In this document: positions 1 to 64,000 of the stretch, piece after piece
How the letters are laid out: each line of letters begins with the position of its first letter
How positions within the stretch are numbered: the first letter of the stretch is position 1
Source: an uncultured Pelagibacteraceae bacterium
GTDB taxonomy: Bacteria; Pseudomonadota; Alphaproteobacteria; Pelagibacterales; Pelagibacteraceae
NCBI GenBank assembly: GCA_902588975.1
Contig: CACIRJ010000001.1
Coordinates: 85,594 to 149,593, forward strand
Length of the DNA stretch: 64,000 nt
Direction of reading: 5' to 3'
Notes under the pieces: generated by a model
Told to the model about the DNA's origin: nothing
The model's database searches: none
What the model saw: the letters and a program-made list of their open reading frames with translations, nothing else
Made by a program: the position numbers and the translations under genes

Positions 1-590
1 ATATTTAAAGTCCAAAATTCTTTTGGTTTAAAAACTTCTATTTCCTGTTCTCGTTCGGTTAAAAGTCTTAGAGCTACAGACTGAACTCGACCAGCAGATT
101 TAGAACCTGGTAATTTTGTCCATAGAATAGGGGAGATATTAAAACCCACTAGATAATCTAGAGCTCTTCTTGCCATATAAGCATCAACTAAATGTGGCTC
201 TATTTTTCTTGGATTATCTATTCCATTTGTTACTGCTTTTTTTGTTATTTCGTTGAAAACAACTCTTTCAACTTCTTTATCTTTTAATAATTTTTTTTCT
301 TCAAGAAACTCTTTTACATGCCAAGCTATTGCTTCACCTTCTCTGTCAGGGTCAGTAGCTAGAATAATTTTTTTTGAATCTTTAGCACTATCTGTAATTT
401 CTTTTAAATATTTTTTTGAAAAACTATCTACTTCCCAAATCATTTTAAAATTATTTTCAGGATCAACAGAACCATTTTTCGACGGCAGATCTCTTATATG
501 TCCATAGCTTGCAAGAACCGTATAATCTGATCCCAAATATTTATTAATTGTTTTTGCTTTTGCTGGACTTTCAACGATTACTAGATTCAT
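1..590 (-). CDS. topA: DNA topoisomerase I (5' part; runs off window start)
   Basis: Not in ORF track; manual translation from ATG at 590 gives MNLVIVESPAKAKTINKYLG...ASYGHIRDL...ATDPDREGEAIAWH (TOPRIM motifs). Confidence 0.96.
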   Translation of the reverse strand, partial: MNLVIVESPAKAKTINKYLGSDYTVLASYGHIRDLPSKNGSVDPENNFKMIWEVDSFSKKYLKEITDSAKDSKKIILATDPDREGEAIAWHVKEFLEEKKLLKDKEVERVVFNEITKKAVTNGIDNPRKIEPHLVDAYMARRALDYLVGFNISPILWTKLPGSKSAGRVQSVALRLLTEREQEIEVFKPKEFWTLN

Positions 591-598
591 ATTTAGAG

Positions 599-626
599 AA
601 CGTACTTAAAACAGTTAAACTGTCAA
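599..626 (-). promoter_or_regulatory. Candidate sigma70 promoter for topA
   Basis: TTGACA-16nt-TACGTT on minus strand, -10 box ends 8 nt before ATG. Confidence 0.45.
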
Positions 627-630
627 ATTA

Positions 631-1203
631 TTAAATTTTTGTCTTAGTTTCTTCTTTATTTATCAAGCGTTTAACGTTTTCTCTATGAGTGTAAAAAATT
701 AAAATAAACATTATGAAGTAAAACATAATGTTATCATTGCTATAAAAAAATATAAAAATAGGAACACTTAATGATCCAAGAATTGATCCTAATGATGAGT
801 ATTTAGATATTAAATATGTAATTACCCAAACAATACCAAAAACAATACCCAAAAAATAATTTAAAATAATCAACATTCCAACATATGTTGCAACACCTTT
901 ACCACCTTTAAATTTTAACCATATTGGAAAAACATGTCCTAAAAAAACAGATAATGAACAAATGTAAATAAATTCTGTATAATTTAATTTAACATAAATT
1001 ATTGGCAAAACCGCTTTTAAAATGTCTAGTAATAAAGTTGAGTAACCTAAAAATTTATTACCAGTTCTTAAAACATTGGTGGCGCCTATATTACCCGATC
1101 CTGTTTCTCTTATGTCTTTTTTTAAAAAAATTTTTGTTAATAAAAAACCAAAAGGAATAGAACCTAATAAATATGATAAAAGTGATAAAATAAAAATTTC
1201 CAT
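631..1203 (-). CDS. plsY: Glycerol-3-phosphate acyltransferase PlsY
   Basis: YLLGSIPFG, GSGNIGATN, GHVFP, FKGGKGVAT, HRENV motifs. Confidence 0.95.
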   Translation of the reverse strand: MEIFILSLLSYLLGSIPFGFLLTKIFLKKDIRETGSGNIGATNVLRTGNKFLGYSTLLLDILKAVLPIIYVKLNYTEFIYICSLSVFLGHVFPIWLKFKGGKGVATYVGMLIILNYFLGIVFGIVWVITYLISKYSSLGSILGSLSVPIFIFFYSNDNIMFYFIMFILIFYTHRENVKRLINKEETKTKI

Positions 1204-2493
1204 TTAAATATTGTAAAGCTCTTGTCCTTTTACGTATGTATTGGTTACTTTTCCTTGTAATCTTTTATTTTCAATTGAAGTATTTTTCGATTTAGAAACC
1301 AAATTTTCTTGCTTTACTATCCAAGGTTTATTTATATCCACAATACAGAAATCTGCATCATTACCTACAGATAAATTACCTTTATTAATTTTCAAAATTT
1401 TTGCTGGATTTGAGGTTAATGCAGCAATAATTTTTTCAAGTTTTACAGATCCATTGTGATATAATTCTAATGATAAGGATAATAGCGTTTCTATACCAGT
1501 TGCCCCTGTTGCAGCTTGAGCAAATGTTAATCTTTTTTGCTCTTCATCTTCAGGTTTGTGATCTGAAACTATAACATCTATTGTTCCATCATTTAACCCT
1601 TGAACTAAACTTAATCTATCGTCTTCAGTTCTAAGTGGTGGTGACAATTTCAAAAAAGTTCTAAAATCACCAATGTCATTTTCATTTAAAGATAAATTAT
1701 TTATTGATACCCCGCAGGAAAATTTTACTTTTTCTTTTCTATCTTTAATAATATCAACTGCTTTTCCTGATGAAATTTGAGAAATATGATAACGACAGTT
1801 AAATTCTTCTAATAATGTTAAATCTCTCTCTATAATAACTAATTCTGCTATTTCTGGGATACCTTGTAACCCAAGTTTTGTCGAAATTATTCCATCATTT
1901 ATCATGCCATTTTCAGCTAATTCTTGATCTTCTGCATGTTGCATTATTAAAGATCCCAAATCTTTTGCTGAATTCATTATCCTGGACATAACTCTTGTAT
2001 TCTGAATTGTTCTAATTCCATCTGTAAATGCTATTATCCCTTTACTTTGTAAAAGGCCAAACTCTGTCATATTTGTACCTTCTGTACCCTTTGTTAGAGA
2101 TGCTGTAGGAAATATATTTATTTTTGATTTATCTCTGCCTCGTCTTTTTAAAAAATCTACTATTGAAACATTGTCTATTATTGGATCTGTATTAGGCATT
2201 GTTACAACTGATGTTACACCCCCAGATAATGCAGCGTTACTCAATGTTCTAAAATTTTCTTTATATTCATAACCTGGTTCACCTACAAATACCCTCATAT
2301 CAACTATACCTGGGAAAATATAATTCTCCTTTAAATCAATAACTTTTTCTCTACTTGGAATGTTGTTTTTATTAACCTTTTTGCCAACTCCTTCAATTTT
2401 TCCATCTTCTCCTATAATTAATCCTCCTATTTCACTTATGTCGTTATGTGGATCAATTATATTTGCGTTAATAAAGTATTTTTTTTTCATCAT
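1204..2493 (-). CDS. pyrC: Dihydroorotase-family protein (PyrC-like, first metal motif degenerate)
   Basis: Amidohydrolase motifs [22 protein letters not shown]; directly downstream of pyrB; HxH replaced by RxF. Confidence 0.85.
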
Positions 2494-3428
2494 TCACAAA
2501 AAATTTTTAAACATGCCATTCTTATTGCAACACCTAATTCAACTTGTTCTTTTACAACACTCATATTAGTGTCATCAGCTAATTTTGTATCAATTTCAAT
2601 ACCGCGGTTCATTGGACCAGGATGCATTATTATCGAGTCTGATTTTGCATGTTCTAGTTTATCCTGTGTTAGCCCATAGTATTCATAATACTCTCTATTA
2701 GATGATAAAAATGAACTGCTCATTCTTTCATTTTGAAGTCTAAGCATCATTACTATGTCGCAATCTTTTACACCTTTCTTCATATTTGAAAAAATATTAA
2801 CTCCAAATTTTTCTATATCTTTTGGCAAAAGGTTTGAAGGAGCTACAATATTAACTTCGGCACCCAACATGTTTAGCAAGTAAATATTAGATCTTGCTAC
2901 TCTTGAATGTAGAATATCTCCACAAATTGCAACCTTTAATCCTTGAATTTTTTTTTTCCTATTCAATATAGTTAATGCATCAAGTAATGCTTGGGTAGGG
3001 TGCTCTCTCCTTCCATCACCAGCATTTAAAACAGCACAATTAACTTTTTGAGATAAAAGATTACAAGCTCCTGAATCTTGATGTCTAATAACTATTATAT
3101 CAGGATGCATTGCATTTAATGTCATTGCAGTGTCTATTAGCGTTTCACCTTTTTTAATTGCTGAGTTTGTTATATTCATTGACATAACATCTGCACCCAA
3201 TCTTTTTCCTGCTAGTTCAAAGGAGCTTTGTGTTCTTGTTGATGGTTCAAAAAAAAGGTTAATTTGTGTTTTTCCCTTAAGTAAATCTAATTTTTTATTT
3301 TTACTTTTGTTTAATTCAATAAATTTTTCAGCTTCTTTTAAGATTAAATTAACATCATTTATTGATAAATCTTGAATACCTAGGAGATGTTTTTGAGAAA
3401 TTTTAATAGCTTTGGTTTTAGTTGCCAT
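2490..3428 (-). CDS. pyrB: Aspartate carbamoyltransferase catalytic subunit
   Basis: [20 protein letters not shown] motifs; ATG at 3428 preferred over upstream GTG. Confidence 0.97.
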
Positions 3429-3438
3429 TAAAACCAAC

Positions 3439-3467
3439 TCTATAGCCACAAAGGTTGATTAATGCAA
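3439..3467 (-). promoter_or_regulatory. Candidate sigma70 promoter for pyrB operon
   Basis: TTGCAT-17nt-TATAGA on minus strand in the ruvX-pyrB spacer. Confidence 0.4.
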
Positions 3468-3470
3468 GTA

Positions 3471-3926
3471 TTAATTATTAATAAAATCTATGGCACCCTG
3501 TAAGATAAATGCAGCAGCATTTTTATCTATATTTTTTTCTCTTTTAGTTACGTTAATACCTAAATTTTTAGTTAATTTAAACGCCCCAACTGTTGATAAT
3601 CTTTCATCCCAAAGACTTATTGGAAGATCAATTTCTTTTGATATTGCTTTTGACACATCATTGACTGATTGAGAAGATTTACCAAAGGTTCCGTCCATAT
3701 TTATTGGATTACCAATAATTATTCCTTTAATATTATTTTCTTTAATAATATCCTCTAATTCATTGATAAGATCCTCAAATTTAGATTTGTTTATTGTTTT
3801 AAGCGGTGTGGCAATTTTTTGATTTTCATCACATATAGCTATACCAATTCTCTTTGAACCTAAATCAAGACCAATTAATCTAGATGTATTTAGCTGTTTC
3901 TTTTTAAATTCCTCAATTGTGATCAT
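3471..3926 (-). CDS. ruvX: Holliday junction resolvase-like RuvX/YqgF
   Basis: GLDLGSKRIGIA, WDERLST, AAAFILQ. Confidence 0.92.
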   Translation of the reverse strand: MITIEEFKKKQLNTSRLIGLDLGSKRIGIAICDENQKIATPLKTINKSKFEDLINELEDIIKENNIKGIIIGNPINMDGTFGKSSQSVNDVSKAISKEIDLPISLWDERLSTVGAFKLTKNLGINVTKREKNIDKNAAAFILQGAIDFINN

Positions 3927-3975
3927 ATTGTATATTATTTACTTAAGTGATAGTTTGCGGCAATATTTTTACCAT

Positions 3976-4263
3976 ATGAGTATAGATCTTAAAACAGTAA
4001 AGCACATTTCGAAATTAGCAAGAATTTCTATTGATGATGAAAAAGCTAACAAATTAAAGGGCGACTTAAATAATATATTTGAATTTATAGAAAAATTAAA
4101 TGAATTAAATACTGATAATGTTCAAGCTTTAACATCAATTGCTGAGACTACTCTAAGATTTAGAAAAGATGAAATAAAATCAGAAAATATCAGAGAAAAA
4201 ATTTTAAAAAACTCACCTGAAGAAAATAAAGATTTTTTTGTTGTACCAAAGGTTGTTGAATAA
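3976..4263 (+). CDS. gatC: Asp/Glu-tRNA amidotransferase subunit C
   Basis: [10 protein letters not shown]...FFVVPKVVE; ATG at 3976; precedes gatA. Confidence 0.94.
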
Positions 4264-5723
4264 TGTCAGATATAACAAGTCAAAGTTTATTCGAATTAAC
4301 ATCGAATATAAAAGAAAAAAAACTATCGTCAGAGGAAATTACTAAAGCATTTATAAGTCGTGCTGAAAAATCAAAAAAATTAAATGTTTATGTTACGGAT
4401 AATTTTGAGAAAGCAATAGATCAATCAAAGAAATTTGATTCTAATCCCAACTTAGACTCTAAACTACCAGGTATTCCTATTGCTGTTAAAGATTTATTTT
4501 GTACAAATGGAGTTAGAACAACGGCAGGTAGCAAAATATTAAATAACTTCGTTCCCACATATGAGTCTACAGTTACTCAAAATTTATGGAGTCAAGGAGC
4601 AATACTTCTTGGTAAACTTAATTGTGATGAATTTGCTATGGGCTCTTCAAATGAAACTAGTTTTTTTGGAAATGTTCAAAATCCAGTAGGAGAAAATTTA
4701 GTTCCTGGTGGATCTTCAGGAGGTTCTTCTGCAGCTGTTGCTGCAAATTTAACTCCAGTTACCATTGGAACAGATACAGGTGGATCTATTCGTCAACCAG
4801 CATCATTTACAGGAACTGTTGGACTTAAACCTACATATGGAAGTTGTTCTCGTTATGGAATTGTAGCATTTGCTTCATCTTTAGATCAAGCAGGACCTAT
4901 GACGAAAAATGTAAGAGACTGTTCTATGCTTTTAGAGGTGATCTCTTCATTTGATCAAAAAGATTCAACTTCAATTGATTACAAAAGAAATTATTATTCA
5001 AAAGAATTATCAAAAGATATTAAAGGAAAGAAAATTGGTATTCCTAAAGAATATAGAGTTGACAATATGCCTGACGAAATTGAACAGCTATGGAAAAATG
5101 GTATCTCATATGCAAAAGATTGCGGAGCAGAAATTATCGATATTTCGCTTCCACATACTAATTACGCATTACCAACTTATTATATAGTTGCACCAGCTGA
5201 GGCATCTTCAAATCTAGCTAGATATGATGGTGTTAAATATGGATTTAGATCTCCTGGTCAAAATTTAATAGAAATGTACGAAAAAACTAGATCTGAAGGT
5301 TTTGGTGATGAAGTTAAAAGAAGAATTATGATTGGAACTTATGTTTTATCTTCTGGATACTATGATGCCTATTATCTAAAAGCGCAGAAGGTAAGACAAT
5401 TAATAAAAAAAGATTTTGATGATGCCTTTTCTAAAGTTGATGCAATTTTAACTCCATCTACTCCAAGCTCAGCATTTAAAATCGGTGAAAAAACAAATGA
5501 TCCAGTATCAATGTATTTAAATGATATATTTACAGTTCCAATAAATCTAGCAGGCTTACCAGGTATTTCTATCCCAGCTGGTAAAGATAAAAATAATTAT
5601 CCTTTAGGCCTTCAAGTAATTGGAAAACCTTTTGATGAGCAAAATATACTTAATATTTCTTATGCATTAGAAGATAAGATTAATTTTAAAAATGATATTT
5701 CAGACTGGTGGTTAAGTGAGTAA
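4263..5723 (+). CDS. gatA: Asp/Glu-tRNA amidotransferase subunit A
   Basis: Amidase signature [29 protein letters not shown]. Confidence 0.97.
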
Positions 5724-7182
5724 AAATAGTGAATATCTTATTGAAAGAGAAAATAAACAATATGAAGTGATAATTGGTTTAGAAGTGCACGCTCAAGTTA
5801 CTTCGGAGTCTAAACTTTTCTCTCAATCATCAACAAAATTTGGTGCAGAACCAAACACACAAGTTAGTCTCGTAGATGCAGCATTTCCAGGAATGTTACC
5901 AGTTATAAATGAATTTTGTATTGAACAAGCAATTAAAACTGGAATAGGACTTAAAGCTAAAATAAATAAAAAATCTGTCTTTGATAGAAAAAATTATTTT
6001 TATGCAGATTTACCTCAAGGATATCAAATCTCTCAATACAAATATCCAATTGTCGGTGAAGGAAAAGTAATTTTGGATATGCCAAATGGTCAAAAAGAAA
6101 TTGGAATTGAAAGATTACACTTAGAGCAAGATGCAGGTAAAAGTATTCATGATATTGATCCAAATAATACATTAGTCGATTTAAATAGATCTGGAGTGGC
6201 TTTAATGGAAATAGTAAGCAAACCTGATTTGAGATCTCCAGATGAAGTCAACGTTTATATAAAAAAATTAAGATCAATAATGAGATATTTAGGAACATGT
6301 GATGGCAATATGCAAGAAGGCTCTTTGAGAGCAGATGTTAATGTATCAGTAAGATTAAAAGGGGAGACTGAGTTCGGCACTAGGTGTGAAATTAAAAATG
6401 TTAATTCTATAAAATTTATGCAAATGGCAATAATATCCGAAGCAAATAGACAAATAGATTTGTTAGAGGAGGGGAAAGAAATAGATCAAGAGACAAGACT
6501 TTTTGACACTAAAAGAAATGAGACAAGATCTATGAGATCAAAAGAAGACGCGCATGATTACAGATATTTTCCTGACCCAGATCTATTACCGCTTGAAATA
6601 AGCCAAGAACTAATTGAAAAAATAAAATCAGATATACCTGAATTACCAGATGAAAAGAAAAAAAGGTTTATAGATAAATTTAATCTTTCACCATATGAAG
6701 CAACAATTTTGGTATCTGACATTGAAACATCAAATTTCTTTGAAGAAGTTATAAAAAATTCAGATGTTAAATTAGCAACAAACTGGATTACAGGTGAATT
6801 ATTTGCAGTTTTAAATGAAAAAAATTTAGAAATATCTCAAAGCCCAGTTAGTGCTAAAAATCTATCAAAACTTATTAATCTTATAAAAGATGGAACCATA
6901 TCAGGAAAAATAGCTAAAACAGTTTTTGAACAAATGATAGATGGAGATCAAGATCCATTAATAATAGTAAAAGAAAAAGGTTTAAAACAAGAAAGCGATC
7001 CAAAAGCGATTGAGGAATTGATAAATAAAGTTATTGAAAATAATTCAGATAAGGTTGCTGAATATAAATCTGGTAAAGATAAATTATTTGGCTTTTTTGT
7101 TGGTCAAGCCATGAAAGAAAGTAAAGGAAAAGGCAATCCACAATTAATAAACAAAATATTAAAAGAAAAGTTGAATGGATAA
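5716..7182 (+). CDS. gatB: Asp/Glu-tRNA amidotransferase subunit B
   Basis: [30 protein letters not shown]. Confidence 0.97.
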
Positions 7183-7822
7183 AAATTTCATAATTGATCA
7201 AAATATGATCAATTATATTTTTTCACATACAAATAATCTTCACAAAGTACAAAAAAAATTATTAAAATATAACGAAAAACTTGGTCATATTAAAAAATTA
7301 CAAATTTCAATTCTACAAGCTAACTTCATACAATTTATCATAAAAATTAATAACTATAAATCATATTTAGAAATTGGCACTTTTACAGGTTACAGTATTT
7401 TATCTGCTGCACTTGCTTTACCTAAGAATTGCAAATTAATTGGCATAGATAAAAATTTAAAAACTAACAATGAGGCAATTAAGTTTTTTAAAGAAGCAAA
7501 GCAAGATAAAAAAATAAATCTTATTTGTAACAATGGAAAAATTGCTCTTGAAAATTTGATTAAGAAAAAGGAAAAATATGATGTGATATTAATTGATGCA
7601 GATAAAGAAAATTATATAAATTATTTTAAACAGTCTCTTAAGTTAAAAAGTAAAAAGGGTATAATTTTAATTGATAATACACTTTGGAAAGGAGATGTTG
7701 CAAATCCAAAGATAAAAGACAAATTAACTATAAAATTAAGAGAATTTAATAAATACATAAAAAAATCATCTATTAATAAGTATATTTTACCAATTGGTGA
7801 TGGTTTTACAGTTTGTTGGTAA
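7175..7822 (+). CDS. O-methyltransferase (Methyltransf_3 / caffeoyl-CoA-OMT / TrmR-like family)
   Basis: [33 protein letters not shown]. Confidence 0.88.
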
Positions 7823-7824
7823 TT

Positions 7825-8697
7825 ATGTTTGAAATCGTATCTTTTTATAAAATATCAAAACTTAATAAATTAAAAATTATTAAAAAAAATATTTTAAAAG
7901 AAACCGATAAACTTGATATTAAAGGTCTTATAATATTATCTCCTGAAGGAATTAATGGCACAATATCAGGTAGTCAAAAAAAAATTAAACTTATAATTAC
8001 AAAAATAAAAAATATTTTGTCAATTGATAAGTTTGATATTCAAAATAAAATTAATTCAAAAATATTACCATACTCAAAAAATAAAGTTAAAATAAAAAAT
8101 GAAGTGGTTCCAATTAATGAAAAAATTAATTTTAAAAATTTTTTTAATAAAAAGTATTTATCACCTAAAAAATGGGACGAATTTATATCTAAAAAAAATA
8201 TTAAACTGATCGATGCCAGAAAACCTTTTGAATATAAGATTGGTACATTTAAAAATGCGCTTAATCCAGAAACTAAAAATTTTAGAGACTTTAAAAATTA
8301 TTTATCAAAATTTAATAAAGATCAATCAATAGGGATGTTTTGCACTGGTGGTATAAGGTGTGAAAAAGCGTCTAATTATCTTAATAATAAAGGTTTTAAA
8401 AATGTTTATATGCTTAAGGGTGGTATCTTAAATTATTTTAAAAAAACTGATCCAAAAAAAAATAAATGGAATGGTGAATGTTTTGTTTTTGATAAAAGAG
8501 TTACTATTAAAAAAAACCTAGAAATTGGAAATTATACTGTTTGTGGTGGTTGTAGAATGCCATTGCATAAAAAACTAACTAAATCAAAAAAGTATAAAAT
8601 AGGCCTATCATGTCCAAATTGCTTTGATAAATTGACAAATGATCAAATAAAACGTTTCACAATGAGGCACAATCAAATGATAAATTCAAAAAAATAA
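7825..8697 (+). CDS. trhO: Rhodanese-domain tRNA uridine(34) hydroxylase (TrhO/YceA family)
   Basis: EGINGT, DAR..FEY.IGTF, FCTGGIRCEKAS, GGILNY, GECFVFD.R. Confidence 0.88.
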   Translation: MFEIVSFYKISKLNKLKIIKKNILKETDKLDIKGLIILSPEGINGTISGSQKKIKLIITKIKNILSIDKFDIQNKINSKILPYSKNKVKIKNEVVPINEKINFKNFFNKKYLSPKKWDEFISKKNIKLIDARKPFEYKIGTFKNALNPETKNFRDFKNYLSKFNKDQSIGMFCTGGIRCEKASNYLNNKGFKNVYMLKGGILNYFKKTDPKKNKWNGECFVFDKRVTIKKNLEIGNYTVCGGCRMPLHKKLTKSKKYKIGLSCPNCFDKLTNDQIKRFTMRHNQMINSKK

Positions 8698-8701
8698 TAT
8701 C

Positions 8702-10051
8702 ATGAATATATTAAGTGATGACATCAAAGAATTAATTAAAAAATTAGCAATACCTGCATCGGTAGGTACACTCTTTCAAACGTTATATAATATTGCTGAT
8801 ACATATTTTGCAGGAAAAATATCACCTGAAGCTTTGTCAGCTTTAACAAAATCTTTTCCAATTTATTTTATTATTATTGCATCATCTATTGGTATCACAG
8901 TTGCAGGTACATCACTGATAGGTAATAGCATTGGAGAAAAAAATAATAAAAATGCTTCAATTTATTTCTGCCAATTAATTTTCTTTTCTTTTTTGATAAT
9001 TCTGTTGATTACTTTTATTGGTTTAAATTATGCATCAGACCTTTTTTCAATTATGGGTTCAACTAATCAGGTAATAAATCTTGGCTTACAATATACAGAT
9101 ATCATTTTCCTTGGCTCGTTTATTTTTATTTTAGTTGTTGCATTAAATTCATTACTTCATGCAGAAGGCGATACGAAAACTTATAGAAATGCTTTAATAT
9201 TATCTTTTTTTTTAAACATATTATTAAATCCAATTTTAATATTTGGATTTTATTTCATACCAGCTTTGGGTATGAAGGGTATTGCAATAGCAACTCTAAT
9301 TGCTCAAACGGTCGCTTTTTTAATAATATTTAAAAAAGTTTTAAAAAGTAATTTATTTAAAAACATACTTATTTCTTATTTCACTCCTCAATTTTTTTTT
9401 TTAAAAAATATTTTTTTTCAATCTATGCCAATAATAATTTCAATTTGCGGTTATTCTATTGCTTCTGCTATTGTATTCAAATATGCAGGTTTATCAGGAG
9501 AATATGCAGCAGCTGGTTATGGGGCTGGTACCAAAATAGAACAAGTGGTTTTATTACCAATCTTGGGAATAAATACAGCAATTATAACAATTATTGCTCA
9601 AAATTTTGGTGCACAAAATATTTTAAGAATTAAAGAAACGTACTTCCAAGCTATAAAATATGCTTTCATTATAATGATTATTTCTTCTTTTATTATTTAT
9701 TTTGGTGCTGAAATGATAACAAAATTATTTTCAAAAGATTTAGAGGTCGTTGAATTTGGAAAATTATATTTAGAGATTTCAGCCTTTGTGCTGCCAGCTT
9801 ATCCAATATTTTTTTTATCAAATGGTTTTTTTATGGCTTTAAAAAAAGCTGAAAACGCATTAATTGCTAATATTTGCCGAAATGGAATTTTTCCATTTGT
9901 CGTATTTTATACTGCAATTTATTTTAATTCTGACTTTTCTGAATTTTTTTGGTTATGGGTAATATTCAATTGGATTTTCTCTCTGATGTATCTTGGTTAT
10001 ACTTATTTTTATTTGAATTATAAATTAGACAAAATTAGAGCTATCAACTAA
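8702..10051 (+). CDS. MATE family efflux transporter
   Basis: LYNIADTYFAG, NILLNPILIFG, G.AIAT; ~12 hydrophobic segments. Confidence 0.9.
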   Translation: MNILSDDIKELIKKLAIPASVGTLFQTLYNIADTYFAGKISPEALSALTKSFPIYFIIIASSIGITVAGTSLIGNSIGEKNNKNASIYFCQLIFFSFLIILLITFIGLNYASDLFSIMGSTNQVINLGLQYTDIIFLGSFIFILVVALNSLLHAEGDTKTYRNALILSFFLNILLNPILIFGFYFIPALGMKGIAIATLIAQTVAFLIIFKKVLKSNLFKNILISYFTPQFFFLKNIFFQSMPIIISICGYSIASAIVFKYAGLSGEYAAAGYGAGTKIEQVVLLPILGINTAIITIIAQNFGAQNILRIKETYFQAIKYAFIIMIISSFIIYFGAEMITKLFSKDLEVVEFGKLYLEISAFVLPAYPIFFLSNGFFMALKKAENALIANICRNGIFPFVVFYTAIYFNSDFSEFFWLWVIFNWIFSLMYLGYTYFYLNYKLDKIRAIN

Positions 10052-10573
10052 CCATTCATAAAGGTGTTCTGAAAACGATCTTCTTACAAATAAATTAACA
10101 TTATTCTTTGACTTGTGGTGAAGAATTACATCAATATGATTTACTATTGTTTGTGTTGATGAACCAACATTATTTTTAAATTTTTCAAAATTAAAAGGTG
10201 ATCCAGATGATAATAATTCAAATATATTTTCTCCTTTTATATTTATGCAAATTAATTGTGAAGAGATATCAGTAATTGATCCAAAATTTAAAGACGAAAT
10301 ATCTTTATAAAGTTGATCAAAAATATTTGTATTTTTATTTTCATCAAAATATATCATCCATTCATCTGGACTTAGCCACAAAACATCATAGTTTTCATTT
10401 GATGAACTTGTATTTGACTCAGAAGGTAAAATAATAGATAGAATTTTACCCACTTTGGTAAAAAATTCTTTATTTTTTCCCCTGATATTAATTTTAATTT
10501 TTTCCTCAGATAAATTAATATTGATGTTGTTTTTATTATTATTTGAAATATTTGGATGTAAGATGTTAAGCAT
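10025..10573 (-). CDS. soxG: Sarcosine oxidase subunit gamma
   Basis: WLSPDEW, VRRSFSEHL; last gene of the soxBDAG cluster. Confidence 0.88.
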   Translation of the reverse strand: MLNILHPNISNNNKNNININLSEEKIKINIRGKNKEFFTKVGKILSIILPSESNTSSSNENYDVLWLSPDEWMIYFDENKNTNIFDQLYKDISSLNFGSITDISSQLICINIKGENIFELLSSGSPFNFEKFKNNVGSSTQTIVNHIDVILHHKSKNNVNLFVRRSFSEHLYEWLVDSSNFV

Positions 10574-13568
10574 TTAGTCTTTTGTTCTCCTTATCTAAAA
10601 AAATTGTGTCAGAAACGGTCACATTAATATTTTTGTTTTCCATTGGAATAATTAATTTTTGACCTTTCATTGTTTTACCACTTCTAACTACAGCCAAGGC
10701 AATTGATTTATTTAGGTTTGGACTAAAATAACTAGAAGTTACATGTCCCAGCATATCTATAGGCTTTGATTTAACATCTGAAATTATTTGAGAACCTTCT
10801 TCCAAAATTTCTTTTGGATCATCTGTTAGTAGTCCTACCAATTGCTTTCTATCTTCTCTAACAGTATCACTTCTATATAATGATCTTTTACCAATAAAAT
10901 CAAATTTCTTTTTACTTACAATCCAATCCATCTGTAGATCAGAGGGAGTCATTGTGCCATCTGTATCTTGTCCAACAATAATGAAACCTTTTTCAGCTCT
11001 AAGTAAGTGCATTGTTTCGGTACCATAAGGTGTCAAATTAAACTCTTTACCAGCTTCTATACACATTTTCCATAATGAATGTCCATATTTTGACTCTATG
11101 TTAATTTCATAGCTCTGTTCACCCGTAAAACTTATTCTCATTATTCTACAATTTATATTTTCAAGTTTATCTTCTTTAAATGACATATGAGGGAAGTTTT
11201 CATCACTTAAATCTAAATTTGGAAAAAGTTTGTTAAGAATTTTTTTTGAATTTGGACCACAAATACTTGCTGTAGAATAATGATCTGTCACTGATGTTAA
11301 ATAAACATCTAACTCTGGCCACTCCGTTTGTAAATAATCCTCAAGTTTGCTTAATACATTTGCAGCTCCCCCAGTGGTGGTTGTCATTAGGTAATGATTT
11401 TCAGATATTCTTGTAGTAACACCGTCGTCATAAACCATACCATCCTCGTTTAGCATAAGTCCGTATCTACATTTTCCGATTGCAAGTTTTGACCAAGCAT
11501 TTGTGTAAACTCGATTTAAAAATTCTGATGCATCTGTTCCTTGGATATCAATTTTTCCTAGAGTTGATGCATCTAAGATTCCCGCACTGTCACGTGCCGC
11601 TTTACTTTCTCTTTGAACAGCATCATGCATATTTTCACCATTTTTTGGATAGTACCAGGGTCTTTTCCACTGACCAACATTTTCAAATTCTGCATTATTT
11701 TCCACATGCCATTCATGCATGGATGTTTTTCTTACTACTTCAAAAAATTTTCCAACATTTCTCCCAACTAGTGTTCCGAAAGTTAATGGTGTGAATGGAG
11801 GCCTAAATGTTGTTGTTCCCAATGTACCCATTTTTACACCAGCTGTATCAGCTATAATCCCAAGTGCGTGCATATTAGATAACTTTCCCTGATCTGTTGC
11901 CATACCAGTCGTTGTATATCTTTTTACATGTTCAATTGATCTAAAACCTTCTTTTAAGGCTAATTTAATATCTTTTGCAGTTGAGTCATTTTGAAAATCT
12001 ATAAAGCATTTTGTCTTACCTAAAGGTATTTTATTTGGTAAAAGCCATATATTTCTTTTATCATTTTCTTTAGAGCAAATTATATTTGTATCCTGGTAAT
12101 CTTGATTATCTATATCTAAGAATTTATTAATTTTATTGACTGTTTTATCTATAATATTTTCTAAATCAAAATCTCCATTGCATGAACCAACAGAAATTTG
12201 ATCTTCACTATTTTCTTTTGGTAAGAATACTTGGTCTTCATCTCTAAAATCTAATTTACCTCCAGATTGAGTATGCATATGCACCATAGGTGTCCATCCA
12301 CCACTCATTCCTAAACAGTCACAACTTAATCTAATTTTATTGCCTACAGTTGTATTTCCATCTTCCGATAGTTTCATGATTTCTAATGAATTTATTTTTC
12401 TGTATCCAAAAGTATTTGTTACAACATGATTGAAGTAGATTTTTATTCCTAGACTTTCTGCTTGTTTGATTAATTCAGAACTAGCAGATTTTCTTAAATC
12501 AACAATTATATTCTTTATACCTTTTTTATGAAGTGAAATTGAAGTTTCGTATGCACTATCATTATTTGTAAATAATATTATATTTTCTCCACAGGTAACG
12601 CCGTAATAATCTAAATATTTGTTTATAGAATTAGATAATAATATTCCCGGTCTATCATTATTATTGAATACAAGTGGTCTTTCAATTGATCCAGTTGCAA
12701 TTACAACTTTTTTTGCTCTTATTTTCCATAATCGTTGTCTAATCTTATTTTTCTTTTTTTCCTCTGGTAAATGATCTGTTAAATTTTCTTTAGCTAAAAG
12801 AAAATTGTATCCATGATAAGCTGCAATACTTGTTCTTGTCTTAATTGTTAAATTACTCAATTTTTTAATTTCTTGAATTTCATTTTTTAACCATTCACTT
12901 GATAATTTATCATCAATCTTAATAGAATCATTGTTTTGATAAATTGTAGAACCACCTAGTATTTTTTTGTCATCTACTAATAAAGTTTTAAAATTATTTT
13001 TTGCAGCCATTTTTGCAGCAATAATACCTGAAACTCCACCACCGATTACCAATACATCGTAGTGAACATATTTGTGATCATAGATATCAGGATCTGGTTC
13101 TGTAGGAGATTTTCCCAAACCCGCAGATAATCGTATTAATGGTTCATATACTTTTTTCCAAAAACTCTTTGGCCACATAAATGTTTTATAATAAAAGCCT
13201 GCAGGAATTAACGGTGATATAAAATTATTAATACCTCCAATGTCAAATTTTACGTTAGGCCAGCAATTTTGAGAACTTGCTTCTAATCCTTCATACAATT
13301 CTAACTCAGTTGCTCTTACATTTGGTTCTGTTAGGTCTTTTTTACTACCAATTTGACAAATTGCATTAGGCTCTTCTGCTCCACAAGAAACTATACCCCT
13401 TGGTCTGTGATATTTAAAACTTCTACCGACTAAATGAATACCATTTGCCAAAAGTGCAGATGCCAAGGTATCACCCTCATATCCAAAGTAAGTCTTGCCA
13501 TCATATTTAAATGAAACTCTCTTAGTTTCATCAATATATTCGGTTTTATGAATTCTATAATTGGGCAT
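10566..13568 (-). CDS. soxA: Sarcosine oxidase subunit alpha
   Basis: GDTLASALLANG, RSFKYHRPRG, KRYTTTGM, GcvT-like C-terminal domain. Confidence 0.95.
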   Translation of the reverse strand: MPNYRIHKTEYIDETKRVSFKYDGKTYFGYEGDTLASALLANGIHLVGRSFKYHRPRGIVSCGAEEPNAICQIGSKKDLTEPNVRATELELYEGLEASSQNCWPNVKFDIGGINNFISPLIPAGFYYKTFMWPKSFWKKVYEPLIRLSAGLGKSPTEPDPDIYDHKYVHYDVLVIGGGVSGIIAAKMAAKNNFKTLLVDDKKILGGSTIYQNNDSIKIDDKLSSEWLKNEIQEIKKLSNLTIKTRTSIAAYHGYNFLLAKENLTDHLPEEKKKNKIRQRLWKIRAKKVVIATGSIERPLVFNNNDRPGILLSNSINKYLDYYGVTCGENIILFTNNDSAYETSISLHKKGIKNIIVDLRKSASSELIKQAESLGIKIYFNHVVTNTFGYRKINSLEIMKLSEDGNTTVGNKIRLSCDCLGMSGGWTPMVHMHTQSGGKLDFRDEDQVFLPKENSEDQISVGSCNGDFDLENIIDKTVNKINKFLDIDNQDYQDTNIICSKENDKRNIWLLPNKIPLGKTKCFIDFQNDSTAKDIKLALKEGFRSIEHVKRYTTTGMATDQGKLSNMHALGIIADTAGVKMGTLGTTTFRPPFTPLTFGTLVGRNVGKFFEVVRKTSMHEWHVENNAEFENVGQWKRPWYYPKNGENMHDAVQRESKAARDSAGILDASTLGKIDIQGTDASEFLNRVYTNAWSKLAIGKCRYGLMLNEDGMVYDDGVTTRISENHYLMTTTTGGAANVLSKLEDYLQTEWPELDVYLTSVTDHYSTASICGPNSKKILNKLFPNLDLSDENFPHMSFKEDKLENINCRIMRISFTGEQSYEINIESKYGHSLWKMCIEAGKEFNLTPYGTETMHLLRAEKGFIIVGQDTDGTMTPSDLQMDWIVSKKKFDFIGKRSLYRSDTVREDRKQLVGLLTDDPKEILEEGSQIISDVKSKPIDMLGHVTSSYFSPNLNKSIALAVVRSGKTMKGQKLIIPMENKNINVTVSDTIFLDKENKRLNA

Positions 13569-13849
13569 TACTTATAATTAACAGGAGGTTTTTCACCCAT
13601 TTTATAAACAGATAATATTTTATCATTCGATGTGTCTCTAACGACGTTGAACCATTTTCTGCAACCGTGAACATGATTCCATCTTTCAAATTGAATACCT
13701 TTAATATTTTTTCTCATAAATAGATATTCCGCCCATTCATCATCGCTAAGTTCAGTTGGTTGTTTTGGTCTAACTATATGAGCTTCGCCACCTGATGAAA
13801 ATTCGCTTTGATCTCTCTCTCCACAAAATGGACAATTAATTAAAAACAT
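13568..13849 (-). CDS. soxD: Sarcosine oxidase subunit delta
   Basis: CPFCGER..EF..GGEAH, W.HVHGCRKWFN.VRDT. Confidence 0.94.
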   Translation of the reverse strand: MFLINCPFCGERDQSEFSSGGEAHIVRPKQPTELSDDEWAEYLFMRKNIKGIQFERWNHVHGCRKWFNVVRDTSNDKILSVYKMGEKPPVNYK

Positions 13850-13851
13850 TA

Positions 13852-15105
13852 CTAATGTGCAACTGCTGCAGCACCATGTTCATCAACAAGATCACCGCTT
13901 ACAAATCTATTTAAATTAAATGCTGCATTTAATTTATGTGGCTCATCATTTGCGATTGTGTGAGCAAATAAATCTCCCGATCCTGGAGTAGCTTTAAAAC
14001 CACCGGTACCCCAACCACAATTAAAATATAAACCTTTTATATTAGTTTTACTTATAATAGGACTTGCATCTGGACATATATCAACAATTCCTCCCCATTG
14101 TCTTAACATTTTCATTCTACTAAAAATAGGGTAGAGCTCTAAAATAGCTTTTAAAGTTTCTTCTACAATATTATGACTACCTCTTTGTGTATATGAAACA
14201 TATGAATCTGTTCCTGCACCTATAACTAATTCGCCTTTATCCGATTGACTTACATAAGCATGAACCGCATTTGACATTACAACAGTATCAATAATTGGTT
14301 TTACTGGCTCTGAAACTAACGCTTGTAATGGTTTACTCTCAAGAGGAAGTTTTAATCCAGCCATATTTGCAATTACACTTGAGTGGCCTGCTGCAACAAC
14401 TCCAATTTTATTAGTTTTTATAAATCCTTTAGTGGTTTCTAATCCTTCAACTCTATCTCCATTTCTCTTTATTCCTTTAACTTCACAGTTTTGAATTATA
14501 TCAACACCCATTTCACTTGCGCCTCTTGCATAACCCCAAGCAACAGCATCATGCCTTGCAGTTCCTGCTCTTCTTTGTAACGTTCCACCCAAAACAGGGT
14601 ATCTGATATCAGGTGATGTATTTATAATTGGGCAAAATTTTTTAACTTCCTCAGTATTTAACCAAACAGCATCAATTCCGTTTAGTCTATTGGCATGTGT
14701 TCTTCTTTTTAAATCTCTTACATCTTGAAGATTGTGAGCTAAATTCATTACACCTCTTTGACTGAACATCACATTATAGTTTAGCTCTTGAGATAAATTT
14801 TCCCATAGTTTAAGCGCATGATCGTATAAACCAGCACTAGCATCCCATAAATAATTTGATCTAATGATTGTAGTGTTACGCCCTGTATTTCCACCACCAA
14901 TCCAACCTTTTTCTAAGACTGCAATATTTTTTAAATTATGTTTCTTTGCTAAATAATAAGCAGTAGCTAAACCGTGTCCACCACCACCCACAATAATAGC
15001 TTCGTATTCTTTTTTTGGCTCTGGATTTCCCCAAGCTTGTTGCCAATTCTCATGCTGTGATAAAGCATTTTTTATTAGAGAGAATACTGAATATTTGTTT
15101 TTCAT
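13852..15105 (-). CDS. soxB: Sarcosine oxidase subunit beta
   Basis: [45 protein letters not shown]. Confidence 0.96.
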
Positions 15106-15114
15106 ATTTTGGAG

Positions 15115-15160
15115 AAATTACTTGAATATGATTGAATATTCAATGATTTCAAGTTACACA
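15115..15160. promoter_or_regulatory. Palindromic divergent promoter/operator between soxB and tRNA-Ser
   Basis: Perfect 14-bp palindrome ATTGAATATTCAAT (15131-15144) inside CTTGAA...TTCAAG; gives TTGAAT-17-TAATTT (minus) and TTGAAT-17-TACACA (plus). Confidence 0.5.
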
Positions 15161-15169
15161 TATTATCGT

Positions 15170-15264
15170 GGAAGGATGGGTGAGCTGGTTTAAACCAGCG
15201 GTTTGCTAAACCGCCGTACGCTTGAAAAGGTGTACCGAGGGTTCGAATCCCTCTCCTTCCGCCA
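15170..15264 (+). tRNA. tRNA-Ser(GCT)
   Basis: GGAAGGA/TCCTTCC acceptor stem, GCGGT-TTGCTAA-ACCGC anticodon arm, long variable arm, GTTCGAATC, encoded CCA. Confidence 0.97.
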
Positions 15265-17466
15265 CTAATAGAGCGGATTATTTCTAAAAAAATCTTTTAA
15301 AAATATTGGTTTTTGAGACAAAATGTATCTATAAACATTGTAATTCTCCATAACCCTCTGAACATAGTTTCTGGTCTCTTTAAACTTAATAAGTTCTACC
15401 CAATCAACATAATCGATTTGTTTCTTTTGAGGATCTTTATTTATTTTTTTCCAATACTTCACTCTTTTTGGTCCTGCATTATATGCTGCTACAGCGAAAG
15501 GGTAGGATCCATCATAATCAAGAATTAAACCTGCAATATAAAAAGATCCCAAATTTATATTATACTCAGGACTTGTTGTTAAACGAGATTTTGAATAAGA
15601 AACTTTTGCCTGCTTAGCAACTGTCTTTGCAGTATAAGGCATCAACTGCATTAAGCCTTGTGCTCCAACTCTACTTCTTGCAGATATATCAAACTCACTT
15701 TCTTGTCTTATAATAGATAATATTAAAGCTTGTTCTGGTATTTTTCTTGATCCAACTTTATTCGGAGTGCTTATTACTGGATAATTATATTTGTTATGAA
15801 ACCTTTTTTGATAAGATGCTATTTTAGAAACCTGAATAGCAAAATCAAATCTAGAGATGTCAGTTGCTAGTTTTGCTGCCAATATTTCACTCCCTGCTGA
15901 AACATTGTCATTTGCTAGAAATCTTAAAATATGTTTTGTATATTTATCTTTTTTTACTTCATCTAATAAATGTACTATTGCGACTAATTTATTTTTGTAA
16001 AAACTTTCAGCATAATTTTTATCAACTCGAGTACTTTCTTTAAGTTCAAAAGTTTTATTTGGATATATTTTCATATGAGATAATTGACCATAATAGGTTG
16101 TTAAATATTTTGAACCTTCTTTAAACCATTTATCTGCTTCCTCCTTGTTATTTAGTGCTAAATTCGCTTTTCCAAGCCAATAAGCACCTCTAGATAAACT
16201 AATTGGATATCCAACATTATTATAAAATTTAGTAAAATGACTTTTTGCTAAAATTGGGTCTTTTAAGAAACTTAAAGCAATCCAACCACTCATCCATTCA
16301 GCTTCAGCTAATTCGGCACCCTCTGATAGACCATGTTTACTTGTAATTTTATAAGCTTGCTCATATCTTTTCTTATAAATAAGTGATCTCGCAATAATCG
16401 ATCTTTCAACCCACCATTTATCTGGGCGAACCATATAGTCTTTATTATTTTTGATACTTAGTAAAATTTCTAAAGAACTATCAACTCTTCCTCTTTTCCT
16501 TCTCCATTTGAGTCTATCATAATTTAAACCTGCATCCTTTTTTAAACTTGCAGGTACATTCGATATAGCGCTATCAACACCATAAGATCTGCTCATTAAC
16601 AATTGCCTTGCTGTATATAAAAGTTGATAATCTTTAGGTAGATATCTTAACATTCTTTTAAGGTCCCAATATTTATTCTCCCAAGCTAAATAATCAGCTC
16701 TTTTAATATAATCACTACTGTTCAAATATTTTTTAAATTTCTTTCTAAAAAAAATAAGATCATTTTTACTTAAATCAGCTGTAATAAATCCTTCTTTTAT
16801 TAAATTTATAGCTGTCTCTTTATTTTTTGATAACAAAGCATCGCCTAGCATCATTTTTCCAAATCCACTTAAAGGAGGGTGTTTATCGAACCACTGTATA
16901 ATTTCATTTTTAGTATGATTTTTAGAATTTATTTTATGCTCTCCTAAGTAACGAACTCTATCTATCCTTGGATAATCTTTTACTCTTTCGATAAACTGTT
17001 TATATTCTGTAAAAGTAGCCCTGTTACCAGTTGTAAGTAGATGTCTCCATTGAATAAAATCAAAAATAGATTTTGCTCTTGCTTTACTTGCAACTTTTTT
17101 CGCATCCTTCCAATTACTTTTCTCCATAAATGAAATAGCTTGTTTTGCATATTTCAAATCTCTATCGCTATAAAATTTTTGTTTTTTTATCTTTCTTAAT
17201 TTTTCTTTAACTATTAGAGGCTTATTTTTTGGAATTATTACACCTTCAATTTTCTTAAATATCTCCGTGGTGGTAATTTTTATTTCCTTTTGAATTTCAT
17301 CTTCTTTTTCAGATGGTTTTGGTAGTGGAATGATTTCAGCTATTTTTTTTGTTGTATTTTTTTCATTTAAATCTGGTTTTTTAATAGGAAGTATAGTTTC
17401 ATTTGAAAAAGCAGATTGAAACGATAAGAAAAAAAGTATAATTGTTGTTAATAATTTTAAATACAT
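15265..17466 (-). CDS. slt: Soluble lytic murein transglycosylase (Slt70-like)
   Basis: Signal peptide; IIRQESEF, GAQGLMQLMP, AAYNAGP, ETRNYVQRV. Confidence 0.92.
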   Translation of the reverse strand: MYLKLLTTIILFFLSFQSAFSNETILPIKKPDLNEKNTTKKIAEIIPLPKPSEKEDEIQKEIKITTTEIFKKIEGVIIPKNKPLIVKEKLRKIKKQKFYSDRDLKYAKQAISFMEKSNWKDAKKVASKARAKSIFDFIQWRHLLTTGNRATFTEYKQFIERVKDYPRIDRVRYLGEHKINSKNHTKNEIIQWFDKHPPLSGFGKMMLGDALLSKNKETAINLIKEGFITADLSKNDLIFFRKKFKKYLNSSDYIKRADYLAWENKYWDLKRMLRYLPKDYQLLYTARQLLMSRSYGVDSAISNVPASLKKDAGLNYDRLKWRRKRGRVDSSLEILLSIKNNKDYMVRPDKWWVERSIIARSLIYKKRYEQAYKITSKHGLSEGAELAEAEWMSGWIALSFLKDPILAKSHFTKFYNNVGYPISLSRGAYWLGKANLALNNKEEADKWFKEGSKYLTTYYGQLSHMKIYPNKTFELKESTRVDKNYAESFYKNKLVAIVHLLDEVKKDKYTKHILRFLANDNVSAGSEILAAKLATDISRFDFAIQVSKIASYQKRFHNKYNYPVISTPNKVGSRKIPEQALILSIIRQESEFDISARSRVGAQGLMQLMPYTAKTVAKQAKVSYSKSRLTTSPEYNINLGSFYIAGLILDYDGSYPFAVAAYNAGPKRVKYWKKINKDPQKKQIDYVDWVELIKFKETRNYVQRVMENYNVYRYILSQKPIFLKDFFRNNPLY

Positions 17467-17501
17467 TTTATTAAATCAAACAACTTATGTTATAAATAAT
17501 T

Positions 17502-18389
17502 ATGTTTAAAGGATCAAATGTTGCATTAATTACACCATTTAAAGATAACAAGCTTGACGAAGAAAGTTATATAAAAATAATAAATCATCATCTGGAAAAT
17601 GGAACAAATGGGTTAGTTCCAGTTGGAACAACAGGTGAGTCACCAACATTATCACATGATGAACATGAGAGAACAATTGAATTGTGTATAAAAGAAGCAA
17701 CCGGTAAACTTCCCATAATAGCCGGCACAGGATCTAATTCTACAGAAGAAGCCGTATCATTAACTAAACACGCTGAAAAAGCTGGTGCGGATGGTGCTTT
17801 AGTTGTTACACCATATTATAATAAACCCACTCAAGAAGGATTATATCAACATTATAAATCAATCAATGATAACTGTGGAATTCCAATTATAATTTATAAT
17901 ATTCCAAGCCGTTCAGTAATCGATATGAGCGTTGAAACAATGGCTAGATTATATGAACTAAAAAATATAGTTGGAGTTAAAGATGCAACAGGTGATCTAA
18001 ATCGTGTTGATCAACAAAAAGAAAAAATGGGTAATGATTTCATTCAACTTACTGGAAACGATGATAATGCTTTTGAATTTAATAAACGTGGAGGCGTTGG
18101 AACAATTAGTGTTACAGCAAACGTAGCTCCTAAATTATGTTCTGAATTTCAAAAATTATCAAAATCTTCAAATGAGGATGATTTAAAAAAGGCTCAACAA
18201 CTTGATGATATGTTGCAACCGTTGCATAAAAATTTATTTATAGAAAGCAATCCTTCACCAGTTAAGTATGCTGCTAAATTACTTGGTCTATGCGATGATA
18301 CTGTAAGATTACCTTTGGTAAAAATAACTGAAAATACAAAAAAGGAAGTCGAGAAAGCATTAAAAGTAGCAAAACTTATTGATGAGTGA
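17502..18389 (+). CDS. dapA: 4-hydroxy-tetrahydrodipicolinate synthase
   Basis: [28 protein letters not shown]. Confidence 0.97.
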
Positions 18390-18852
18390 TAAATCTACAT
18401 CTGGCATCAAGATCATTACAATAAATCGAAAAGCATCTTTTAATTTTTTCTTTAAGGAAATTTTAGAAGCAGGAATTGTACTAAAAGGGTCTGAAATAAA
18501 ATCTGTAAGAGATGGAAAAGTAAATATTGCAGAGTCATACGCAGTAGAAAAAGAAGGAGAAATTTTTTTAATTAATTCACATATACCCATATATAAACAA
18601 GCTAGTTATTCAAATCACAATCCTTACTCAGAAAGAAAATTGTTATTTAACAAAAGGGAAATTAACAAACTAATTGGTAAAATGAACGAGGATGGTTTAA
18701 CTTTAGTTCCAACTAAAATGTATTTTAAAAAAGGTAAAGCTAAAGTTGAAATAGCAGTTGCAAAGGGCAAAAAACAATACGATAAGCGACAAACCAAAAA
18801 AACTAAAGATTGGAACCGTGAAAAAGCGAGATATTTCAGACGCTCAAGTTAA
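18382..18852 (+). CDS. smpB: SsrA-binding protein
   Basis: [29 protein letters not shown]. Confidence 0.96.
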
Positions 18853-19345
18853 AAATGTATATCTATCAATAGGCTCTAATTTAGGAAATAGAATACATTT
18901 TTTAGAAAAATCTAAATATCTATTGGAAACCTATGATATTAAAATTGTCAAAACATCTAGTTATTATGAGACTGAGTCATGGCCAGATCCTAGTTTTCCA
19001 AAATTTATTAATGCTGTATTAATGATAAAAACAAAATTAAATCAATTTGAACTATTTGAAATAATTAAGTCTATAGAAAAAAAATTAGGCAGAAAAATAG
19101 CTCCTAAAAATCATCCAAGGAATTGTGATATTGATATATTAGATTTTAATGGAAAGATTACTAAATCAAATAAAAAATTGATCAATTTAGAGATCCCGCA
19201 TCCAAGAATGCATAATAGAAACTTTGTACTTATGCCACTGTTTGAAATATGCAAAAATTGGTCTCACCCAAAATTAAAAAAAAATATAGTAAAACTCTTA
19301 TCTTCTTTAAAAAAAAATAATTTAAGAAGTATTAAAGTTATCTAA
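18818..19345 (+). CDS. folK: 2-amino-4-hydroxy-6-hydroxymethyldihydropteridine diphosphokinase
   Basis: [31 protein letters not shown]; GTG at 18818 preferred, start uncertain. Confidence 0.93.
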
Positions 19346-19365
19346 ATAAGTGATATAATAAATTG

Positions 19366-21108
19366 ATGCTAAATTCTGACGAATTAATAAATAAGGTTAA
19401 ATCATACAATAAATTTCTTAACCCAGAAACTCTAAGCAAAGCATATGATTTTGCAGTGAAAGTTCATAAAGATCAAAAACGACAATCGGGAGATCCCTAT
19501 GTCATTCATCCTGTTGCTGTTGCAAATATTTTAACCGAACTTAAGTTAGATAGTGCAACGATAGCAACTGGTTTACTTCACGATACCATAGAAGATACTT
19601 ATGCAACTTATAAAACTATAGAAGAACAATTTGGAAAAGAAGTTGCTGATTTAGTTGATGGAGTTACAAAAATTTCAGTTTTTGAAAACCAAGCTATTTC
19701 TAATTCAAAAGCTGAAAATTTTAGAAAACTCATCTTGGCAACTTCTAAAGATATTAGAGTCCTTCTTGTTAAACTTGCAGATCGTTTGCATAATATGCGA
19801 ACCTTAAAGGCTATTGATAAAGAGGAAAAAAGAAAAAGAATTGCAAAAGAAACTATGGAAATTTATGCTCCTCTAGCTGATAGAATGGGGATGAATAGAA
19901 TAAGAGATGAACTTGAAGATCTTTCTTTCGATATTTTAAATCCTGAAGCAAGAAAAATGATCAAAGATAGATTAGACACAATAAAAGATAATAATTTGAT
20001 TAATTATAATTCAGTTCTTAGTGAATTTGAAAATCTATTAAATGTAAATAATATTGATTTTAAAATTTATTCGAGAGAAAAAACACCTTTTTCTATTTGG
20101 AGAAAAATACAAAAAAAAAGAACCTCACTAGAGCAAATTACAGACATAATTGGTTTTAGAATAATTTTAGACAATGTTGAAAATTGTTACAAAACCTTAG
20201 GCGTAATTCATAATAAATGGAATTGCATACCTGGTAGATTTAAAGATTACATTTCATCTCCAAAAATAAATAATTATAAATCTCTTCATACAGCAGTGAT
20301 TGGTCCAAATAAAAGACCTATTGAAATACAACTAAGAACACAACAAATGCATGAATTTGCGCAAAGAGGTATAGCTTCTCATTGGAAATATAAATCGTCA
20401 GAAAAGTTTAACTCTTTAACTTGGAAGGAATATGATTGGTTAGCAGATCTAGTAGAAATTATTGATAAAAATGAAAATCCTGAACATTATTTTGAGTATA
20501 CAAAACTGCAAATGTTTCAAGAAAATGTTTTTTGTTTCACACCAAAAGGCTCAGTTATAAAATTACCCAAAGAAGCAAGTCCAATAGATTTTGCTTATGC
20601 TGTTCACACTAAAGTAGGTGATACTGCAATTGGATGTGAAATAAATGGAAAGGAAAGTCCCCTACAATCAATATTGCGAAATGGAGATGTAGTTAAAATA
20701 TTAACATCAAAAAAAGATTCACCTTCTTTGCATTGGATAACAAGTGCTAAAACTGGTAAAGCTAGAGCTGCTATAAGAAGATACTGGCAATACAAAGAAG
20801 ACAGCAAGCCTACTGAAAAAAAATATAACACTACACTTTGGATGTCTTTACCTGATAGACCTGGAATATTAGGTGATGTTACAACAATGATTGGAACCAA
20901 TAATGTAAATATTTCAAGTGTTGAAATGGTGGAAAAGACTAAAAGAACCATCAATTTTAGATTCAACCTAATTATTCAAGATTTGAAAAACTTTACAAAA
21001 CTTATTAGTGAGCTAAAACAGAAAGAATATAACTTCAAAATAATTAGACATAAAAACAAAAAATATGCTTTCTTTAAAAGATTCTTTAGCGGTTTTAAAA
21101 AAAACTAA
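19366..21108 (+). CDS. spoT: Bifunctional (p)ppGpp synthetase/hydrolase, compact Rel/SpoT
   Basis: H..Q.R.SG.PY..HP, LLHDTIED, KLADRLHNMRT, YKSLHT, EIQLRT, TGS (DFAYAVHT), ACT (DRPGIL). Confidence 0.94.
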   Translation: MLNSDELINKVKSYNKFLNPETLSKAYDFAVKVHKDQKRQSGDPYVIHPVAVANILTELKLDSATIATGLLHDTIEDTYATYKTIEEQFGKEVADLVDGVTKISVFENQAISNSKAENFRKLILATSKDIRVLLVKLADRLHNMRTLKAIDKEEKRKRIAKETMEIYAPLADRMGMNRIRDELEDLSFDILNPEARKMIKDRLDTIKDNNLINYNSVLSEFENLLNVNNIDFKIYSREKTPFSIWRKIQKKRTSLEQITDIIGFRIILDNVENCYKTLGVIHNKWNCIPGRFKDYISSPKINNYKSLHTAVIGPNKRPIEIQLRTQQMHEFAQRGIASHWKYKSSEKFNSLTWKEYDWLADLVEIIDKNENPEHYFEYTKLQMFQENVFCFTPKGSVIKLPKEASPIDFAYAVHTKVGDTAIGCEINGKESPLQSILRNGDVVKILTSKKDSPSLHWITSAKTGKARAAIRRYWQYKEDSKPTEKKYNTTLWMSLPDRPGILGDVTTMIGTNNVNISSVEMVEKTKRTINFRFNLIIQDLKNFTKLISELKQKEYNFKIIRHKNKKYAFFKRFFSGFKKN

Positions 21109-21655
21109 GGCACTTTTAGAAGGACATTTTGTTTTATCATCAGGTTTACATTCACCCCAGTATGTTCAGTGTGCTAAATTATTAAGTTATCCAAAAAAAT
21201 CAGAAGAGTTTTGTAAATCCTTAAGCACTAAAATAAAAAAAAAATTCAAAAAAATTGATATAATTTTGTCACCAGCTATGGGTGGTATTGTAATAGGTTA
21301 TATTGTTGGAAATTTATTGAATAAGGAAACAATATTTTGTGAGAGAGTTAATGGGAAATTTATTTTAAGAAGAGGTTTTTCAATTAAAAAAAATTCTAAA
21401 GTTTTGATAGTAGAAGACGTAATTACTACAGGTAAGTCAAGTTTAGAATGTGCTCAACTTGTAAAAAAATATAAATCAAAAGTAGTTGGATATGCGTGTT
21501 TAATTAATAGATCCAGTAAACCAAGTTTAAAAATTAAAGATAAAAATATTGTTTCGCAAATTAAATTAGAAATACCAACTTATAAAAAAAATGATTTACC
21601 AATTGAGTTAAAAAAAATTCCAATTACAAAACCTGGAAGTAGATATTTAAAATGA
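21065..21655 (+). CDS. pyrE: Orotate phosphoribosyltransferase
   Basis: GHFVLSSGLHS, VEDVITTGKS. Confidence 0.94.
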   Translation: MLSLKDSLAVLKKTKALLEGHFVLSSGLHSPQYVQCAKLLSYPKKSEEFCKSLSTKIKKKFKKIDIILSPAMGGIVIGYIVGNLLNKETIFCERVNGKFILRRGFSIKKNSKVLIVEDVITTGKSSLECAQLVKKYKSKVVGYACLINRSSKPSLKIKDKNIVSQIKLEIPTYKKNDLPIELKKIPITKPGSRYLK

Positions 21656-22371
21656 AATCTAGACTAGGTGTTAACGTAGACCATATTGCAACATTAAGAA
21701 ACGCCAGAGGAGAGGGGCATCCTGATCCTATTTCATATGCAAGACAAGTTATGAATTTTGGTGCAAATTCTATTACTATTCATTTAAGAGAAGATCGTAG
21801 ACATATTCGAGATGAAGATGTCGCTATATTTTCAAAAATTAAAAGAGTGCCAATAAATTTAGAAATGGCTGCGAACAAAGAAATGCTTAAAATTGCATTA
21901 AAATATAAACCTAATTTTGTTTGTATAGTTCCTGAAAAAAGAAATGAAATAACCACCGAAGGAGGTTTAAATATCACAAAAAATAAAAAAATAATTAAAA
22001 AAGTAATTAGTAAATTAAATTCAAAAAAAATTAGAACAAGTCTTTTCATCAATCCAAATATTAAAGATGTTTTTGCATCAAAAGAATTAAATGCGAAATG
22101 TGTGGAACTTCATACAGGAAAATTTGCTTTAAAAGTTAAAAATAACAAAAATTATTTAGCCGAGTTCAAAAAAATAAAAAATTGTGCTACGTTAGCAAAA
22201 AAACTAGGAATGGAAGTTCATGCAGGTCATGGCCTAGATTATAAATCAACTAAAATTTTAAGAAAGATTAAATCTATAGAGGAATTTAATATTGGACATT
22301 TTATAATTGGAGAGGCCATCATGTTTGGTATGCAAAAAGTAATCACTAATTTTAGAAAAATATTAAACTAA
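21652..22371 (+). CDS. pdxJ: Pyridoxine 5'-phosphate synthase
   Basis: LGVNVDHIATLRNAR, HLREDRRHI, HAGHGL, NIGH. Confidence 0.96.
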   Translation: MKSRLGVNVDHIATLRNARGEGHPDPISYARQVMNFGANSITIHLREDRRHIRDEDVAIFSKIKRVPINLEMAANKEMLKIALKYKPNFVCIVPEKRNEITTEGGLNITKNKKIIKKVISKLNSKKIRTSLFINPNIKDVFASKELNAKCVELHTGKFALKVKNNKNYLAEFKKIKNCATLAKKLGMEVHAGHGLDYKSTKILRKIKSIEEFNIGHFIIGEAIMFGMQKVITNFRKILN

Positions 22372-22757
22372 TGATAATTGGTAACGGTGTTGATATTATT
22401 GATAATAAAAGAATAGAAAAATCCCTAAAAATTAAAGGTTTTAAAAAAAGACTTTTTACATTAAACGAAATTAAACAATCAAAAAAATACAGAAATAAAA
22501 CAAATTACTTTGCAAAAAGATTTGCTGCTAAAGAAGCTTTTGTTAAATCAATAGGCACAGGCTTTAGACATAATATTAATTTTAATGATATTGAAATATA
22601 CAATAATAAGAAAGGATCACCTAAAATTAAAATTTCACAGAAAATTCAAGATATATTAAAAAAAAAATTTAAATTAAAGAATTACGATATACATCTTTCA
22701 CTTTCAGATGAAAAAAACCACTCAATTGCATTTGTTATTTTGAATAGAAAAAAATGA
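22371..22757 (+). CDS. acpS: Holo-ACP synthase
   Basis: GVDI, AKRFAAKEAF.K, LSLSD. Confidence 0.94.
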   Translation: MIIGNGVDIIDNKRIEKSLKIKGFKKRLFTLNEIKQSKKYRNKTNYFAKRFAAKEAFVKSIGTGFRHNINFNDIEIYNNKKGSPKIKISQKIQDILKKKFKLKNYDIHLSLSDEKNHSIAFVILNRKK

Positions 22758-23482
22758 AAAATTTCATAATTGATAATACTAAAACATTATTTTATGCATT
22801 AATAATTGCAGTATTTATAAGATCAATATTAATCCAGCCATTTTATATACCATCATCATCAATGGAAACTAACTTGCTTGTGGGTGACAGATTATTTGTT
22901 ACAAAATTTTCTTACGGATATAGTAAACATTCATTTCCTTTTAGTCCTCCTATTTTTAAAGGACGTATATTAAATAAAAACCCTAAAAGAGGAGATGTTA
23001 TAGTTTTTAAAACACCTGCTGATAATCGTACAGATTATATTAAAAGATTGATTGGTTTACCAGGTGATACAATACAATTTATTGATGGTGATTTATATAT
23101 AAATTCTAATCAAGTATTAAAAACAATTAAAAGCAAAAATGATAAGTTATATTGTGGATCATCCCAAATTGATGTCAATATATTTGAAGAAAAACTTCCA
23201 AATGGAAAAAGTTATTTAGCTGCATATAGAACCGATATAACTTTTTCTAATTCTGATAAATACATTGTTCCTGAAAATCACTTTTTTTTCTTAGGTGACA
23301 ATAGGGATTGTTCTAAAGACAGCAGATTTCTATCTGAAGTTGGTTATGTTAATCAAAATAATTTAGTTGGAAAAGCACAAATTTTATTTTTTTCATCTAA
23401 TCCAAGGAAAGGAAGTATCTTTAACATTTTCAAATGGAATGAAATAGTTCGATTTGAAAGATTTTTTAATAAAATAATTTAA
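22754..23482 (+). CDS. lepB: Signal peptidase I
   Basis: IPSSSM, DYIKRLIGLPGD, GDNRDCSKDSR. Confidence 0.96.
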   Translation: MKNFIIDNTKTLFYALIIAVFIRSILIQPFYIPSSSMETNLLVGDRLFVTKFSYGYSKHSFPFSPPIFKGRILNKNPKRGDVIVFKTPADNRTDYIKRLIGLPGDTIQFIDGDLYINSNQVLKTIKSKNDKLYCGSSQIDVNIFEEKLPNGKSYLAAYRTDITFSNSDKYIVPENHFFFLGDNRDCSKDSRFLSEVGYVNQNNLVGKAQILFFSSNPRKGSIFNIFKWNEIVRFERFFNKII

Positions 23483-23486
23483 GTAA

Positions 23487-24149
23487 ATGAAGTTAAACAA
23501 ACTACAAAAGAAAATAGGTATTAGCTTTAAAGATGATAAACTATTGATACAAGCCTTAACTCACAAAAGTTTTGATACAAAAAATAATTATGAAAAACTA
23601 GAATTTTTAGGTGATAGAGTTTTAGGGTTTGTTATATCAAAGAAACTTTTAGAGTTATATCCAAATGAAAAAGTAGGTATGATTGACAAAAAACTTGCAA
23701 ATTTAGTTAATAAAAATAAGTGTTTTGAAATTGGTAAAGAATTAGAATTGGATAATTATATTTTAACAGGAAACACAGAAAAGAAAAAAAAAGTCAATAT
23801 TGAAAAAAAAATTATATCTGATTGTTGTGAGTCTTTGATTGGAGCAATTTATATAGATAAAGGTTTTGAGGTTTCGTCAAAATTTATATTAAATTATTGG
23901 AAAAATTATTTAAATTTATCAGATATTACTGTAATCGACTCCAAAACAAGATTACAAGAATATTCATTAAAGAAATTTAAAGCATTGCCAATATATAAAC
24001 TTATATCTAATACAGGACCAAGACATAAACCAAATTTTAAAATTAGTGTAAAAATTAAGGATAGCAAAACAGTTATCGCTGATGGTAGTTCAAAAAAAAA
24101 TGCAGAACAAGCCGCAGCTATGAAACTTCTAGAAACTATTAAAATATAA
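23487..24149 (+). CDS. rnc: Ribonuclease III
   Basis: NYEKLEFLGDRVL, ESLIGAIY, C-terminal dsRBD. Confidence 0.96.
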   Translation: MKLNKLQKKIGISFKDDKLLIQALTHKSFDTKNNYEKLEFLGDRVLGFVISKKLLELYPNEKVGMIDKKLANLVNKNKCFEIGKELELDNYILTGNTEKKKKVNIEKKIISDCCESLIGAIYIDKGFEVSSKFILNYWKNYLNLSDITVIDSKTRLQEYSLKKFKALPIYKLISNTGPRHKPNFKISVKIKDSKTVIADGSSKKNAEQAAAMKLLETIKI

Positions 24150-24829
24150 TGAATTGGCAAGATAAAGGTTACTTACTTTCAAAAAATAAATATAATGAAA
24201 ATTCTGTAATATCTGAATTTTATACTGAAAATCACGGAAAAATTTCAGGAATTATTTTTGGAGCAACTTCAAAAAAAATAAAAAACTACCTATTTGAGGG
24301 TAATAAATTGCATATAAATTATAATTCAAAATCTCAATCAAAAATTGGTTCTTTAAAAGTTGAAATTGATGAATTTAAAACTCCTTACTTTTTAGAAGAT
24401 AAGCAAAAACTCCTTTGTATAATTTATACAATGAATTTGATTAAAATTTTAACAGTAGAGAACGAAAAAAATAGAGAGATTTATTACTTAATTGATAATT
24501 ATTTTGATATATTAAAAGATGAAGAGTGGCTTTCAAAGTTTGTAAATTGGGAGTTAAACTTTTATAAATTAATTGGATATGACATAGACTTTAATGATTA
24601 TGTAGAAAAAGTTTCTGAAGGTAATAAAATTAATTATAAATTAAAAAATTCTGACAAAATCATTCCAAATTTTTTAGTAAATAAAGATGAAGAAGATATA
24701 AGCTTTGAAGATACTTTTGATGCTTTAAAAATTGTAGGAGACTTTTTAGATAAAACAATAGTTAAACCGAATAATCTTAATTTTCCCAAAACAAGATTTA
24801 ATTTTCAAAATTCTTTAAAATTAATCTAG
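24149..24829 (+). CDS. recO: DNA repair protein RecO
   Basis: MNWQDKGYLL..KYNENS..FYTENHGK N-terminus; position after rnc. Confidence 0.85.
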   Translation: MNWQDKGYLLSKNKYNENSVISEFYTENHGKISGIIFGATSKKIKNYLFEGNKLHINYNSKSQSKIGSLKVEIDEFKTPYFLEDKQKLLCIIYTMNLIKILTVENEKNREIYYLIDNYFDILKDEEWLSKFVNWELNFYKLIGYDIDFNDYVEKVSEGNKINYKLKNSDKIIPNFLVNKDEEDISFEDTFDALKIVGDFLDKTIVKPNNLNFPKTRFNFQNSLKLI

Positions 24830-25807
24830 TTTTATTTGATCAGCAAAATAGGTTATAATTGCACTTGCTCCAGCTCTTTTAAAGGAAACTAGACTTTCAT
24901 ATATCGATTTTTTATCTAATATATTCTTTGAAATTGCATTTTGTATGAGACTATATTCTCCTGATACTTGGTATGCAATAACTGGAATTTTAAAATTATT
25001 CTTAACTTCCCTAATTATATCAAGATAAGGCATCCCTGGTTTTACTATAATCATGTCTGCTCCTTCTTTTATATCTAATGCAACTTCTCTTAATGATTCA
25101 TAATTATTTTTAAAATCCATTTGATAAGTTTTTTTGTCTCCTTTTAAGAGACTTCTTGATCCAACAGCATTTCTGAATGGGCCATAAAAACTTGATGCAT
25201 ACTTAACAGCATATGATAAAATTTGAACATCTTTAAGATTATTTTTATCTAAAGCTTTACGAATTTTTATAACTCTACCATCCATCATATCTGATGGTGC
25301 AATCACATCGCAACCCATTTTTGCTTGCAATATTGATTGTTTAATCAAGATTTCTAATGTTTCATCATTTAGAATTTCATTTTTTTTAATTATTCCATCA
25401 TGACCATGTGATGTATATGGATCTAATGCAACATCACACATTATTCCAATTTCGTTCTTATAATTTTTTTTGATGAATTTTATTGCTTGGCAAACTAAAT
25501 TATTTTCATTTAATGCTTCATTTCCATATTCATCTCTTTTTCTTGGACTTGTATAAGGGAATAAAGCTACCATTGGTATTCCCAATTTTAGTGCTTTATC
25601 AACTACACTTTTTAATTTATCAATAGAATACCTAAAAACATTTGGCATTGAATTAATTGGAACTTTTTTTGCTTTTCCTTCAGTAAGAAAGATAGGTAAA
25701 ATGAAATCATTGTAAGATAGATCATTATCTTGAACTAATCTTCTAGACCAACTGAATTTTCTTGATCTTCTCAATCTTAAATTAGGATAGCTACCTGTGA
25801 TAATCAT
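24821..25807 (-). CDS. hemB: Porphobilinogen synthase
   Basis: DVALDPYTSHGHDG, APSDMMDGR, SSFYGPFR, VKPG, AYQVSGEY. Confidence 0.96.
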   Translation of the reverse strand: MIITGSYPNLRLRRSRKFSWSRRLVQDNDLSYNDFILPIFLTEGKAKKVPINSMPNVFRYSIDKLKSVVDKALKLGIPMVALFPYTSPRKRDEYGNEALNENNLVCQAIKFIKKNYKNEIGIMCDVALDPYTSHGHDGIIKKNEILNDETLEILIKQSILQAKMGCDVIAPSDMMDGRVIKIRKALDKNNLKDVQILSYAVKYASSFYGPFRNAVGSRSLLKGDKKTYQMDFKNNYESLREVALDIKEGADMIIVKPGMPYLDIIREVKNNFKIPVIAYQVSGEYSLIQNAISKNILDKKSIYESLVSFKRAGASAIITYFADQIKLD

Positions 25808-25877
25808 TATCAATTAATTTTTTTGATGCGACAATAGTAATATTTAATATAATAGTCTATAAGATAGTAGAGCTCCG

Positions 25878-26468
25878 ATGTCACAATTATTCAATGATTT
25901 TCAAAAACAAGACGTAAAATTTGATATCATAAAATTAAAACAAGCTTGCGATGAAGTATTAAAAATAAAAGGTTTTGATACAAGTCTTGGAATACCTCAC
26001 TTCGCTGGTATACCTTTAAATCAAATTCCAGGTGATCCAGATTCTGTTAAAGGAAATAATGTAAGAGGCATTTATTGGACTAAGCCAGATAGTACAGGTG
26101 TTGAGGTACAGAGGGAAAGTAAAATTGATGAACATAAATATACAGAATTTGTTGACGATTTTAAAAATACTTATTTCAAAGAAGTTTATGATCAATTAAC
26201 AAAAAAGTATAAATTAGGTAGGATGAGACTTCTTCTTAAAGAGCCAAGATCAACATTGAGTTGGCATAGAGATCCTGAGCCAAGGCTTCATATACCTATA
26301 TACACAAATCCTGGAGCAATAATGGTCGTTGATAATGTTGCAAAACATATGCCAGCAGATGGCTCTGTTTGGATTACTAATAATACTAAATATCACAATG
26401 CATTTAATGGGGGTGAAGAAAATAGAGTTCATCTTGTTGCTTGTGTTTTAAATTACAAATTTAATTAA
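25878..26468 (+). CDS. Aspartyl/asparaginyl beta-hydroxylase-like 2OG-Fe(II) dioxygenase
   Basis: WHRD (HxD), RLHIP, YHNAFN distal His, RVHLV. Confidence 0.7.
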   Translation: MSQLFNDFQKQDVKFDIIKLKQACDEVLKIKGFDTSLGIPHFAGIPLNQIPGDPDSVKGNNVRGIYWTKPDSTGVEVQRESKIDEHKYTEFVDDFKNTYFKEVYDQLTKKYKLGRMRLLLKEPRSTLSWHRDPEPRLHIPIYTNPGAIMVVDNVAKHMPADGSVWITNNTKYHNAFNGGEENRVHLVACVLNYKFN

Positions 26469-26469
26469 A

Positions 26470-26895
26470 TTGAAAAAAATTTTTATTGCTTCAGATCATG
26501 GTGGGTTTAATTTAAAAGAGAATATTTTAAAATATTTTAACAAAAATTATCCAATAAAAGATCTGGGACCAAAACAAAATAAGAAGTCCGTTGATTACCC
26601 TGATTTTGCTCATAAACTTTGTAAACAAGTGGCGAAAAATAAGAATCATGTAGGAATACTTGTTTGTGGTTCAGGAGTAGGAATGTCTATTGCTGCAAAT
26701 AAAAATAAGGGAATACGCGCAGCTTTATGCTATTCAGTAAAAAATGCCAAATTATCGCGATTGCATAATGATGCAAATGTTATAACATTAGGAGAAAGGC
26801 TTATTAAAAAAACAGTTGCCTTAAAATGTGTTGAGAGCTTTCTAAAAACTGAGTTTGAAGGCGGTAGACATATAAAAAGAATTAAAAAAATATAG
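26470..26895 (+). CDS. rpiB: Ribose-5-phosphate isomerase B
   Basis: SDHGG, DYPD, CGSGVGMSIAANK, HNDAN, FEGGRH. Confidence 0.95.
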   Translation: MKKIFIASDHGGFNLKENILKYFNKNYPIKDLGPKQNKKSVDYPDFAHKLCKQVAKNKNHVGILVCGSGVGMSIAANKNKGIRAALCYSVKNAKLSRLHNDANVITLGERLIKKTVALKCVESFLKTEFEGGRHIKRIKKI

Positions 26896-26903
26896 GTAAA
26901 TAA

Positions 26904-28214
26904 ATGTCTAGTGAAAAAAAATATTTAAATACTCAATATGAAAACTTTTTTGAAAAAAAATTGTCTGAAGCTGATCCAGAAATATTTGATGCAGTAAATA
27001 AAGAATTAATCAGACAACAAAATCATATCGAATTAATCGCATCAGAAAACATTGTTTCACAAGCTGTTTTAGAGGCACAAGGTTCAGTACTAACAAATAA
27101 GTATGCCGAAGGTTACCCAGGTAAAAGATATTATAACGGTTGTGAACATGTTGATGTTGCTGAGTCACTTGCTAACGATAGATTAAAAAAACTCTTTAAT
27201 TGTAAATTTGCGAATTCACAACCTCATTCTGGCGCGCAAGCTAACGGAGCAGTGTTTTTAGCATTATTAAAACCAGGTGATACTTTTATGGGAATGAGTT
27301 TAAATTCTGGTGGGCATATTACTCATGGTCTTAAAATTGCGATGTCAGGCAAATGGTTTAATGCAATAAGCTATGATGTAGATAAAACCTCTGAATTAAT
27401 CGATTATGATGAAGTTGAAAGATTAGCAATTGAAAATAAACCTAAACTTATAATTGCTGGAGGTAGCGCATATTCTAGGGTTATTGATTTTAAAAGATTT
27501 AGAGAAATTGCTGATAAGGTTGGGGCATTCTTTATGGTAGATATGGCTCACTTTTCAGGTCTTGTTGCTGGTAAAGGTTATCCAAATCCTGTTGATCATG
27601 CTCATGTAGTTACATCTACAACTCATAAAGTTTTTAGAAGTGCCAGAGGTGGAATTATTTTAACAAATCACGAGGATATTTATAAAAAAATTAATACAGC
27701 TGTATTTCCTGGTTATCAGGGTGGCCCTCTTATGCATATAATAGCAGCAAAAGCTGTTGGATTTAAAGAAGCATTAGAACCCTCTTTCAAAGAATATATA
27801 TCTAATGTTTTAGCTAATGCAAAAATTCTGGCAGAAACTTTAAAAACAAATGGATTTAAGATTTATTCTGGAGGAACAGATACTCATTTAATGTTGGTAG
27901 ATTTAAGACCTTTTGGTGTCAAAGGTAATGCTGCAGCTGAAAGTTTATCGCGTGCTAATATAACGTGTAATAAAAATGGAATTCCTTTCGATACAGAAAG
28001 TCCAATGGTAACGTCAGGCATAAGACTAGGTTCACAAGCAGCAACAACTCGAGGTTTTGGTTTAAATGAATTCAAAATTGTTGGTGAACTAATTACTAAA
28101 GTAATTAAAGGTTTGTCATCAAACCCTGAAGATAATACAAAAATAGAAGACGAAGTAAGAAAAGAAGTTGTTGATTTATGTTCAAATTTCCCGATTTATA
28201 AAAATTTGGGATAA
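26904..28214 (+). CDS. glyA: Serine hydroxymethyltransferase
   Basis: [21 protein letters not shown]. Confidence 0.97.
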
Positions 28215-28220
28215 TGAATT

Positions 28221-28679
28221 ATGATTTGTCCTATATGTAAAAAGGGAGAAACTTCAGTTGTAGACTCCAGACCCACCGAAGACGGAACAGCTATTAGAAG
28301 AAGAAGATTGTGTATTTGTGGACAAAGATTTACTACTTTTGAAAGAGTACAATTCAGAGAATTAACTGTAGTAAAAAAAAATGGTAGAAAATCTACTTTT
28401 GATAGAGAAAAATTATCAAAATCAATATATGTAGCACTCAAAAAAAGACCAATAGATACAGAGACAGCAGAAAAATTTATATCTAAAATATCAAGGTCTT
28501 TAGAGGAGCTAGGTCAGAGTGAAATTTCTTCAAACACAATCGGTACAATGGTAATGGAAGGATTAAAAGAATTGGACCCAGTTGCTTATGTAAGATTTGC
28601 ATCAGTATATAGAAATTTTAGAGAAGAAAAAGACTTCGTTCAATTTGTTGATAAAATCGATGTCTTTAAGAAAAGATAA
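28221..28679 (+). CDS. nrdR: Transcriptional repressor NrdR
   Basis: CPIC...VVDSR...IRRRR.C.CG.RFTTFE, ATP cone, [10 protein letters not shown]. Confidence 0.96.
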
Positions 28680-29754
28680 ATCATCAGAAAAAAATAAATC
28701 ATTCATGAGATTGGCACTAGATCTTGCCAATCAAAATAAAGGACTAACAGGACTAAATCCATCGGTTGGATGTGTAGTAACACACAAAGATGAAATCATT
28801 TCTTACGGAAAGACAGATATTAACGGTAGACCTCATGCTGAAGTAGTAGCCCTAAAAAATAATAAAATAAATTTCAAAAATTCAAATATGTATGTAACAT
28901 TAGAACCCTGTATCCATTATGGAAAAACACCCCCTTGTACAAATATTATTATAAAAAAAAAGATTAAATTTGTTAATTATTCGATTGAAGATTTTGATAA
29001 ACGAACAGCAAAAAAAACAAAAAGTGTTTTAAAAAAAAACAATATTTTGGCTAAAATTGGTTTAATTAAAAATGAGGCAAATCATTTTTACAAAGATTAT
29101 AAATTCTCAAAATTTAATGATATTCCATATGTTACTGGAAAATTAGCTGTTTCTAAAAATAATAAAATTTATTTATTTAAAAAAAAAATTACAAATGAAC
29201 ATTCTCATAAAGTATCTCATTTACTAAGATATAGAAATCAGGCAATTTTAACATCTTATAAAACTATTAACTCTGACAATCCTAATTTAAATTGTAGAAT
29301 TCAAGGTTTAGAAAAGTTTTCACCAGTAAAATTTATTATTGATAAAGATTTGAAGACTAAAATAAATTCGAAAGTATTAAAACTTAACTCAAATAAAACT
29401 TATATTTTTCATAATAAAAAAGATAAAAATATTATTAATAAATTTAAAAATAAAAATGCAAATCTTATTTTTATGAAAATAGAAAATAATAGTTTTGATT
29501 TAAATACCATTTTAAAAAAAATATACTCATTAGGTTATGCAAATTTATTAATCGAGTCTGGTTCAAACCTTTTAAAATCTTTTTTAAACAACAATTTAAT
29601 AAATGATTTCTATTTATTCAAAGCTGATAATAAAATTAATTTAAAAAATTCAGTTGCTTTGAATTCTTTTATTGATTTATTGTCTAAAAAATTTAAAAAA
29701 AGATCGCAAATTAACACTTTTTTAGATAAAGAAAAACTTTTTAGGTATCAGTAA
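28660..29754 (+). CDS. ribD: Riboflavin biosynthesis deaminase/reductase
   Basis: NPSVGC, PHAE, TLEPC..GKTPPC; reductase C-terminus; ATG at 28660. Confidence 0.92.
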
Positions 29755-30348
29755 ATGTTTAATGGAATAATTTTTAATAAAGGTAAAATTACAAATATTA
29801 CCAAAAGAACTAAAGGCATAAACGTCTTTATCAAGTCAAAATTAAAATTAAGCAATAAGCAATTAGGAATATCTGTTTCCTGTGACGGTGTCTGCTTAAC
29901 ATTAATATCATATAAAAAAGGTATATCTGAATTTTATTTATCAAATGAAACTATTAGAAAATCAAAATTTAAGAAATCTAATGTTGGTGATTATGTTAAT
30001 TTAGAACTACCTTTAAAGTATGGACAAAATATTTCAGGTCATATTTGTCAAGGTCATGTTGATACAGTAAGCAAAGTTACAAATTTAACAAACGTAGATA
30101 AATCTACAATTTACGAATTTAGTATTGATAAAAAATTTTATAAATTTTTAGTTGAGAAAGCATCTATCTTGATAAATGGCGTATCTTTAACCATAGCCAA
30201 AATAAAGAGGAATAAATTTGAAATTTGGGTTATTCCACATACACTAAAACTTACAAATTTAGCAAACATTAAAAAAAATGATTTAGTTAATATTGAAATT
30301 GATATTTTGTCTAAATATGTAAAAAAATTTATTAATGATAAAAAATAA
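29755..30348 (+). CDS. ribE: Riboflavin synthase alpha chain
   Basis: MFNGII, DGVCLT, VNLE, GH..QGHVD, NGVSLT. Confidence 0.94.
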   Translation: MFNGIIFNKGKITNITKRTKGINVFIKSKLKLSNKQLGISVSCDGVCLTLISYKKGISEFYLSNETIRKSKFKKSNVGDYVNLELPLKYGQNISGHICQGHVDTVSKVTNLTNVDKSTIYEFSIDKKFYKFLVEKASILINGVSLTIAKIKRNKFEIWVIPHTLKLTNLANIKKNDLVNIEIDILSKYVKKFINDKK

Positions 30349-31438
30349 ATTTAGCCCAATAGAAAAGATTATTTCTGTCTCAAAAAAAGGAGGAATGTAT
30401 ATTCTTGTTGACGATGAAAATCGAGAAAATGAGGGGGATTTAGTATTTAACGCCAGTGATGTTAATTCTAAAAAAATTAACTTTATGGCGAAAAACGGCA
30501 GAGGTTTAATTTGTCTAACACTAAATAAAAATCAAGCAAACAAACTTGGGCTAACATTTATGGCTCCTGTTAATCAATCAAGAAATCAAACCGCCTTTAC
30601 CATTTCAATAGAAGCCAAGAAGGGTATAACTACTGGTATTTCAGCTAAAGACCGATCACGAACAATAAAAGTTGCTACAAAAAAAAATGTATTAAAAAAT
30701 GAAATAGTTTCTCCTGGTCACGTATTTCCAATTATTTCTCGAGAAGGAGGAGTTCTTGTTAGAGCGGGTCACACTGAAGCTTCTGTCGATATAGCTAGAC
30801 TTGGCAACAAAATTCCAGCTGCTGTAATATGTGAGATTATGAATGAAGATGGTTCAATGGCAAAAGGCGATGACTTATTAAAATTTGCAAGTAAACATAA
30901 ACTTCATATTGCAAAAATTGAAGACTTAATTTCATACAGACTAAGAAAAGAAAATCTTATTAAATTAAAAAAAACATCCACAATTAATTTAAATAATCAA
31001 AAATTCAAAATTTATGTTTTTGAGAATTCAATTGATGGTTCTGAACATTTTGCATTAGTTAAGGGTAAAGTTAATAAAAGTAAATCACCAAGAGTCAGAG
31101 TTATTTCATCTAATGTAGTTCAAAATTATCTAATTAATCAAAAAATTCCTAACTCATTTGAAAAAACTTTAAAATATTTTAAAAAATATAGCAATTGCGT
31201 TATGATTTTTATAAGAGACGCAAATTTAAAATCTGTTACTCAAACACTTAAAGAATTTAAAGATAAAAAGTCTAAAACTAAGGAAAAGGATCAATTAATA
31301 AAAAGTTATGGTATTGGAGCTCAAATAATTAAATCTTTAAAAATAAAGAAAATGATATTAGTTACTAGAACTCTAAAAAAGGTTGTTGGGTTGGATGGTT
31401 ATGGTATCAAGATTATTAAACAAGAAATTATAAAATGA
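30335..31438 (+). CDS. ribB: 3,4-dihydroxy-2-butanone-4-phosphate synthase with degenerate GTP cyclohydrolase II-like C-domain (RibBX type)
   Basis: DDENRENEGD, PGHVFP, RAGHTEA, ICEI; C-domain has YGIGAQI but no Zn-binding cysteine motif. Confidence 0.9.
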   Translation: MIKNKFSPIEKIISVSKKGGMYILVDDENRENEGDLVFNASDVNSKKINFMAKNGRGLICLTLNKNQANKLGLTFMAPVNQSRNQTAFTISIEAKKGITTGISAKDRSRTIKVATKKNVLKNEIVSPGHVFPIISREGGVLVRAGHTEASVDIARLGNKIPAAVICEIMNEDGSMAKGDDLLKFASKHKLHIAKIEDLISYRLRKENLIKLKKTSTINLNNQKFKIYVFENSIDGSEHFALVKGKVNKSKSPRVRVISSNVVQNYLINQKIPNSFEKTLKYFKKYSNCVMIFIRDANLKSVTQTLKEFKDKKSKTKEKDQLIKSYGIGAQIIKSLKIKKMILVTRTLKKVVGLDGYGIKIIKQEIIK

Positions 31439-31821
31439 AAAATAAAGTATTAATTATACAAGCAAACTACTATAAAGATATTTCAATATCTCTTCTTAAA
31501 AGTGCTAAGAATGAACTAAAAAATTTTGCAAAGATTAAAGTAATCTCTGTTCCAGGTGTATTTGAGATACCCGTAGTCATTTCTAAAAATTTAAAAAAAT
31601 ATGACGGTTTTGTAGCACTTGGATGTGTAATTAAAGGTCAAACGCCACATTTTGATTTTATATCTAAATCAACGACTGATGCAATTATGAATATATCTGT
31701 GGAGTCAAAAAAACCTGTTGGTAATGGAATAATTACTTGTTTAAATAAAAATCAAGCTATAGCACGTGGCAAAAAGGGTAGAGAAGCAGCCAATGCAGTA
31801 AAAACAATATTATCTTTATAG
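31435..31821 (+). CDS. ribH: 6,7-dimethyl-8-ribityllumazine synthase
   Basis: VPGVFEIP, LGCVIKGQTPHFD. Confidence 0.94.
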   Translation: MKNKVLIIQANYYKDISISLLKSAKNELKNFAKIKVISVPGVFEIPVVISKNLKKYDGFVALGCVIKGQTPHFDFISKSTTDAIMNISVESKKPVGNGIITCLNKNQAIARGKKGREAANAVKTILSL

Positions 31822-31822
31822 A

Positions 31823-32218
31823 ATGCCACTTCATTTTAGTAAAAAAAATAATCCAAGAGTTATTATAATACAGAAGCTTTACAGCAAGTATTATAACAAT
31901 GAAGTAGAATTAAATTTTCCAAAACATCGTTTCAAAAAATTTATAAAAGATGTAGTCAACGGTACAATTGAAAGAGATGACGTAATTCATGAGGAAATTA
32001 TAAATCATTTAAATGAAGATTTAAAAATATCAAACTTAGATAAAGTTTTTCAAGTAATAATAAAAAGTGCGATTTTTGAATTAATGTATAAACCAAAAAT
32101 ATCCTCAAAGATAATTATTAAAGAATACCTTAATGCTTCTAATTTCTTTATCGATTTATCACAAACAAAATACTTAAATGCTTTGCTTGATAAAATTTCA
32201 AAGAAATTAAGAAACTGA
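31823..32218 (+). CDS. nusB: Transcription antitermination factor NusB
   Basis: Position ribH-nusB-thiL; AIFEL, IIKEY, YLNALLD. Confidence 0.85.
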   Translation: MPLHFSKKNNPRVIIIQKLYSKYYNNEVELNFPKHRFKKFIKDVVNGTIERDDVIHEEIINHLNEDLKISNLDKVFQVIIKSAIFELMYKPKISSKIIIKEYLNASNFFIDLSQTKYLNALLDKISKKLRN

Positions 32219-33177
32219 TGAATGAAGAATTCTTAATAAATAGTTATTTAAAAAAATTATCTAAAAATAATCCATCTTCTCTTAATTTGAACGATGATGT
32301 TTTTTTTGATAAAATTAAAAAATTAGTTATTTCTGTAGATACTTATAATGAGGGTATACACTTTTTAAATTTCAATAAACCAGATCTTGTTATAAGGAAA
32401 ATAATAAGATCTTCTATATCAGATATTTATGCTAAAGGGGTAAAGCCAAATTATTTCTTTTTAGCTGGCTCAGGTAACAAAAAACATTTTACAAAAAAAA
32501 ATATGTCATTAATTAACAAATCTTTATCAAATGAACAAAATAGATTTAATATTAAATTATCAGGTGGTGATACCACATCCTCAAAAAATCTAAGTTTTAC
32601 AATTGTGTCTTTAGGATATTCAAATAAAATTGTTTATAGAAATAAAGCAAAAAATGGAGATGATATTTATATAACTGGTTATGTTGGTGATAGTAATATT
32701 GGTTTAAAAGCTTTAAAAAAAAAAATTAACTTAAACTCAAATCAAAAAAAATATTTTATTGATAAATATTATTCACCTAATTTACCAATAAAGTTTAGTT
32801 TACATCTTTTTAAAATTGCAAACTGCTCTATGGATGTCTCAGATGGATTGGTAATTGATTTGAATAAATTAATAAATAAACAAAAACTTGGTTATTTAAT
32901 CGATATAGATAAGATCCCTATATCAAATCAATTAAAACAATTAATTAAACGCAAAAAGCTTAAGAAATTAGACTGTTTATTCAGAGGTGATGATTATCAA
33001 ATCTTATTTACAGCTTCTAAGTCAAAGAGAAAATATATAAAAACTTTATCTTCTAAAATGAATCAAAAAATTTCAATTATTGGGCAAATTAATACTAAAT
33101 CAAAAAATTACCTATTAGATAATAGGAGAATTCCTATAAAAAACCTTAAATACCGTGGTTATTCTCACATATTCTGA
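32218..33177 (+). CDS. thiL: Thiamine-monophosphate kinase
   Basis: DD, SDIYAKG, GGDT, MDVSDGL, GDDYQILFT, GYSH. Confidence 0.9.
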   Translation: MNEEFLINSYLKKLSKNNPSSLNLNDDVFFDKIKKLVISVDTYNEGIHFLNFNKPDLVIRKIIRSSISDIYAKGVKPNYFFLAGSGNKKHFTKKNMSLINKSLSNEQNRFNIKLSGGDTTSSKNLSFTIVSLGYSNKIVYRNKAKNGDDIYITGYVGDSNIGLKALKKKINLNSNQKKYFIDKYYSPNLPIKFSLHLFKIANCSMDVSDGLVIDLNKLINKQKLGYLIDIDKIPISNQLKQLIKRKKLKKLDCLFRGDDYQILFTASKSKRKYIKTLSSKMNQKISIIGQINTKSKNYLLDNRRIPIKNLKYRGYSHIF

Positions 33178-33259
33178 GAAGTTAAATATTGCCTTTTATA
33201 ATCTTTTTTGTAATGTCCGCATTTTAAAAATTAACTAAAACACTTATTTAAGGAATTAT

Positions 33260-35359
33260 ATGTCTGTTGATACCATTTTATTATACACAATTTTTGCTGG
33301 AATTTTATCCATTGTATATGGATTTGTTACAGGTTCTTCAATTTTAAATGCAAGTGCCGGTAACGCTAAGATGCAAGAAATAGCTTCTGCAATTCAAGTT
33401 GGAGCAAAAGCATATTTAAACAGACAATATAAAACTATAGCTATTGTTGGTGTTGTTGTTTTAGTTATAATTAGTTTTGCATTTTCATTATTAGTTGGAA
33501 TTGGATATTTAATTGGAGCAGCTTTATCTGGAATAGCTGGTTATGTTGGAATGTTAGTTTCTGTTCAAGCTAATGTACGTACAGCTGAAGCATCTAGAAA
33601 AGGTTTATCTCAAGGTCTATCAATAGCATTTAAATCTGGAGCAATAACAGGAATGTTGGTTGCTGGCTTGGCATTGTTAGCGATTGCGGTTTATTACTAT
33701 ATATTGTTATCAGCTGGTGTTGACGAAAGGGAGATTGTAAATGCATTAGTTGCCTTGGGTTTTGGTGCATCATTAATATCTATTTTTGCAAGATTAGGCG
33801 GTGGAATTTTTACAAAAGGTGCTGATGTTGGTGCAGATTTAGTTGGGAAAGTAGAAGCTGGCATCCCGGAAGACGATCCTAGAAATCCTGCTGTAATAGC
33901 AGACAATGTTGGCGACAATGTTGGTGACTGTGCAGGTATGGCTGCTGATTTGTTTGAAACCTATGCAGTTACAATTGTTGCAACAATGGTTCTTTCATCA
34001 ATATTCTTTGTATCAGATTTAAATATGATGGTTTACCCATTAAGTATTGGAGCAGCGTGTATCATAACATCAATAGTAGGTACTTTTTTTGTAAAACTTG
34101 GACAATCAAAAAATATAATGAATGCTTTGTACAAAGGTTTTGTTGCTACAGCTATTCTATCTTTAGTTATCCTATATCCTATAACAGATTATGTCATTGG
34201 ATTAGATACTAACTATTCTGTAAACGGAGTTTCTTTTAATGGTATGAGTTTATACTACTGTGGAGTTATAGGCTTAATTATTACTGGGTTATTAATATGG
34301 ATTACTGAATACTATACTGGAACAGATTACAGACCAGTTAAAAGTGTGGCTGAATCTTCAACAACAGGACATGGAACAAATGTAATTCAAGGTCTAGCTA
34401 TATCTATGGAAGCAACTGCAATCCCGGCAATTATAATTGTTGCAGGAATTTTATTAACTAATTCAATAGCTGGCTTATTTGGGATAGCAATAGCGGTAAC
34501 AACTATGCTAGCTTTAGCAGGAATGGTTGTTGCTTTGGATGCTTATGGACCAGTCACTGATAATGCTGGAGGTATTGCAGAAATGTCTAACCTTCCAAAA
34601 AATGTTAGAAAAACTACTGATGCTCTAGATGCAGTTGGAAACACTACAAAAGCTGTTACAAAAGGTTACGCAATTGGTTCAGCAGGATTAGGTGCTCTAG
34701 TTTTGTTTGCAGCATACACAGAAGACATCAAACATTTCTCTAAGGAAGCAGGTTCTAAACTTGAAGGTATAGTTGTTACTTTTGATCTATCCAATCCATT
34801 TGTTGTTGTTGGTTTGTTAATAGGAGGAATGTTACCATATCTGTTTGGATCAATGGGTATGCAGGCTGTTGGAAGAGCAGGTGGTGCAGTTGTTATAGAA
34901 GTTAGAAGACAATTTAAAAAAATTCCTGGTATAATGAAAAGGAAAGCAAAGCCTGATTATGGCAAGCTAGTAGATTTATTAACCAAAGCTGCAATAAAAG
35001 AAATGGTTATTCCTTCTTTATTGCCTGTTTTATCTCCAATAGTTTTATATTTAGTTATTTTACCAATTGGTGGACAGGTCGCTGCTTTGTCTTCAGTTGG
35101 CGCTATGTTATTAGGTGTCATCATCACCGGATTATTTGTAGCTGTATCAATGACTGCTGGTGGAGGAGCATGGGATAATGCAAAAAAATATATTGAGGAT
35201 GGTAAATATGGAGGAAAAGGATCTGAAGCACACAAGGCAGCAGTAACAGGCGATACTGTTGGTGATCCTTATAAAGATACAGCGGGTCCAGCGGTTAACC
35301 CTATGATAAAAATTACTAATATTGTTGCATTACTTTTGCTAGCAGTTATAGCCAGTTAA
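33260..35359 (+). CDS. hppA: Membrane-integral H+-translocating pyrophosphatase (K+-independent signature)
   Basis: [45 protein letters not shown]; AGGA RBS upstream. Confidence 0.96.
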
Positions 35360-35369
35360 GTTTTGTAGT

Positions 35370-35822
35370 TTATCTATTTCTCATTGGAGCATTAATTTTT
35401 TCTCTGAATGAAGTAATTAATCCACCAAAAACATTATTATTTTTATCAAATTCTTTAGATGTTATTTGTTTTAAATATTTGACATCATTCATGTCATCTA
35501 AAGTTAACAATTGTTTACTTTTTAAAATACCTTTTTTATTTAAATCAACAATAAGTATGTTATTTTTTTTAATAATTTTGGTTCCTAATTTAAATAGAGA
35601 TTGATTTGTTTTTAATCTTTCTACATAGAACCATCGATTTGGGTTAAAATCAGATATTGTTGATGGTTGTCCAATTATTTCAACTATGTCATTCTTATTA
35701 GATATATTTACTTCAATTTGATTATATTTTTCTTCAAGTAATTTTGTTCCATGATAATTTGTTACTTTATTTCCTGAACAGTTAATTATAAAAACAAAAA
35801 TAATTATTATTAAAAATCTCAT
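35370..35822 (-). CDS. bamE: Outer membrane protein assembly factor BamE/SmpA lipoprotein
   Basis: Lipobox-like IINC, IIGQPS, WFYV; conserved position divergent from the Cbp3-like gene. Confidence 0.8.
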   Translation of the reverse strand: MRFLIIIIFVFIINCSGNKVTNYHGTKLLEEKYNQIEVNISNKNDIVEIIGQPSTISDFNPNRWFYVERLKTNQSLFKLGTKIIKKNNILIVDLNKKGILKSKQLLTLDDMNDVKYLKQITSKEFDKNNNVFGGLITSFREKINAPMRNR

Positions 35823-36285
35823 GAATGAAATATATATAAATATTTACAATAATTTAATCAAACTAACCAGAAATAAAAATTTATACAATGATAATAAACA
35901 AGATATTTTTTATGATAGGTTAGTTATTTTTTTTTTTCACCTAGGTTTTCTTCTAAAAAATTATAAAAATAATGAGTCCAAAGAAAACTTACAAAAATTT
36001 TTTGATTTTTGTATAAGACAAATAGAATTGTCTATCAGAGAAATTGGATATGGAGATGCAACAATAAATAAAAAAATGAAGGAATATGTAAATTTACTTT
36101 TTTCAATAATAGAAAAAATAGAAAATTGGGATAAATATAATGATACAAAAAAGTTAGATATTTTAAAATATTATATTGTGAATGCTAAAAATTACGAAAA
36201 TTACTTAAAATATATTGATAAATATAGATCATTTCTTATAAAAAACACTTTCAATAATCTCACAAAAGATATAATAAACCTTTAA
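35821..36285 (+). CDS. Ubiquinol-cytochrome c chaperone family protein (Cbp3-like)
   Basis: [15 protein letters not shown] motif; alphaproteobacterial context upstream of rpmF/plsX. Confidence 0.75.
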
Positions 36286-36292
36286 ATTATTT

Positions 36293-36472
36293 ATGGCTGT
36301 ACCAAAACGTAAAACAACAAAATCGAGAGCTGGCAAAAGAAGATCTCATATTAAAATGAGTTCAAAGAATGTCATTGAAGACAAGAAATCTGGTGAGTAT
36401 AGACTTTCTCATCATATTGATCTAAAAACTGGAATCTATAAAGGTAGACAGGTATTAGATCCTAAAGAATAA
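36293..36472 (+). CDS. rpmF: 50S ribosomal protein L32
   Basis: Not in ORF track (59 aa): [19 protein letters not shown]...[17 protein letters not shown]. Confidence 0.96.
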
Positions 36473-36480
36473 AATTATTT

Positions 36481-37488
36481 ATGGAAAAGCCAATTAAAAT
36501 TGCAGTTGATGCAATGGGTGGCGATAATTCTCCTCTGAAAATTATTCAAGGAATTGAAATTCATAACAAGACCTCACCAAATGTTTTTTATAATTTATTT
36601 GGTGATCAAAATATTATTGATCCACTAATAAAAAAATCAAAACTTGCAAAATCATCTTACAAAATATCTCATACAGATAGTTCAATAAAAGATACTGACA
36701 GTCCATTATCTGCAGCCAAAAAAGGTAAAAATACTAGTATGTGGTTATCAATAGAAAGTTTAAAAAATGAAGAGACGGATGCAATTGTTTCAGCAGGTAA
36801 TACTGGCGCATTATTTGTTATTGCAAAATTAAATTTAAAGATGATTGAAAAAATTGATAAACCAGCATTATCAGCTTTGTGGCCAAATAAAAACGGGATG
36901 AACATAGTTTTAGATTTAGGAGCAAATATTGAATGCAATGAAAAAAATTTAATTGATTTTAGTTTAATGGGCTCAGCCTTGCATAAATCTTTGTTTGAAA
37001 ATGAAATTTCTAAAGTTGCTTTATTGAATATTGGTTCAGAGGAATTGAAAGGAAATAATATTATAAAAAATACTTATCAACAATTAAATGAAACAAAAAA
37101 TCCTTTATTTGAATTTAAGGGTTATATAGAGGGAAATCAAATAATGGATGGTGAGGTAAATGTAATTGTCACTGATGGTTTTACAGGAAACATTGCATTA
37201 AAAACCGCAGAAGGTACTGCCAATTTTATTACTTCTGAGCTAAGAAATGCACTTAATTCCTCATTGCTTGGAAAACTTTCTGCAATTTTAAATATTAAAA
37301 ACTTTAAAAAATTTAAAAATAAATTGGACCCAAGATTATATAATGGTGCAATTTTGCTAGGTCTAGATAAACCTGTAATTAAAAGTCATGGTTCAACTGA
37401 TAAAGTAGGTTTTGCAAATTCATTAAAAGTATGTGAAAAAATTATCAAAAGTAATCTAATAGATAAAATTAAAAAAAATATAATTTAA
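36481..37488 (+). CDS. plsX: Phosphate acyltransferase PlsX
   Basis: IAVDAMGGD, SAGNTGA, DLGAN, DGFTGNIALK, KSHGS. Confidence 0.96.
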   Translation: MEKPIKIAVDAMGGDNSPLKIIQGIEIHNKTSPNVFYNLFGDQNIIDPLIKKSKLAKSSYKISHTDSSIKDTDSPLSAAKKGKNTSMWLSIESLKNEETDAIVSAGNTGALFVIAKLNLKMIEKIDKPALSALWPNKNGMNIVLDLGANIECNEKNLIDFSLMGSALHKSLFENEISKVALLNIGSEELKGNNIIKNTYQQLNETKNPLFEFKGYIEGNQIMDGEVNVIVTDGFTGNIALKTAEGTANFITSELRNALNSSLLGKLSAILNIKNFKKFKNKLDPRLYNGAILLGLDKPVIKSHGSTDKVGFANSLKVCEKIIKSNLIDKIKKNII

Positions 37489-37782
37489 ATGAGAATTAAT
37501 TTAACTAAAAAACAAATAATTAATTCAATATATATGCAACTTGGTTTTTCAAAAAAAATTTCAGAAAATTTACTAGAAGATTTTTTGTTAATTATACTTA
37601 ACGAACTTGTAAAAAACAAAAAAGTTAAAATCTCAAAATTTGGAACATTTATATTAAGATATAAAAAAAGTAGAGTAGGTCGAAATCCAAAAACTTTAGA
37701 AAAAAAAATTATTTCAAGTAGAAATGTTGTTTTATTTAAACCCTCTAAAGATTTAAAAAATTATATAAATGATTCAAAATAA
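37489..37782 (+). CDS. ihfA: Integration host factor alpha / HU family
   Basis: KISKFGTF, GRNPKT, VLFKPS; plsX-ihfA-merR context. Confidence 0.85.
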   Translation: MRINLTKKQIINSIYMQLGFSKKISENLLEDFLLIILNELVKNKKVKISKFGTFILRYKKSRVGRNPKTLEKKIISSRNVVLFKPSKDLKNYINDSK

Positions 37783-38137
37783 TAAAACTTATAAATCGAT
37801 AGGTGAAGTTGCTAAGATTTTAAATTTGTTTGATAAAAAAAATGGAAGATTGGCAACTCATACAATAAGATTTTGGGAAAAAGAGTTTAAAATTATTAAA
37901 CCCCATATATTTGCTGGTAAAAGAAGATATTATGATGATAAGTCGATTGAAATTCTAAAAAAAATTCATTTTCTTTTAAAAAATAAAGGCATGACTATAA
38001 AAGGTGTAAAAAAACTTCTTCAAAATAACAAATCTGAACTTGACGAAATAAATAATAAAACTATAAACGATCAAATTATTAAAACAAAATTAAAAAAAAT
38101 ATCTTATTTATTAAAAAAAATAAAAACTAATGGCTAA
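37769..38137 (+). CDS. MerR-family transcriptional regulator
   Basis: SIGEVAK..TIRFWEKEF..GKRRYY..GMTIKG. Confidence 0.9.
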   Translation: MIQNNKTYKSIGEVAKILNLFDKKNGRLATHTIRFWEKEFKIIKPHIFAGKRRYYDDKSIEILKKIHFLLKNKGMTIKGVKKLLQNNKSELDEINNKTINDQIIKTKLKKISYLLKKIKTNG

Positions 38138-38321
38138 AAAAACACATGTTAAGGTAAGACTTGTTCCAGAAACCAAACCTGATAGTCCATTTTTTTATTA
38201 TGTAAAAAAACCAGCAGGCGGTGAGAAGGCTAAAGTAAAACTAAAAGTAAAAAAATATAATCCTGCAACTAGAAAACATGAAATTTTTGTAGAAAAAAAG
38301 TTACCACCACACAGTAAATAA
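38130..38321 (+). CDS. rpmG: 50S ribosomal protein L33
   Basis: Small basic protein, KLKVKKYNPATRKHEIFVEKK. Confidence 0.85.
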   Translation: MAKKTHVKVRLVPETKPDSPFFYYVKKPAGGEKAKVKLKVKKYNPATRKHEIFVEKKLPPHSK

Positions 38322-38322
38322 T

Positions 38323-38613
38323 TTATTTTTTTTTAAAGTTTCTCCTTTCAAAATCAATATAAGTCATAATCATATTCTTCCAAATTCTATTAGTTATTTT
38401 TGGATCAATTTTATTTTTAATTGATTTTTTTTTAATATTTTTAAGAATTATTGATATTCTTTTTTTATCTACAATTTCATGTTTGAAGGTCTTAAGTTTA
38501 AGAACATCTTTGACTATATTTGTCCTAATCTTGATTAATTTAATAAGCTTATTATCAAGTAAATCTAATTTCTTTCTTAAAATATTTAATTTTTTTTTTT
38601 TCTCAGGCGACAT
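38323..38613 (-). CDS. Chorismate mutase (AroQ-type, stand-alone)
   Basis: LR.KLD.LD..L..LI..R..V..V..LK...IVD..R pattern. Confidence 0.8.
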   Translation of the reverse strand: MSPEKKKKLNILRKKLDLLDNKLIKLIKIRTNIVKDVLKLKTFKHEIVDKKRISIILKNIKKKSIKNKIDPKITNRIWKNMIMTYIDFERRNFKKK

Positions 38614-38656
38614 TTGATCAATTGGAATTATAAATGAATATTATATTTAAACAATT

Positions 38657-39673
38657 ATGTATACCGAAATAAATACAAAATATAGAATTTATATATCCAA
38701 TTGGTTATTATTAATGTTTTTCTTGGTTGCTTTAATGATTGTTGTTGGAGGCTTAACAAGACTCACAGATTCTGGATTATCAATTACTGAATGGGAATTT
38801 TTCAAAGGTTTTTTCCCACCATTCAATAATGATGATTGGTTAGCATATTTCGAGTCTTATAAACAAATACCTGAATTTAAACTTCAAAATTATTCAATGA
38901 CTTTAAGTGAATTTAAGGTAATATTTTGGTGGGAGTGGGCACATAGGTTTTTTGGACGTATTATTGGTTTGACATTCATTATGCCTTTAATTTTTTTTAC
39001 TATCAAATTAGGCTTAAAAAAACTTTATAATTTTTATTTTATATTTTTTCTGATTTGTTTTCAGGGTTTTTTAGGTTGGTATATGGTACAAAGTGGTCTT
39101 GTTAATAACATAGATGTAAGTCACTTTAGGTTATCAGTGCATCTTTTATTTGCATTTATTATTTTATCTTTAATTTTTTGGAATTATTTATGTTTAGTAA
39201 ATTTTAATAAAAAATATAAAAAAATTAGTAACTATATACCAGAAATTTTTTTAGTATTAATTTTCTTACAAATTATTATTGGAGCATTTGTTTCAGGTAT
39301 GGATGCAGGAAAAATATATAACACTTGGCCATTAATGGGCAATTCTTATTTTCCAGATGATAATAACATTCTAAATTTATTTAAATTATCTGCATTTAGT
39401 GATCCATCACTTGTGCAATATTTACATCGAAATCTAGCCTATTTAATATTTATTATATACATAGTAATTTCTTATATAACCTACCAAAATAAATTTTTTT
39501 ATTTATATAAACCTATAATTATTTTAGGATTAATTATTATTTTACAAATTATATTGGGTATTCTTACCGTTTTGTCTGGTGCTAATATTTTAACTGCTTC
39601 TTTACATCAATTTAGTTCAATATTGTTAATTACATCATCATTGTATTTTGTATACAAGAATAGATTTAGCTGA
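38657..39673 (+). CDS. ctaA: Heme A synthase (COX15/CtaA)
   Basis: GGLTRLTDSGLSITEW, WEWAHR, GWYMVQSGL, HR, LHQ. Confidence 0.94.
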   Translation: MYTEINTKYRIYISNWLLLMFFLVALMIVVGGLTRLTDSGLSITEWEFFKGFFPPFNNDDWLAYFESYKQIPEFKLQNYSMTLSEFKVIFWWEWAHRFFGRIIGLTFIMPLIFFTIKLGLKKLYNFYFIFFLICFQGFLGWYMVQSGLVNNIDVSHFRLSVHLLFAFIILSLIFWNYLCLVNFNKKYKKISNYIPEIFLVLIFLQIIIGAFVSGMDAGKIYNTWPLMGNSYFPDDNNILNLFKLSAFSDPSLVQYLHRNLAYLIFIIYIVISYITYQNKFFYLYKPIIILGLIIILQIILGILTVLSGANILTASLHQFSSILLITSSLYFVYKNRFS

Positions 39674-40783
39674 TTATTTTTTTTCAATTACAAAAAGTTC
39701 ATTGTTAAAATGTAAACCTTTATTTTTGTTAACAATATCTTTGACTACTTTTTGATAGTATTTCTTTCTTTCAGCATTCATAATTTGCTCATCTGAAATT
39801 TGGTTTACATATACAGCTGCATTCCACGCTGAGAATATTAATGATGTTGCAATACCTCCGCTTATCTCGTTAGGCAAAGCTCTTAGAACATATTTAATAG
39901 TTTGTTTTTTTTTAAATTTTAATGTTTTTAAAACTTCTTTTTTCGTATTATTTTTTATATAATTTAAAATTGATTTATAAAGAGATGGAAATGGTTTTTC
40001 TTTAGGCCATATTTTTTTAATAATTTTATATCCAGGATCGTTTCCTGAGGCATGTACAACTACTAATTTACCTTTGTTTGATAGTGATTTTATCATTGGA
40101 TCAATCACATATTTAACTTTTTTCTCAGCAGATATTCTTGATCTATAAGGTTGAGATGCAATGATTAAGTCGTAACTATTTTTGCCATTATTTTTTTTTG
40201 GAATAACATTTTTTAATGTAAATTCCTGATCTTTCCTATAAATTACAATTACAGATGGCTCTTTGTATGTAGGATTTCCATTTTTAGGATTTCTTTCTAT
40301 TTGCCATTTTTTACTTAAAAATTCTTGGTTTAACTTTCTTAATTGATTTGAAAAATCTAATGAGGAATTACCTTTTAGCTTGACTATCTTCCAATTCATT
40401 TTTTTTTGTTTGTTTCTGTCATTTGATTTGAGTGCAGTTGACTCTACATAATTGAGATTTGAAATAACAAACACTGTGTTTTTATGTTCTACAAATCGAT
40501 CTGGAAGTTTTTCAAGTCCTAATCTAACATCTTCCATACTTATTTCCTTTGTGCTTACCAGGAGAGGAATTTGAGGCATTTTCTGGTGACATTGCCTCAT
40601 TACACTCATCAACAATGATCCATCACCCATACCTGCATCAAATATTTTTAGTGCTGGAAATTTTGGTTTTAATTTATGTACTATAGGTTTTAATGCATCA
40701 GCAATCTTGTTCTTTTCGTTTGTTGTTGTAACAAAAAGCAAATATTTTTGTCTATTATCAAAAAATCTAAAATTTTTTTTCAT
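39674..40783 (-). CDS. Uncharacterised protein with class I SAM-methyltransferase-like motifs
   Basis: IFDAGMGDG (motif I-like), YDLIIASQPY (motif IV-like). Confidence 0.55.
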   Translation of the reverse strand: MKKNFRFFDNRQKYLLFVTTTNEKNKIADALKPIVHKLKPKFPALKIFDAGMGDGSLLMSVMRQCHQKMPQIPLLVSTKEISMEDVRLGLEKLPDRFVEHKNTVFVISNLNYVESTALKSNDRNKQKKMNWKIVKLKGNSSLDFSNQLRKLNQEFLSKKWQIERNPKNGNPTYKEPSVIVIYRKDQEFTLKNVIPKKNNGKNSYDLIIASQPYRSRISAEKKVKYVIDPMIKSLSNKGKLVVVHASGNDPGYKIIKKIWPKEKPFPSLYKSILNYIKNNTKKEVLKTLKFKKKQTIKYVLRALPNEISGGIATSLIFSAWNAAVYVNQISDEQIMNAERKKYYQKVVKDIVNKNKGLHFNNELFVIEKK

Positions 40784-40799
40784 AAATGTTATTTTGCAA

Positions 40800-41615
40800 T
40801 TATTTGTTTGCTGGATAATTTGTTGTTATGAATTTTTTTAAAACATTTAATACTCGATCAGCTTCCTCCAATAACATCATATGCCCGCAATTATCAATTA
40901 TATCTATTTGACTTCCTTCAATTAAATTAGCTAGTTTTTTCCCTTCTTTTACTGGACACATTTTATCGTCTGTAGCAAGTATAGATAGAGTAGGTATCTT
41001 AATTTGTTTAGCGGCTTCAAAACCATTTTTGTAATTATCACATGCTCTAAAATCTACACCGAGGGTATTTTTTATTGTTCTAGTTTTAGCTAACATTGAA
41101 CCGGTATTAATATGATATAAACCCGGTACTGGATGACCACCAAAATGACCAGCTGGACCATGAGCCCAGTCCATCATTAGTTCAACAGCTTTAGGATCAT
41201 TATTTTCCGCTAAAGATAATAATTCAGGATTCATCGGAATTGCACCAGCTCCACCCATTAAACTTAAAGTTTTGATTTTATCAGGATTTCTCGCTGTACA
41301 CTCCACAGTAACTAAACATCCTTGAGAATGACCAACTAAAGAAGCTTCCTTGTATCCAACCGCATCAATAACATCACTAACCCAATCGGCCATATCCTCA
41401 ATTGATTTTAAACTTTCACCTCCAGATAAACCATGACCTGGCATATCTAAAGCTAAAACGCTATATCCATGGAATGCAAAATATCTTGTTTGCAAAACCC
41501 ACGTCATATGAGTTAGTCCACTACCATGCACAAATATTATTAATGGCTTATTCTTATCGAAAGGTCTACCTCCCGTAGAAGCATAAACCTCGTTATTATT
41601 TACCTGAAACTTCAT
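40800..41615 (-). CDS. Alpha/beta hydrolase
   Basis: FVHGSG, DMPGHG, GHSQG nucleophile elbow, D, CGH. Confidence 0.9.
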   Translation of the reverse strand: MKFQVNNNEVYASTGGRPFDKNKPLIIFVHGSGLTHMTWVLQTRYFAFHGYSVLALDMPGHGLSGGESLKSIEDMADWVSDVIDAVGYKEASLVGHSQGCLVTVECTARNPDKIKTLSLMGGAGAIPMNPELLSLAENNDPKAVELMMDWAHGPAGHFGGHPVPGLYHINTGSMLAKTRTIKNTLGVDFRACDNYKNGFEAAKQIKIPTLSILATDDKMCPVKEGKKLANLIEGSQIDIIDNCGHMMLLEEADRVLNVLKKFITTNYPANK

Positions 41616-42940
41616 TGATTGGATACGAGTCTAGGTTTCCTAGCAGCTCTAAATCCATTTTCAAAGTCATTTTTGATATCATCTATATCTTCAATACCGA
41701 CTGATAATCTGATCATATCATGAGATAAACCCGCAAATTTTAATGTAGCTTCATCCATTTGAGAATGTGTTGCTGATGCTGGATGAATTACCAATGTACG
41801 TGTATCCCCAACATTTGCTAAATGAGAAGCAAGTTTAACGTTATTAATAAATGCTTCTCCTGCAGCCTTTCCTCCTTTAATTCCAAAAGCTATCATTGAT
41901 CCTTTGCCATTTGGTAATAATTTATTTGCTAAATCATGATCAGGATGATCTGGTACACTCGGATGTGAAACCCAAGCAACACTTTCGTGACCTAATAAAT
42001 ACTCGACCATTTTTTCAGCATTTTCGCAATGCTTTTTCATTCTAACAGAAAGTGTTTCAATACCTTGTAAGACATTCCAAGCATTTTGAGGGCTTAGACA
42101 AGGACCAAAATCTCTCATACCTTCTGCTCTTGCTTTCATTGTAAATGCTGTTGGTCCAAATTCCTCTGCAAAAGATAATCCATGATAACCTTCATAAGGT
42201 TGTGTCATTGTTGGGAATTTATCATTTTGCATCCAGTCAAATTTACCACCTTCAACAATTATACCAGCCATTGAAGATCCATGACCTGCCATCCATTTAG
42301 TAAGCGAATGAACTACAATATCTGCACCATGCTCTATAGGTTTGCATAAATAAGGTGTTTGATAAGTTGCATCTACCATTAAAGGTATACCAGCTTCATG
42401 AGCAATGTTTGCAATCGCAGGCATGTCCATTAATTCGTTTCCAGGATTACCAACGAGTTCACCAAAAATTCCTTTAGTATTTTTTTGGATAGCTTTTTTG
42501 AAACCTTCTGTATCTCTTGGTTTTACAAACGTGCATTTAATTCCAAACTTAGGTAGAGTAAGTCTAAAGAGATTTACTGTACCCCCATAAAGCTGCGATG
42601 ATACAACCAAATGATCTCCTGCTTCACAAAGTGTCATTACAGCAAGAAATATTGCACTCATGCCAGAAGAAGTAGCAAGTGCAGCTGTTCCACCTTCTAA
42701 TGATGCAACCCTCTCTTCCAAAACTGCAACTGTTGGATTTGAAATTCTACTATAAATATGCCCGCCTCTTTCTAAATTAAATAATGCTGCTGCATGATCT
42801 ACATCATCAAATAGATATGAGGTTGTTTGGTATATTGGTACTTGTCGTGAACCAGCATTTTTATGAGGTTGATAGCCTGCATGTAAACTAAGGGTATCGA
42901 ATTTATATGTTTTAGGATCCATTCCTTTTTTGTCTGACAT
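41612..42940 (-). CDS. metY: O-acetylhomoserine aminocarboxypropyltransferase / sulfhydrylase
   Basis: PIYQTTSY, YSRISNPT, HSLTKW PLP lysine, ANVGD, IHPASATH, IRLSVGIE; AGGAG RBS. Confidence 0.9.
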   Translation of the reverse strand: MSDKKGMDPKTYKFDTLSLHAGYQPHKNAGSRQVPIYQTTSYLFDDVDHAAALFNLERGGHIYSRISNPTVAVLEERVASLEGGTAALATSSGMSAIFLAVMTLCEAGDHLVVSSQLYGGTVNLFRLTLPKFGIKCTFVKPRDTEGFKKAIQKNTKGIFGELVGNPGNELMDMPAIANIAHEAGIPLMVDATYQTPYLCKPIEHGADIVVHSLTKWMAGHGSSMAGIIVEGGKFDWMQNDKFPTMTQPYEGYHGLSFAEEFGPTAFTMKARAEGMRDFGPCLSPQNAWNVLQGIETLSVRMKKHCENAEKMVEYLLGHESVAWVSHPSVPDHPDHDLANKLLPNGKGSMIAFGIKGGKAAGEAFINNVKLASHLANVGDTRTLVIHPASATHSQMDEATLKFAGLSHDMIRLSVGIEDIDDIKNDFENGFRAARKPRLVSNQ

Positions 42941-43057
42941 TTAGTTGCTCCTGTTTAAATTTATAAGAATTTATTATAAACTAATATTATCTCTTATTAA
43001 TAGCTTATTTATTTGTTAAAACTATCAAAAATGACTTAAGTTCTAACTGTATATCGT

Positions 43058-43086
43058 TTGACAATATATCGATTTATAAGTATTAA
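43058..43086 (+). promoter_or_regulatory. Candidate sigma70 promoter for rplM-rpsI
   Basis: TTGACA-17nt-TATTAA, ending 10 nt before the ATG at 43097. Confidence 0.6.
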
Positions 43087-43096
43087 TCCCGCAATT

Positions 43097-43555
43097 ATGA
43101 CTAAATTTCTTAAAAAAGATGACCTAAACAGTAAATGGTTTGAAATTGACGCAACTGGAGCAGTAGTTGGAAGATTGGCAACTGTTGTATCAAAAATTCT
43201 TAGAGGAAAAAACAAAGCAACATTTACACCTCATATGGATAGTGGAGATTTTGTTGTTGTTAAAAACGTAGATCAATTAAAATTTACAGGGAATAAGTTT
43301 TCAAACAAAAAATATTATAGACACACAGGGCATCCTGGTGGAATTAAAGAAACAACACCTGAAATATTACAATCTTCAAAACCAGGTGAAGTTTTAAAAA
43401 TGGCAGTAAAAAGAATGTTACCTGGCGGTCCTTTAGCTAAAAAACAACTAACTAAACTTAAGGTTTATTCAGGATCGGATCATCCTCATTCAGCACAAAA
43501 CCCTGAAGTAATAGAAATTGAAAAACTTAATTCAAAAAATATAGTAAGAAATTAA
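43097..43555 (+). CDS. rplM: 50S ribosomal protein L13
   Basis: IDA...GRLAT..LRGKNK.FTPH.D.GD, YYRHTGHPGG, KRMLP; ATG at 43097. Confidence 0.97.
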   Translation: MTKFLKKDDLNSKWFEIDATGAVVGRLATVVSKILRGKNKATFTPHMDSGDFVVVKNVDQLKFTGNKFSNKKYYRHTGHPGGIKETTPEILQSSKPGEVLKMAVKRMLPGGPLAKKQLTKLKVYSGSDHPHSAQNPEVIEIEKLNSKNIVRN

Positions 43556-43556
43556 A

Positions 43557-43988
43557 ATGGAAACAAATCAATCTACATCTTCAAAACTAAAATTAGATTT
43601 TAAAGATGCAAAATATGCAACAGGTAGAAGAAAAACTTCAATTGCAAAAGTTTGGTTAAAAAAAGGGACTGGTAAATTTTACGTTAATGGTAAAAATCTA
43701 GATGATTATTTCACAAGGGCTACTCATAAAATGCAAATACTAAGACCTTTTGAAATTATCAATCAATCTACAGAATACGATGTTAGATCCCAAGTTGTTG
43801 GAGGTGGACACACAGGTCAAGCTGGAGCATTAGTACATGGTATATCAAGAGCACTATTACAATTTGATGAAAATCTAAAACCAACACTTAGAAAAGAAAA
43901 ACTTACCACAAGAGATTCTAGATCTGTTGAGAGAAAAAAACCTGGTCGCGCAAAAGCTAGAAGAAGTTATCAATTCTCTAAAAGATAA
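43557..43988 (+). CDS. rpsI: 30S ribosomal protein S9
   Basis: TGRRK, GGG.TGQAGA..HGISRAL, RD.R.VERKK, QFSKR. Confidence 0.97.
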   Translation: METNQSTSSKLKLDFKDAKYATGRRKTSIAKVWLKKGTGKFYVNGKNLDDYFTRATHKMQILRPFEIINQSTEYDVRSQVVGGGHTGQAGALVHGISRALLQFDENLKPTLRKEKLTTRDSRSVERKKPGRAKARRSYQFSKR

Positions 43989-44021
43989 TATCATTTTATT
44001 AAACAACTGTTATATTACAAT

Positions 44022-45044
44022 ATGTCTAAGATTAATGCATTAGTTGCTGGCGCTACCGGATACATAGGTATTCAATTGGTCAAATTATTAACTAAACATA
44101 AAAGAGTGAAAATTAAATATCTTTGTGGTGAAACCTCTGTAGGTAAGAAAATTAGCTCTTATGATAAATACTTCAATAAATATAAACTACCAAATATTGT
44201 TAAATTTAATAAAAAGTTATTAAAAAATGTTGATATTATATTTACTGCATTACCTAATGGAGAGGCTCAAAAAATTTCAAAAAATTTAAATAATAAAAAT
44301 ATTTTAATTGATTTAGCGGCAGATTTTAGACTTAAATCAGCCAGTGATTATTTGAAATGGTATAAAATCAAACATAATGCTCCTAATTTAATCAAAAAAA
44401 GTATTTATTCATTACCTGAGTTAAATAATCAGAACATTAAAAAATATAAGATAATTTCTTGTCCAGGCTGTTATCCAACATCAATTTTATTACCCCTAGT
44501 ACCGTTAATTAAAAAAAATATTGTTAAATCAAACAATATCATAATTGATTCTAAATCTGGTTATTCAGGTGCAGGCAGAAATATTCATAAAAAATATAAC
44601 AACAAATTTTTAAATGAGACATTGAGTGCTTATGGTTTAGCGTTTCACAGACACAATTCAGAAATTGATCAGGAACTAAAATTAAAAACTGGCAAAAAGG
44701 TAAAATTTCAATTTACACCTCATCTTTCACCAATGTTTAGAGGAATATTAACTACTATGTATTTAGATCTTAAAAGAAATGATTCTCTTAAAAAAATTTA
44801 TTCTTTTCTAAAAAAATATTACAAAAATAATAAATTTATTAAAATTTTGAAACCAAATACATTTTTAGGAACTAATGAGGTAATAAACACAAATAACTGT
44901 CATATTTCTGTATGTGAGAGCAAATATAAGAATAAAATTATTATATTGTCAGCAATAGATAATTTGATTAAGGGTGGTAGTGGACAAGCTGTTCAAAATA
45001 TGAATATTTTATTTGGATATAAGTCTGACGAAGGATTAAATTGA
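44022..45044 (+). CDS. argC: N-acetyl-gamma-glutamyl-phosphate reductase
   Basis: GATGYIG, DLAADFR, PGCYPT, SGYSGAG, DNLIKG.SGQAVQN. Confidence 0.96.
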   Translation: MSKINALVAGATGYIGIQLVKLLTKHKRVKIKYLCGETSVGKKISSYDKYFNKYKLPNIVKFNKKLLKNVDIIFTALPNGEAQKISKNLNNKNILIDLAADFRLKSASDYLKWYKIKHNAPNLIKKSIYSLPELNNQNIKKYKIISCPGCYPTSILLPLVPLIKKNIVKSNNIIIDSKSGYSGAGRNIHKKYNNKFLNETLSAYGLAFHRHNSEIDQELKLKTGKKVKFQFTPHLSPMFRGILTTMYLDLKRNDSLKKIYSFLKKYYKNNKFIKILKPNTFLGTNEVINTNNCHISVCESKYKNKIIILSAIDNLIKGGSGQAVQNMNILFGYKSDEGLN

Positions 45045-45247
45045 TGAGAATACTGATAATTTTATTAATTTTTTTATTTTTAAATAATTGCTCTAATCAA
45101 AACTTTGGTTCTTTTTTAAAGAAAAAAAATGATGATATAGTTCAAAAGCCAAATTTAGACATTGATAAAAATATTTCTTTTGAAGATTTTAAAAATAAAA
45201 TTATTAATTATGGAAAAAATAGTAGTTTTCCAAGTTTAGATGATTGA
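45044..45247 (+). CDS. Small hypothetical lipoprotein
   Basis: Hydrophobic signal peptide ending FLNNC; fills the argC-hom gap exactly. Confidence 0.6.
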   Translation: MRILIILLIFLFLNNCSNQNFGSFLKKKNDDIVQKPNLDIDKNISFEDFKNKIINYGKNSSFPSLDD

Positions 45248-45248
45248 T

Positions 45249-46538
45249 ATGACTAAAAAGCTTAATATAGCAATTGTTGGATTAGGGCAGATTGGTAATT
45301 ATCTCTATAATGAATTAAATACAAAAAAAAAAGATATTCTAAAAAAAACTGGAAAAATTATATCTGTTTCTGCAATTTCAGCTAAAAATATTAATAAAAA
45401 AAGAAAATTTAGAATTAATAAGAAAATATTTTATAAAGATCCCTTTAAAATTTTTAAAAATAATAAAATTGATATTTTAATTGAAGCCATTGGTCAATCC
45501 GATGGTATATCAAAAAAAATCGTAGAATTTGCACTAAAGAATAAAATTCATGTCGTAACTCCTAACAAGGCATTAATTTCTAAACACGGTAATAATCTGT
45601 CTAAACTTGCTGAAAAAAATAAAGTTAATTTAGAATTTGAAGCTTCAGTAGGAGGTGGAATCCCTGTATTAAGGACTATTAAAGAAGGGCTAGCAACTAA
45701 TAAAATAAGTAAAGTATATGGAATATTAAATGGTACTTGTAATTATATATTATCTGAAATGGAAGAAACCAAATCTGGCTTTTCAACTGTATTAAAAAAA
45801 GCTCAACTATTAGGTTATGCTGAACCTGGTAATCCAAAATTAGATTTAAATGGTTACGATGCTTTAGCTAAAGTTAAAATTCTCTCTGCTCTGGCATTTA
45901 ATAATAAAGTTTCAAATTCAAAATGTTTAATGGAGGGTATTGAAAATATTGAATACAAGGATTTAGAAATTGCAAATCAATTAAATTATAAAATTAAATT
46001 ATTGGGAATAACAGAAATTGTTAATAATAAATTATTTGAAAGAGTTCATCCATGTTTAATAAAAAAAAATACTTACATTGCAAATGTTAATGGTGTTATG
46101 AATGCTGTTATAATTGAAGGTAATCCAGTAGGTGAGAGTGTTTTACAAGGGGAAGGCGCTGGACCTGGTCCAACATCATCAGCTTTGATGTCTGATCTTT
46201 TGTCAATTTTACGTGGAAATATTAAATACCCTTTTGGGATTTCAGACAATAAAAGAAAATCTCCATCTATTTATAATACAGATAATTATTCGAATGCTCT
46301 ATATATTAGACTTGAAGTTAAGGATAAACCCGGTGTTCTATCTGAAATTACTAAAAAATTTGCTAAACATAAAATTTCTGTTCAAAGATTAATTCAAATA
46401 CCAAATAATAAGAACAAAACTGCTTCTATTGTGATAATAACTCACAAATCCTTGGAAAAGGATTATCAGAAATGTATTAAATCCTTTAAATCAAATAAAA
46501 ATATTATTAAAAACCCTATATTGTTAAGACTTTTTTAA
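45249..46538 (+). CDS. hom: Homoserine dehydrogenase
   Basis: GLGQIG, VTPNKAL, FEASVGGGIP, GILNGTCNYIL, GAGPGPTSSA, C-terminal ACT. Confidence 0.96.
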   Translation: MTKKLNIAIVGLGQIGNYLYNELNTKKKDILKKTGKIISVSAISAKNINKKRKFRINKKIFYKDPFKIFKNNKIDILIEAIGQSDGISKKIVEFALKNKIHVVTPNKALISKHGNNLSKLAEKNKVNLEFEASVGGGIPVLRTIKEGLATNKISKVYGILNGTCNYILSEMEETKSGFSTVLKKAQLLGYAEPGNPKLDLNGYDALAKVKILSALAFNNKVSNSKCLMEGIENIEYKDLEIANQLNYKIKLLGITEIVNNKLFERVHPCLIKKNTYIANVNGVMNAVIIEGNPVGESVLQGEGAGPGPTSSALMSDLLSILRGNIKYPFGISDNKRKSPSIYNTDNYSNALYIRLEVKDKPGVLSEITKKFAKHKISVQRLIQIPNNKNKTASIVIITHKSLEKDYQKCIKSFKSNKNIIKNPILLRLF

Positions 46539-47437
46539 TGGAACTTTATTTAAAGCTCTTTGAAGTTCTATTTCCTGTATTTTTTATTGTTGGTATTGGT
46601 TTTTTATTAGGAAAAAAAAATCCAAATTTCGATACTTCTTTTATAACATCGTATGCTGGAAATTTTGGAACTCCGGCTTTAGTAATTTTTTCTCTTACTT
46701 CTACAGGTGTTACATTTGATATATTTGCAGAATATTTTATTTACGCATTAATATTACTTTCATCATTTGCTTTAATTGGTCTTGTCTTTTTAATTCTTAT
46801 GAAAAAGGATTATATTAGAGAATTACCAACATTTTTTTTACCTAATACAGGTAATATGGGTATACCAATATGTCTTTTTGCTTATGGTAATTTGGGTATG
46901 GGTGTAGCTGCAGCTATATCATCTTTGGTAATACTCTTACATTTTACTGCTAATATATTTCTTGCAAAACGAAAATTTGATTTTTCAATAATCGCAAAAA
47001 GCCCTTCCTTCTACACAATTATTTTGACTGTTATTTTTTTATACTACGACACAGAGATGCCGGTTTTTGTGATTAATACAACAATGCTTTTATCTTATGC
47101 TATGATTGTAATGATTTTAATGTCTTTGGGTATTGCCTTAACCCAAATGAAAGTATTTTCTTTAAGAGACTCAATTATAACTTCTATAGGCAGAGTAATC
47201 CTTGGTCCAATAGTAGGTTTTTTTATTATAAAATTCTTTAATTTATCTGGTTTTGCAGCAGGTGTTTTACTAATTCAATCTTCAATGCCTAGTGCAATAT
47301 TGTGTTATTTGGTTGCATCAATGTACTCTCCAAAAAAAAATGTAGATAATATTTCAAGCACAATTGTTGTTTCTACTTTAATGTCATTGGTTACAGTACC
47401 AATTACAGTGTTTATTGCCCTTAAATATTTTGCGTAA
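46538..47437 (+). CDS. AEC (auxin efflux carrier/malate permease) family transporter
   Basis: PNTGNMGIP, SMPSA; ~10 TM segments. Confidence 0.85.
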   Translation: MELYLKLFEVLFPVFFIVGIGFLLGKKNPNFDTSFITSYAGNFGTPALVIFSLTSTGVTFDIFAEYFIYALILLSSFALIGLVFLILMKKDYIRELPTFFLPNTGNMGIPICLFAYGNLGMGVAAAISSLVILLHFTANIFLAKRKFDFSIIAKSPSFYTIILTVIFLYYDTEMPVFVINTTMLLSYAMIVMILMSLGIALTQMKVFSLRDSIITSIGRVILGPIVGFFIIKFFNLSGFAAGVLLIQSSMPSAILCYLVASMYSPKKNVDNISSTIVVSTLMSLVTVPITVFIALKYFA

Positions 47438-48283
47438 ATGAAGGCGATATTTTTAAATTTATCCGCATGGATTGTTTTGCCCTTTATGGATGCAATTGCA
47501 AAATACTTATCGTCAGATTTATCTTTCTTTCAAATTACTTGGGCTAGATATTTTTTTACAGTTGTTTTTACAACTTTTTTTATGTTTTTCTTTTTTAGGA
47601 AACAATTAAATTTTTCTCAAAATATCAAATTACAAATAATTAGAGGTTTGTCTTTATTTTTTGCAAATATATGTTTTTTTTATTCCATATCTGTAATCTC
47701 AATGGCTAAATCATTAACCTTAGCTTTTGTAGGACCTTTGGTTACTACAGCTCTTTCATCTGTGTTATTAAATGAGAAAGTTGGATATAAAAGGTGGATA
47801 GCTGTAATAATTGGATTTTCTGGTACATTAATTGTTATGCGACCTGGACTTATAGAGGTAAATTTAGCAAGTATTTCAGCAGTTGGAACAGGGGTATTTT
47901 ATGGCTTTTATGTTATTATAACTCGTAAATTGCATTCAACTGATAGTCCTTTACTCACATTGCTGATTACAGGCTTAGTAGGGGCTTTTATTGCATCTTT
48001 TTTTGTTCCTTTTGTTTGGATTAATCCTACTGCAACTCAATGGTCTTGGATGGCTTTAATGGGTATATTTGCTTGTATAGGTCATATACTAATTATTTTG
48101 TCTCTTCGATACGCTGATGCATCTAAATTAGCTCCACTTAGTTATTTTGAAATTGTAACTAATATTATTCTTGGTTATTATATATTTTCTGATTTTCCTG
48201 ATAAATTTACATTTATTGGTTTGTTTGTAATTATAATTTCAGGCTTATATGTTTTCAAAAGAGAATATTATCAAAAAATATAA
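47438..48283 (+). CDS. DMT/EamA family transporter
   Basis: Two EamA repeats, LNEKVG..RW, AS.LAP.SY. Confidence 0.88.
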   Translation: MKAIFLNLSAWIVLPFMDAIAKYLSSDLSFFQITWARYFFTVVFTTFFMFFFFRKQLNFSQNIKLQIIRGLSLFFANICFFYSISVISMAKSLTLAFVGPLVTTALSSVLLNEKVGYKRWIAVIIGFSGTLIVMRPGLIEVNLASISAVGTGVFYGFYVIITRKLHSTDSPLLTLLITGLVGAFIASFFVPFVWINPTATQWSWMALMGIFACIGHILIILSLRYADASKLAPLSYFEIVTNIILGYYIFSDFPDKFTFIGLFVIIISGLYVFKREYYQKI

Positions 48284-48820
48284 GTAATATTCTATGTACT
48301 ATATATTGATATAATACTTTAATAATTCTATATAAACTATTGTATTTATTACATTTTATTTGATACATCAACTATAATATTATTTATATATATATACAGG
48401 AAAATGGAAAAAAAATTATTAAATTTTCAATTAAATAAACGCTAGTAATTAAAAATAATCAATAAACATTGGATTTTTGAATTATAAAAATAAACAATAA
48501 AAATTGTTTATGAAATAGGGGACAATAATTCAGTTAAATCAACGGTTATAAAGAAATACTAGAAGAAATCTATTGATTTGGAAAATTTAGTTTTGTTTTT
48601 GATTTGGAAATTTCTCAATATTGATTGATATAAGTATGCTAAAAAATGTTAAATTTCTTAATAAATATTGAAGTAATGCAATTTAAGAATATAGTGTTTA
48701 ATGCCCCATATATAGGGCTAATTTAGAGATTTAAATTTATAAGCTGCAACCAATAGGAGAATTTAAAATTGTAATACTAAATGTTGTTAAATTTAAAAAA
48801 AACATTGGTATTACTAGCTT

Positions 48821-49096
48821 TTAGAGCAAAATTCCCTCAGATTTTAGTAGTTTTTTCTTTGTTTTTATACCACCTTTGCCTGAATATCCACCAAGAGAAC
48901 CATCAGACCTGATTACTCTATGGCAAGGTATTTTAGGAGCATATGGATTCTTTCCTATAGCATTAGCTACAGCTCTTACAGCTTTAGGTTTATTTATACC
49001 TTTTGCTACGTCAGAATAAGTTAGAACACTACCTTTTTTTATGGTTTTTAAGAATTTCCAAACTTTAATTTGAAATTTTGTTCCTTTAAGGATCAT
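48821..49096 (-). CDS. ogt: Methylated-DNA--protein-cysteine methyltransferase (C-terminal domain only, 91 aa)
   Basis: TYSDVA, RAVANA, IPCHRV active site, GGY, LLKSEG; ATG at 49096. Confidence 0.9.
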   Translation of the reverse strand: MILKGTKFQIKVWKFLKTIKKGSVLTYSDVAKGINKPKAVRAVANAIGKNPYAPKIPCHRVIRSDGSLGGYSGKGGIKTKKKLLKSEGILL

Positions 49097-49100
49097 ATAC

Positions 49101-49146
49101 AAGAAAAAACCCTGTATCTCTGCACCTTTTCAGGTACAAAGATCAG
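49101..49146 (-). terminator. Intrinsic terminator closing the structured RNA
   Basis: CTGATCTTTGTACCT-GAAA-AGGTGCAGAGATACAG followed by GGTTTTTTCTT. Confidence 0.65.
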
Positions 49147-49290
49147 TAGTTTTTTGGCACGTCGTTGTATGCGCTACCGCCATGCCTTCCACCCCGCAAT
49201 TTTAGCGCTACTCTGCGTGGTTTTCTGCCCTCTGGGCTTGAATCTCTCGATTTTTCCCCAGATGGTCAGTTAAGAGTTGCCTCTTAATTC
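49101..49290 (-). ncRNA. Structured small RNA (~185 nt, five stems, loop-loop pseudoknot); possibly IMES-class marine RNA
   Basis: GC-rich island in AT-rich DNA; minus-strand hairpins closed by GCAA, GAGA and GAAA tetraloops; G-U wobbles pair only on the minus strand; complementary loops GCGCTA/TAGCGC; ends in stem + U-tract. Confidence 0.8.
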
Positions 49291-49381
49291 AATATAAACA
49301 TTATCATAGTGCAAATATGATTAGTATCACTTTATAGTTGATTATTAAGGGTTTTTAACAGCTGTGAATAGCGTTAACAAA

Positions 49382-49588
49382 CTATCTAGGTCCAATGAAA
49401 ATTAGAATAAAATAAGATAAATAGAAAATTATTGTTAAAACAGATAAGAAATACACTTCTAATGATTTTCCATTTTTTTTGTAAACCAAATAACTCAGTA
49501 TAGTTAAACCTAAAGATATAATTAAAAAATAGCTTGAAGGAATTTCACCATCTATATTCATGAATTCTTCGTTTAATTCATTTGACAT
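49382..49588 (-). CDS. Small hypothetical membrane protein (2 TM)
   Basis: 68-aa ORF with two hydrophobic helices, divergent from the recombinase. Confidence 0.55.
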   Translation of the reverse strand: MSNELNEEFMNIDGEIPSSYFLIISLGLTILSYLVYKKNGKSLEVYFLSVLTIIFYLSYFILIFIGPR

Positions 49589-49605
49589 TTAAAATCACTT
49601 AATAT

Positions 49606-49640
49606 ATTACTAATGATAATTAATTGTTATCAATAGTAAT
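49606..49640. repeat. loxP-like inverted repeat, candidate recombination site
   Basis: ATTACTAATGATAA-TTAATTG-TTATCAATAGTAAT: 14-bp arms (13/14 match) around a 7-bp asymmetric spacer, 3 nt before the recombinase ATG. Confidence 0.65.
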
Positions 49641-49643
49641 TAT

Positions 49644-50597
49644 ATGAATGAACTGACAACAGACCTAAAATCGCTTCATCAGGCAACTTTAAATAACCTT
49701 AAAAGCTCAAAGGCAAATAATACAATAAGAGCTTATAAATCTGACTTTAAAGATTTCGGAGCTTTTTGCGCTAAGCATGGTTTAGATTCATTACCAACAG
49801 AGCCAAAAATAGTTTCCCTGTATCTAACCCATCTCTCTAAAAACTCAAAAATTAGCACTTTAAGAAGAAGATTAGTATCAATAAGTATGGTTCATAAGCT
49901 TAAAGGGCATTATCTAGACACAAAACATCCAATCATCGTTGAAAATTTAATGGGAATAAGAAGGGTCAAAGGAAGTATTCAGAAAGGAAAAAAACCTTTA
50001 TTAATCAATCATTTAAAATCAATTATTAATGTAATAAATGAACAAAAACATGAGGAAATAAAAAAACTTAGAGATAAATCAATAATTTTAATTGGCTTTG
50101 GAGGAGGCTTTAGAAGAACTGAGCTCATTTCAATTGATCATGAGGATTTAGAATTTGTTCCTGAGGGCCTAAAAATCACTATTAAAAGATCAAAAACTGA
50201 TCAATTCGGCGAAGGAATGACTAAAGGACTACCCTACTTCGATAATGAAATTTATTGCCCTGTTACAAATCTAAAAAAATGGTTAGAAATTTCTAAAATT
50301 AATTCTGGACCTATTTTTAGAAGATTTTCTAAAGGTTTATCATTAACAGATAAAAGATTAACTGACCAATCTGTAGTTTTATTAATGAAAGAGTATTTAA
50401 AGTTAGCAGGTATCGAAAACAAAAATTTTGCAGGACATAGTTTAAGGTCAGGTTTTGCAACAGTAGCTGCTGATTCAGGCGCTGATGAGAGAAGCATAAT
50501 GGCTATGACAGGTCATAAAACAACTCAAATGGTTAGAAGATATATTAGAGAGGCAAATATATTTAAAAATAATGCATTAAATAAAATTAAAATATAA
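49644..50597 (+). CDS. Cre-like tyrosine site-specific recombinase
   Basis: NTIRAYKSD N-domain; GFRRTE (R), SKTDQ (K), GHSLRSG (HxxR), TGH, RRY (Y): complete catalytic set. Confidence 0.9.
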   Translation: MNELTTDLKSLHQATLNNLKSSKANNTIRAYKSDFKDFGAFCAKHGLDSLPTEPKIVSLYLTHLSKNSKISTLRRRLVSISMVHKLKGHYLDTKHPIIVENLMGIRRVKGSIQKGKKPLLINHLKSIINVINEQKHEEIKKLRDKSIILIGFGGGFRRTELISIDHEDLEFVPEGLKITIKRSKTDQFGEGMTKGLPYFDNEIYCPVTNLKKWLEISKINSGPIFRRFSKGLSLTDKRLTDQSVVLLMKEYLKLAGIENKNFAGHSLRSGFATVAADSGADERSIMAMTGHKTTQMVRRYIREANIFKNNALNKIKI

Positions 50598-50602
50598 TAA
50601 AC

Positions 50603-51640
50603 TTAAATTAGCTTATTTCTGTATCTATCAATTTTTTTTGAAATATATTCATTCGTTAAGTAAAAATGTTTATAAATCTTTTTTTGTAATGATTTCTTTA
50701 AAGATTCATTTTTAATAAGTTTTTCAATTGAATTTTCAATATTTTTAACTGTTAAAGACTTTATTTTCATAGCTTTTGGAGATGCCTCGCTTAACCCACC
50801 TTTATCTGCGATAATTACAGCACATCCTGCACTTGAAGCTTCTAAGGCAGTTCTACCGAAGGGTTCGTTCCATCGAGAGCAAACAACTGAAATATCTGAT
50901 TTTATAAACCATTTTGTAACAATATTATATTTTTGAAAACCTAAAATTTTCAAATTTTTGTGTTCAAAAATATGGTTTTCTCTAGGTTCATCACCAATAA
51001 CAACTGCTTTCCAATAAGGATTATTATTTAATATACTTATAATAGCCTTTCCAAATAAATCATAACCTTTAGAAGCATTTAATCTACCAACAAACAAAAT
51101 TATTTTTTTTTTATTTTTAAAATTAATTATTTTTTTACTTGTTGATTGATTAATAACTTCGAGTTTATCTGTATTGTATTTTTTATTTAAACCTTTCATA
51201 AATTTATTTAGAGTCCAATTACTATTAAATATTATTTTTTTTGTTTTGTTAAATATATCTATTCTTTCCTTTACCGTTTTCGATGATTTCATTTCAAGTG
51301 GATTATTATGAAAATATAGAATAATATTATTATTTATCTCATAAATAGAATTTATATAATCTGGTCTATTATGTATTTCTATTAAATTTGATTTTTTTAT
51401 TTTTTCAATATCCAGAAATTTTTTTACATATACTTTACTACTGCTTCTGAAGAATATTTTCGAAAAATTTAAATTAGTATAATTAGGCAATAATTTTTTT
51501 TTAAAAGAGGTATTTCCATATACCTGAATATTTTTTTTGTATTTACTTAGTTTGATTGTGTCATTTAAAAAAAGGGAAACTGCACCTGCATAATTTGGGG
51601 TAAAATTTTCTTTGTAAGGAAGTAGAATTGAGATTTTCAT
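50603..51640 (-). CDS. Glycosyltransferase family 4
   Basis: LFVGRL...KG, EPFGRTALEA (EX7E), GGLSE. Confidence 0.9.
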   Translation of the reverse strand: MKISILLPYKENFTPNYAGAVSLFLNDTIKLSKYKKNIQVYGNTSFKKKLLPNYTNLNFSKIFFRSSSKVYVKKFLDIEKIKKSNLIEIHNRPDYINSIYEINNNIILYFHNNPLEMKSSKTVKERIDIFNKTKKIIFNSNWTLNKFMKGLNKKYNTDKLEVINQSTSKKIINFKNKKKIILFVGRLNASKGYDLFGKAIISILNNNPYWKAVVIGDEPRENHIFEHKNLKILGFQKYNIVTKWFIKSDISVVCSRWNEPFGRTALEASSAGCAVIIADKGGLSEASPKAMKIKSLTVKNIENSIEKLIKNESLKKSLQKKIYKHFYLTNEYISKKIDRYRNKLI

Positions 51641-51892
51641 TTATAAATAATTAGATTTTATTTTGTTTCTAAGTTTATAGTTTTTTTTAAGTTTGTATTC
51701 CTCACTCATGGCCCTAGATTTTGAATCATAACTCATACTATAAGCCAATATCCATTTTCTACCTCTAGTAAATTTTGCTCCTTTCGAAGCATTATGTTTT
51801 GCCAATCTTTTCTTTAAATTGTTAGTATAGCCAACGTAGCTAAGATATTTCTGTTTATTTTTAGATATGATTAAATAAACAAAGTATTTCAT
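51641..51892 (-). CDS. GIY-YIG nuclease family protein (UPF0213-like)
   Basis: FVY...YVGYT..LKKRL..HN..KGAKFTRG, A..EE..LK. Confidence 0.88.
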   Translation of the reverse strand: MKYFVYLIISKNKQKYLSYVGYTNNLKKRLAKHNASKGAKFTRGRKWILAYSMSYDSKSRAMSEEYKLKKNYKLRNKIKSNYL

Positions 51893-51894
51893 TA

Positions 51895-51969
51895 TGGCGG
51901 TCCCTAGGGGAATCGAACCCCTCTTTCATGGATGAAAACCATGTGTCCTAACCGATAGACGAAGGGACC
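51895..51969 (-). tRNA. tRNA-Glu(TTC)
   Basis: GGTCCCT/AGGGACC acceptor, CATGG-TTTTCAT-CCATG anticodon arm, GTTCGATTC, CCA. Confidence 0.97.
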
Positions 51970-52004
51970 AGAGATGGAGTTTCTATTGCAATTATTAAAA
52001 ATAA

Positions 52005-52949
52005 TCAAGCTATAGGTTCCTCACTTTTTATAATTTCTATTGTAGATTCTTTGTGTGTGACAAGAGTTTCTGTAATAAATTTTTTATTTTCTTTTTTTAC
52101 AGCTCCAACCATCTCAGTGCTGGTAATTCCTGTCGCACAAAAAATACTATCCCCTTTTACTATTTCATTTAATTCATATTTCTTATTTAGATCAGATATT
52201 CCCATTTTTTTAGCCCTAACTTTGTCTTGATCAGTTGCAAATATAAATCTACCCTGAAATTTACATCCATAAGCATCCAAAGCTGCTGCAGAAATAACTC
52301 CCTCAGGACCTCCTCCAATACCTAAAAATAGGTCAACATTATACTTGTTATCAGTAACTAAGAGAGCCCCGCAAATATCACCATCTGAAATTAATTTTAA
52401 ATTTACTTTTAACGATTTTAATTCTTCAATAATCTCTTTATGTCTTGGCCTATCAAGAATGCATACTGTTAGTTCTTTGATATTTTTATTTTTGGCTTCT
52501 GCTATATTAGAAATATTTTTTTTTAGAGGATAATCTAAATCAGTAGCATCAAATGGAACATCTTTACCAACAGCAATTTTATTCATATACGTTTCTGGAG
52601 CATTAAATAAATTTCCTTTTTCTGAAATTGCTAAAACTGATATGGCTCCTGGAATATTTTTCGCAGCAAAATTTGTTCCTTCAAGAGGATCAACAGCTAT
52701 ATCAATACTCGGTCCATTACCATTTCCTAGTCTTTCTCCTATATATAACATTGGTGCTTCATCAAGTTCACCCTCACCTATCACGACTTTTCCGTTTATT
52801 TCTAGATTATTTAAATCATTTCTCATTGAGTCTGTTGCCGCCTTATCAGCTATTTTTTTATTTCCTTTGCCTAGAAATTGATAACAATTAATTGCAGCTC
52901 TGGAGGTAACTTTTACAAGTTTATTAATCAGATCTTTATCTAAAGACAT
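52005..52949 (-). CDS. glpX: Class II fructose-1,6-bisphosphatase
   Basis: VIGEGELDEAPML, AVDPLEGT, LDRPRH, GGGPEGV, ATGIT. Confidence 0.95.
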   Translation of the reverse strand: MSLDKDLINKLVKVTSRAAINCYQFLGKGNKKIADKAATDSMRNDLNNLEINGKVVIGEGELDEAPMLYIGERLGNGNGPSIDIAVDPLEGTNFAAKNIPGAISVLAISEKGNLFNAPETYMNKIAVGKDVPFDATDLDYPLKKNISNIAEAKNKNIKELTVCILDRPRHKEIIEELKSLKVNLKLISDGDICGALLVTDNKYNVDLFLGIGGGPEGVISAAALDAYGCKFQGRFIFATDQDKVRAKKMGISDLNKKYELNEIVKGDSIFCATGITSTEMVGAVKKENKKFITETLVTHKESTIEIIKSEEPIA

Positions 52950-53947
52950 TAAATATTTTCAACAGTGGATTCTTCTGAATTATATTTCAATCTTGCTTCA
53001 AATTCACTTAATCTTTTCCAAACTGAAATCAATTCTACTATTGTAGACCAGCTTCTAACTAAATATTGTAATGAATTTTCAACTCTTCCAAATGCTCTAG
53101 TTATTTGTTGAACGAAACCTAATGTAATTGCACCTGATACTATAGTTGGTGCAAGTGCTAAATATGGAACTATAACCATTCCCTGGAAATAACTCCATTT
53201 CACAGCATTAAAATATAAGTAGTGAAAATATGATTTATAGTGAATACCTCTTACTCTATCATATAATTGACCTATAGTTGGTGGAGCTGCCCTTATAGGA
53301 TCATCTTCTCCATGAACTAATTCTTTTCTATAACCAGCTTCTTCTTTTTGAATATCATATTCAATACCAGGCAATTTTATACCTACAGCTGCTAATAAAA
53401 CTGTTCCACCAAGTGCAGATATTATCGCAACCCAAACTAAAGCATGATCGACCTCGCCAATCCATGGAAGTACATCGACTTGCTTAGATAGTCCCCATAA
53501 AATTGGCAGGAAGGCTACTAGAGTCATTATACTATCTAAAAGCCCAACACCGAGACCTTCCATTATTCTTGCAAATTTTAAAGTGTCTTCTTGAACTCTC
53601 TGTGAAGCTCCTTCTGTTAAACGAGCTTTTAGCCATTGAGAGTGATAATATTCGGCCATTGAAGTTCTCCACCTAAAAACCCAATGAGATACAAAAAATC
53701 CAGTTACAATTGCAATTATAATCCAAAGTCCTGCAACTTTTGCAAATGTAAACAAATATCCAATAAATTCAGTTTCTGTAACTGAACCTGGTTCTGTTAA
53801 AGCTTTTTGAAGAGTATCATAAAATTCACCAAACCATTCATTGATTTTTACATCTAATTGAACTTGATACCAAGTTGAAACTAATATGAAGATTGATCCA
53901 AATATACTCCAACCGTACCATCTTCTTTCTGTAAAAAATTTAAACAT
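52949..53947 (-). CDS. SbmA/BacA-family peptide transporter
   Basis: IN.W..FYD.LQ, FRWRT.M, EGASQRVQEDT, EA.YRKELV, ELIS..KRL. Confidence 0.85.
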   Translation of the reverse strand: MFKFFTERRWYGWSIFGSIFILVSTWYQVQLDVKINEWFGEFYDTLQKALTEPGSVTETEFIGYLFTFAKVAGLWIIIAIVTGFFVSHWVFRWRTSMAEYYHSQWLKARLTEGASQRVQEDTLKFARIMEGLGVGLLDSIMTLVAFLPILWGLSKQVDVLPWIGEVDHALVWVAIISALGGTVLLAAVGIKLPGIEYDIQKEEAGYRKELVHGEDDPIRAAPPTIGQLYDRVRGIHYKSYFHYLYFNAVKWSYFQGMVIVPYLALAPTIVSGAITLGFVQQITRAFGRVENSLQYLVRSWSTIVELISVWKRLSEFEARLKYNSEESTVENI

Positions 53948-54228
53948 TATTTTGTAAAATTATCAGCGTAAGACTTTAAAGTAATTTTTCTTTTGTTAGG
54001 CTCAATTATTTCAAAATTAATATTATTTTTTTTTGCGTACTCAATTGCTAATTCTTTCGTGGAAAATTCTAATTTTAATTCACCATAAGTATCTGTGGAA
54101 CTCTCCCACCCCATTAAAGGATTGGTACCAGGATCATCTGTAATATATTCAATAATCCATTTATCAAATTTCTTTAATCCTGACTGCATGGCAGTTTTAG
54201 ATGGTTTATAAATTTTTGCTTTTTTCAT
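53947..54228 (-). CDS. ETC complex I subunit (NDUFS4-like)
   Basis: IYKP.KTAMQSG, NPLMGW.SS.D, YA.NF; true ATG at 54228 because the longer ORF overlaps tRNA-Pro. Confidence 0.9.
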   Translation of the reverse strand: MKKAKIYKPSKTAMQSGLKKFDKWIIEYITDDPGTNPLMGWESSTDTYGELKLEFSTKELAIEYAKKNNINFEIIEPNKRKITLKSYADNFTK

Positions 54229-54232
54229 AAAA

Positions 54233-54309
54233 TGGTCGGGGTGGTAGGATTTGAACCTACGGCCCCTTGGTCCCAAACCAAGTGCGCTACCAGGCTGCGC
54301 TACACCCCG
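54233..54309 (-). tRNA. tRNA-Pro(TGG)
   Basis: CGGGGTG/CACCCCG acceptor, CTTGG-TTTGGGA-CCAAG anticodon arm, GTTCAAATC, CCA. Confidence 0.97.
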
Positions 54310-54404
54310 AATGCAGTACTAATACAGTAGATAAAAAAAATTTCAAAGTATATTAATCACTATTTAAAAGGAAATTTTATAAAAATTGCTATATATAAGT
54401 ATCT

Positions 54405-54887
54405 ATGATCATTGAATGTCAAGCTTGTTCTAAGAAGTTCAATATTGATGAAAAATTAATTCCAGATGAAGGCAGGCTTTTAAAGTGCGGCAATTGCGAT
54501 CATACATGGTTTTATAAAAAGGAAGAAAATTTAAAATTAGAAACTGAGTCTATAAAAATAAATGAAATTGAAGAAAATAAATCAGAGATCAATATAGAAC
54601 CAGTTGATGTACCTATAAAAGAAACAAAAAAAATAAGAAAAAAATCTTCAACAAAAGAGAGTACATCAAAAGAATTAGTGTCTATTGATAAAAGTTCAGT
54701 TTCAAAAGAAAACAATATTATTAAAAAAATATTTCTAATAATTATTTCAATTATTGCCTTTATTTTGCTTATAGATACATTTAAAAATCAAATATCCGTT
54801 ATATTTCCTGGCATAGTTCAAATGTCAGATAGTTTGTATCAAGTAATAAATGACTTGAAATTATTTATTAAAGATTTAGTCAGGTAA
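54405..54887 (+). CDS. MJ0042-family zinc-ribbon membrane protein
   Basis: C..C..KF.I......GR.LKC..C.H.W N-terminus, charged linker, one TM. Confidence 0.8.
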   Translation: MIIECQACSKKFNIDEKLIPDEGRLLKCGNCDHTWFYKKEENLKLETESIKINEIEENKSEINIEPVDVPIKETKKIRKKSSTKESTSKELVSIDKSSVSKENNIIKKIFLIIISIIAFILLIDTFKNQISVIFPGIVQMSDSLYQVINDLKLFIKDLVR

Positions 54888-54889
54888 AA

Positions 54890-56062
54890 ATGATTCAGAT
54901 AATTACAAAACCATTTAGATGGTTTTTCAAATTAGAGGCTGCTAGTGGTCTCGTTTTACTTTTTGCAGCCATAATAGCTTTGATTGTAAGTAATTCTAAT
55001 TTATCTGAATTATATTTTTCTACATTGAATAAATATTTATTTTTAGGAATAAATAATTTTGGATTAAAATTATCAGTTTTACATTGGATAAATGATGCTT
55101 TAATGGCGATATTTTTTTTCTTTGTAACATTAGAAATTAAAAGAGAATTTTTACAAGGTGAACTTTCAAATATAAAACAAGCGCTCCTTCCAATTATTGC
55201 TGCAGTTGGAGGAATGTTAGTACCGGCATTATTTTATGTTTTTATTAATTTTGGAGACAGTGAAACAATGAATGGTTGGGCTATTCCATCTGCAACTGAT
55301 ATTGCATTTTCTTTAGGAGTACTTTCATTATTGGGTAAAAGAGTTCCATTATCATTAAAAGTTTTTTTAACTGCTTTAGCTATTATAGATGACCTAGGGG
55401 CTATAGTTATTATTGCATTATTCTACTCAGGTGACTTGAGTATTAAATATTTAAGCTTAATGCTTTTAGCGTTTATTGTTCTTCTAGTAATAAATAAATT
55501 CAATATAAAGAAATTCTTACCTTATTTAATTGTTGGAATTTTTCTTTGGGACTTTACTCACAATTCTGGAATTCATGCAACAATTGCTGGAGTTTTGCTT
55601 GCAATGACTATACCTCATAGAAAAAAAGATAAAGATTTTTCACTACTAATAAAAATTGAACATGCAATAAGTCCTTACGTTGCTTTTGGTATTATGCCAT
55701 TATTTGCTTTTGCAAATGCTGGAGTTTCATTAGAAGGTTTATCTTTTGCATCTTTACTTGATAAAGTTCCATTGGGAATATTGTTAGGATTGTTTGTTGG
55801 TAAACAATTAGGAGTATTTGTATTTTCTTATGTTTCAATAAAAATGAAAATAGCCCAGATGCCTAATAATTCTAACTGGTTTAACTTTTATGGCGTTGGT
55901 GTTTTAACGGGTATTGGTTTTACAATGAGCTTATTTGTAGGGAATTTAGCTTTTGTTGAAAATATGCAATACATGGATGGTGTTAAAATAGGAGTTTTAA
56001 CTGGGTCATTATTATCCACTTTATTTGGGTACTTCTTAATACTACTTACACCAAATAAGTAA
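54890..56062 (+). CDS. nhaA: Na+/H+ antiporter NhaA
   Basis: WINDALM, EIKRE, ATDIAF, LAIIDD, GIGFTMSLF. Confidence 0.96.
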   Translation: MIQIITKPFRWFFKLEAASGLVLLFAAIIALIVSNSNLSELYFSTLNKYLFLGINNFGLKLSVLHWINDALMAIFFFFVTLEIKREFLQGELSNIKQALLPIIAAVGGMLVPALFYVFINFGDSETMNGWAIPSATDIAFSLGVLSLLGKRVPLSLKVFLTALAIIDDLGAIVIIALFYSGDLSIKYLSLMLLAFIVLLVINKFNIKKFLPYLIVGIFLWDFTHNSGIHATIAGVLLAMTIPHRKKDKDFSLLIKIEHAISPYVAFGIMPLFAFANAGVSLEGLSFASLLDKVPLGILLGLFVGKQLGVFVFSYVSIKMKIAQMPNNSNWFNFYGVGVLTGIGFTMSLFVGNLAFVENMQYMDGVKIGVLTGSLLSTLFGYFLILLTPNK

Positions 56063-56069
56063 GTAGTTT

Positions 56070-56612
56070 ATGAAAAAATTAATAATAAGTTTAACAATAA
56101 TAATGTTTTTTTTTAAAAATTCAGCAATGAGCAATAATGAGAAAAGTTTTTATGATCTAGAGATAGAGAGTATTAATGGAGAAATCATTAAATTAAAAGA
56201 TTATCGAGATAAAGTTATACTTATAGTAAATACTGCTAGCTATTGTGGTTTCACAAAACAATATGAGGATCTGCAAGAATTATGGGATAAATACAAATCT
56301 AAGGGTCTAATTGTTCTTGGTGTGCCCTCAGACACCTTCAATCAAGAAAAAAAAACCAATAGTGAAGTAAAAGAATTTTGTGAAGTAAATTTTGACATAA
56401 ATTTTCCATTAACAACTATTACAGATGTAAAAGGTAAAGATGCTCACGAGATTTTTAAGTGGGCAGAAAATAATTTCGGCAAGTCTGCAATTCCTAAATG
56501 GAATTTTCATAAAATATTAATCAATAAACAGGGAAATGTAGAGGAAACATATGTTTCTTTTACAAAACCTACATCGAATAAAATTATAAATAAAATTGAA
56601 GAAATACTATAG
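56070..56612 (+). CDS. Glutathione peroxidase family protein (Cys type, signal peptide)
   Basis: VNTASYCGFT.QY, F.QE, KWNF.K. Confidence 0.92.
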   Translation: MKKLIISLTIIMFFFKNSAMSNNEKSFYDLEIESINGEIIKLKDYRDKVILIVNTASYCGFTKQYEDLQELWDKYKSKGLIVLGVPSDTFNQEKKTNSEVKEFCEVNFDINFPLTTITDVKGKDAHEIFKWAENNFGKSAIPKWNFHKILINKQGNVEETYVSFTKPTSNKIINKIEEIL

Positions 56613-57383
56613 TTTTATAGTTAAACCATCATGTGCAGGTATGACGTTTTTTGGTATAACTTTCTTTAACTGGTTATAATCTAAGACTGGTGATAAATTT
56701 GAAAGAATAGCCTTATTTGGTTTAAATTTTTTGATGAAGTATAAAGATTTTTCTAAATTGAAATGTGACGGATGAAAATTGTACCACAGACAATCAATTA
56801 TTAAATACTTTAGATTTTTAAAATATAAGAAATCCTTTTTATAAATATCACTTACATCAGTAATGTAAGCGAGTTTTTTATCAATTATAAAACAATTAGA
56901 ATTAACTGTACCATGCTTAACGACAATTGATTTAAATCTTACATTTTTGTTTTTATGTTTAATAAATGAATTTTTCTTTAATTTATTTAATTTTAAAGTT
57001 GCAGGATATTCTTTTGAATAATTATTAAAACAATATGAAAAACTTTGTTTTAAATATTTTGAAGTAGCTTTATCTGCGTAAACATTAACTTGTTTTCTCC
57101 TATTTATAAAAAAAGATCTTAAGTCATTTATACCATGTGTTTGATCAGCATGCATATGTGAATAAAATACTTTATCAATTTTCTTAATTTTATGACTTAA
57201 TAATTGTTGCCTTAGGTCAGGAGATGTATCAATTAAAATATTTTCATCAGTTGTTTTAATAAGTGCTGAGCATCTTGTTCTATAATTTTTCTTATTTTTT
57301 GGATCACAATTTCCAAAAAATCCATCAGGTCTTGGCACACCCATGGAGCTTCCACAACCTAATATTATAAATTTTATACTCAT
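56607..57383 (-). CDS. MBL-fold metallo-hydrolase (PhnP-like)
   Basis: LGCGSS.GVP, DTSPDLRQQ, HMHADQTHG. Confidence 0.88.
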   Translation of the reverse strand: MSIKFIILGCGSSMGVPRPDGFFGNCDPKNKKNYRTRCSALIKTTDENILIDTSPDLRQQLLSHKIKKIDKVFYSHMHADQTHGINDLRSFFINRRKQVNVYADKATSKYLKQSFSYCFNNYSKEYPATLKLNKLKKNSFIKHKNKNVRFKSIVVKHGTVNSNCFIIDKKLAYITDVSDIYKKDFLYFKNLKYLIIDCLWYNFHPSHFNLEKSLYFIKKFKPNKAILSNLSPVLDYNQLKKVIPKNVIPAHDGLTIKL

Positions 57384-58144
57384 TATTGAAAAAATAATCT
57401 TTCAAAATTATTATTTGTAATATCTTCTAATTCATCAAAATTTATTGATTTTAATTCTGAAAGTTTTTCTAATGTATATTTAATAAAAGAAGGTTCATTT
57501 TTTTTACCTCTCATTGGTATAGGAGCTAAAAAAGGGCTATCTGTTTCAATTAAAATTTTGTCATTTTCAATCATTTTAAATGTTTCTTGTAGATCAGTAC
57601 TATTTTTGAAAGTTATTATTCCACTAGCAGAAAAATACGCATTTAATGTCATCATTTTTTTTGCAAACTCTTTTGAACCTGTAAAACAATGCATAAGTAT
57701 TTTAATATCACTATTTTTATATCTATTTAAAATATCAAAAGTTTCTGTTTCGGCACTTCTAGAATGAACTATTAAAGGATAATTTAGTTCAATGGAGGCC
57801 TCTATATGTGTCTCAAAACTTTTAATTTGATCATCTTTATGACTATTTTCATAATAAAAATCTAATCCTGTCTCTCCTACTCCAATTATTTTTTTAAATT
57901 TAATAGCATTTTCAATAATGAATTTTTTATCCATCTTATCAATGCTTGACTCATGAGGATGAATTCCTACACTTCCATAAATTATTTCATCAAGATTTAT
58001 TATTTTTTTAATATTTTCAAAACTTTTTGAATTGGTTGAAATAGTTAGAATTTTCTTTAATCCATTTTCCTTAGAACGTTTGATAACATCACTAATATTC
58101 GAATAAAGGGGTTCGTGATCAAGATGACAATGTGAGTCTATCAT
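57383..58144 (-). CDS. tatD: TatD family hydrolase
   Basis: DSHCHL, GIHPH, GETGLD, HCF, ETDSPFLAP. Confidence 0.94.
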   Translation of the reverse strand: MIDSHCHLDHEPLYSNISDVIKRSKENGLKKILTISTNSKSFENIKKIINLDEIIYGSVGIHPHESSIDKMDKKFIIENAIKFKKIIGVGETGLDFYYENSHKDDQIKSFETHIEASIELNYPLIVHSRSAETETFDILNRYKNSDIKILMHCFTGSKEFAKKMMTLNAYFSASGIITFKNSTDLQETFKMIENDKILIETDSPFLAPIPMRGKKNEPSFIKYTLEKLSELKSINFDELEDITNNNFERLFFQ

Positions 58145-59667
58145 TTTTCAATTTTTTTAAACAAAATATCTAATTTATTTATTTTTAAATCTTTTTCTAA
58201 AATTTCATTATTATCAATTGATGTAAAATCAATAGAATTTTCTGTTTCATCAAAAACATTTAGCACTTTTAATGATGTTTCTGGCATTACTGGATAAAGT
58301 AAAATAGTAATTTTTCTAATTAATTCTAATGCAGTATAAACAATCGTATTTAACCTTAATCTATCATCTTTCTTCTTCCAAGGTTCCTGATCATTAAAAT
58401 ATTTATTTGCCGCAAACAATCTATCAACAATAAAACTCATATATTGGTTAATGTCTTGATTATCTATAAATGATCTTATTTTATCTAGATTATTTAATGG
58501 TTTTAAAATTTCTAAATCTTCATCATTAAATTTATGATCAGGTATTAGAGATGAACAATTTTTTTCTGCAAAGGAAAGTACTCTTTGACAGAGATTTCCA
58601 AAATTATTTGCTAAATCACTATTAATACAATTTTCTAGTTTTTCCTCTGAAATATTTCCATCATTACCGAAAGAAACTTCTTTTAGTAAATAATATCTTA
58701 ATGGATCTAGACCATAAATATTTATTATTTCTAATGGGTCTAAAATATTTCCTTTTGATTTTGACATTTTTTCATCACCAGAGAGTATCCATCCATGTCC
58801 ATAAACTCTTTTGGGAGGTTCTATTTTTGCAGCCAATAAGAATGCTGGCCAATAAATGGCATGAAATCTCAATATGTCTTTACCAATAATATGTAAATCT
58901 GCTGGCCAAAAATTTTTATATAATTCATTATTTTCATCAGGATATTTTAAAGAGCTTAAATAATTTGTTAATGCATCTAACCATACATATACAACATGAT
59001 TTTCATCACTTGGTACTTTTACACCCCAAGAAAAAGTTTTTCTGCTAACAGATAAATCTTTCAAGCCACTTTTGACAAAGCTTATTACCTCGTTTCTTCT
59101 ACTCTCAGGTAAAATAAAATTTTTATTTTTTTTATAAAAATCTAATAACGGTTTTTCCCATTCTGAAAGTTTAAAAAAAAAAGATTCTTCTTCAACCCAC
59201 TCAACAGCTGAACCAGATGATTTAGCAATTTTTAAACCATCTTTTTCCTCAACTTCATCTTCATTATAAAAAGCTTCATCTGATACAGAATACCAACCAG
59301 AATATTTAGACAAAAAAATTTGCTTATTTTTTTCAAGTATATTCCATAAATTTTGCACAGATATTTTATGTCTATCTTCTGTGGTTCTTATAAAATCTGT
59401 ATTTGATAAGTTTAATGTTTTAGTTAAATCCTCAAATGTTTTACTTATTTCATCACAAAAAGATTTTGGATCCTTATTTAACTTTTCAGCAGATCTTTGT
59501 ATTTTTAAACCATGCTCATCTGTACCTGTTAAAAAATAAACATTGAAACCGTCCATTTTTTTAAAACGAGCAAAAAAATCAGCAATTATACTTGAATACG
59601 CATGTCCCATATGAGGCTTAGCAGATGGATAATAAATTGGTGTTGTTATATAATAATTTTTATTCAC
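58141..59667 (-). CDS. metG: Methionine--tRNA ligase
   Basis: YITTPIYY, HMGH, TGTDEHG, YVWLDAL, KMSKS. Confidence 0.97.
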   Translation of the reverse strand: MNKNYYITTPIYYPSAKPHMGHAYSSIIADFFARFKKMDGFNVYFLTGTDEHGLKIQRSAEKLNKDPKSFCDEISKTFEDLTKTLNLSNTDFIRTTEDRHKISVQNLWNILEKNKQIFLSKYSGWYSVSDEAFYNEDEVEEKDGLKIAKSSGSAVEWVEEESFFFKLSEWEKPLLDFYKKNKNFILPESRRNEVISFVKSGLKDLSVSRKTFSWGVKVPSDENHVVYVWLDALTNYLSSLKYPDENNELYKNFWPADLHIIGKDILRFHAIYWPAFLLAAKIEPPKRVYGHGWILSGDEKMSKSKGNILDPLEIINIYGLDPLRYYLLKEVSFGNDGNISEEKLENCINSDLANNFGNLCQRVLSFAEKNCSSLIPDHKFNDEDLEILKPLNNLDKIRSFIDNQDINQYMSFIVDRLFAANKYFNDQEPWKKKDDRLRLNTIVYTALELIRKITILLYPVMPETSLKVLNVFDETENSIDFTSIDNNEILEKDLKINKLDILFKKIEK

Positions 59668-60529
59668 TTAGTAATTTATCCTTAAATTCTAAAAAAAAAG
59701 TTTCATAATCAAGATTAAATTTTTTTACATTAGACAATTTTGAATAATAATATTCTTTAGCTTTATATGAAAATTTTTTTGTTGTGTTTATATGTTTATA
59801 AAAAAATAATTCAATAATCATATTTAAATTATCTCTTATAAATTCTTGCTTTATATAGTGCTTATTATTAATTAAATTTACTAATAAATCATCAACTGTG
59901 GTTTCGGACACTGATAATTCATATTCATTCATATAGTTTACTAAGGATATTAAAAAAAAAGGTGTTGAGTAATAATTTATCAAATTCGAATTTATTTGAT
60001 CATAAATATTTTCATCAAAGTAATTATTGACAATTAATCTAGTATTTTCTTTAGATAAACTTAATTTAAATTCTATACATCGAGATTTTATTGTATCTAT
60101 TAAAAACTTTTCTGAATTATAAATTAAAATAAAAAAAACATTTTCATTTGGTTCTTCTAAATTTTTCAATAAAGCATTTGATGAATTAATATTTAAAAAT
60201 TCGACGTCGTCGAGGATTATAAATCTTGATTTATTATTAAAGGAGGATTGATTTGTAAACTTTATGATTTCTCTAATTTGATCAATTTCTATATTTTTTT
60301 TATCATTATTTTTTTTTATATTTAAAACATTGGGATGGGATTTGTTTTTTATTAGTTCATTATCGTTATTAGAAGTAAAAATTTTATATAAAAATTTTTC
60401 TGTAAGTAATGATTTTCCAATACCTTTCTTACCAGATAGTAAAATTTTATTTGGAAGTTCATTATTTTCGTAAAGTGTTACAAATTTTTCTAAATATGTT
60501 TCATGTCCTATTAATTTATATTCAGACAT
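59660..60529 (-). CDS. holB: DNA polymerase III subunit delta'
   Basis: GKKGIGKS, I.IDQIR, NALLKNLEEP, TIKSRC; tmk-holB-metG order. Confidence 0.88.
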   Translation of the reverse strand: MSEYKLIGHETYLEKFVTLYENNELPNKILLSGKKGIGKSLLTEKFLYKIFTSNNDNELIKNKSHPNVLNIKKNNDKKNIEIDQIREIIKFTNQSSFNNKSRFIILDDVEFLNINSSNALLKNLEEPNENVFFILIYNSEKFLIDTIKSRCIEFKLSLSKENTRLIVNNYFDENIYDQINSNLINYYSTPFFLISLVNYMNEYELSVSETTVDDLLVNLINNKHYIKQEFIRDNLNMIIELFFYKHINTTKKFSYKAKEYYYSKLSNVKKFNLDYETFFLEFKDKLLSE

Positions 60530-61144
60530 TTATATTAATTTCTCAAGTTTATTTATTATGATTTTTTTTACTTCGTTAATTGTATTTGTGTTTGAATTAA
60601 TTTTAATATATTTGCTCTTATTGCTTGATATTTTTTCATACCCGTTCTGAACTTTGTTATAAAATTTAAGTTTAAATTTATCATATCTATTTAAGTTAGA
60701 TCTATTTCTAAGCCTTTTTTGTAAATTTTTTGAATTTACAGTACTTAAAAAAACTATATCAGGATTAAATTTTCCAATTATGAACTTATTTAGCATTTTA
60801 ATTACCTTTAAATCAATTTTCATTCCATAATGTTGATACGCAATAGTAGAATCTGTAAAACGATCAATTAATATTATTTTTTTTTTATAATTTTTTTTAA
60901 TAATTTTCTCAAAATTTTCTGATCTTCCAGCATAAAATAGTAATAGATCGGTTTTATTATTTAAATTTAGTTTCTTATTTAAAATCAATTTTCTTATTTT
61001 TTCTGAAAAAATTGAACCACCAGGCTCTCTTAATTTTATAAAACTTTTTCTTCGCTTTTTTAAATAATTTGCAGCAATTTTAAAATTTGTAGTTTTTCCC
61101 GAGGCCTCAATGCCTTCAAATATAATAATTGGATATTTAGACAT
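60530..61144 (-). CDS. tmk: Thymidylate kinase
   Basis: FEGIEASGKTT, REPGG, DRF.DST.AYQ. Confidence 0.95.
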   Translation of the reverse strand: MSKYPIIIFEGIEASGKTTNFKIAANYLKKRRKSFIKLREPGGSIFSEKIRKLILNKKLNLNNKTDLLLFYAGRSENFEKIIKKNYKKKIILIDRFTDSTIAYQHYGMKIDLKVIKMLNKFIIGKFNPDIVFLSTVNSKNLQKRLRNRSNLNRYDKFKLKFYNKVQNGYEKISSNKSKYIKINSNTNTINEVKKIIINKLEKLI

Positions 61145-62291
61145 CGCCCCATATCAAAAAATTGATAGAAGTTATCAACCTTGATATTGCATTTTGCTGT
61201 TTGATATTTTCTGTAGAAAATAAGTCATGATTAGATATAACTTCATCTTTATATAATACTTTTATTTCTGCTAATTTTTCACCCTTTTTTATCGGTGCTT
61301 GTATAGGTCCTTCATAAACAATCTTCACTTTCATATATTTTTTTTTAGCTTTTGGAATAGTCTTATAAATTATATCTTTAGTATTAACTTTTACTTTTTT
61401 CTTGCTGCCCTGCCATACATCTAGTTCATAAAGATATTCGTTATCATTACTTATTTTTATTGTATCAAAATTTGTAATTCCCCAAGTTAACAATTTTTGT
61501 GATTGCTTTGATCTAGAATTTTTTGTTTCAAAACCACTTGCAACAGCTATTAATCTTCTTTCTTTTCTTAATATAGACGATGCAAGTGAATATTTTTCTG
61601 AACCAAGGTAGCCTGTTTTAATTCCATCTACACCCATATTTTTATACAATAATGGATTTCTATTTCCTTGTGTAATGGGATCCCCACCTGTCCTACTCCA
61701 AGTAAATTCTTTAATTTTAAAATACTCATAATATTTAGGATGTTCTTTGATTAAATAATTAGACATAATTAAAATATCTCGAACGGTTGAATAATTATTA
61801 TCATCATTAATCCCTGATGAATTTGAAAAATTAGTATTTTCCATCCCAATTTCTTGAGCTTTCTCAGTCATTAGTAGAGCAAACTCGTCCTCAGTTCCTG
61901 CAATACCCTCTGCTAAAGCTACACAAGCATCATTACCTGAAGCAACAATTATACCTAATAATAAATCTTCGACCGAAACTTCATCTCCAACCATTATAAA
62001 CATAGATGAATAACCAGACGAGGATAGTCTCCAAGCATTTTCAGAAACAATAAATTTTTCATCTAAAGTGATTTGGCCACTTTTCAATAAATCAAAAGCA
62101 ACGATTGAAGTCATTATTTTTGTCATAGAAGCAGGAAATATTTTCTCATCAGGATTTTTTTCATATAAAATTTCACCAGATAAGTAGTCTTGTAAAATTG
62201 CAGTTCGTGCATTTATGTTAAATTTTGCATAAGAAATATTAGTTATAACTAAAAATGATAGGATAAAACTTAATAGTGCTTTTATTTTCAT
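61137..62291 (-). CDS. D-alanyl-D-alanine carboxypeptidase (PBP5/6 family)
   Basis: PASMTK (SxxK), SGN, KTG. Confidence 0.93.
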   Translation of the reverse strand: MKIKALLSFILSFLVITNISYAKFNINARTAILQDYLSGEILYEKNPDEKIFPASMTKIMTSIVAFDLLKSGQITLDEKFIVSENAWRLSSSGYSSMFIMVGDEVSVEDLLLGIIVASGNDACVALAEGIAGTEDEFALLMTEKAQEIGMENTNFSNSSGINDDNNYSTVRDILIMSNYLIKEHPKYYEYFKIKEFTWSRTGGDPITQGNRNPLLYKNMGVDGIKTGYLGSEKYSLASSILRKERRLIAVASGFETKNSRSKQSQKLLTWGITNFDTIKISNDNEYLYELDVWQGSKKKVKVNTKDIIYKTIPKAKKKYMKVKIVYEGPIQAPIKKGEKLAEIKVLYKDEVISNHDLFSTENIKQQNAISRLITSINFLIWGDV

Positions 62292-63040
62292 AATTTTATT
62301 AATTCAATATTTTCAAAATTTATATCAGCAATCTCATTATATACATTTTTAATTGATCCTAAATTATAAAAAGGACCCTTGTAAACCCTATATAAATTTT
62401 TAGACATTTTTTTGATATTTATGTCTTTTAAATTGTATTCATCCTCAAGTCTTTTTTTCAATGTAATTGCAGATTCTTCAAAAAATAAATCGGCAAATTT
62501 AATTATAAATTCAAATTTTGTATTTTTCACCTTTTCAACTTTTGAATTATTATCTTTTTTAATTGATATATTTTGGATTGAAATACTATCTACTGGAGCT
62601 TTATTAGCTACTTTTTTTTCCTCATCAAATGTTTTAGCTTTATTTGCAACAAAAGTATTACTAGAATTTATTGTTTCTACACGTACATAGGGTTGATCAG
62701 GATCAATATCAAGTTCAGTTGCAATCCTTTCAGAAATTACTGAATTATAAAAAATTGGATATTTCGAATTTTTTCCTACTTTAGCAATCAAATACTTTTC
62801 ATTTAACAAATTTGTTATTTTTATATCTGTATCTTTTTTAAGTTTATTATTGAAAATAATTAATGATCTTTGATCTATTTTTTTTGAAACTATTCGTTTT
62901 TTGAAAATATCATTATTAAATATAAGAGCAAAACCATCATTTGAATAATTTTTGAAATCTTTATTCGTGATTACTTTTTTATTAGTAGTTTCACATGATG
63001 TTAAAATTATTGCTAAAAAAATTATTATCTTAAGTTTCAT
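62288..63040 (-). CDS. RlpA-like lipoprotein with SPOR domain (degenerate catalytic domain)
   Basis: Lipobox LTSC; mltB-rlpA-dac gene order; C-terminal YRV..GPF SPOR-like motif. Confidence 0.65.
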   Translation of the reverse strand: MKLKIIIFLAIILTSCETTNKKVITNKDFKNYSNDGFALIFNNDIFKKRIVSKKIDQRSLIIFNNKLKKDTDIKITNLLNEKYLIAKVGKNSKYPIFYNSVISERIATELDIDPDQPYVRVETINSSNTFVANKAKTFDEEKKVANKAPVDSISIQNISIKKDNNSKVEKVKNTKFEFIIKFADLFFEESAITLKKRLEDEYNLKDINIKKMSKNLYRVYKGPFYNLGSIKNVYNEIADINFENIELIKL

Positions 63041-64000
63041 TTTCAAAACTATTTTTTAATGTGCATACGGCCAAACTAAATCTTAATGACCTGTTCCACT
63101 TTAAGATTAGCTTATAATTATTAAAAATAATATATGCTGGTTTAAGTTTATTTGCATTTTCAACTATTTCAGCATCAGGGGTAACTATTGCTGCTGTCAA
63201 ATTGTCATATTTGTCCAAAAAAGACGAATTTTTTATATAATTTTTTAAATATTTTACTTTTCTCTCATGTTTAATTTTTTTTGCTGATGTATTTAAATAT
63301 TTATCAGGAATATTTTCATTTAGATTAATTCTATAAAAACACGGAGTATTATCATTCCATCCAAGATTACTTAAATAGTTAGCTGCAGATGCAAAAGAAT
63401 CCTCAATATTTTTTAGATCAATTGATCCATCTTTATTATAATCAATTGCATGATTTTTAATAGTGGATGGCATAAATTGAAAATTACCAAATGCACCTGC
63501 CCAAGATCCAAATAATGTACTCGGATCTATAATTTTTTCATCTACTAATTTTAAAAGAGTAATTAATTCCTTAGTAAAGAATTCACTTCTTCTTTGATCA
63601 TAGCTTAATGTTGCAAGTGAAGAAACAATATCCATTTTACCTAAATAGTTTCCAAAATTAGTTTCAATACCCATAAGCGCTAATAGCAAATTTTTATCTA
63701 CTTTGAATTCAGAAGATACTTTATTAATAATATTGTTTTCTTTATTTAATATAATTTTTCCTAATTTTACTTTTTTTGATGATGTTCTTTTTGAAATATA
63801 TGTCTTTGTATCTTCATAGAATTCTGGTTGGTATCTGTCATATTTTATTACATCAGGTAAAAACTTTGAGTTATCTATTAAATTATTAACTGTTGATTTA
63901 CTAATACCTTCTTTAATTGCTCTCTTTTTAAATTTCACTTTCCACTCATTGAAATCATCAGCAATCAGAATAGAAGAATTAAATACGATTAATATTGATA
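63030..64000 (-). CDS. mltB: Lytic murein transglycosylase (MltB/SLT_2), 5' end outside window
   Basis: QPEF, GIETNFG, GSWAGAFG.FQFMPS, ASAANYL, WNRS; frame is open upstream of 63938 to the window edge. Confidence 0.9.
   Translation of the reverse strand, partial: SILIVFNSSILIADDFNEWKVKFKKRAIKEGISKSTVNNLIDNSKFLPDVIKYDRYQPEFYEDTKTYISKRTSSKKVKLGKIILNKENNIINKVSSEFKVDKNLLLALMGIETNFGNYLGKMDIVSSLATLSYDQRRSEFFTKELITLLKLVDEKIIDPSTLFGSWAGAFGNFQFMPSTIKNHAIDYNKDGSIDLKNIEDSFASAANYLSNLGWNDNTPCFYRINLNENIPDKYLNTSAKKIKHERKVKYLKNYIKNSSFLDKYDNLTAAIVTPDAEIVENANKLKPAYIIFNNYKLILKWNRSLRFSLAVCTLKNSFENET

Follow-up and report, generated by a model that had tools for sequence, protein, structure and literature searches.

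The minus strand of the window, a 64,000-nt stretch of DNA from an uncultured Pelagibacteraceae bacterium, holds a complete gene for an already catalogued RNA, IMES-2. In relatives, this gene very probably serves as the integration site of a phage-satellite-like element with a tyrosine integrase, which recombines at the tip of the second stem (P2) and supplies a replacement P2'-P3-P4-terminator part. Since the element brings this part with it, the host keeps an intact RNA. The RNA itself was already known; what is new here is the probable use of its gene as an integration site in relatives.

Rfam family IMES-2 (RF02035) was matched by the RNA over the whole model (positions 1–141 of 141) at 161.7 bits, against a gathering score of 54.7; no other Rfam family matched, and the window's genome contains a single copy. 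The four hairpins and the loop words agree with the catalogued RNA, with no difference in the core. A preliminary description, made from the sequence before any database search, had taken the stretch for a structured RNA on the minus strand, under selection and of the IMES class, and suggested a comparison with Rfam. Both the strong match and the covarying helices bear this out, and because of the match the window RNA is not novel as an RNA. Weinberg, Perreault, Meyer and Breaker are reported to have found the IMES-2 motif in marine metagenome data (Nature, 2009). IMES-2 is regarded as abundant in marine metatranscriptomes and as one of the most abundant orphan RNAs of the ocean, with no function known to have been assigned since 2009.

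GC content was 46.8% at positions 49101–49290, as opposed to 27.6% in the whole window, and the RNA stretch folded with a minimum free energy of −73.6 kcal/mol (z = −6.17), a value that none of 200 shuffled sequences equalled. All five helices proposed earlier were present at the minus-strand coordinates assigned to them (Table 1), and P1–P4 matched the four-hairpin consensus structure of the family; P3 was confirmed as a hairpin, but its earlier register (49189–49220) is less good than that of Rfam. Pairing and kissing-loop counts were taken from an alignment of 82 homologues (79 distinct), in which 92.2% of cells were paired, compared with 77.3% after shuffling and 29–45% with slid partners. 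The P1 GNRA loop was kept in 81 of 82 homologues. Invariant bases were those of the junctions, the loop flanks and the GNRA loop, with no long conserved free seed in the alignment. P5 lies beyond the end of the Rfam model, and pairing between the P3 and P4 loops (the kiss) does not enter its score. A 67-aa open reading frame on the plus strand, which the preliminary description had weighed as a protein-coding competitor, is not conserved as a protein: the antisense strand was open in 27 of 92 cases (21 of them in the window's genus), its reading was shifted by 1-nt indels among relatives, and a Pfam search gave no match.

Table 1 Features of the IMES-2 locus in the window
Feature	Position	Strand	Basis or remark
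IMES-2 RNA core (P1–P4)	49154..49294	−	RF02035 match, whole model
P1 hairpin, GNRA loop	49270..49287	−	pairing in 100% of cells; two-sided changes at 4 of 7 pairs
P2 long stem with internal loops	49225..49269	−	two helices, 95.6% and 98.5% of cells paired
P2 tip hairpin	49241..49252	−	equivalent of the inferred integration core in relatives
P3 hairpin, kissing strand 49203–49208	49191..49221	−	Rfam match, alignment pairing, kiss analysis
P4 hairpin, kissing strand 49171–49176	49156..49186	−	Rfam match, alignment pairing, kiss analysis
P5 hairpin and U tract, likely intrinsic terminator	49104..49153	−	strong hairpin also 3' of homologues
Likely promoter, conserved CAAC-N6-GTGAT block at 49326–49340	49295..49340	−	block position in homologues
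Tandem 9-mer, DnaA-box-like	49363..49380	−	conserved upstream 9-mer
ogt-like gene, neighbour outside the RNA unit, ATG at 49096	48821..49102	−	PF01035, E = 1.7e-32
68-aa hypothetical gene, upstream neighbour	49382..49588	−	no Pfam match
Tyrosine recombinase gene, locus landmark in the window's genus	49644..50597	+	PF00589, PF02899

Signs of integration at IMES-2 were seen on two metagenome contigs (L273 and L301), on each of which a whole IMES-2 gene is separated by foreign DNA from another, partial copy that begins at the P2 tip. The 3' half is of the element type in the whole copies; in the partial ones it is the form usual for the host, with some decay. Shorter remnants of displaced native 3' ends were found in G024 and L312, and two further IMES-2 cases with the element's arm in G642 and G647. 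On a 1510-bp contig (L323), the gene of a tyrosine integrase (P0001) diverges from the same arm, core and element-type 3' half. A search of IMG/VR with an alignment of 17 of the 151 close relatives of P0001 returned 16 loci. One of these (L374), found by protein alone and blind to the RNA, encodes an integrase 83% identical to P0001, and the 172 bp preceding this gene contain the same arm, core and 3' half; the other 15 were distant (25–40%), and the RNA was looked for at the 83% match only. Both integrase-bearing records (L323 and L374) break off before the 3' half and the terminator behind it are complete, and the 401 genomes searched contained deleted remnants only, with no intact integrated element.

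A primase-helicase gene adjoins the L374 integrase, which together with L391 on the same contig (IMGVR_UViG_3300025082_002624) marks two small elements in tandem, both of the integrase plus primase-helicase or primase-helicase-like type. The neighbouring element of the pair encodes a small terminase and a NUMOD3 protein, and no capsid gene was seen on the contig. Judged from its predicted genes, the content beside L374 is the make-up of phage satellites.

The arm block lay downstream of 5 of 26 element-type IMES-2 copies and of 0 of 136 others, leaving out L273, which served as the query, and copies with less than 100 nt downstream. Element-type 3' halves made up 6 of 102 genome copies, spread over four genera; these halves group together, and the 5' halves of the copies mostly cluster with the host genus. 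A pattern scan of metagenomes gave 57 matches and 23 loci with model matches, the pattern favouring one 3' type by chance. Partial copies join IMES-2 at the equivalent of the window's P2 tip, where core variants differ by genus. Relative to the common core, the tip in the window has a single compensatory pair change, as in 9 of 22 cases in its genus, and this variant might resist the integrase; the window copy has no arm sequence, no second partial IMES-2 copy and no integration scar. At 20 loci of integrase relatives with 26–47% identity, IMES-2 was not found nearby, and such distant relatives sit by tRNA genes, tmRNA genes or tRNA 3' fragments. In three SAR11 genomes (L324–L326, 1400–1500), integrases 44–47% like P0001 stand beside tRNA 3' fragments and primase-like genes. 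An abrupt joint between IMES-2 and a dam gene on a T4-like phage contig (L394:2050–2149) was set aside as a likely assembly chimaera.

Pelagiphages are described as integrating in SAR11 tRNA genes, sometimes with reconstitution of the gene (10.1101/410191), and phage phiEf11 as integrating in ffs (PMC12540744). The IMES-2 case resembles such tRNA, tmRNA and ffs attachment sites in that the gene for a tyrosine integrase adjoins an incomplete copy of a structured-RNA gene and reconstitution is possible; unlike them, the IMES-2 target is missing from many relatives, and the part replaced comprises an entire kissing-loop domain, pairing code included. In its predicted genes, the element is also like the marine phage satellites called VEIMEs (PMC9618062), with a tyrosine integrase and a primase-helicase, no capsid gene seen on its contig, alphaproteobacterial hosts and a small terminase in the neighbouring element. 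The main text and seven supplements of that paper, a set perhaps exclusive of the SI appendix, name neither IMES-2 nor attachment sites, and a literature search conducted mostly without subscription papers returned no report of IMES-2 as attB.

In the window copy, the kissing-loop domain has complementary loop words, GCGCUA in P3 and UAGCGC in P4, which were confirmed as first noticed, together with the P3 palindrome. A kissing helix of 6 bp had been proposed from these words; covariation supports the helix, but its conserved form is 5 bp, because the sixth pair was broken in 25 of 79 distinct homologues. Pair 93–132 occurred as CG in 64, UA in 13 and AU in 2 sequences, and pair 94–131 as GC in 52, AU in 25 and UA in 2, neither being unpaired in any of the 79; parsimony counted six and five changes, respectively, always on both sides. 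Two kiss pairs were invariant, and the outer G-C kiss pair was broken in 3 of 79. Taken alone, the count of changed kiss pairs did not exceed the shuffle control (463/500). Across IMES-2 relatives, the predicted P3–P4 kiss is well supported, and the covariation is compatible with an intramolecular or an intermolecular kiss alike. Six natural loop codes were found. The word GUAGCGC, like the IMES-2 loops, occurs twice in a tRNA-Pro gene of the window (54236–54309), a resemblance that is probably due to chance because the IMES-2 loop word varies among homologues.

As to function, it is quite possible, if short of probable, that IMES-2 acts through its shape, with a core host protein or complex as its likeliest binding target. 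The product would fold compactly and be locked by the covarying 5-bp kiss, formed intramolecularly; a loop-E-like motif would arise from the AGUA/AA sequences flanking the P3 loop, which we take to fit the loop-E consensus, and the P1 GNRA loop would dock in the fold. DnaA may have a part in its transcription, and the folded RNA would bind its partner, predicted to be a protein or complex, neither pairing with mRNAs nor switching ogt. This reading is favoured because the conserved bases lie in junctions, loop flanks and the GNRA loop, and because Hfq and 6S RNA were not found: Hfq (PF17209) was seen in none of five near-complete family genomes (from the group G023, G073, G193, G012, G020 and G242) and 6S RNA (RF00013) in none of six, namely the window's genome and five relatives with or without IMES-2. 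IMES-2 was rejected as a 6S RNA or a 6S replacement, as it has no RF00013 match and a different fold, and 6S absence is independent of it. Counting against the protein-binding reading, among other observations, are the outer kiss pair broken in 3 of 79 and a variant in G242 that is devoid of the P4 loop. In the lysine riboswitch, the neighbouring hairpins L2 and L3 kiss, and the loop-loop helix lies next to a loop-E-like motif. IMES-2 shares neighbouring hairpins joined by a loop-loop helix and an adjoining loop-E-like motif; unlike the riboswitch, it has no evident ligand pocket or regulated gene class, and no such Rfam match.

If the kisses formed between molecules, P3–P4 or P3–P3 contacts could assemble IMES-2 into dimers, rings or cages acting as a scaffold or store, an alternative that we regard as unlikely. 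RNA self-assembly is exemplified by phi29 pRNA and the large ornate RNAs. The spacing of approximately 3–6 nt between P3 and P4 in the alignment would strain a coaxial intramolecular kiss, a 4-nt P3 core is self-complementary in 57 of 82 homologues, and in the window copy the P3–P3 duplex (−10.9) is stronger than P3–P4 (−8.0). Self-dimerisation through P3, raised in the preliminary description, is therefore possible for the window copy, but it is no rule of the family, because the 8-nt palindrome is kept in only 43 of 82 homologues and is missing in the other 39, where P3–P4 complementarity persists; steady lengths of the P3 and P4 stems would also fit side-by-side packing. A 128-nt variant in which the P4 kissing loop is replaced by a tetraloop (L116:3077–3204 in complete genome G242 and L290:1104–1231 on a contig) keeps all stems and the P3 palindrome, as self-assembly would have it; against this weight, the variant is one sequence seen twice, with one identical copy among the 57 metagenome matches and no further example among 400 genus genomes. 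The usual upstream block is missing from it, and a clpB-like gene is nearby.

Transcript data came from seven RNA runs, plus one whose type is unrecorded, in the form of contigs only, from which strand and level are not readable. Exact pieces of the window's IMES-2 were present in contigs of X4 (128 nt), X12 (114 nt) and X8 (139 nt), and exact-match contigs came from RNA libraries of several studies. Contig cover ended at 49290–49291 in X4 and X9, which belong to one study, and in X12, with X15 extending beyond; these ends give a weak hint of the RNA 5' end. Low-depth contigs in X1 and X7 extended upstream of the RNA. In some runs ogt had no RNA-contig cover, to which no evidential weight was given. 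Head-to-tail joints from 49290 to 49169–49179 share a single 5' end, differ at their 3' ends and contain added bases; they were seen in runs X4 and X9 of study P2 only, with none listed for four RNA runs from elsewhere. They are likely products of reverse-transcriptase template switching, and a circular IMES-2 RNA is disfavoured, as the joints are confined to one study. The same joints, along with the compact fold and invariant junction bases, could be taken as signs of a ribozyme or ligand-binding RNA working without protein, which we consider distinctly unlikely: the joints have the look of template switching, no other Rfam family matched, and no consistently regulated gene lies downstream.

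Among SAR11 genomes, IMES-2 was patchily distributed. It was found in 81 of 150 family genomes, in 20 of 21 genomes of one genus, and in 116 of 151 genomes of genus g5 (mostly incomplete). In the window's genus, 21 of 77 genomes had it, and it was found in none of 20 and 12 genomes of two genera or 60 of the sister family. A hidden divergent copy in negative genomes was rejected: a covariance model built for this analysis returned nothing credible in five near-complete negatives (best score 16.8 bits), and the syntenic locus had no Rfam match in 4 of 5 genomes. Near-complete genomes with the RNA (G073 and G193) and without it (G023) occur in one genus. As IMES-2 is dispensable in many lineages, a tRNA-like essential role is weakened. 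In 6 of 64 parts of the genome collection, 120 pattern loci were found, 45 of which passed the covariance model, all but one of the 45 (44) being assigned to Pelagibacteraceae, Pelagibacter or Pelagibacterales. A squid genome paper lists IMES-2 as contamination.

This patchiness, a pseudoknotted and probably abundant RNA, and a satellite-like element that targets the gene yet keeps the RNA whole would suit a role in defence, either as a type III-like antitoxin or as a decoy for phage proteins. We judge this decidedly improbable, since IMES-2 is a single unit and not a tandem repeat, the genes downstream are unrelated, with no conserved toxin gene behind the terminator and the next gene convergent in 73 of 82, and no whole copy was found in IMG/VR (seven pattern matches, none of them real) or INPHARED (no blastn match).

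The gene appears to be transcribed as a unit of its own. The CAAC-N6-GTGAT block lay 41–44 nt upstream of P1 in 81 of 81 homologues, with the anchor chosen by pattern; promoter-like sites showed no excess over chance (11 against 11.9 expected), and no convincing regulon for the block emerged in the window's genome, where other matches were weaker and coding-like. Further upstream, the tandem 9-mer, which resembles a DnaA box, occurred as TTATCCACA with at most one mismatch in 70 of 81 homologues (shuffle mean 1.3) and with at most two in all 81, the window's own copy having two; it was kept over four gene contexts, the genomes being kin and not independent. At the other end, the P5 hairpin of the window (−20.7 kcal/mol) is followed by six U at 49104–49109. 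A strict terminator scan of the window called no sites, P5 included; a hairpin of −18 kcal/mol or stronger lay 3' of IMES-2 in 81 of 81 homologues, 80 of them with a U-rich tail.

Own promoter-like block, terminator and a fitting size would equally serve a trans-acting sRNA that pairs with mRNAs, which is nonetheless very unlikely, as the only conserved loop words are consumed by the kiss and co-vary, no conserved free seed was found and Hfq was seen in none of the five genomes. IMES-2 sites vary: after mnmA (65 of 82 copies), beside the recombinase, or after genes named from their sequence as selO-like or thermonuclease-like; the mnmA site in the window's own genome is empty of IMES-2. The upstream block and the terminator accompany the RNA across several of these unrelated settings. 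From such differing sites and the clean absence from close relatives, one might suppose a mobile cassette or landing pad of little use to the host. This seems to us a very poor prospect, given deep covariation in every helix, near-fixation in several genera, the lack of a transposase or integrase of its own and an invading element that restores the RNA.

The position upstream of ogt noted in the preliminary description holds within the window's genus, where 17 of 20 further members have ogt downstream, but family-wide applies to only 2 of 82 copies. In the window, the ogt ATG lies 7 nt 3' of the U tract; even so, a cis-acting leader or riboswitch for ogt is hardly credible, with the next gene convergent in most copies and RNA and ogt each occurring alone (IMES-2 without ogt in G265 and G266; ogt without IMES-2 in G023 and three other genomes). 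In G023, the 68-aa upstream gene abuts ogt directly, with no RNA between. IMES-2 is likely a stand-alone gene with its own putative promoter and terminator, to which the link with ogt is incidental.

Other features of the locus were also recorded. Within the window's genus, IMES-2 stands beside the tyrosine recombinase, which has 70–92% identity in five of five relatives; an inverted repeat (14-7-14, one mismatch) lies at 49606–49640, directly before the recombinase start. In genus g10 (L036–L038), a gene named from sequence as RmuC-like lies downstream of IMES-2 on the same strand. Another stand-alone SAR11 RNA, the SAR11_0636 element, has been proposed near a glycosyltransferase gene (PMC2704228); a relationship with IMES-2 was rejected, the consensus being unrelated and the loop word occurring in none of eight supplement files of that paper. 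Within its supplement file 2, the consensus fitting SAR11_0636 holds a DnaA-box-like word and three GANTC words, and SAR11_0636 itself may function as DNA, not as a transcript.

The six natural loop codes offer a handle for structure tests, and the pairs of genomes with and without IMES-2 a handle on function. The evidence that a mobile element uses the gene much as others use tRNA genes, restoring it on insertion, speaks for a host need for IMES-2 wherever the RNA is present, and it points to a further, new kind of integration target in SAR11. A broader picture, in which most SAR11 lineages keep IMES-2 as a housekeeping-grade RNA of such value that a satellite landing in it carries a replacement kissing-loop domain, the satellite swaps the loop code across genera, and the DnaA-box-like pair ties synthesis to replication, is conceivable, although we hold it to be doubtful as a whole. 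If it were true, the swap of the loop code by the satellite may retune partner binding or self-assembly of IMES-2.

Follow-up and report, generated by a model that had tools for sequence, protein, structure and literature searches.

The window, that is, the whole stretch of 64,000 nucleotides analysed here, carries at 49644-50597 (plus strand) the gene of a 317-residue tyrosine recombinase with a Cre-like predicted fold, the sole PF00589 gene found in its source genome (G000, 77% complete). Immediately upstream, on the same strand, lies a predicted recombination site, hereafter of type A, whose left arm ATTACTAATGATAA (49606-49619) and right arm TTATCAATAGTAAT (49627-49640) pair in a 14-7-14 arrangement with one mismatch; the 7-bp spacer between them, TTAATTG (49620-49626), is asymmetric and is likely the strand-exchange region that gives the site its direction, and the three nucleotides TAT separate the right arm from the ATG at 49644. 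This palindrome at 49606-49640, three nucleotides ahead of the start codon, had been described in a first-pass annotation made from the sequence, and its coordinates are borne out here. A putative promoter of the sigma-70 type precedes the gene on the plus strand, with a predicted -35 element that matches TTGACA perfectly (49582-49587) and, at a spacing of 17 nt, a predicted -10 element TATTAC (49605-49610) that overlaps the left arm; the latter lacks the final T, which a consensus promoter scan demands, and was therefore missed by it. On its other side the recombinase gene faces a convergent glycosyltransferase gene (50603-51640, minus strand), its usual downstream neighbour, which we regard as context outside the mechanism proposed below.

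When the 370-nt intergenic region was resampled 3000 times by dinucleotides, an inverted repeat of this kind turned up in 12 of the resamples, but G000 carries 19 such inverted-repeat windows at 12 places; the palindrome taken by itself is therefore modest evidence, and conservation is what counts. The surroundings agree with the earlier reading of the sequence: gene blocks converge at the recombinase gene, the coding bases being 24,306 plus versus 4,986 minus at 17.5-48.3 kb and 2,199 plus versus 10,563 minus at 50.6-64 kb; no phage, plasmid or transposase Pfam family appears among the matches listed for the 69 other ORFs of the window (three of them matchless), which are housekeeping by Pfam wherever matched; and the site is single-copy both in G000 and in the whole chromosome of G084, so that there is no att duplication. 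Some other features of the window merit mention in their own right. Between the EamA gene and ogt, a stretch of 540 nt (48284-48820) is very A+T-rich and without a long ORF, and contains a short direct repeat (48450 and 48485); in genus g1 the module is flanked by an ogt-like DNA-binding domain gene (48821-49102) and a small GIY-YIG nuclease gene (51641-51892); and recO directly follows rnc with no era between them (24149-24826), rnc-era-recO being the gene order in many proteobacteria.

Enzyme family and the distribution of XerC and XerD

The intact R-K-HxxR-H-Y set that had been ascribed to the recombinase consists of R157, K184, H265, R268, H291 and Y300, which align with R173, K201, H289, R292, W315 and Y324 of Cre and are invariant in 56 of 56 full-length orthologues, so that His291 rather than Trp occupies the position of Cre 315 throughout. 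The core-binding (PF02899) and catalytic (PF00589) domains both exceed their cut-offs in the 317-residue protein, whose predicted structure (pLDDT 80) finds its best fold match in Cre (TM 0.67-0.74, with 0.63 for XerH and 0.41 for XerD); among the Foldseek matches listed, all through rank 31 are Cre or Tre. The label of a Cre-type enzyme thus stands as far as the fold is concerned, whereas in sequence the protein is nearer to plasmid integrases (38-45% identity in this comparison), to a TnpS-like integrase of pWW0 (29% over 311 aa) and to IntA (28% over 250 aa) than to Cre (23%). Its nearest named sequence relatives are plasmid integrases at 35-45% identity, and a GATAA-N6-8-TTATC palindrome lies upstream of the gene in all four that were checked; a search of representative homologues yielded further relatives at about 36-46% identity, and the core palindrome is present at 8 of 13 loci of alphaproteobacterial relatives. 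A quick tree, which took in three of six Xer sequences from the sister family and has long branches, unites the SAR11 genes in one clade (98) and groups them with Cre, IntA and the plasmid integrases (support 100), apart from XerC/XerD. On this evidence the module appears not to be an Xer system, though it would work like those of XerS, XerH and XerL.

The search of SAR11 genomes for xerC and xerD, which the first-pass annotation had proposed, returned none over the cut-off: across 41 family genomes the best match to the XerD model reached 82 bits (0/41 over the curated cut-off of 329.6), and the top match was usually the recombinase described here. In the sister family of the same order, the same model matches two genes at 244-322 bits in five of five genomes, values that fall just short of that cut-off, and we accordingly call these genes XerC/XerD-like; the window recombinase finds there only matches of 24-30% identity (38 of 45 genomes) and no orthologue, and elsewhere in the class relatives at 27-44% identity occur in 17 of 298 genomes. 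The distributions of the recombinase and of XerC/XerD are complementary in the genomes searched. The recombinase itself stays below the XerC and XerD family cut-offs (73 versus 329.6 bits and 64 versus 335 bits), far under that of XerA, and scores 42 bits against 267 for the XerS model NF003462. Nor does the arrangement resemble XerC/XerD-dif, in which dif is a 28-bp site of two 11-bp half-sites around a 6-bp centre (as given in the accessible text of PMC5357621): no pair of paralogues over the cut-off was found in the 41 genomes, and the predicted site reads 14-7-14 or 9-7-9 and is near-symmetric across the 56 orthologues.

Conservation of the module and its place on the chromosome

Within a family sample of 150 genomes, 36 of them single-contig, the orthologue is present in 36 of 36 single-contig genomes, and an order-wide sample gave a match in 99 of 105 family genomes (the unpublished genomes G050 and G494 are counted in these family-sample and order-wide tallies only); the gene is thus core and neither patchy nor island-like in its occurrence. 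A script located the site, with the core GATAA-N7-TTATC, beside the gene in 58 of 59 loci (44/45 plus 14/14 further loci), and its sole miss among the 45, G049, is a split alignment in which the site is visible on inspection. Conservation of the palindrome, which the earlier reading had put forward as a check, is upheld by the aligned upstream regions, which keep it with compensatory changes; of the 56 orthologous sites, 33 have the spacer TTAATGG and 18 have TTAATTG. At every one of 44 loci TTGAC precedes the left arm by 17-19 nt, and this constant spacing places the predicted -10 element within the left arm. A second copy with the conserved spacer was not listed in any of 47 genomes under a looser pattern, one that misses three known arm-variant sites.

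The gene is missing from five near-complete genomes; in three of these a contig breaks off at or close to the usual downstream neighbour, and in one that neighbour is itself absent. In G005 (95% complete, 30 contigs) neither the recombinase nor an XerD match was found, and no contig end lies near the usual neighbour; this genus g6 genome has no tyrosine recombinase match and, around that neighbour (L399, G005:C8:40000-47990), no site, which may reflect a real loss or an assembly gap. The orthologues of G133 and G510 are frameshifted, possibly through assembly error, since G028 too has a split hemE. On the upstream side the neighbours change from genus to genus (short ogt, GNAT-like or other genes), whereas the module keeps its place where gene orientations converge. 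As an observation of its own, variable genes are inserted directly 3' of the recombinase in G084, G111, G131, G133 and others, so that the terminus amounts to a small variable island. Two studies have RNA contigs that cover the orthologue of G084, although such contigs cannot tell start, strand or level.

We used parB and hemE as origin markers, since dnaA was not found in the incomplete G000; parB serves as a proxy for oriC, and hemE is displaced in genus g9 and fails there as a marker. Measured from parB, the module lies at 0.45-0.55 of the chromosome length in 33 of the 35 single-contig genomes measured, the outliers being G033 (0.448) and G063 (0.898), and in the latter the local skew still flips at the module despite its distance of 0.90. 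On the chromosome of G063 (C1) the two arcs that separate parB from the site are very unequal and the skew blocks are mixed, possibly owing to misassembly or to a large asymmetric rearrangement. Along the whole chromosome of G084 the site, at 998,833, falls between the maxima of cumulative GC skew (995,998) and AT skew (1,002,174), and the gene-orientation maximum is at 997,065; contig C1 of G000 has just two KOPS, and its GC-skew maximum falls some 10 kb away from the site.

The KOPS motif GGGNAGGG points at the site in 14 of its 15 occurrences in G084, a polarity that ranks first among 2338 like-shaped motifs. Over 11 chromosomes 135 of 159 KOPS are directed toward the site, a share that rises to 40/43 at distances up to 150 kb and to 13/13 up to 20 kb, with a weak polarity in G027 (8/13). 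In 49 of 50 flanking regions all 28 KOPS point toward the site, against 7.4 expected at genome density, and when pooled they bracket the switch in polarity to -905/+604 nt of it; many of these are homologous among kin, so that the counts are not independent. While 23 of the 28 are sense to their gene, the remaining two antisense and three intergenic ones point to the site as well. Control motifs in the same flanks are skewed too (GGANAGGG 29:4, GGGNAGAG 27:4), and the strand signals, skew and KOPS alike, partly follow gene orientation and are not independent of it. The residual skews at fourfold sites in G084 peak at 862,592 and 1,089,096, off the site, and did not locate the terminus. What had been proposed about a location at the skew terminus therefore holds in its larger part, namely the position opposite parB, the skew maxima of G084 and the polarity of KOPS, but not for the fourfold-site skews or for G063. 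An FtsK with a gamma domain is encoded in five of five genomes; a model of the catalytic domain in complex with FtsK gamma scored 0.00 and is uninformative.

Two site types and their copies in phages

Cre reads the outer arm of its site through K244. The 56 full-length orthologues (G133, G510 and G049 were left out of this analysis) fall into two types, of which type A (38 enzymes) has a 12-residue hairpin, an invariant K230 aligned with Cre K244, and Q242 aligned with Cre R259, its arms pairing out to 14 bp save for two inner positions, whereas type B (18 enzymes) has K242 and no hairpin, with arms TTCCGATAA/TTATCGGAA that are paired over 9 bp only. R259 is a specificity residue of Cre, according to the accessible part of PMC7438526. 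The arm type co-varies with the residue equivalent to Cre R259 and with the hairpin, a co-variation that may reflect one or two evolutionary events rather than 56. In the quick tree the types are mixed across genera, which suggests that modules may have been exchanged between genera. In two genomes of genus g9 (G019:C1:124592 and G026, L029) the promoter spacer is g9-like while the type-A enzyme that follows it is g1-like (77-79% identity), and the switch from g9-like to g1-like falls at the site, as if the gene had been swapped there.

Copies of the site are also found in viral sequences. The raw count of the viral pattern, estimated at about 280, was near a rough chance estimate, for which reason we rely on arm-filtered matches only. 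Of 120 viral loci listed for the type-A pattern, 36 have at most three arm mismatches, compared with a null of 0.6%, and 10 of these 36 have a second core, mostly of type B, within 120 nt; the type-B pattern with a free spacer gave 52 viral stretches, 35 of which have the host-resembling spacer TTAA(A/T)(C/T)G. The fetched flanks of 42 well-matching viral loci contained no recombinase gene, and the sites lie outside ORFs in all 33 viral loci inspected. Among 18 chosen ORFs beside viral sites, 14 are terminase large subunits (one of them 85% identical to that of Pelagibacter phage HTVC106P), one is a small subunit, one a portal protein and two are matchless; the 14 large subunits also rule out, at the loci tested, that the 4-kb site-bearing viral contigs are microviruses. 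Six cultured pelagiphages were inspected. The copy in Greip is of type A and good, with a spacer of 6 nt; those in HTVC106P and HTVC024P are tandem and degenerate, and the one in Lederberg is weak. The whole genome of HTVC010P and 3.8 kb of HTVC204P showed no clear site, and neither did 4.9 kb of Venkman, a non-SAR11 phage that served as control. Type-A and type-B sites stand in tandem about 30 nt apart in the viral contigs L216, L237, L259, L262, L420 and L449 and in L469 (1414-1480), suggesting that such phages cover both host enzyme types. These patterns raise the prospect that SAR11 phages may exploit the host enzyme through the site copies that they carry.

Proposed function, alternatives and relation to known systems

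We propose, with a probability of about 0.85, that homotetrameric recombination between sister sites, guided by FtsK and KOPS, resolves chromosome dimers in SAR11 bacteria, and that occupancy of the site also represses the gene. Recombinase and site would thereby likely stand in for XerC/XerD-dif at the terminus, much as the first-pass annotation had suggested in speaking of a domesticated Cre/lox-like module, a suggestion that gains support from the conservation, core status and terminal position of the module and from the failure to find XerC/XerD in the family genomes searched; as in known single-recombinase systems, there is one conserved recombinase and one single-copy, non-coding palindrome at the terminus. 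By analogy with the biochemistry of Cre/loxP and Xer, one monomer would bind each arm; FtsK, translocating along KOPS, would bring the two sister sites of a dimer together at the division septum, and the homotetramer would swap strands across the asymmetric 7-bp spacer by way of a Holliday junction, leaving two monomers. The part of FtsK would probably be to make a simple synapse, as with engineered dif::loxP plus Cre in E. coli. With the predicted -10 element in the left arm and the right arm next to the start codon, enzyme occupying the site would act as a repressor of its own expression. The family ancestor likely acquired the module from a plasmid-type resolvase, which then displaced xerC/xerD.

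It is rather improbable, in our estimation, that the palindrome is mainly an autoregulatory operator while the recombinase does something else, such as island shuffling or a role in DNA damage, its terminal position being inherited synteny. The overlap of the predicted promoter with the left arm in 44 of 44 loci would suit an operator, as would the variable genes directly 3' of the recombinase and the rise, together with recA, of the 'xerD' of P. ubique, SAR11_1019, recorded in the accessible text of PMC5069961 and PMC3090418; SAR11_1019 would be the orthologue of the window recombinase. An operator, however, has no need of an asymmetric spacer that is conserved, the islands are not flanked by a second site, the module keeps to the convergence point while its upstream neighbours vary by genus, and in the genomes searched it and xerC/xerD are mutually exclusive. 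Separately, we observed that the region upstream of recA in G084 (C1, near 625,800) holds GAAC-N7-GTAC, which we take to be akin to the alphaproteobacterial LexA box; the recombinase promoter is without one, yet 'xerD' rises with recA.

Very little credence attaches to the view that the module has no housekeeping role and is what remains of a plasmid or an integrative element, or else a gateway for phage or island integration that the host has kept. A catalytic set intact in 56 of 56 orthologues, the single copy and the presence in 36 of 36 complete genomes of a streamlined family speak against it, as do the lack of mobility genes in the window and of an att duplication, even though plasmid integrases are its nearest relatives and have the same site ahead of the gene (4/4), phages carry the site, and modules appear exchanged between genera. 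The two frameshifted copies (G133, G510) and the absence from G005 would also fit a relic, but the locus coincides with a contig end or a missing region in four of the five near-complete genomes that have no copy of the gene. Highly unlikely, too, is binding of the site by a different protein (a transcription factor or a terminus organiser), with the recombinase acting at other places or at no fixed site: G000 does hold inverted repeats of this size at 12 places and the motif overlaps a predicted promoter, but there is one copy of the site per chromosome, the arms co-vary with the predicted DNA-reading residues of the recombinase, and the core accompanies distant homologues (4/4 plasmids and 8/13 alphaproteobacterial loci). 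Readings of the palindrome as a transcription-factor site only, or as an att site, are rejected on account of its single copy and of the co-variation.

Dimer resolution by this module, if true, would fill the dif/Xer gap for the most abundant marine bacteria, provide a precise terminus marker for SAR11 genomes, point to a host function that pelagiphages exploit and offer two natural specificity variants that can be tested in E. coli. Going further, we put forward tentatively a wider scenario, in which the family dropped xerC/xerD and domesticated a plasmid Cre-type resolvase as a self-repressing one-gene resolver, a counterpart in nature to the engineered dif::loxP strain, whose two specificities would move between genera, and in which gene-less tailed pelagiphages would bear sites of one type or of both next to their terminase genes so as to borrow the host enzyme (for resolving or circularising their genomes, or for integrating at the terminus), recombinase type perhaps being a hidden factor in phage-host matching.

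In the accessible text of PMC2731167, Carnoy and Roten place P. ubique among proteobacteria without dif/Xer and report no evidence of natural loxP/Cre-like substitutes in such organisms, and later SAR11 papers name the gene xerD or XerC/XerD (PMC3090418, PMC5069961, in the parts accessible), as does bioRxiv 10.64898/2026.10.07.757358, where XerC and XerD are named in Prokka-annotated genomes. In the open-access literature, from which subscription journals are largely missing, we found no paper that assigns dimer resolution to the module, the accessible portions of PMC8138268, PMC3025954 and PMC3861242 included. The claim of a new orthogonal recombinase/site pair was nevertheless overstated, given that the site type is already predicted in Supplementary Table S2 of PMC10250229, whose accessible part has the type-A site (reverse complement) in three untested rows, CP003809.1, CP020778.1 and CP020777.1; the pairing of enzyme and site is thus in print, without a biological role, and the type-A site is absent from the sheet of tested enzymes in that supplement as far as it is accessible. 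In the same source, Jelicic et al. (2023) describe an active Cre-type pair on a CCGATAA...TTATCGG site, and the tested lox9 and lox11 share the core. Relative to a 13-8-13 geometry, the SAR11 site adjoins its gene but reads 14-7-14, and 7-nt spacers occur in the accessible Table S2 as well (PMC10250229). Among relatives the core occurs in tested targets, namely attA of IntA and lox9/lox11. We presume the three accessions to be Pelagibacter genomes.

Type B resembles IntA/attA of Rhizobium etli p42a, where the tested attA is TCCGATAA-7 nt-TTATCGGA, with the geometry and arms of type B (accessible text of PMC4928290); the arm form TCCGATAA-N7-TTATCGGA recurs in the 18 type-B orthologues, and the type-A site of the window has just GATAA-N7-TTATC in common with it. 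The IntA system is bidirectional and, like the SAR11 module, has its site just upstream of the gene, but it differs by its 28% identity, its role in plasmid co-integration and its spacer. The TnpS/TnpT resolvase of Tn4651 is represented by the pWW0 integrase, nearer than Cre at 29% identity, which we take for TnpS from its divergent arrangement, the record not naming it. That system has a divergent helper gene, tnpT, with the rst site between the two (accessible text of PMC7157771), whereas the neighbour survey found no tnpT-like partner beside the SAR11 gene, and 3.5 kb around the pWW0 gene contain no GATAA-N6-8-TTAT core; the accessible text of PMC3082901 gave no SloxP sequence. Cre/loxP of phage P1 has in common with the SAR11 module the arm-spacer-arm site near the gene and the best fold match, but differs in sequence (23% identity), in W315 where SAR11 has His, and in an 8-bp spacer against 7 bp as drawn here; the SAR11 module, unlike Cre/loxP and engineered dif::loxP, is naturally chromosomal, core and linked to the terminus. 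In engineered E. coli, Cre/loxP can take over from XerCD/dif at ter, where KOPS-guided FtsK is needed for simple synapsis and not for activation (PMC2680272, in its accessible text).

XerS/difSL of streptococci and lactococci and XerH/difH of Helicobacter and Campylobacter likewise join one recombinase to a site adjoining its gene at the terminus (accessible text of PMC5357621 and PMC9765430), but difSL has 31 bp with an 11-bp centre, in contrast to 14-7-14 or 9-7-9, and XerH, which was compared by fold alone, matches the SAR11 enzyme less well than Cre does. The closest precedent is XerL/dif of the Legionellales, which also escaped Xer homology searches and has long inverted arms and a site-mimicking mobile element; from the description in the accessible text of PMC9765430, it is set apart by a xerL gene more than 400 kb from dif in L. 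pneumophila, as opposed to a gene adjoining its site in SAR11, and XerL has been tested genetically. Single-recombinase systems are therefore already known, and what appears to be new is the dimer-resolution role proposed for the SAR11 module, which would amount to a further independent solution of this kind, drawn from the plasmid Cre/IntA branch and not from Xer.
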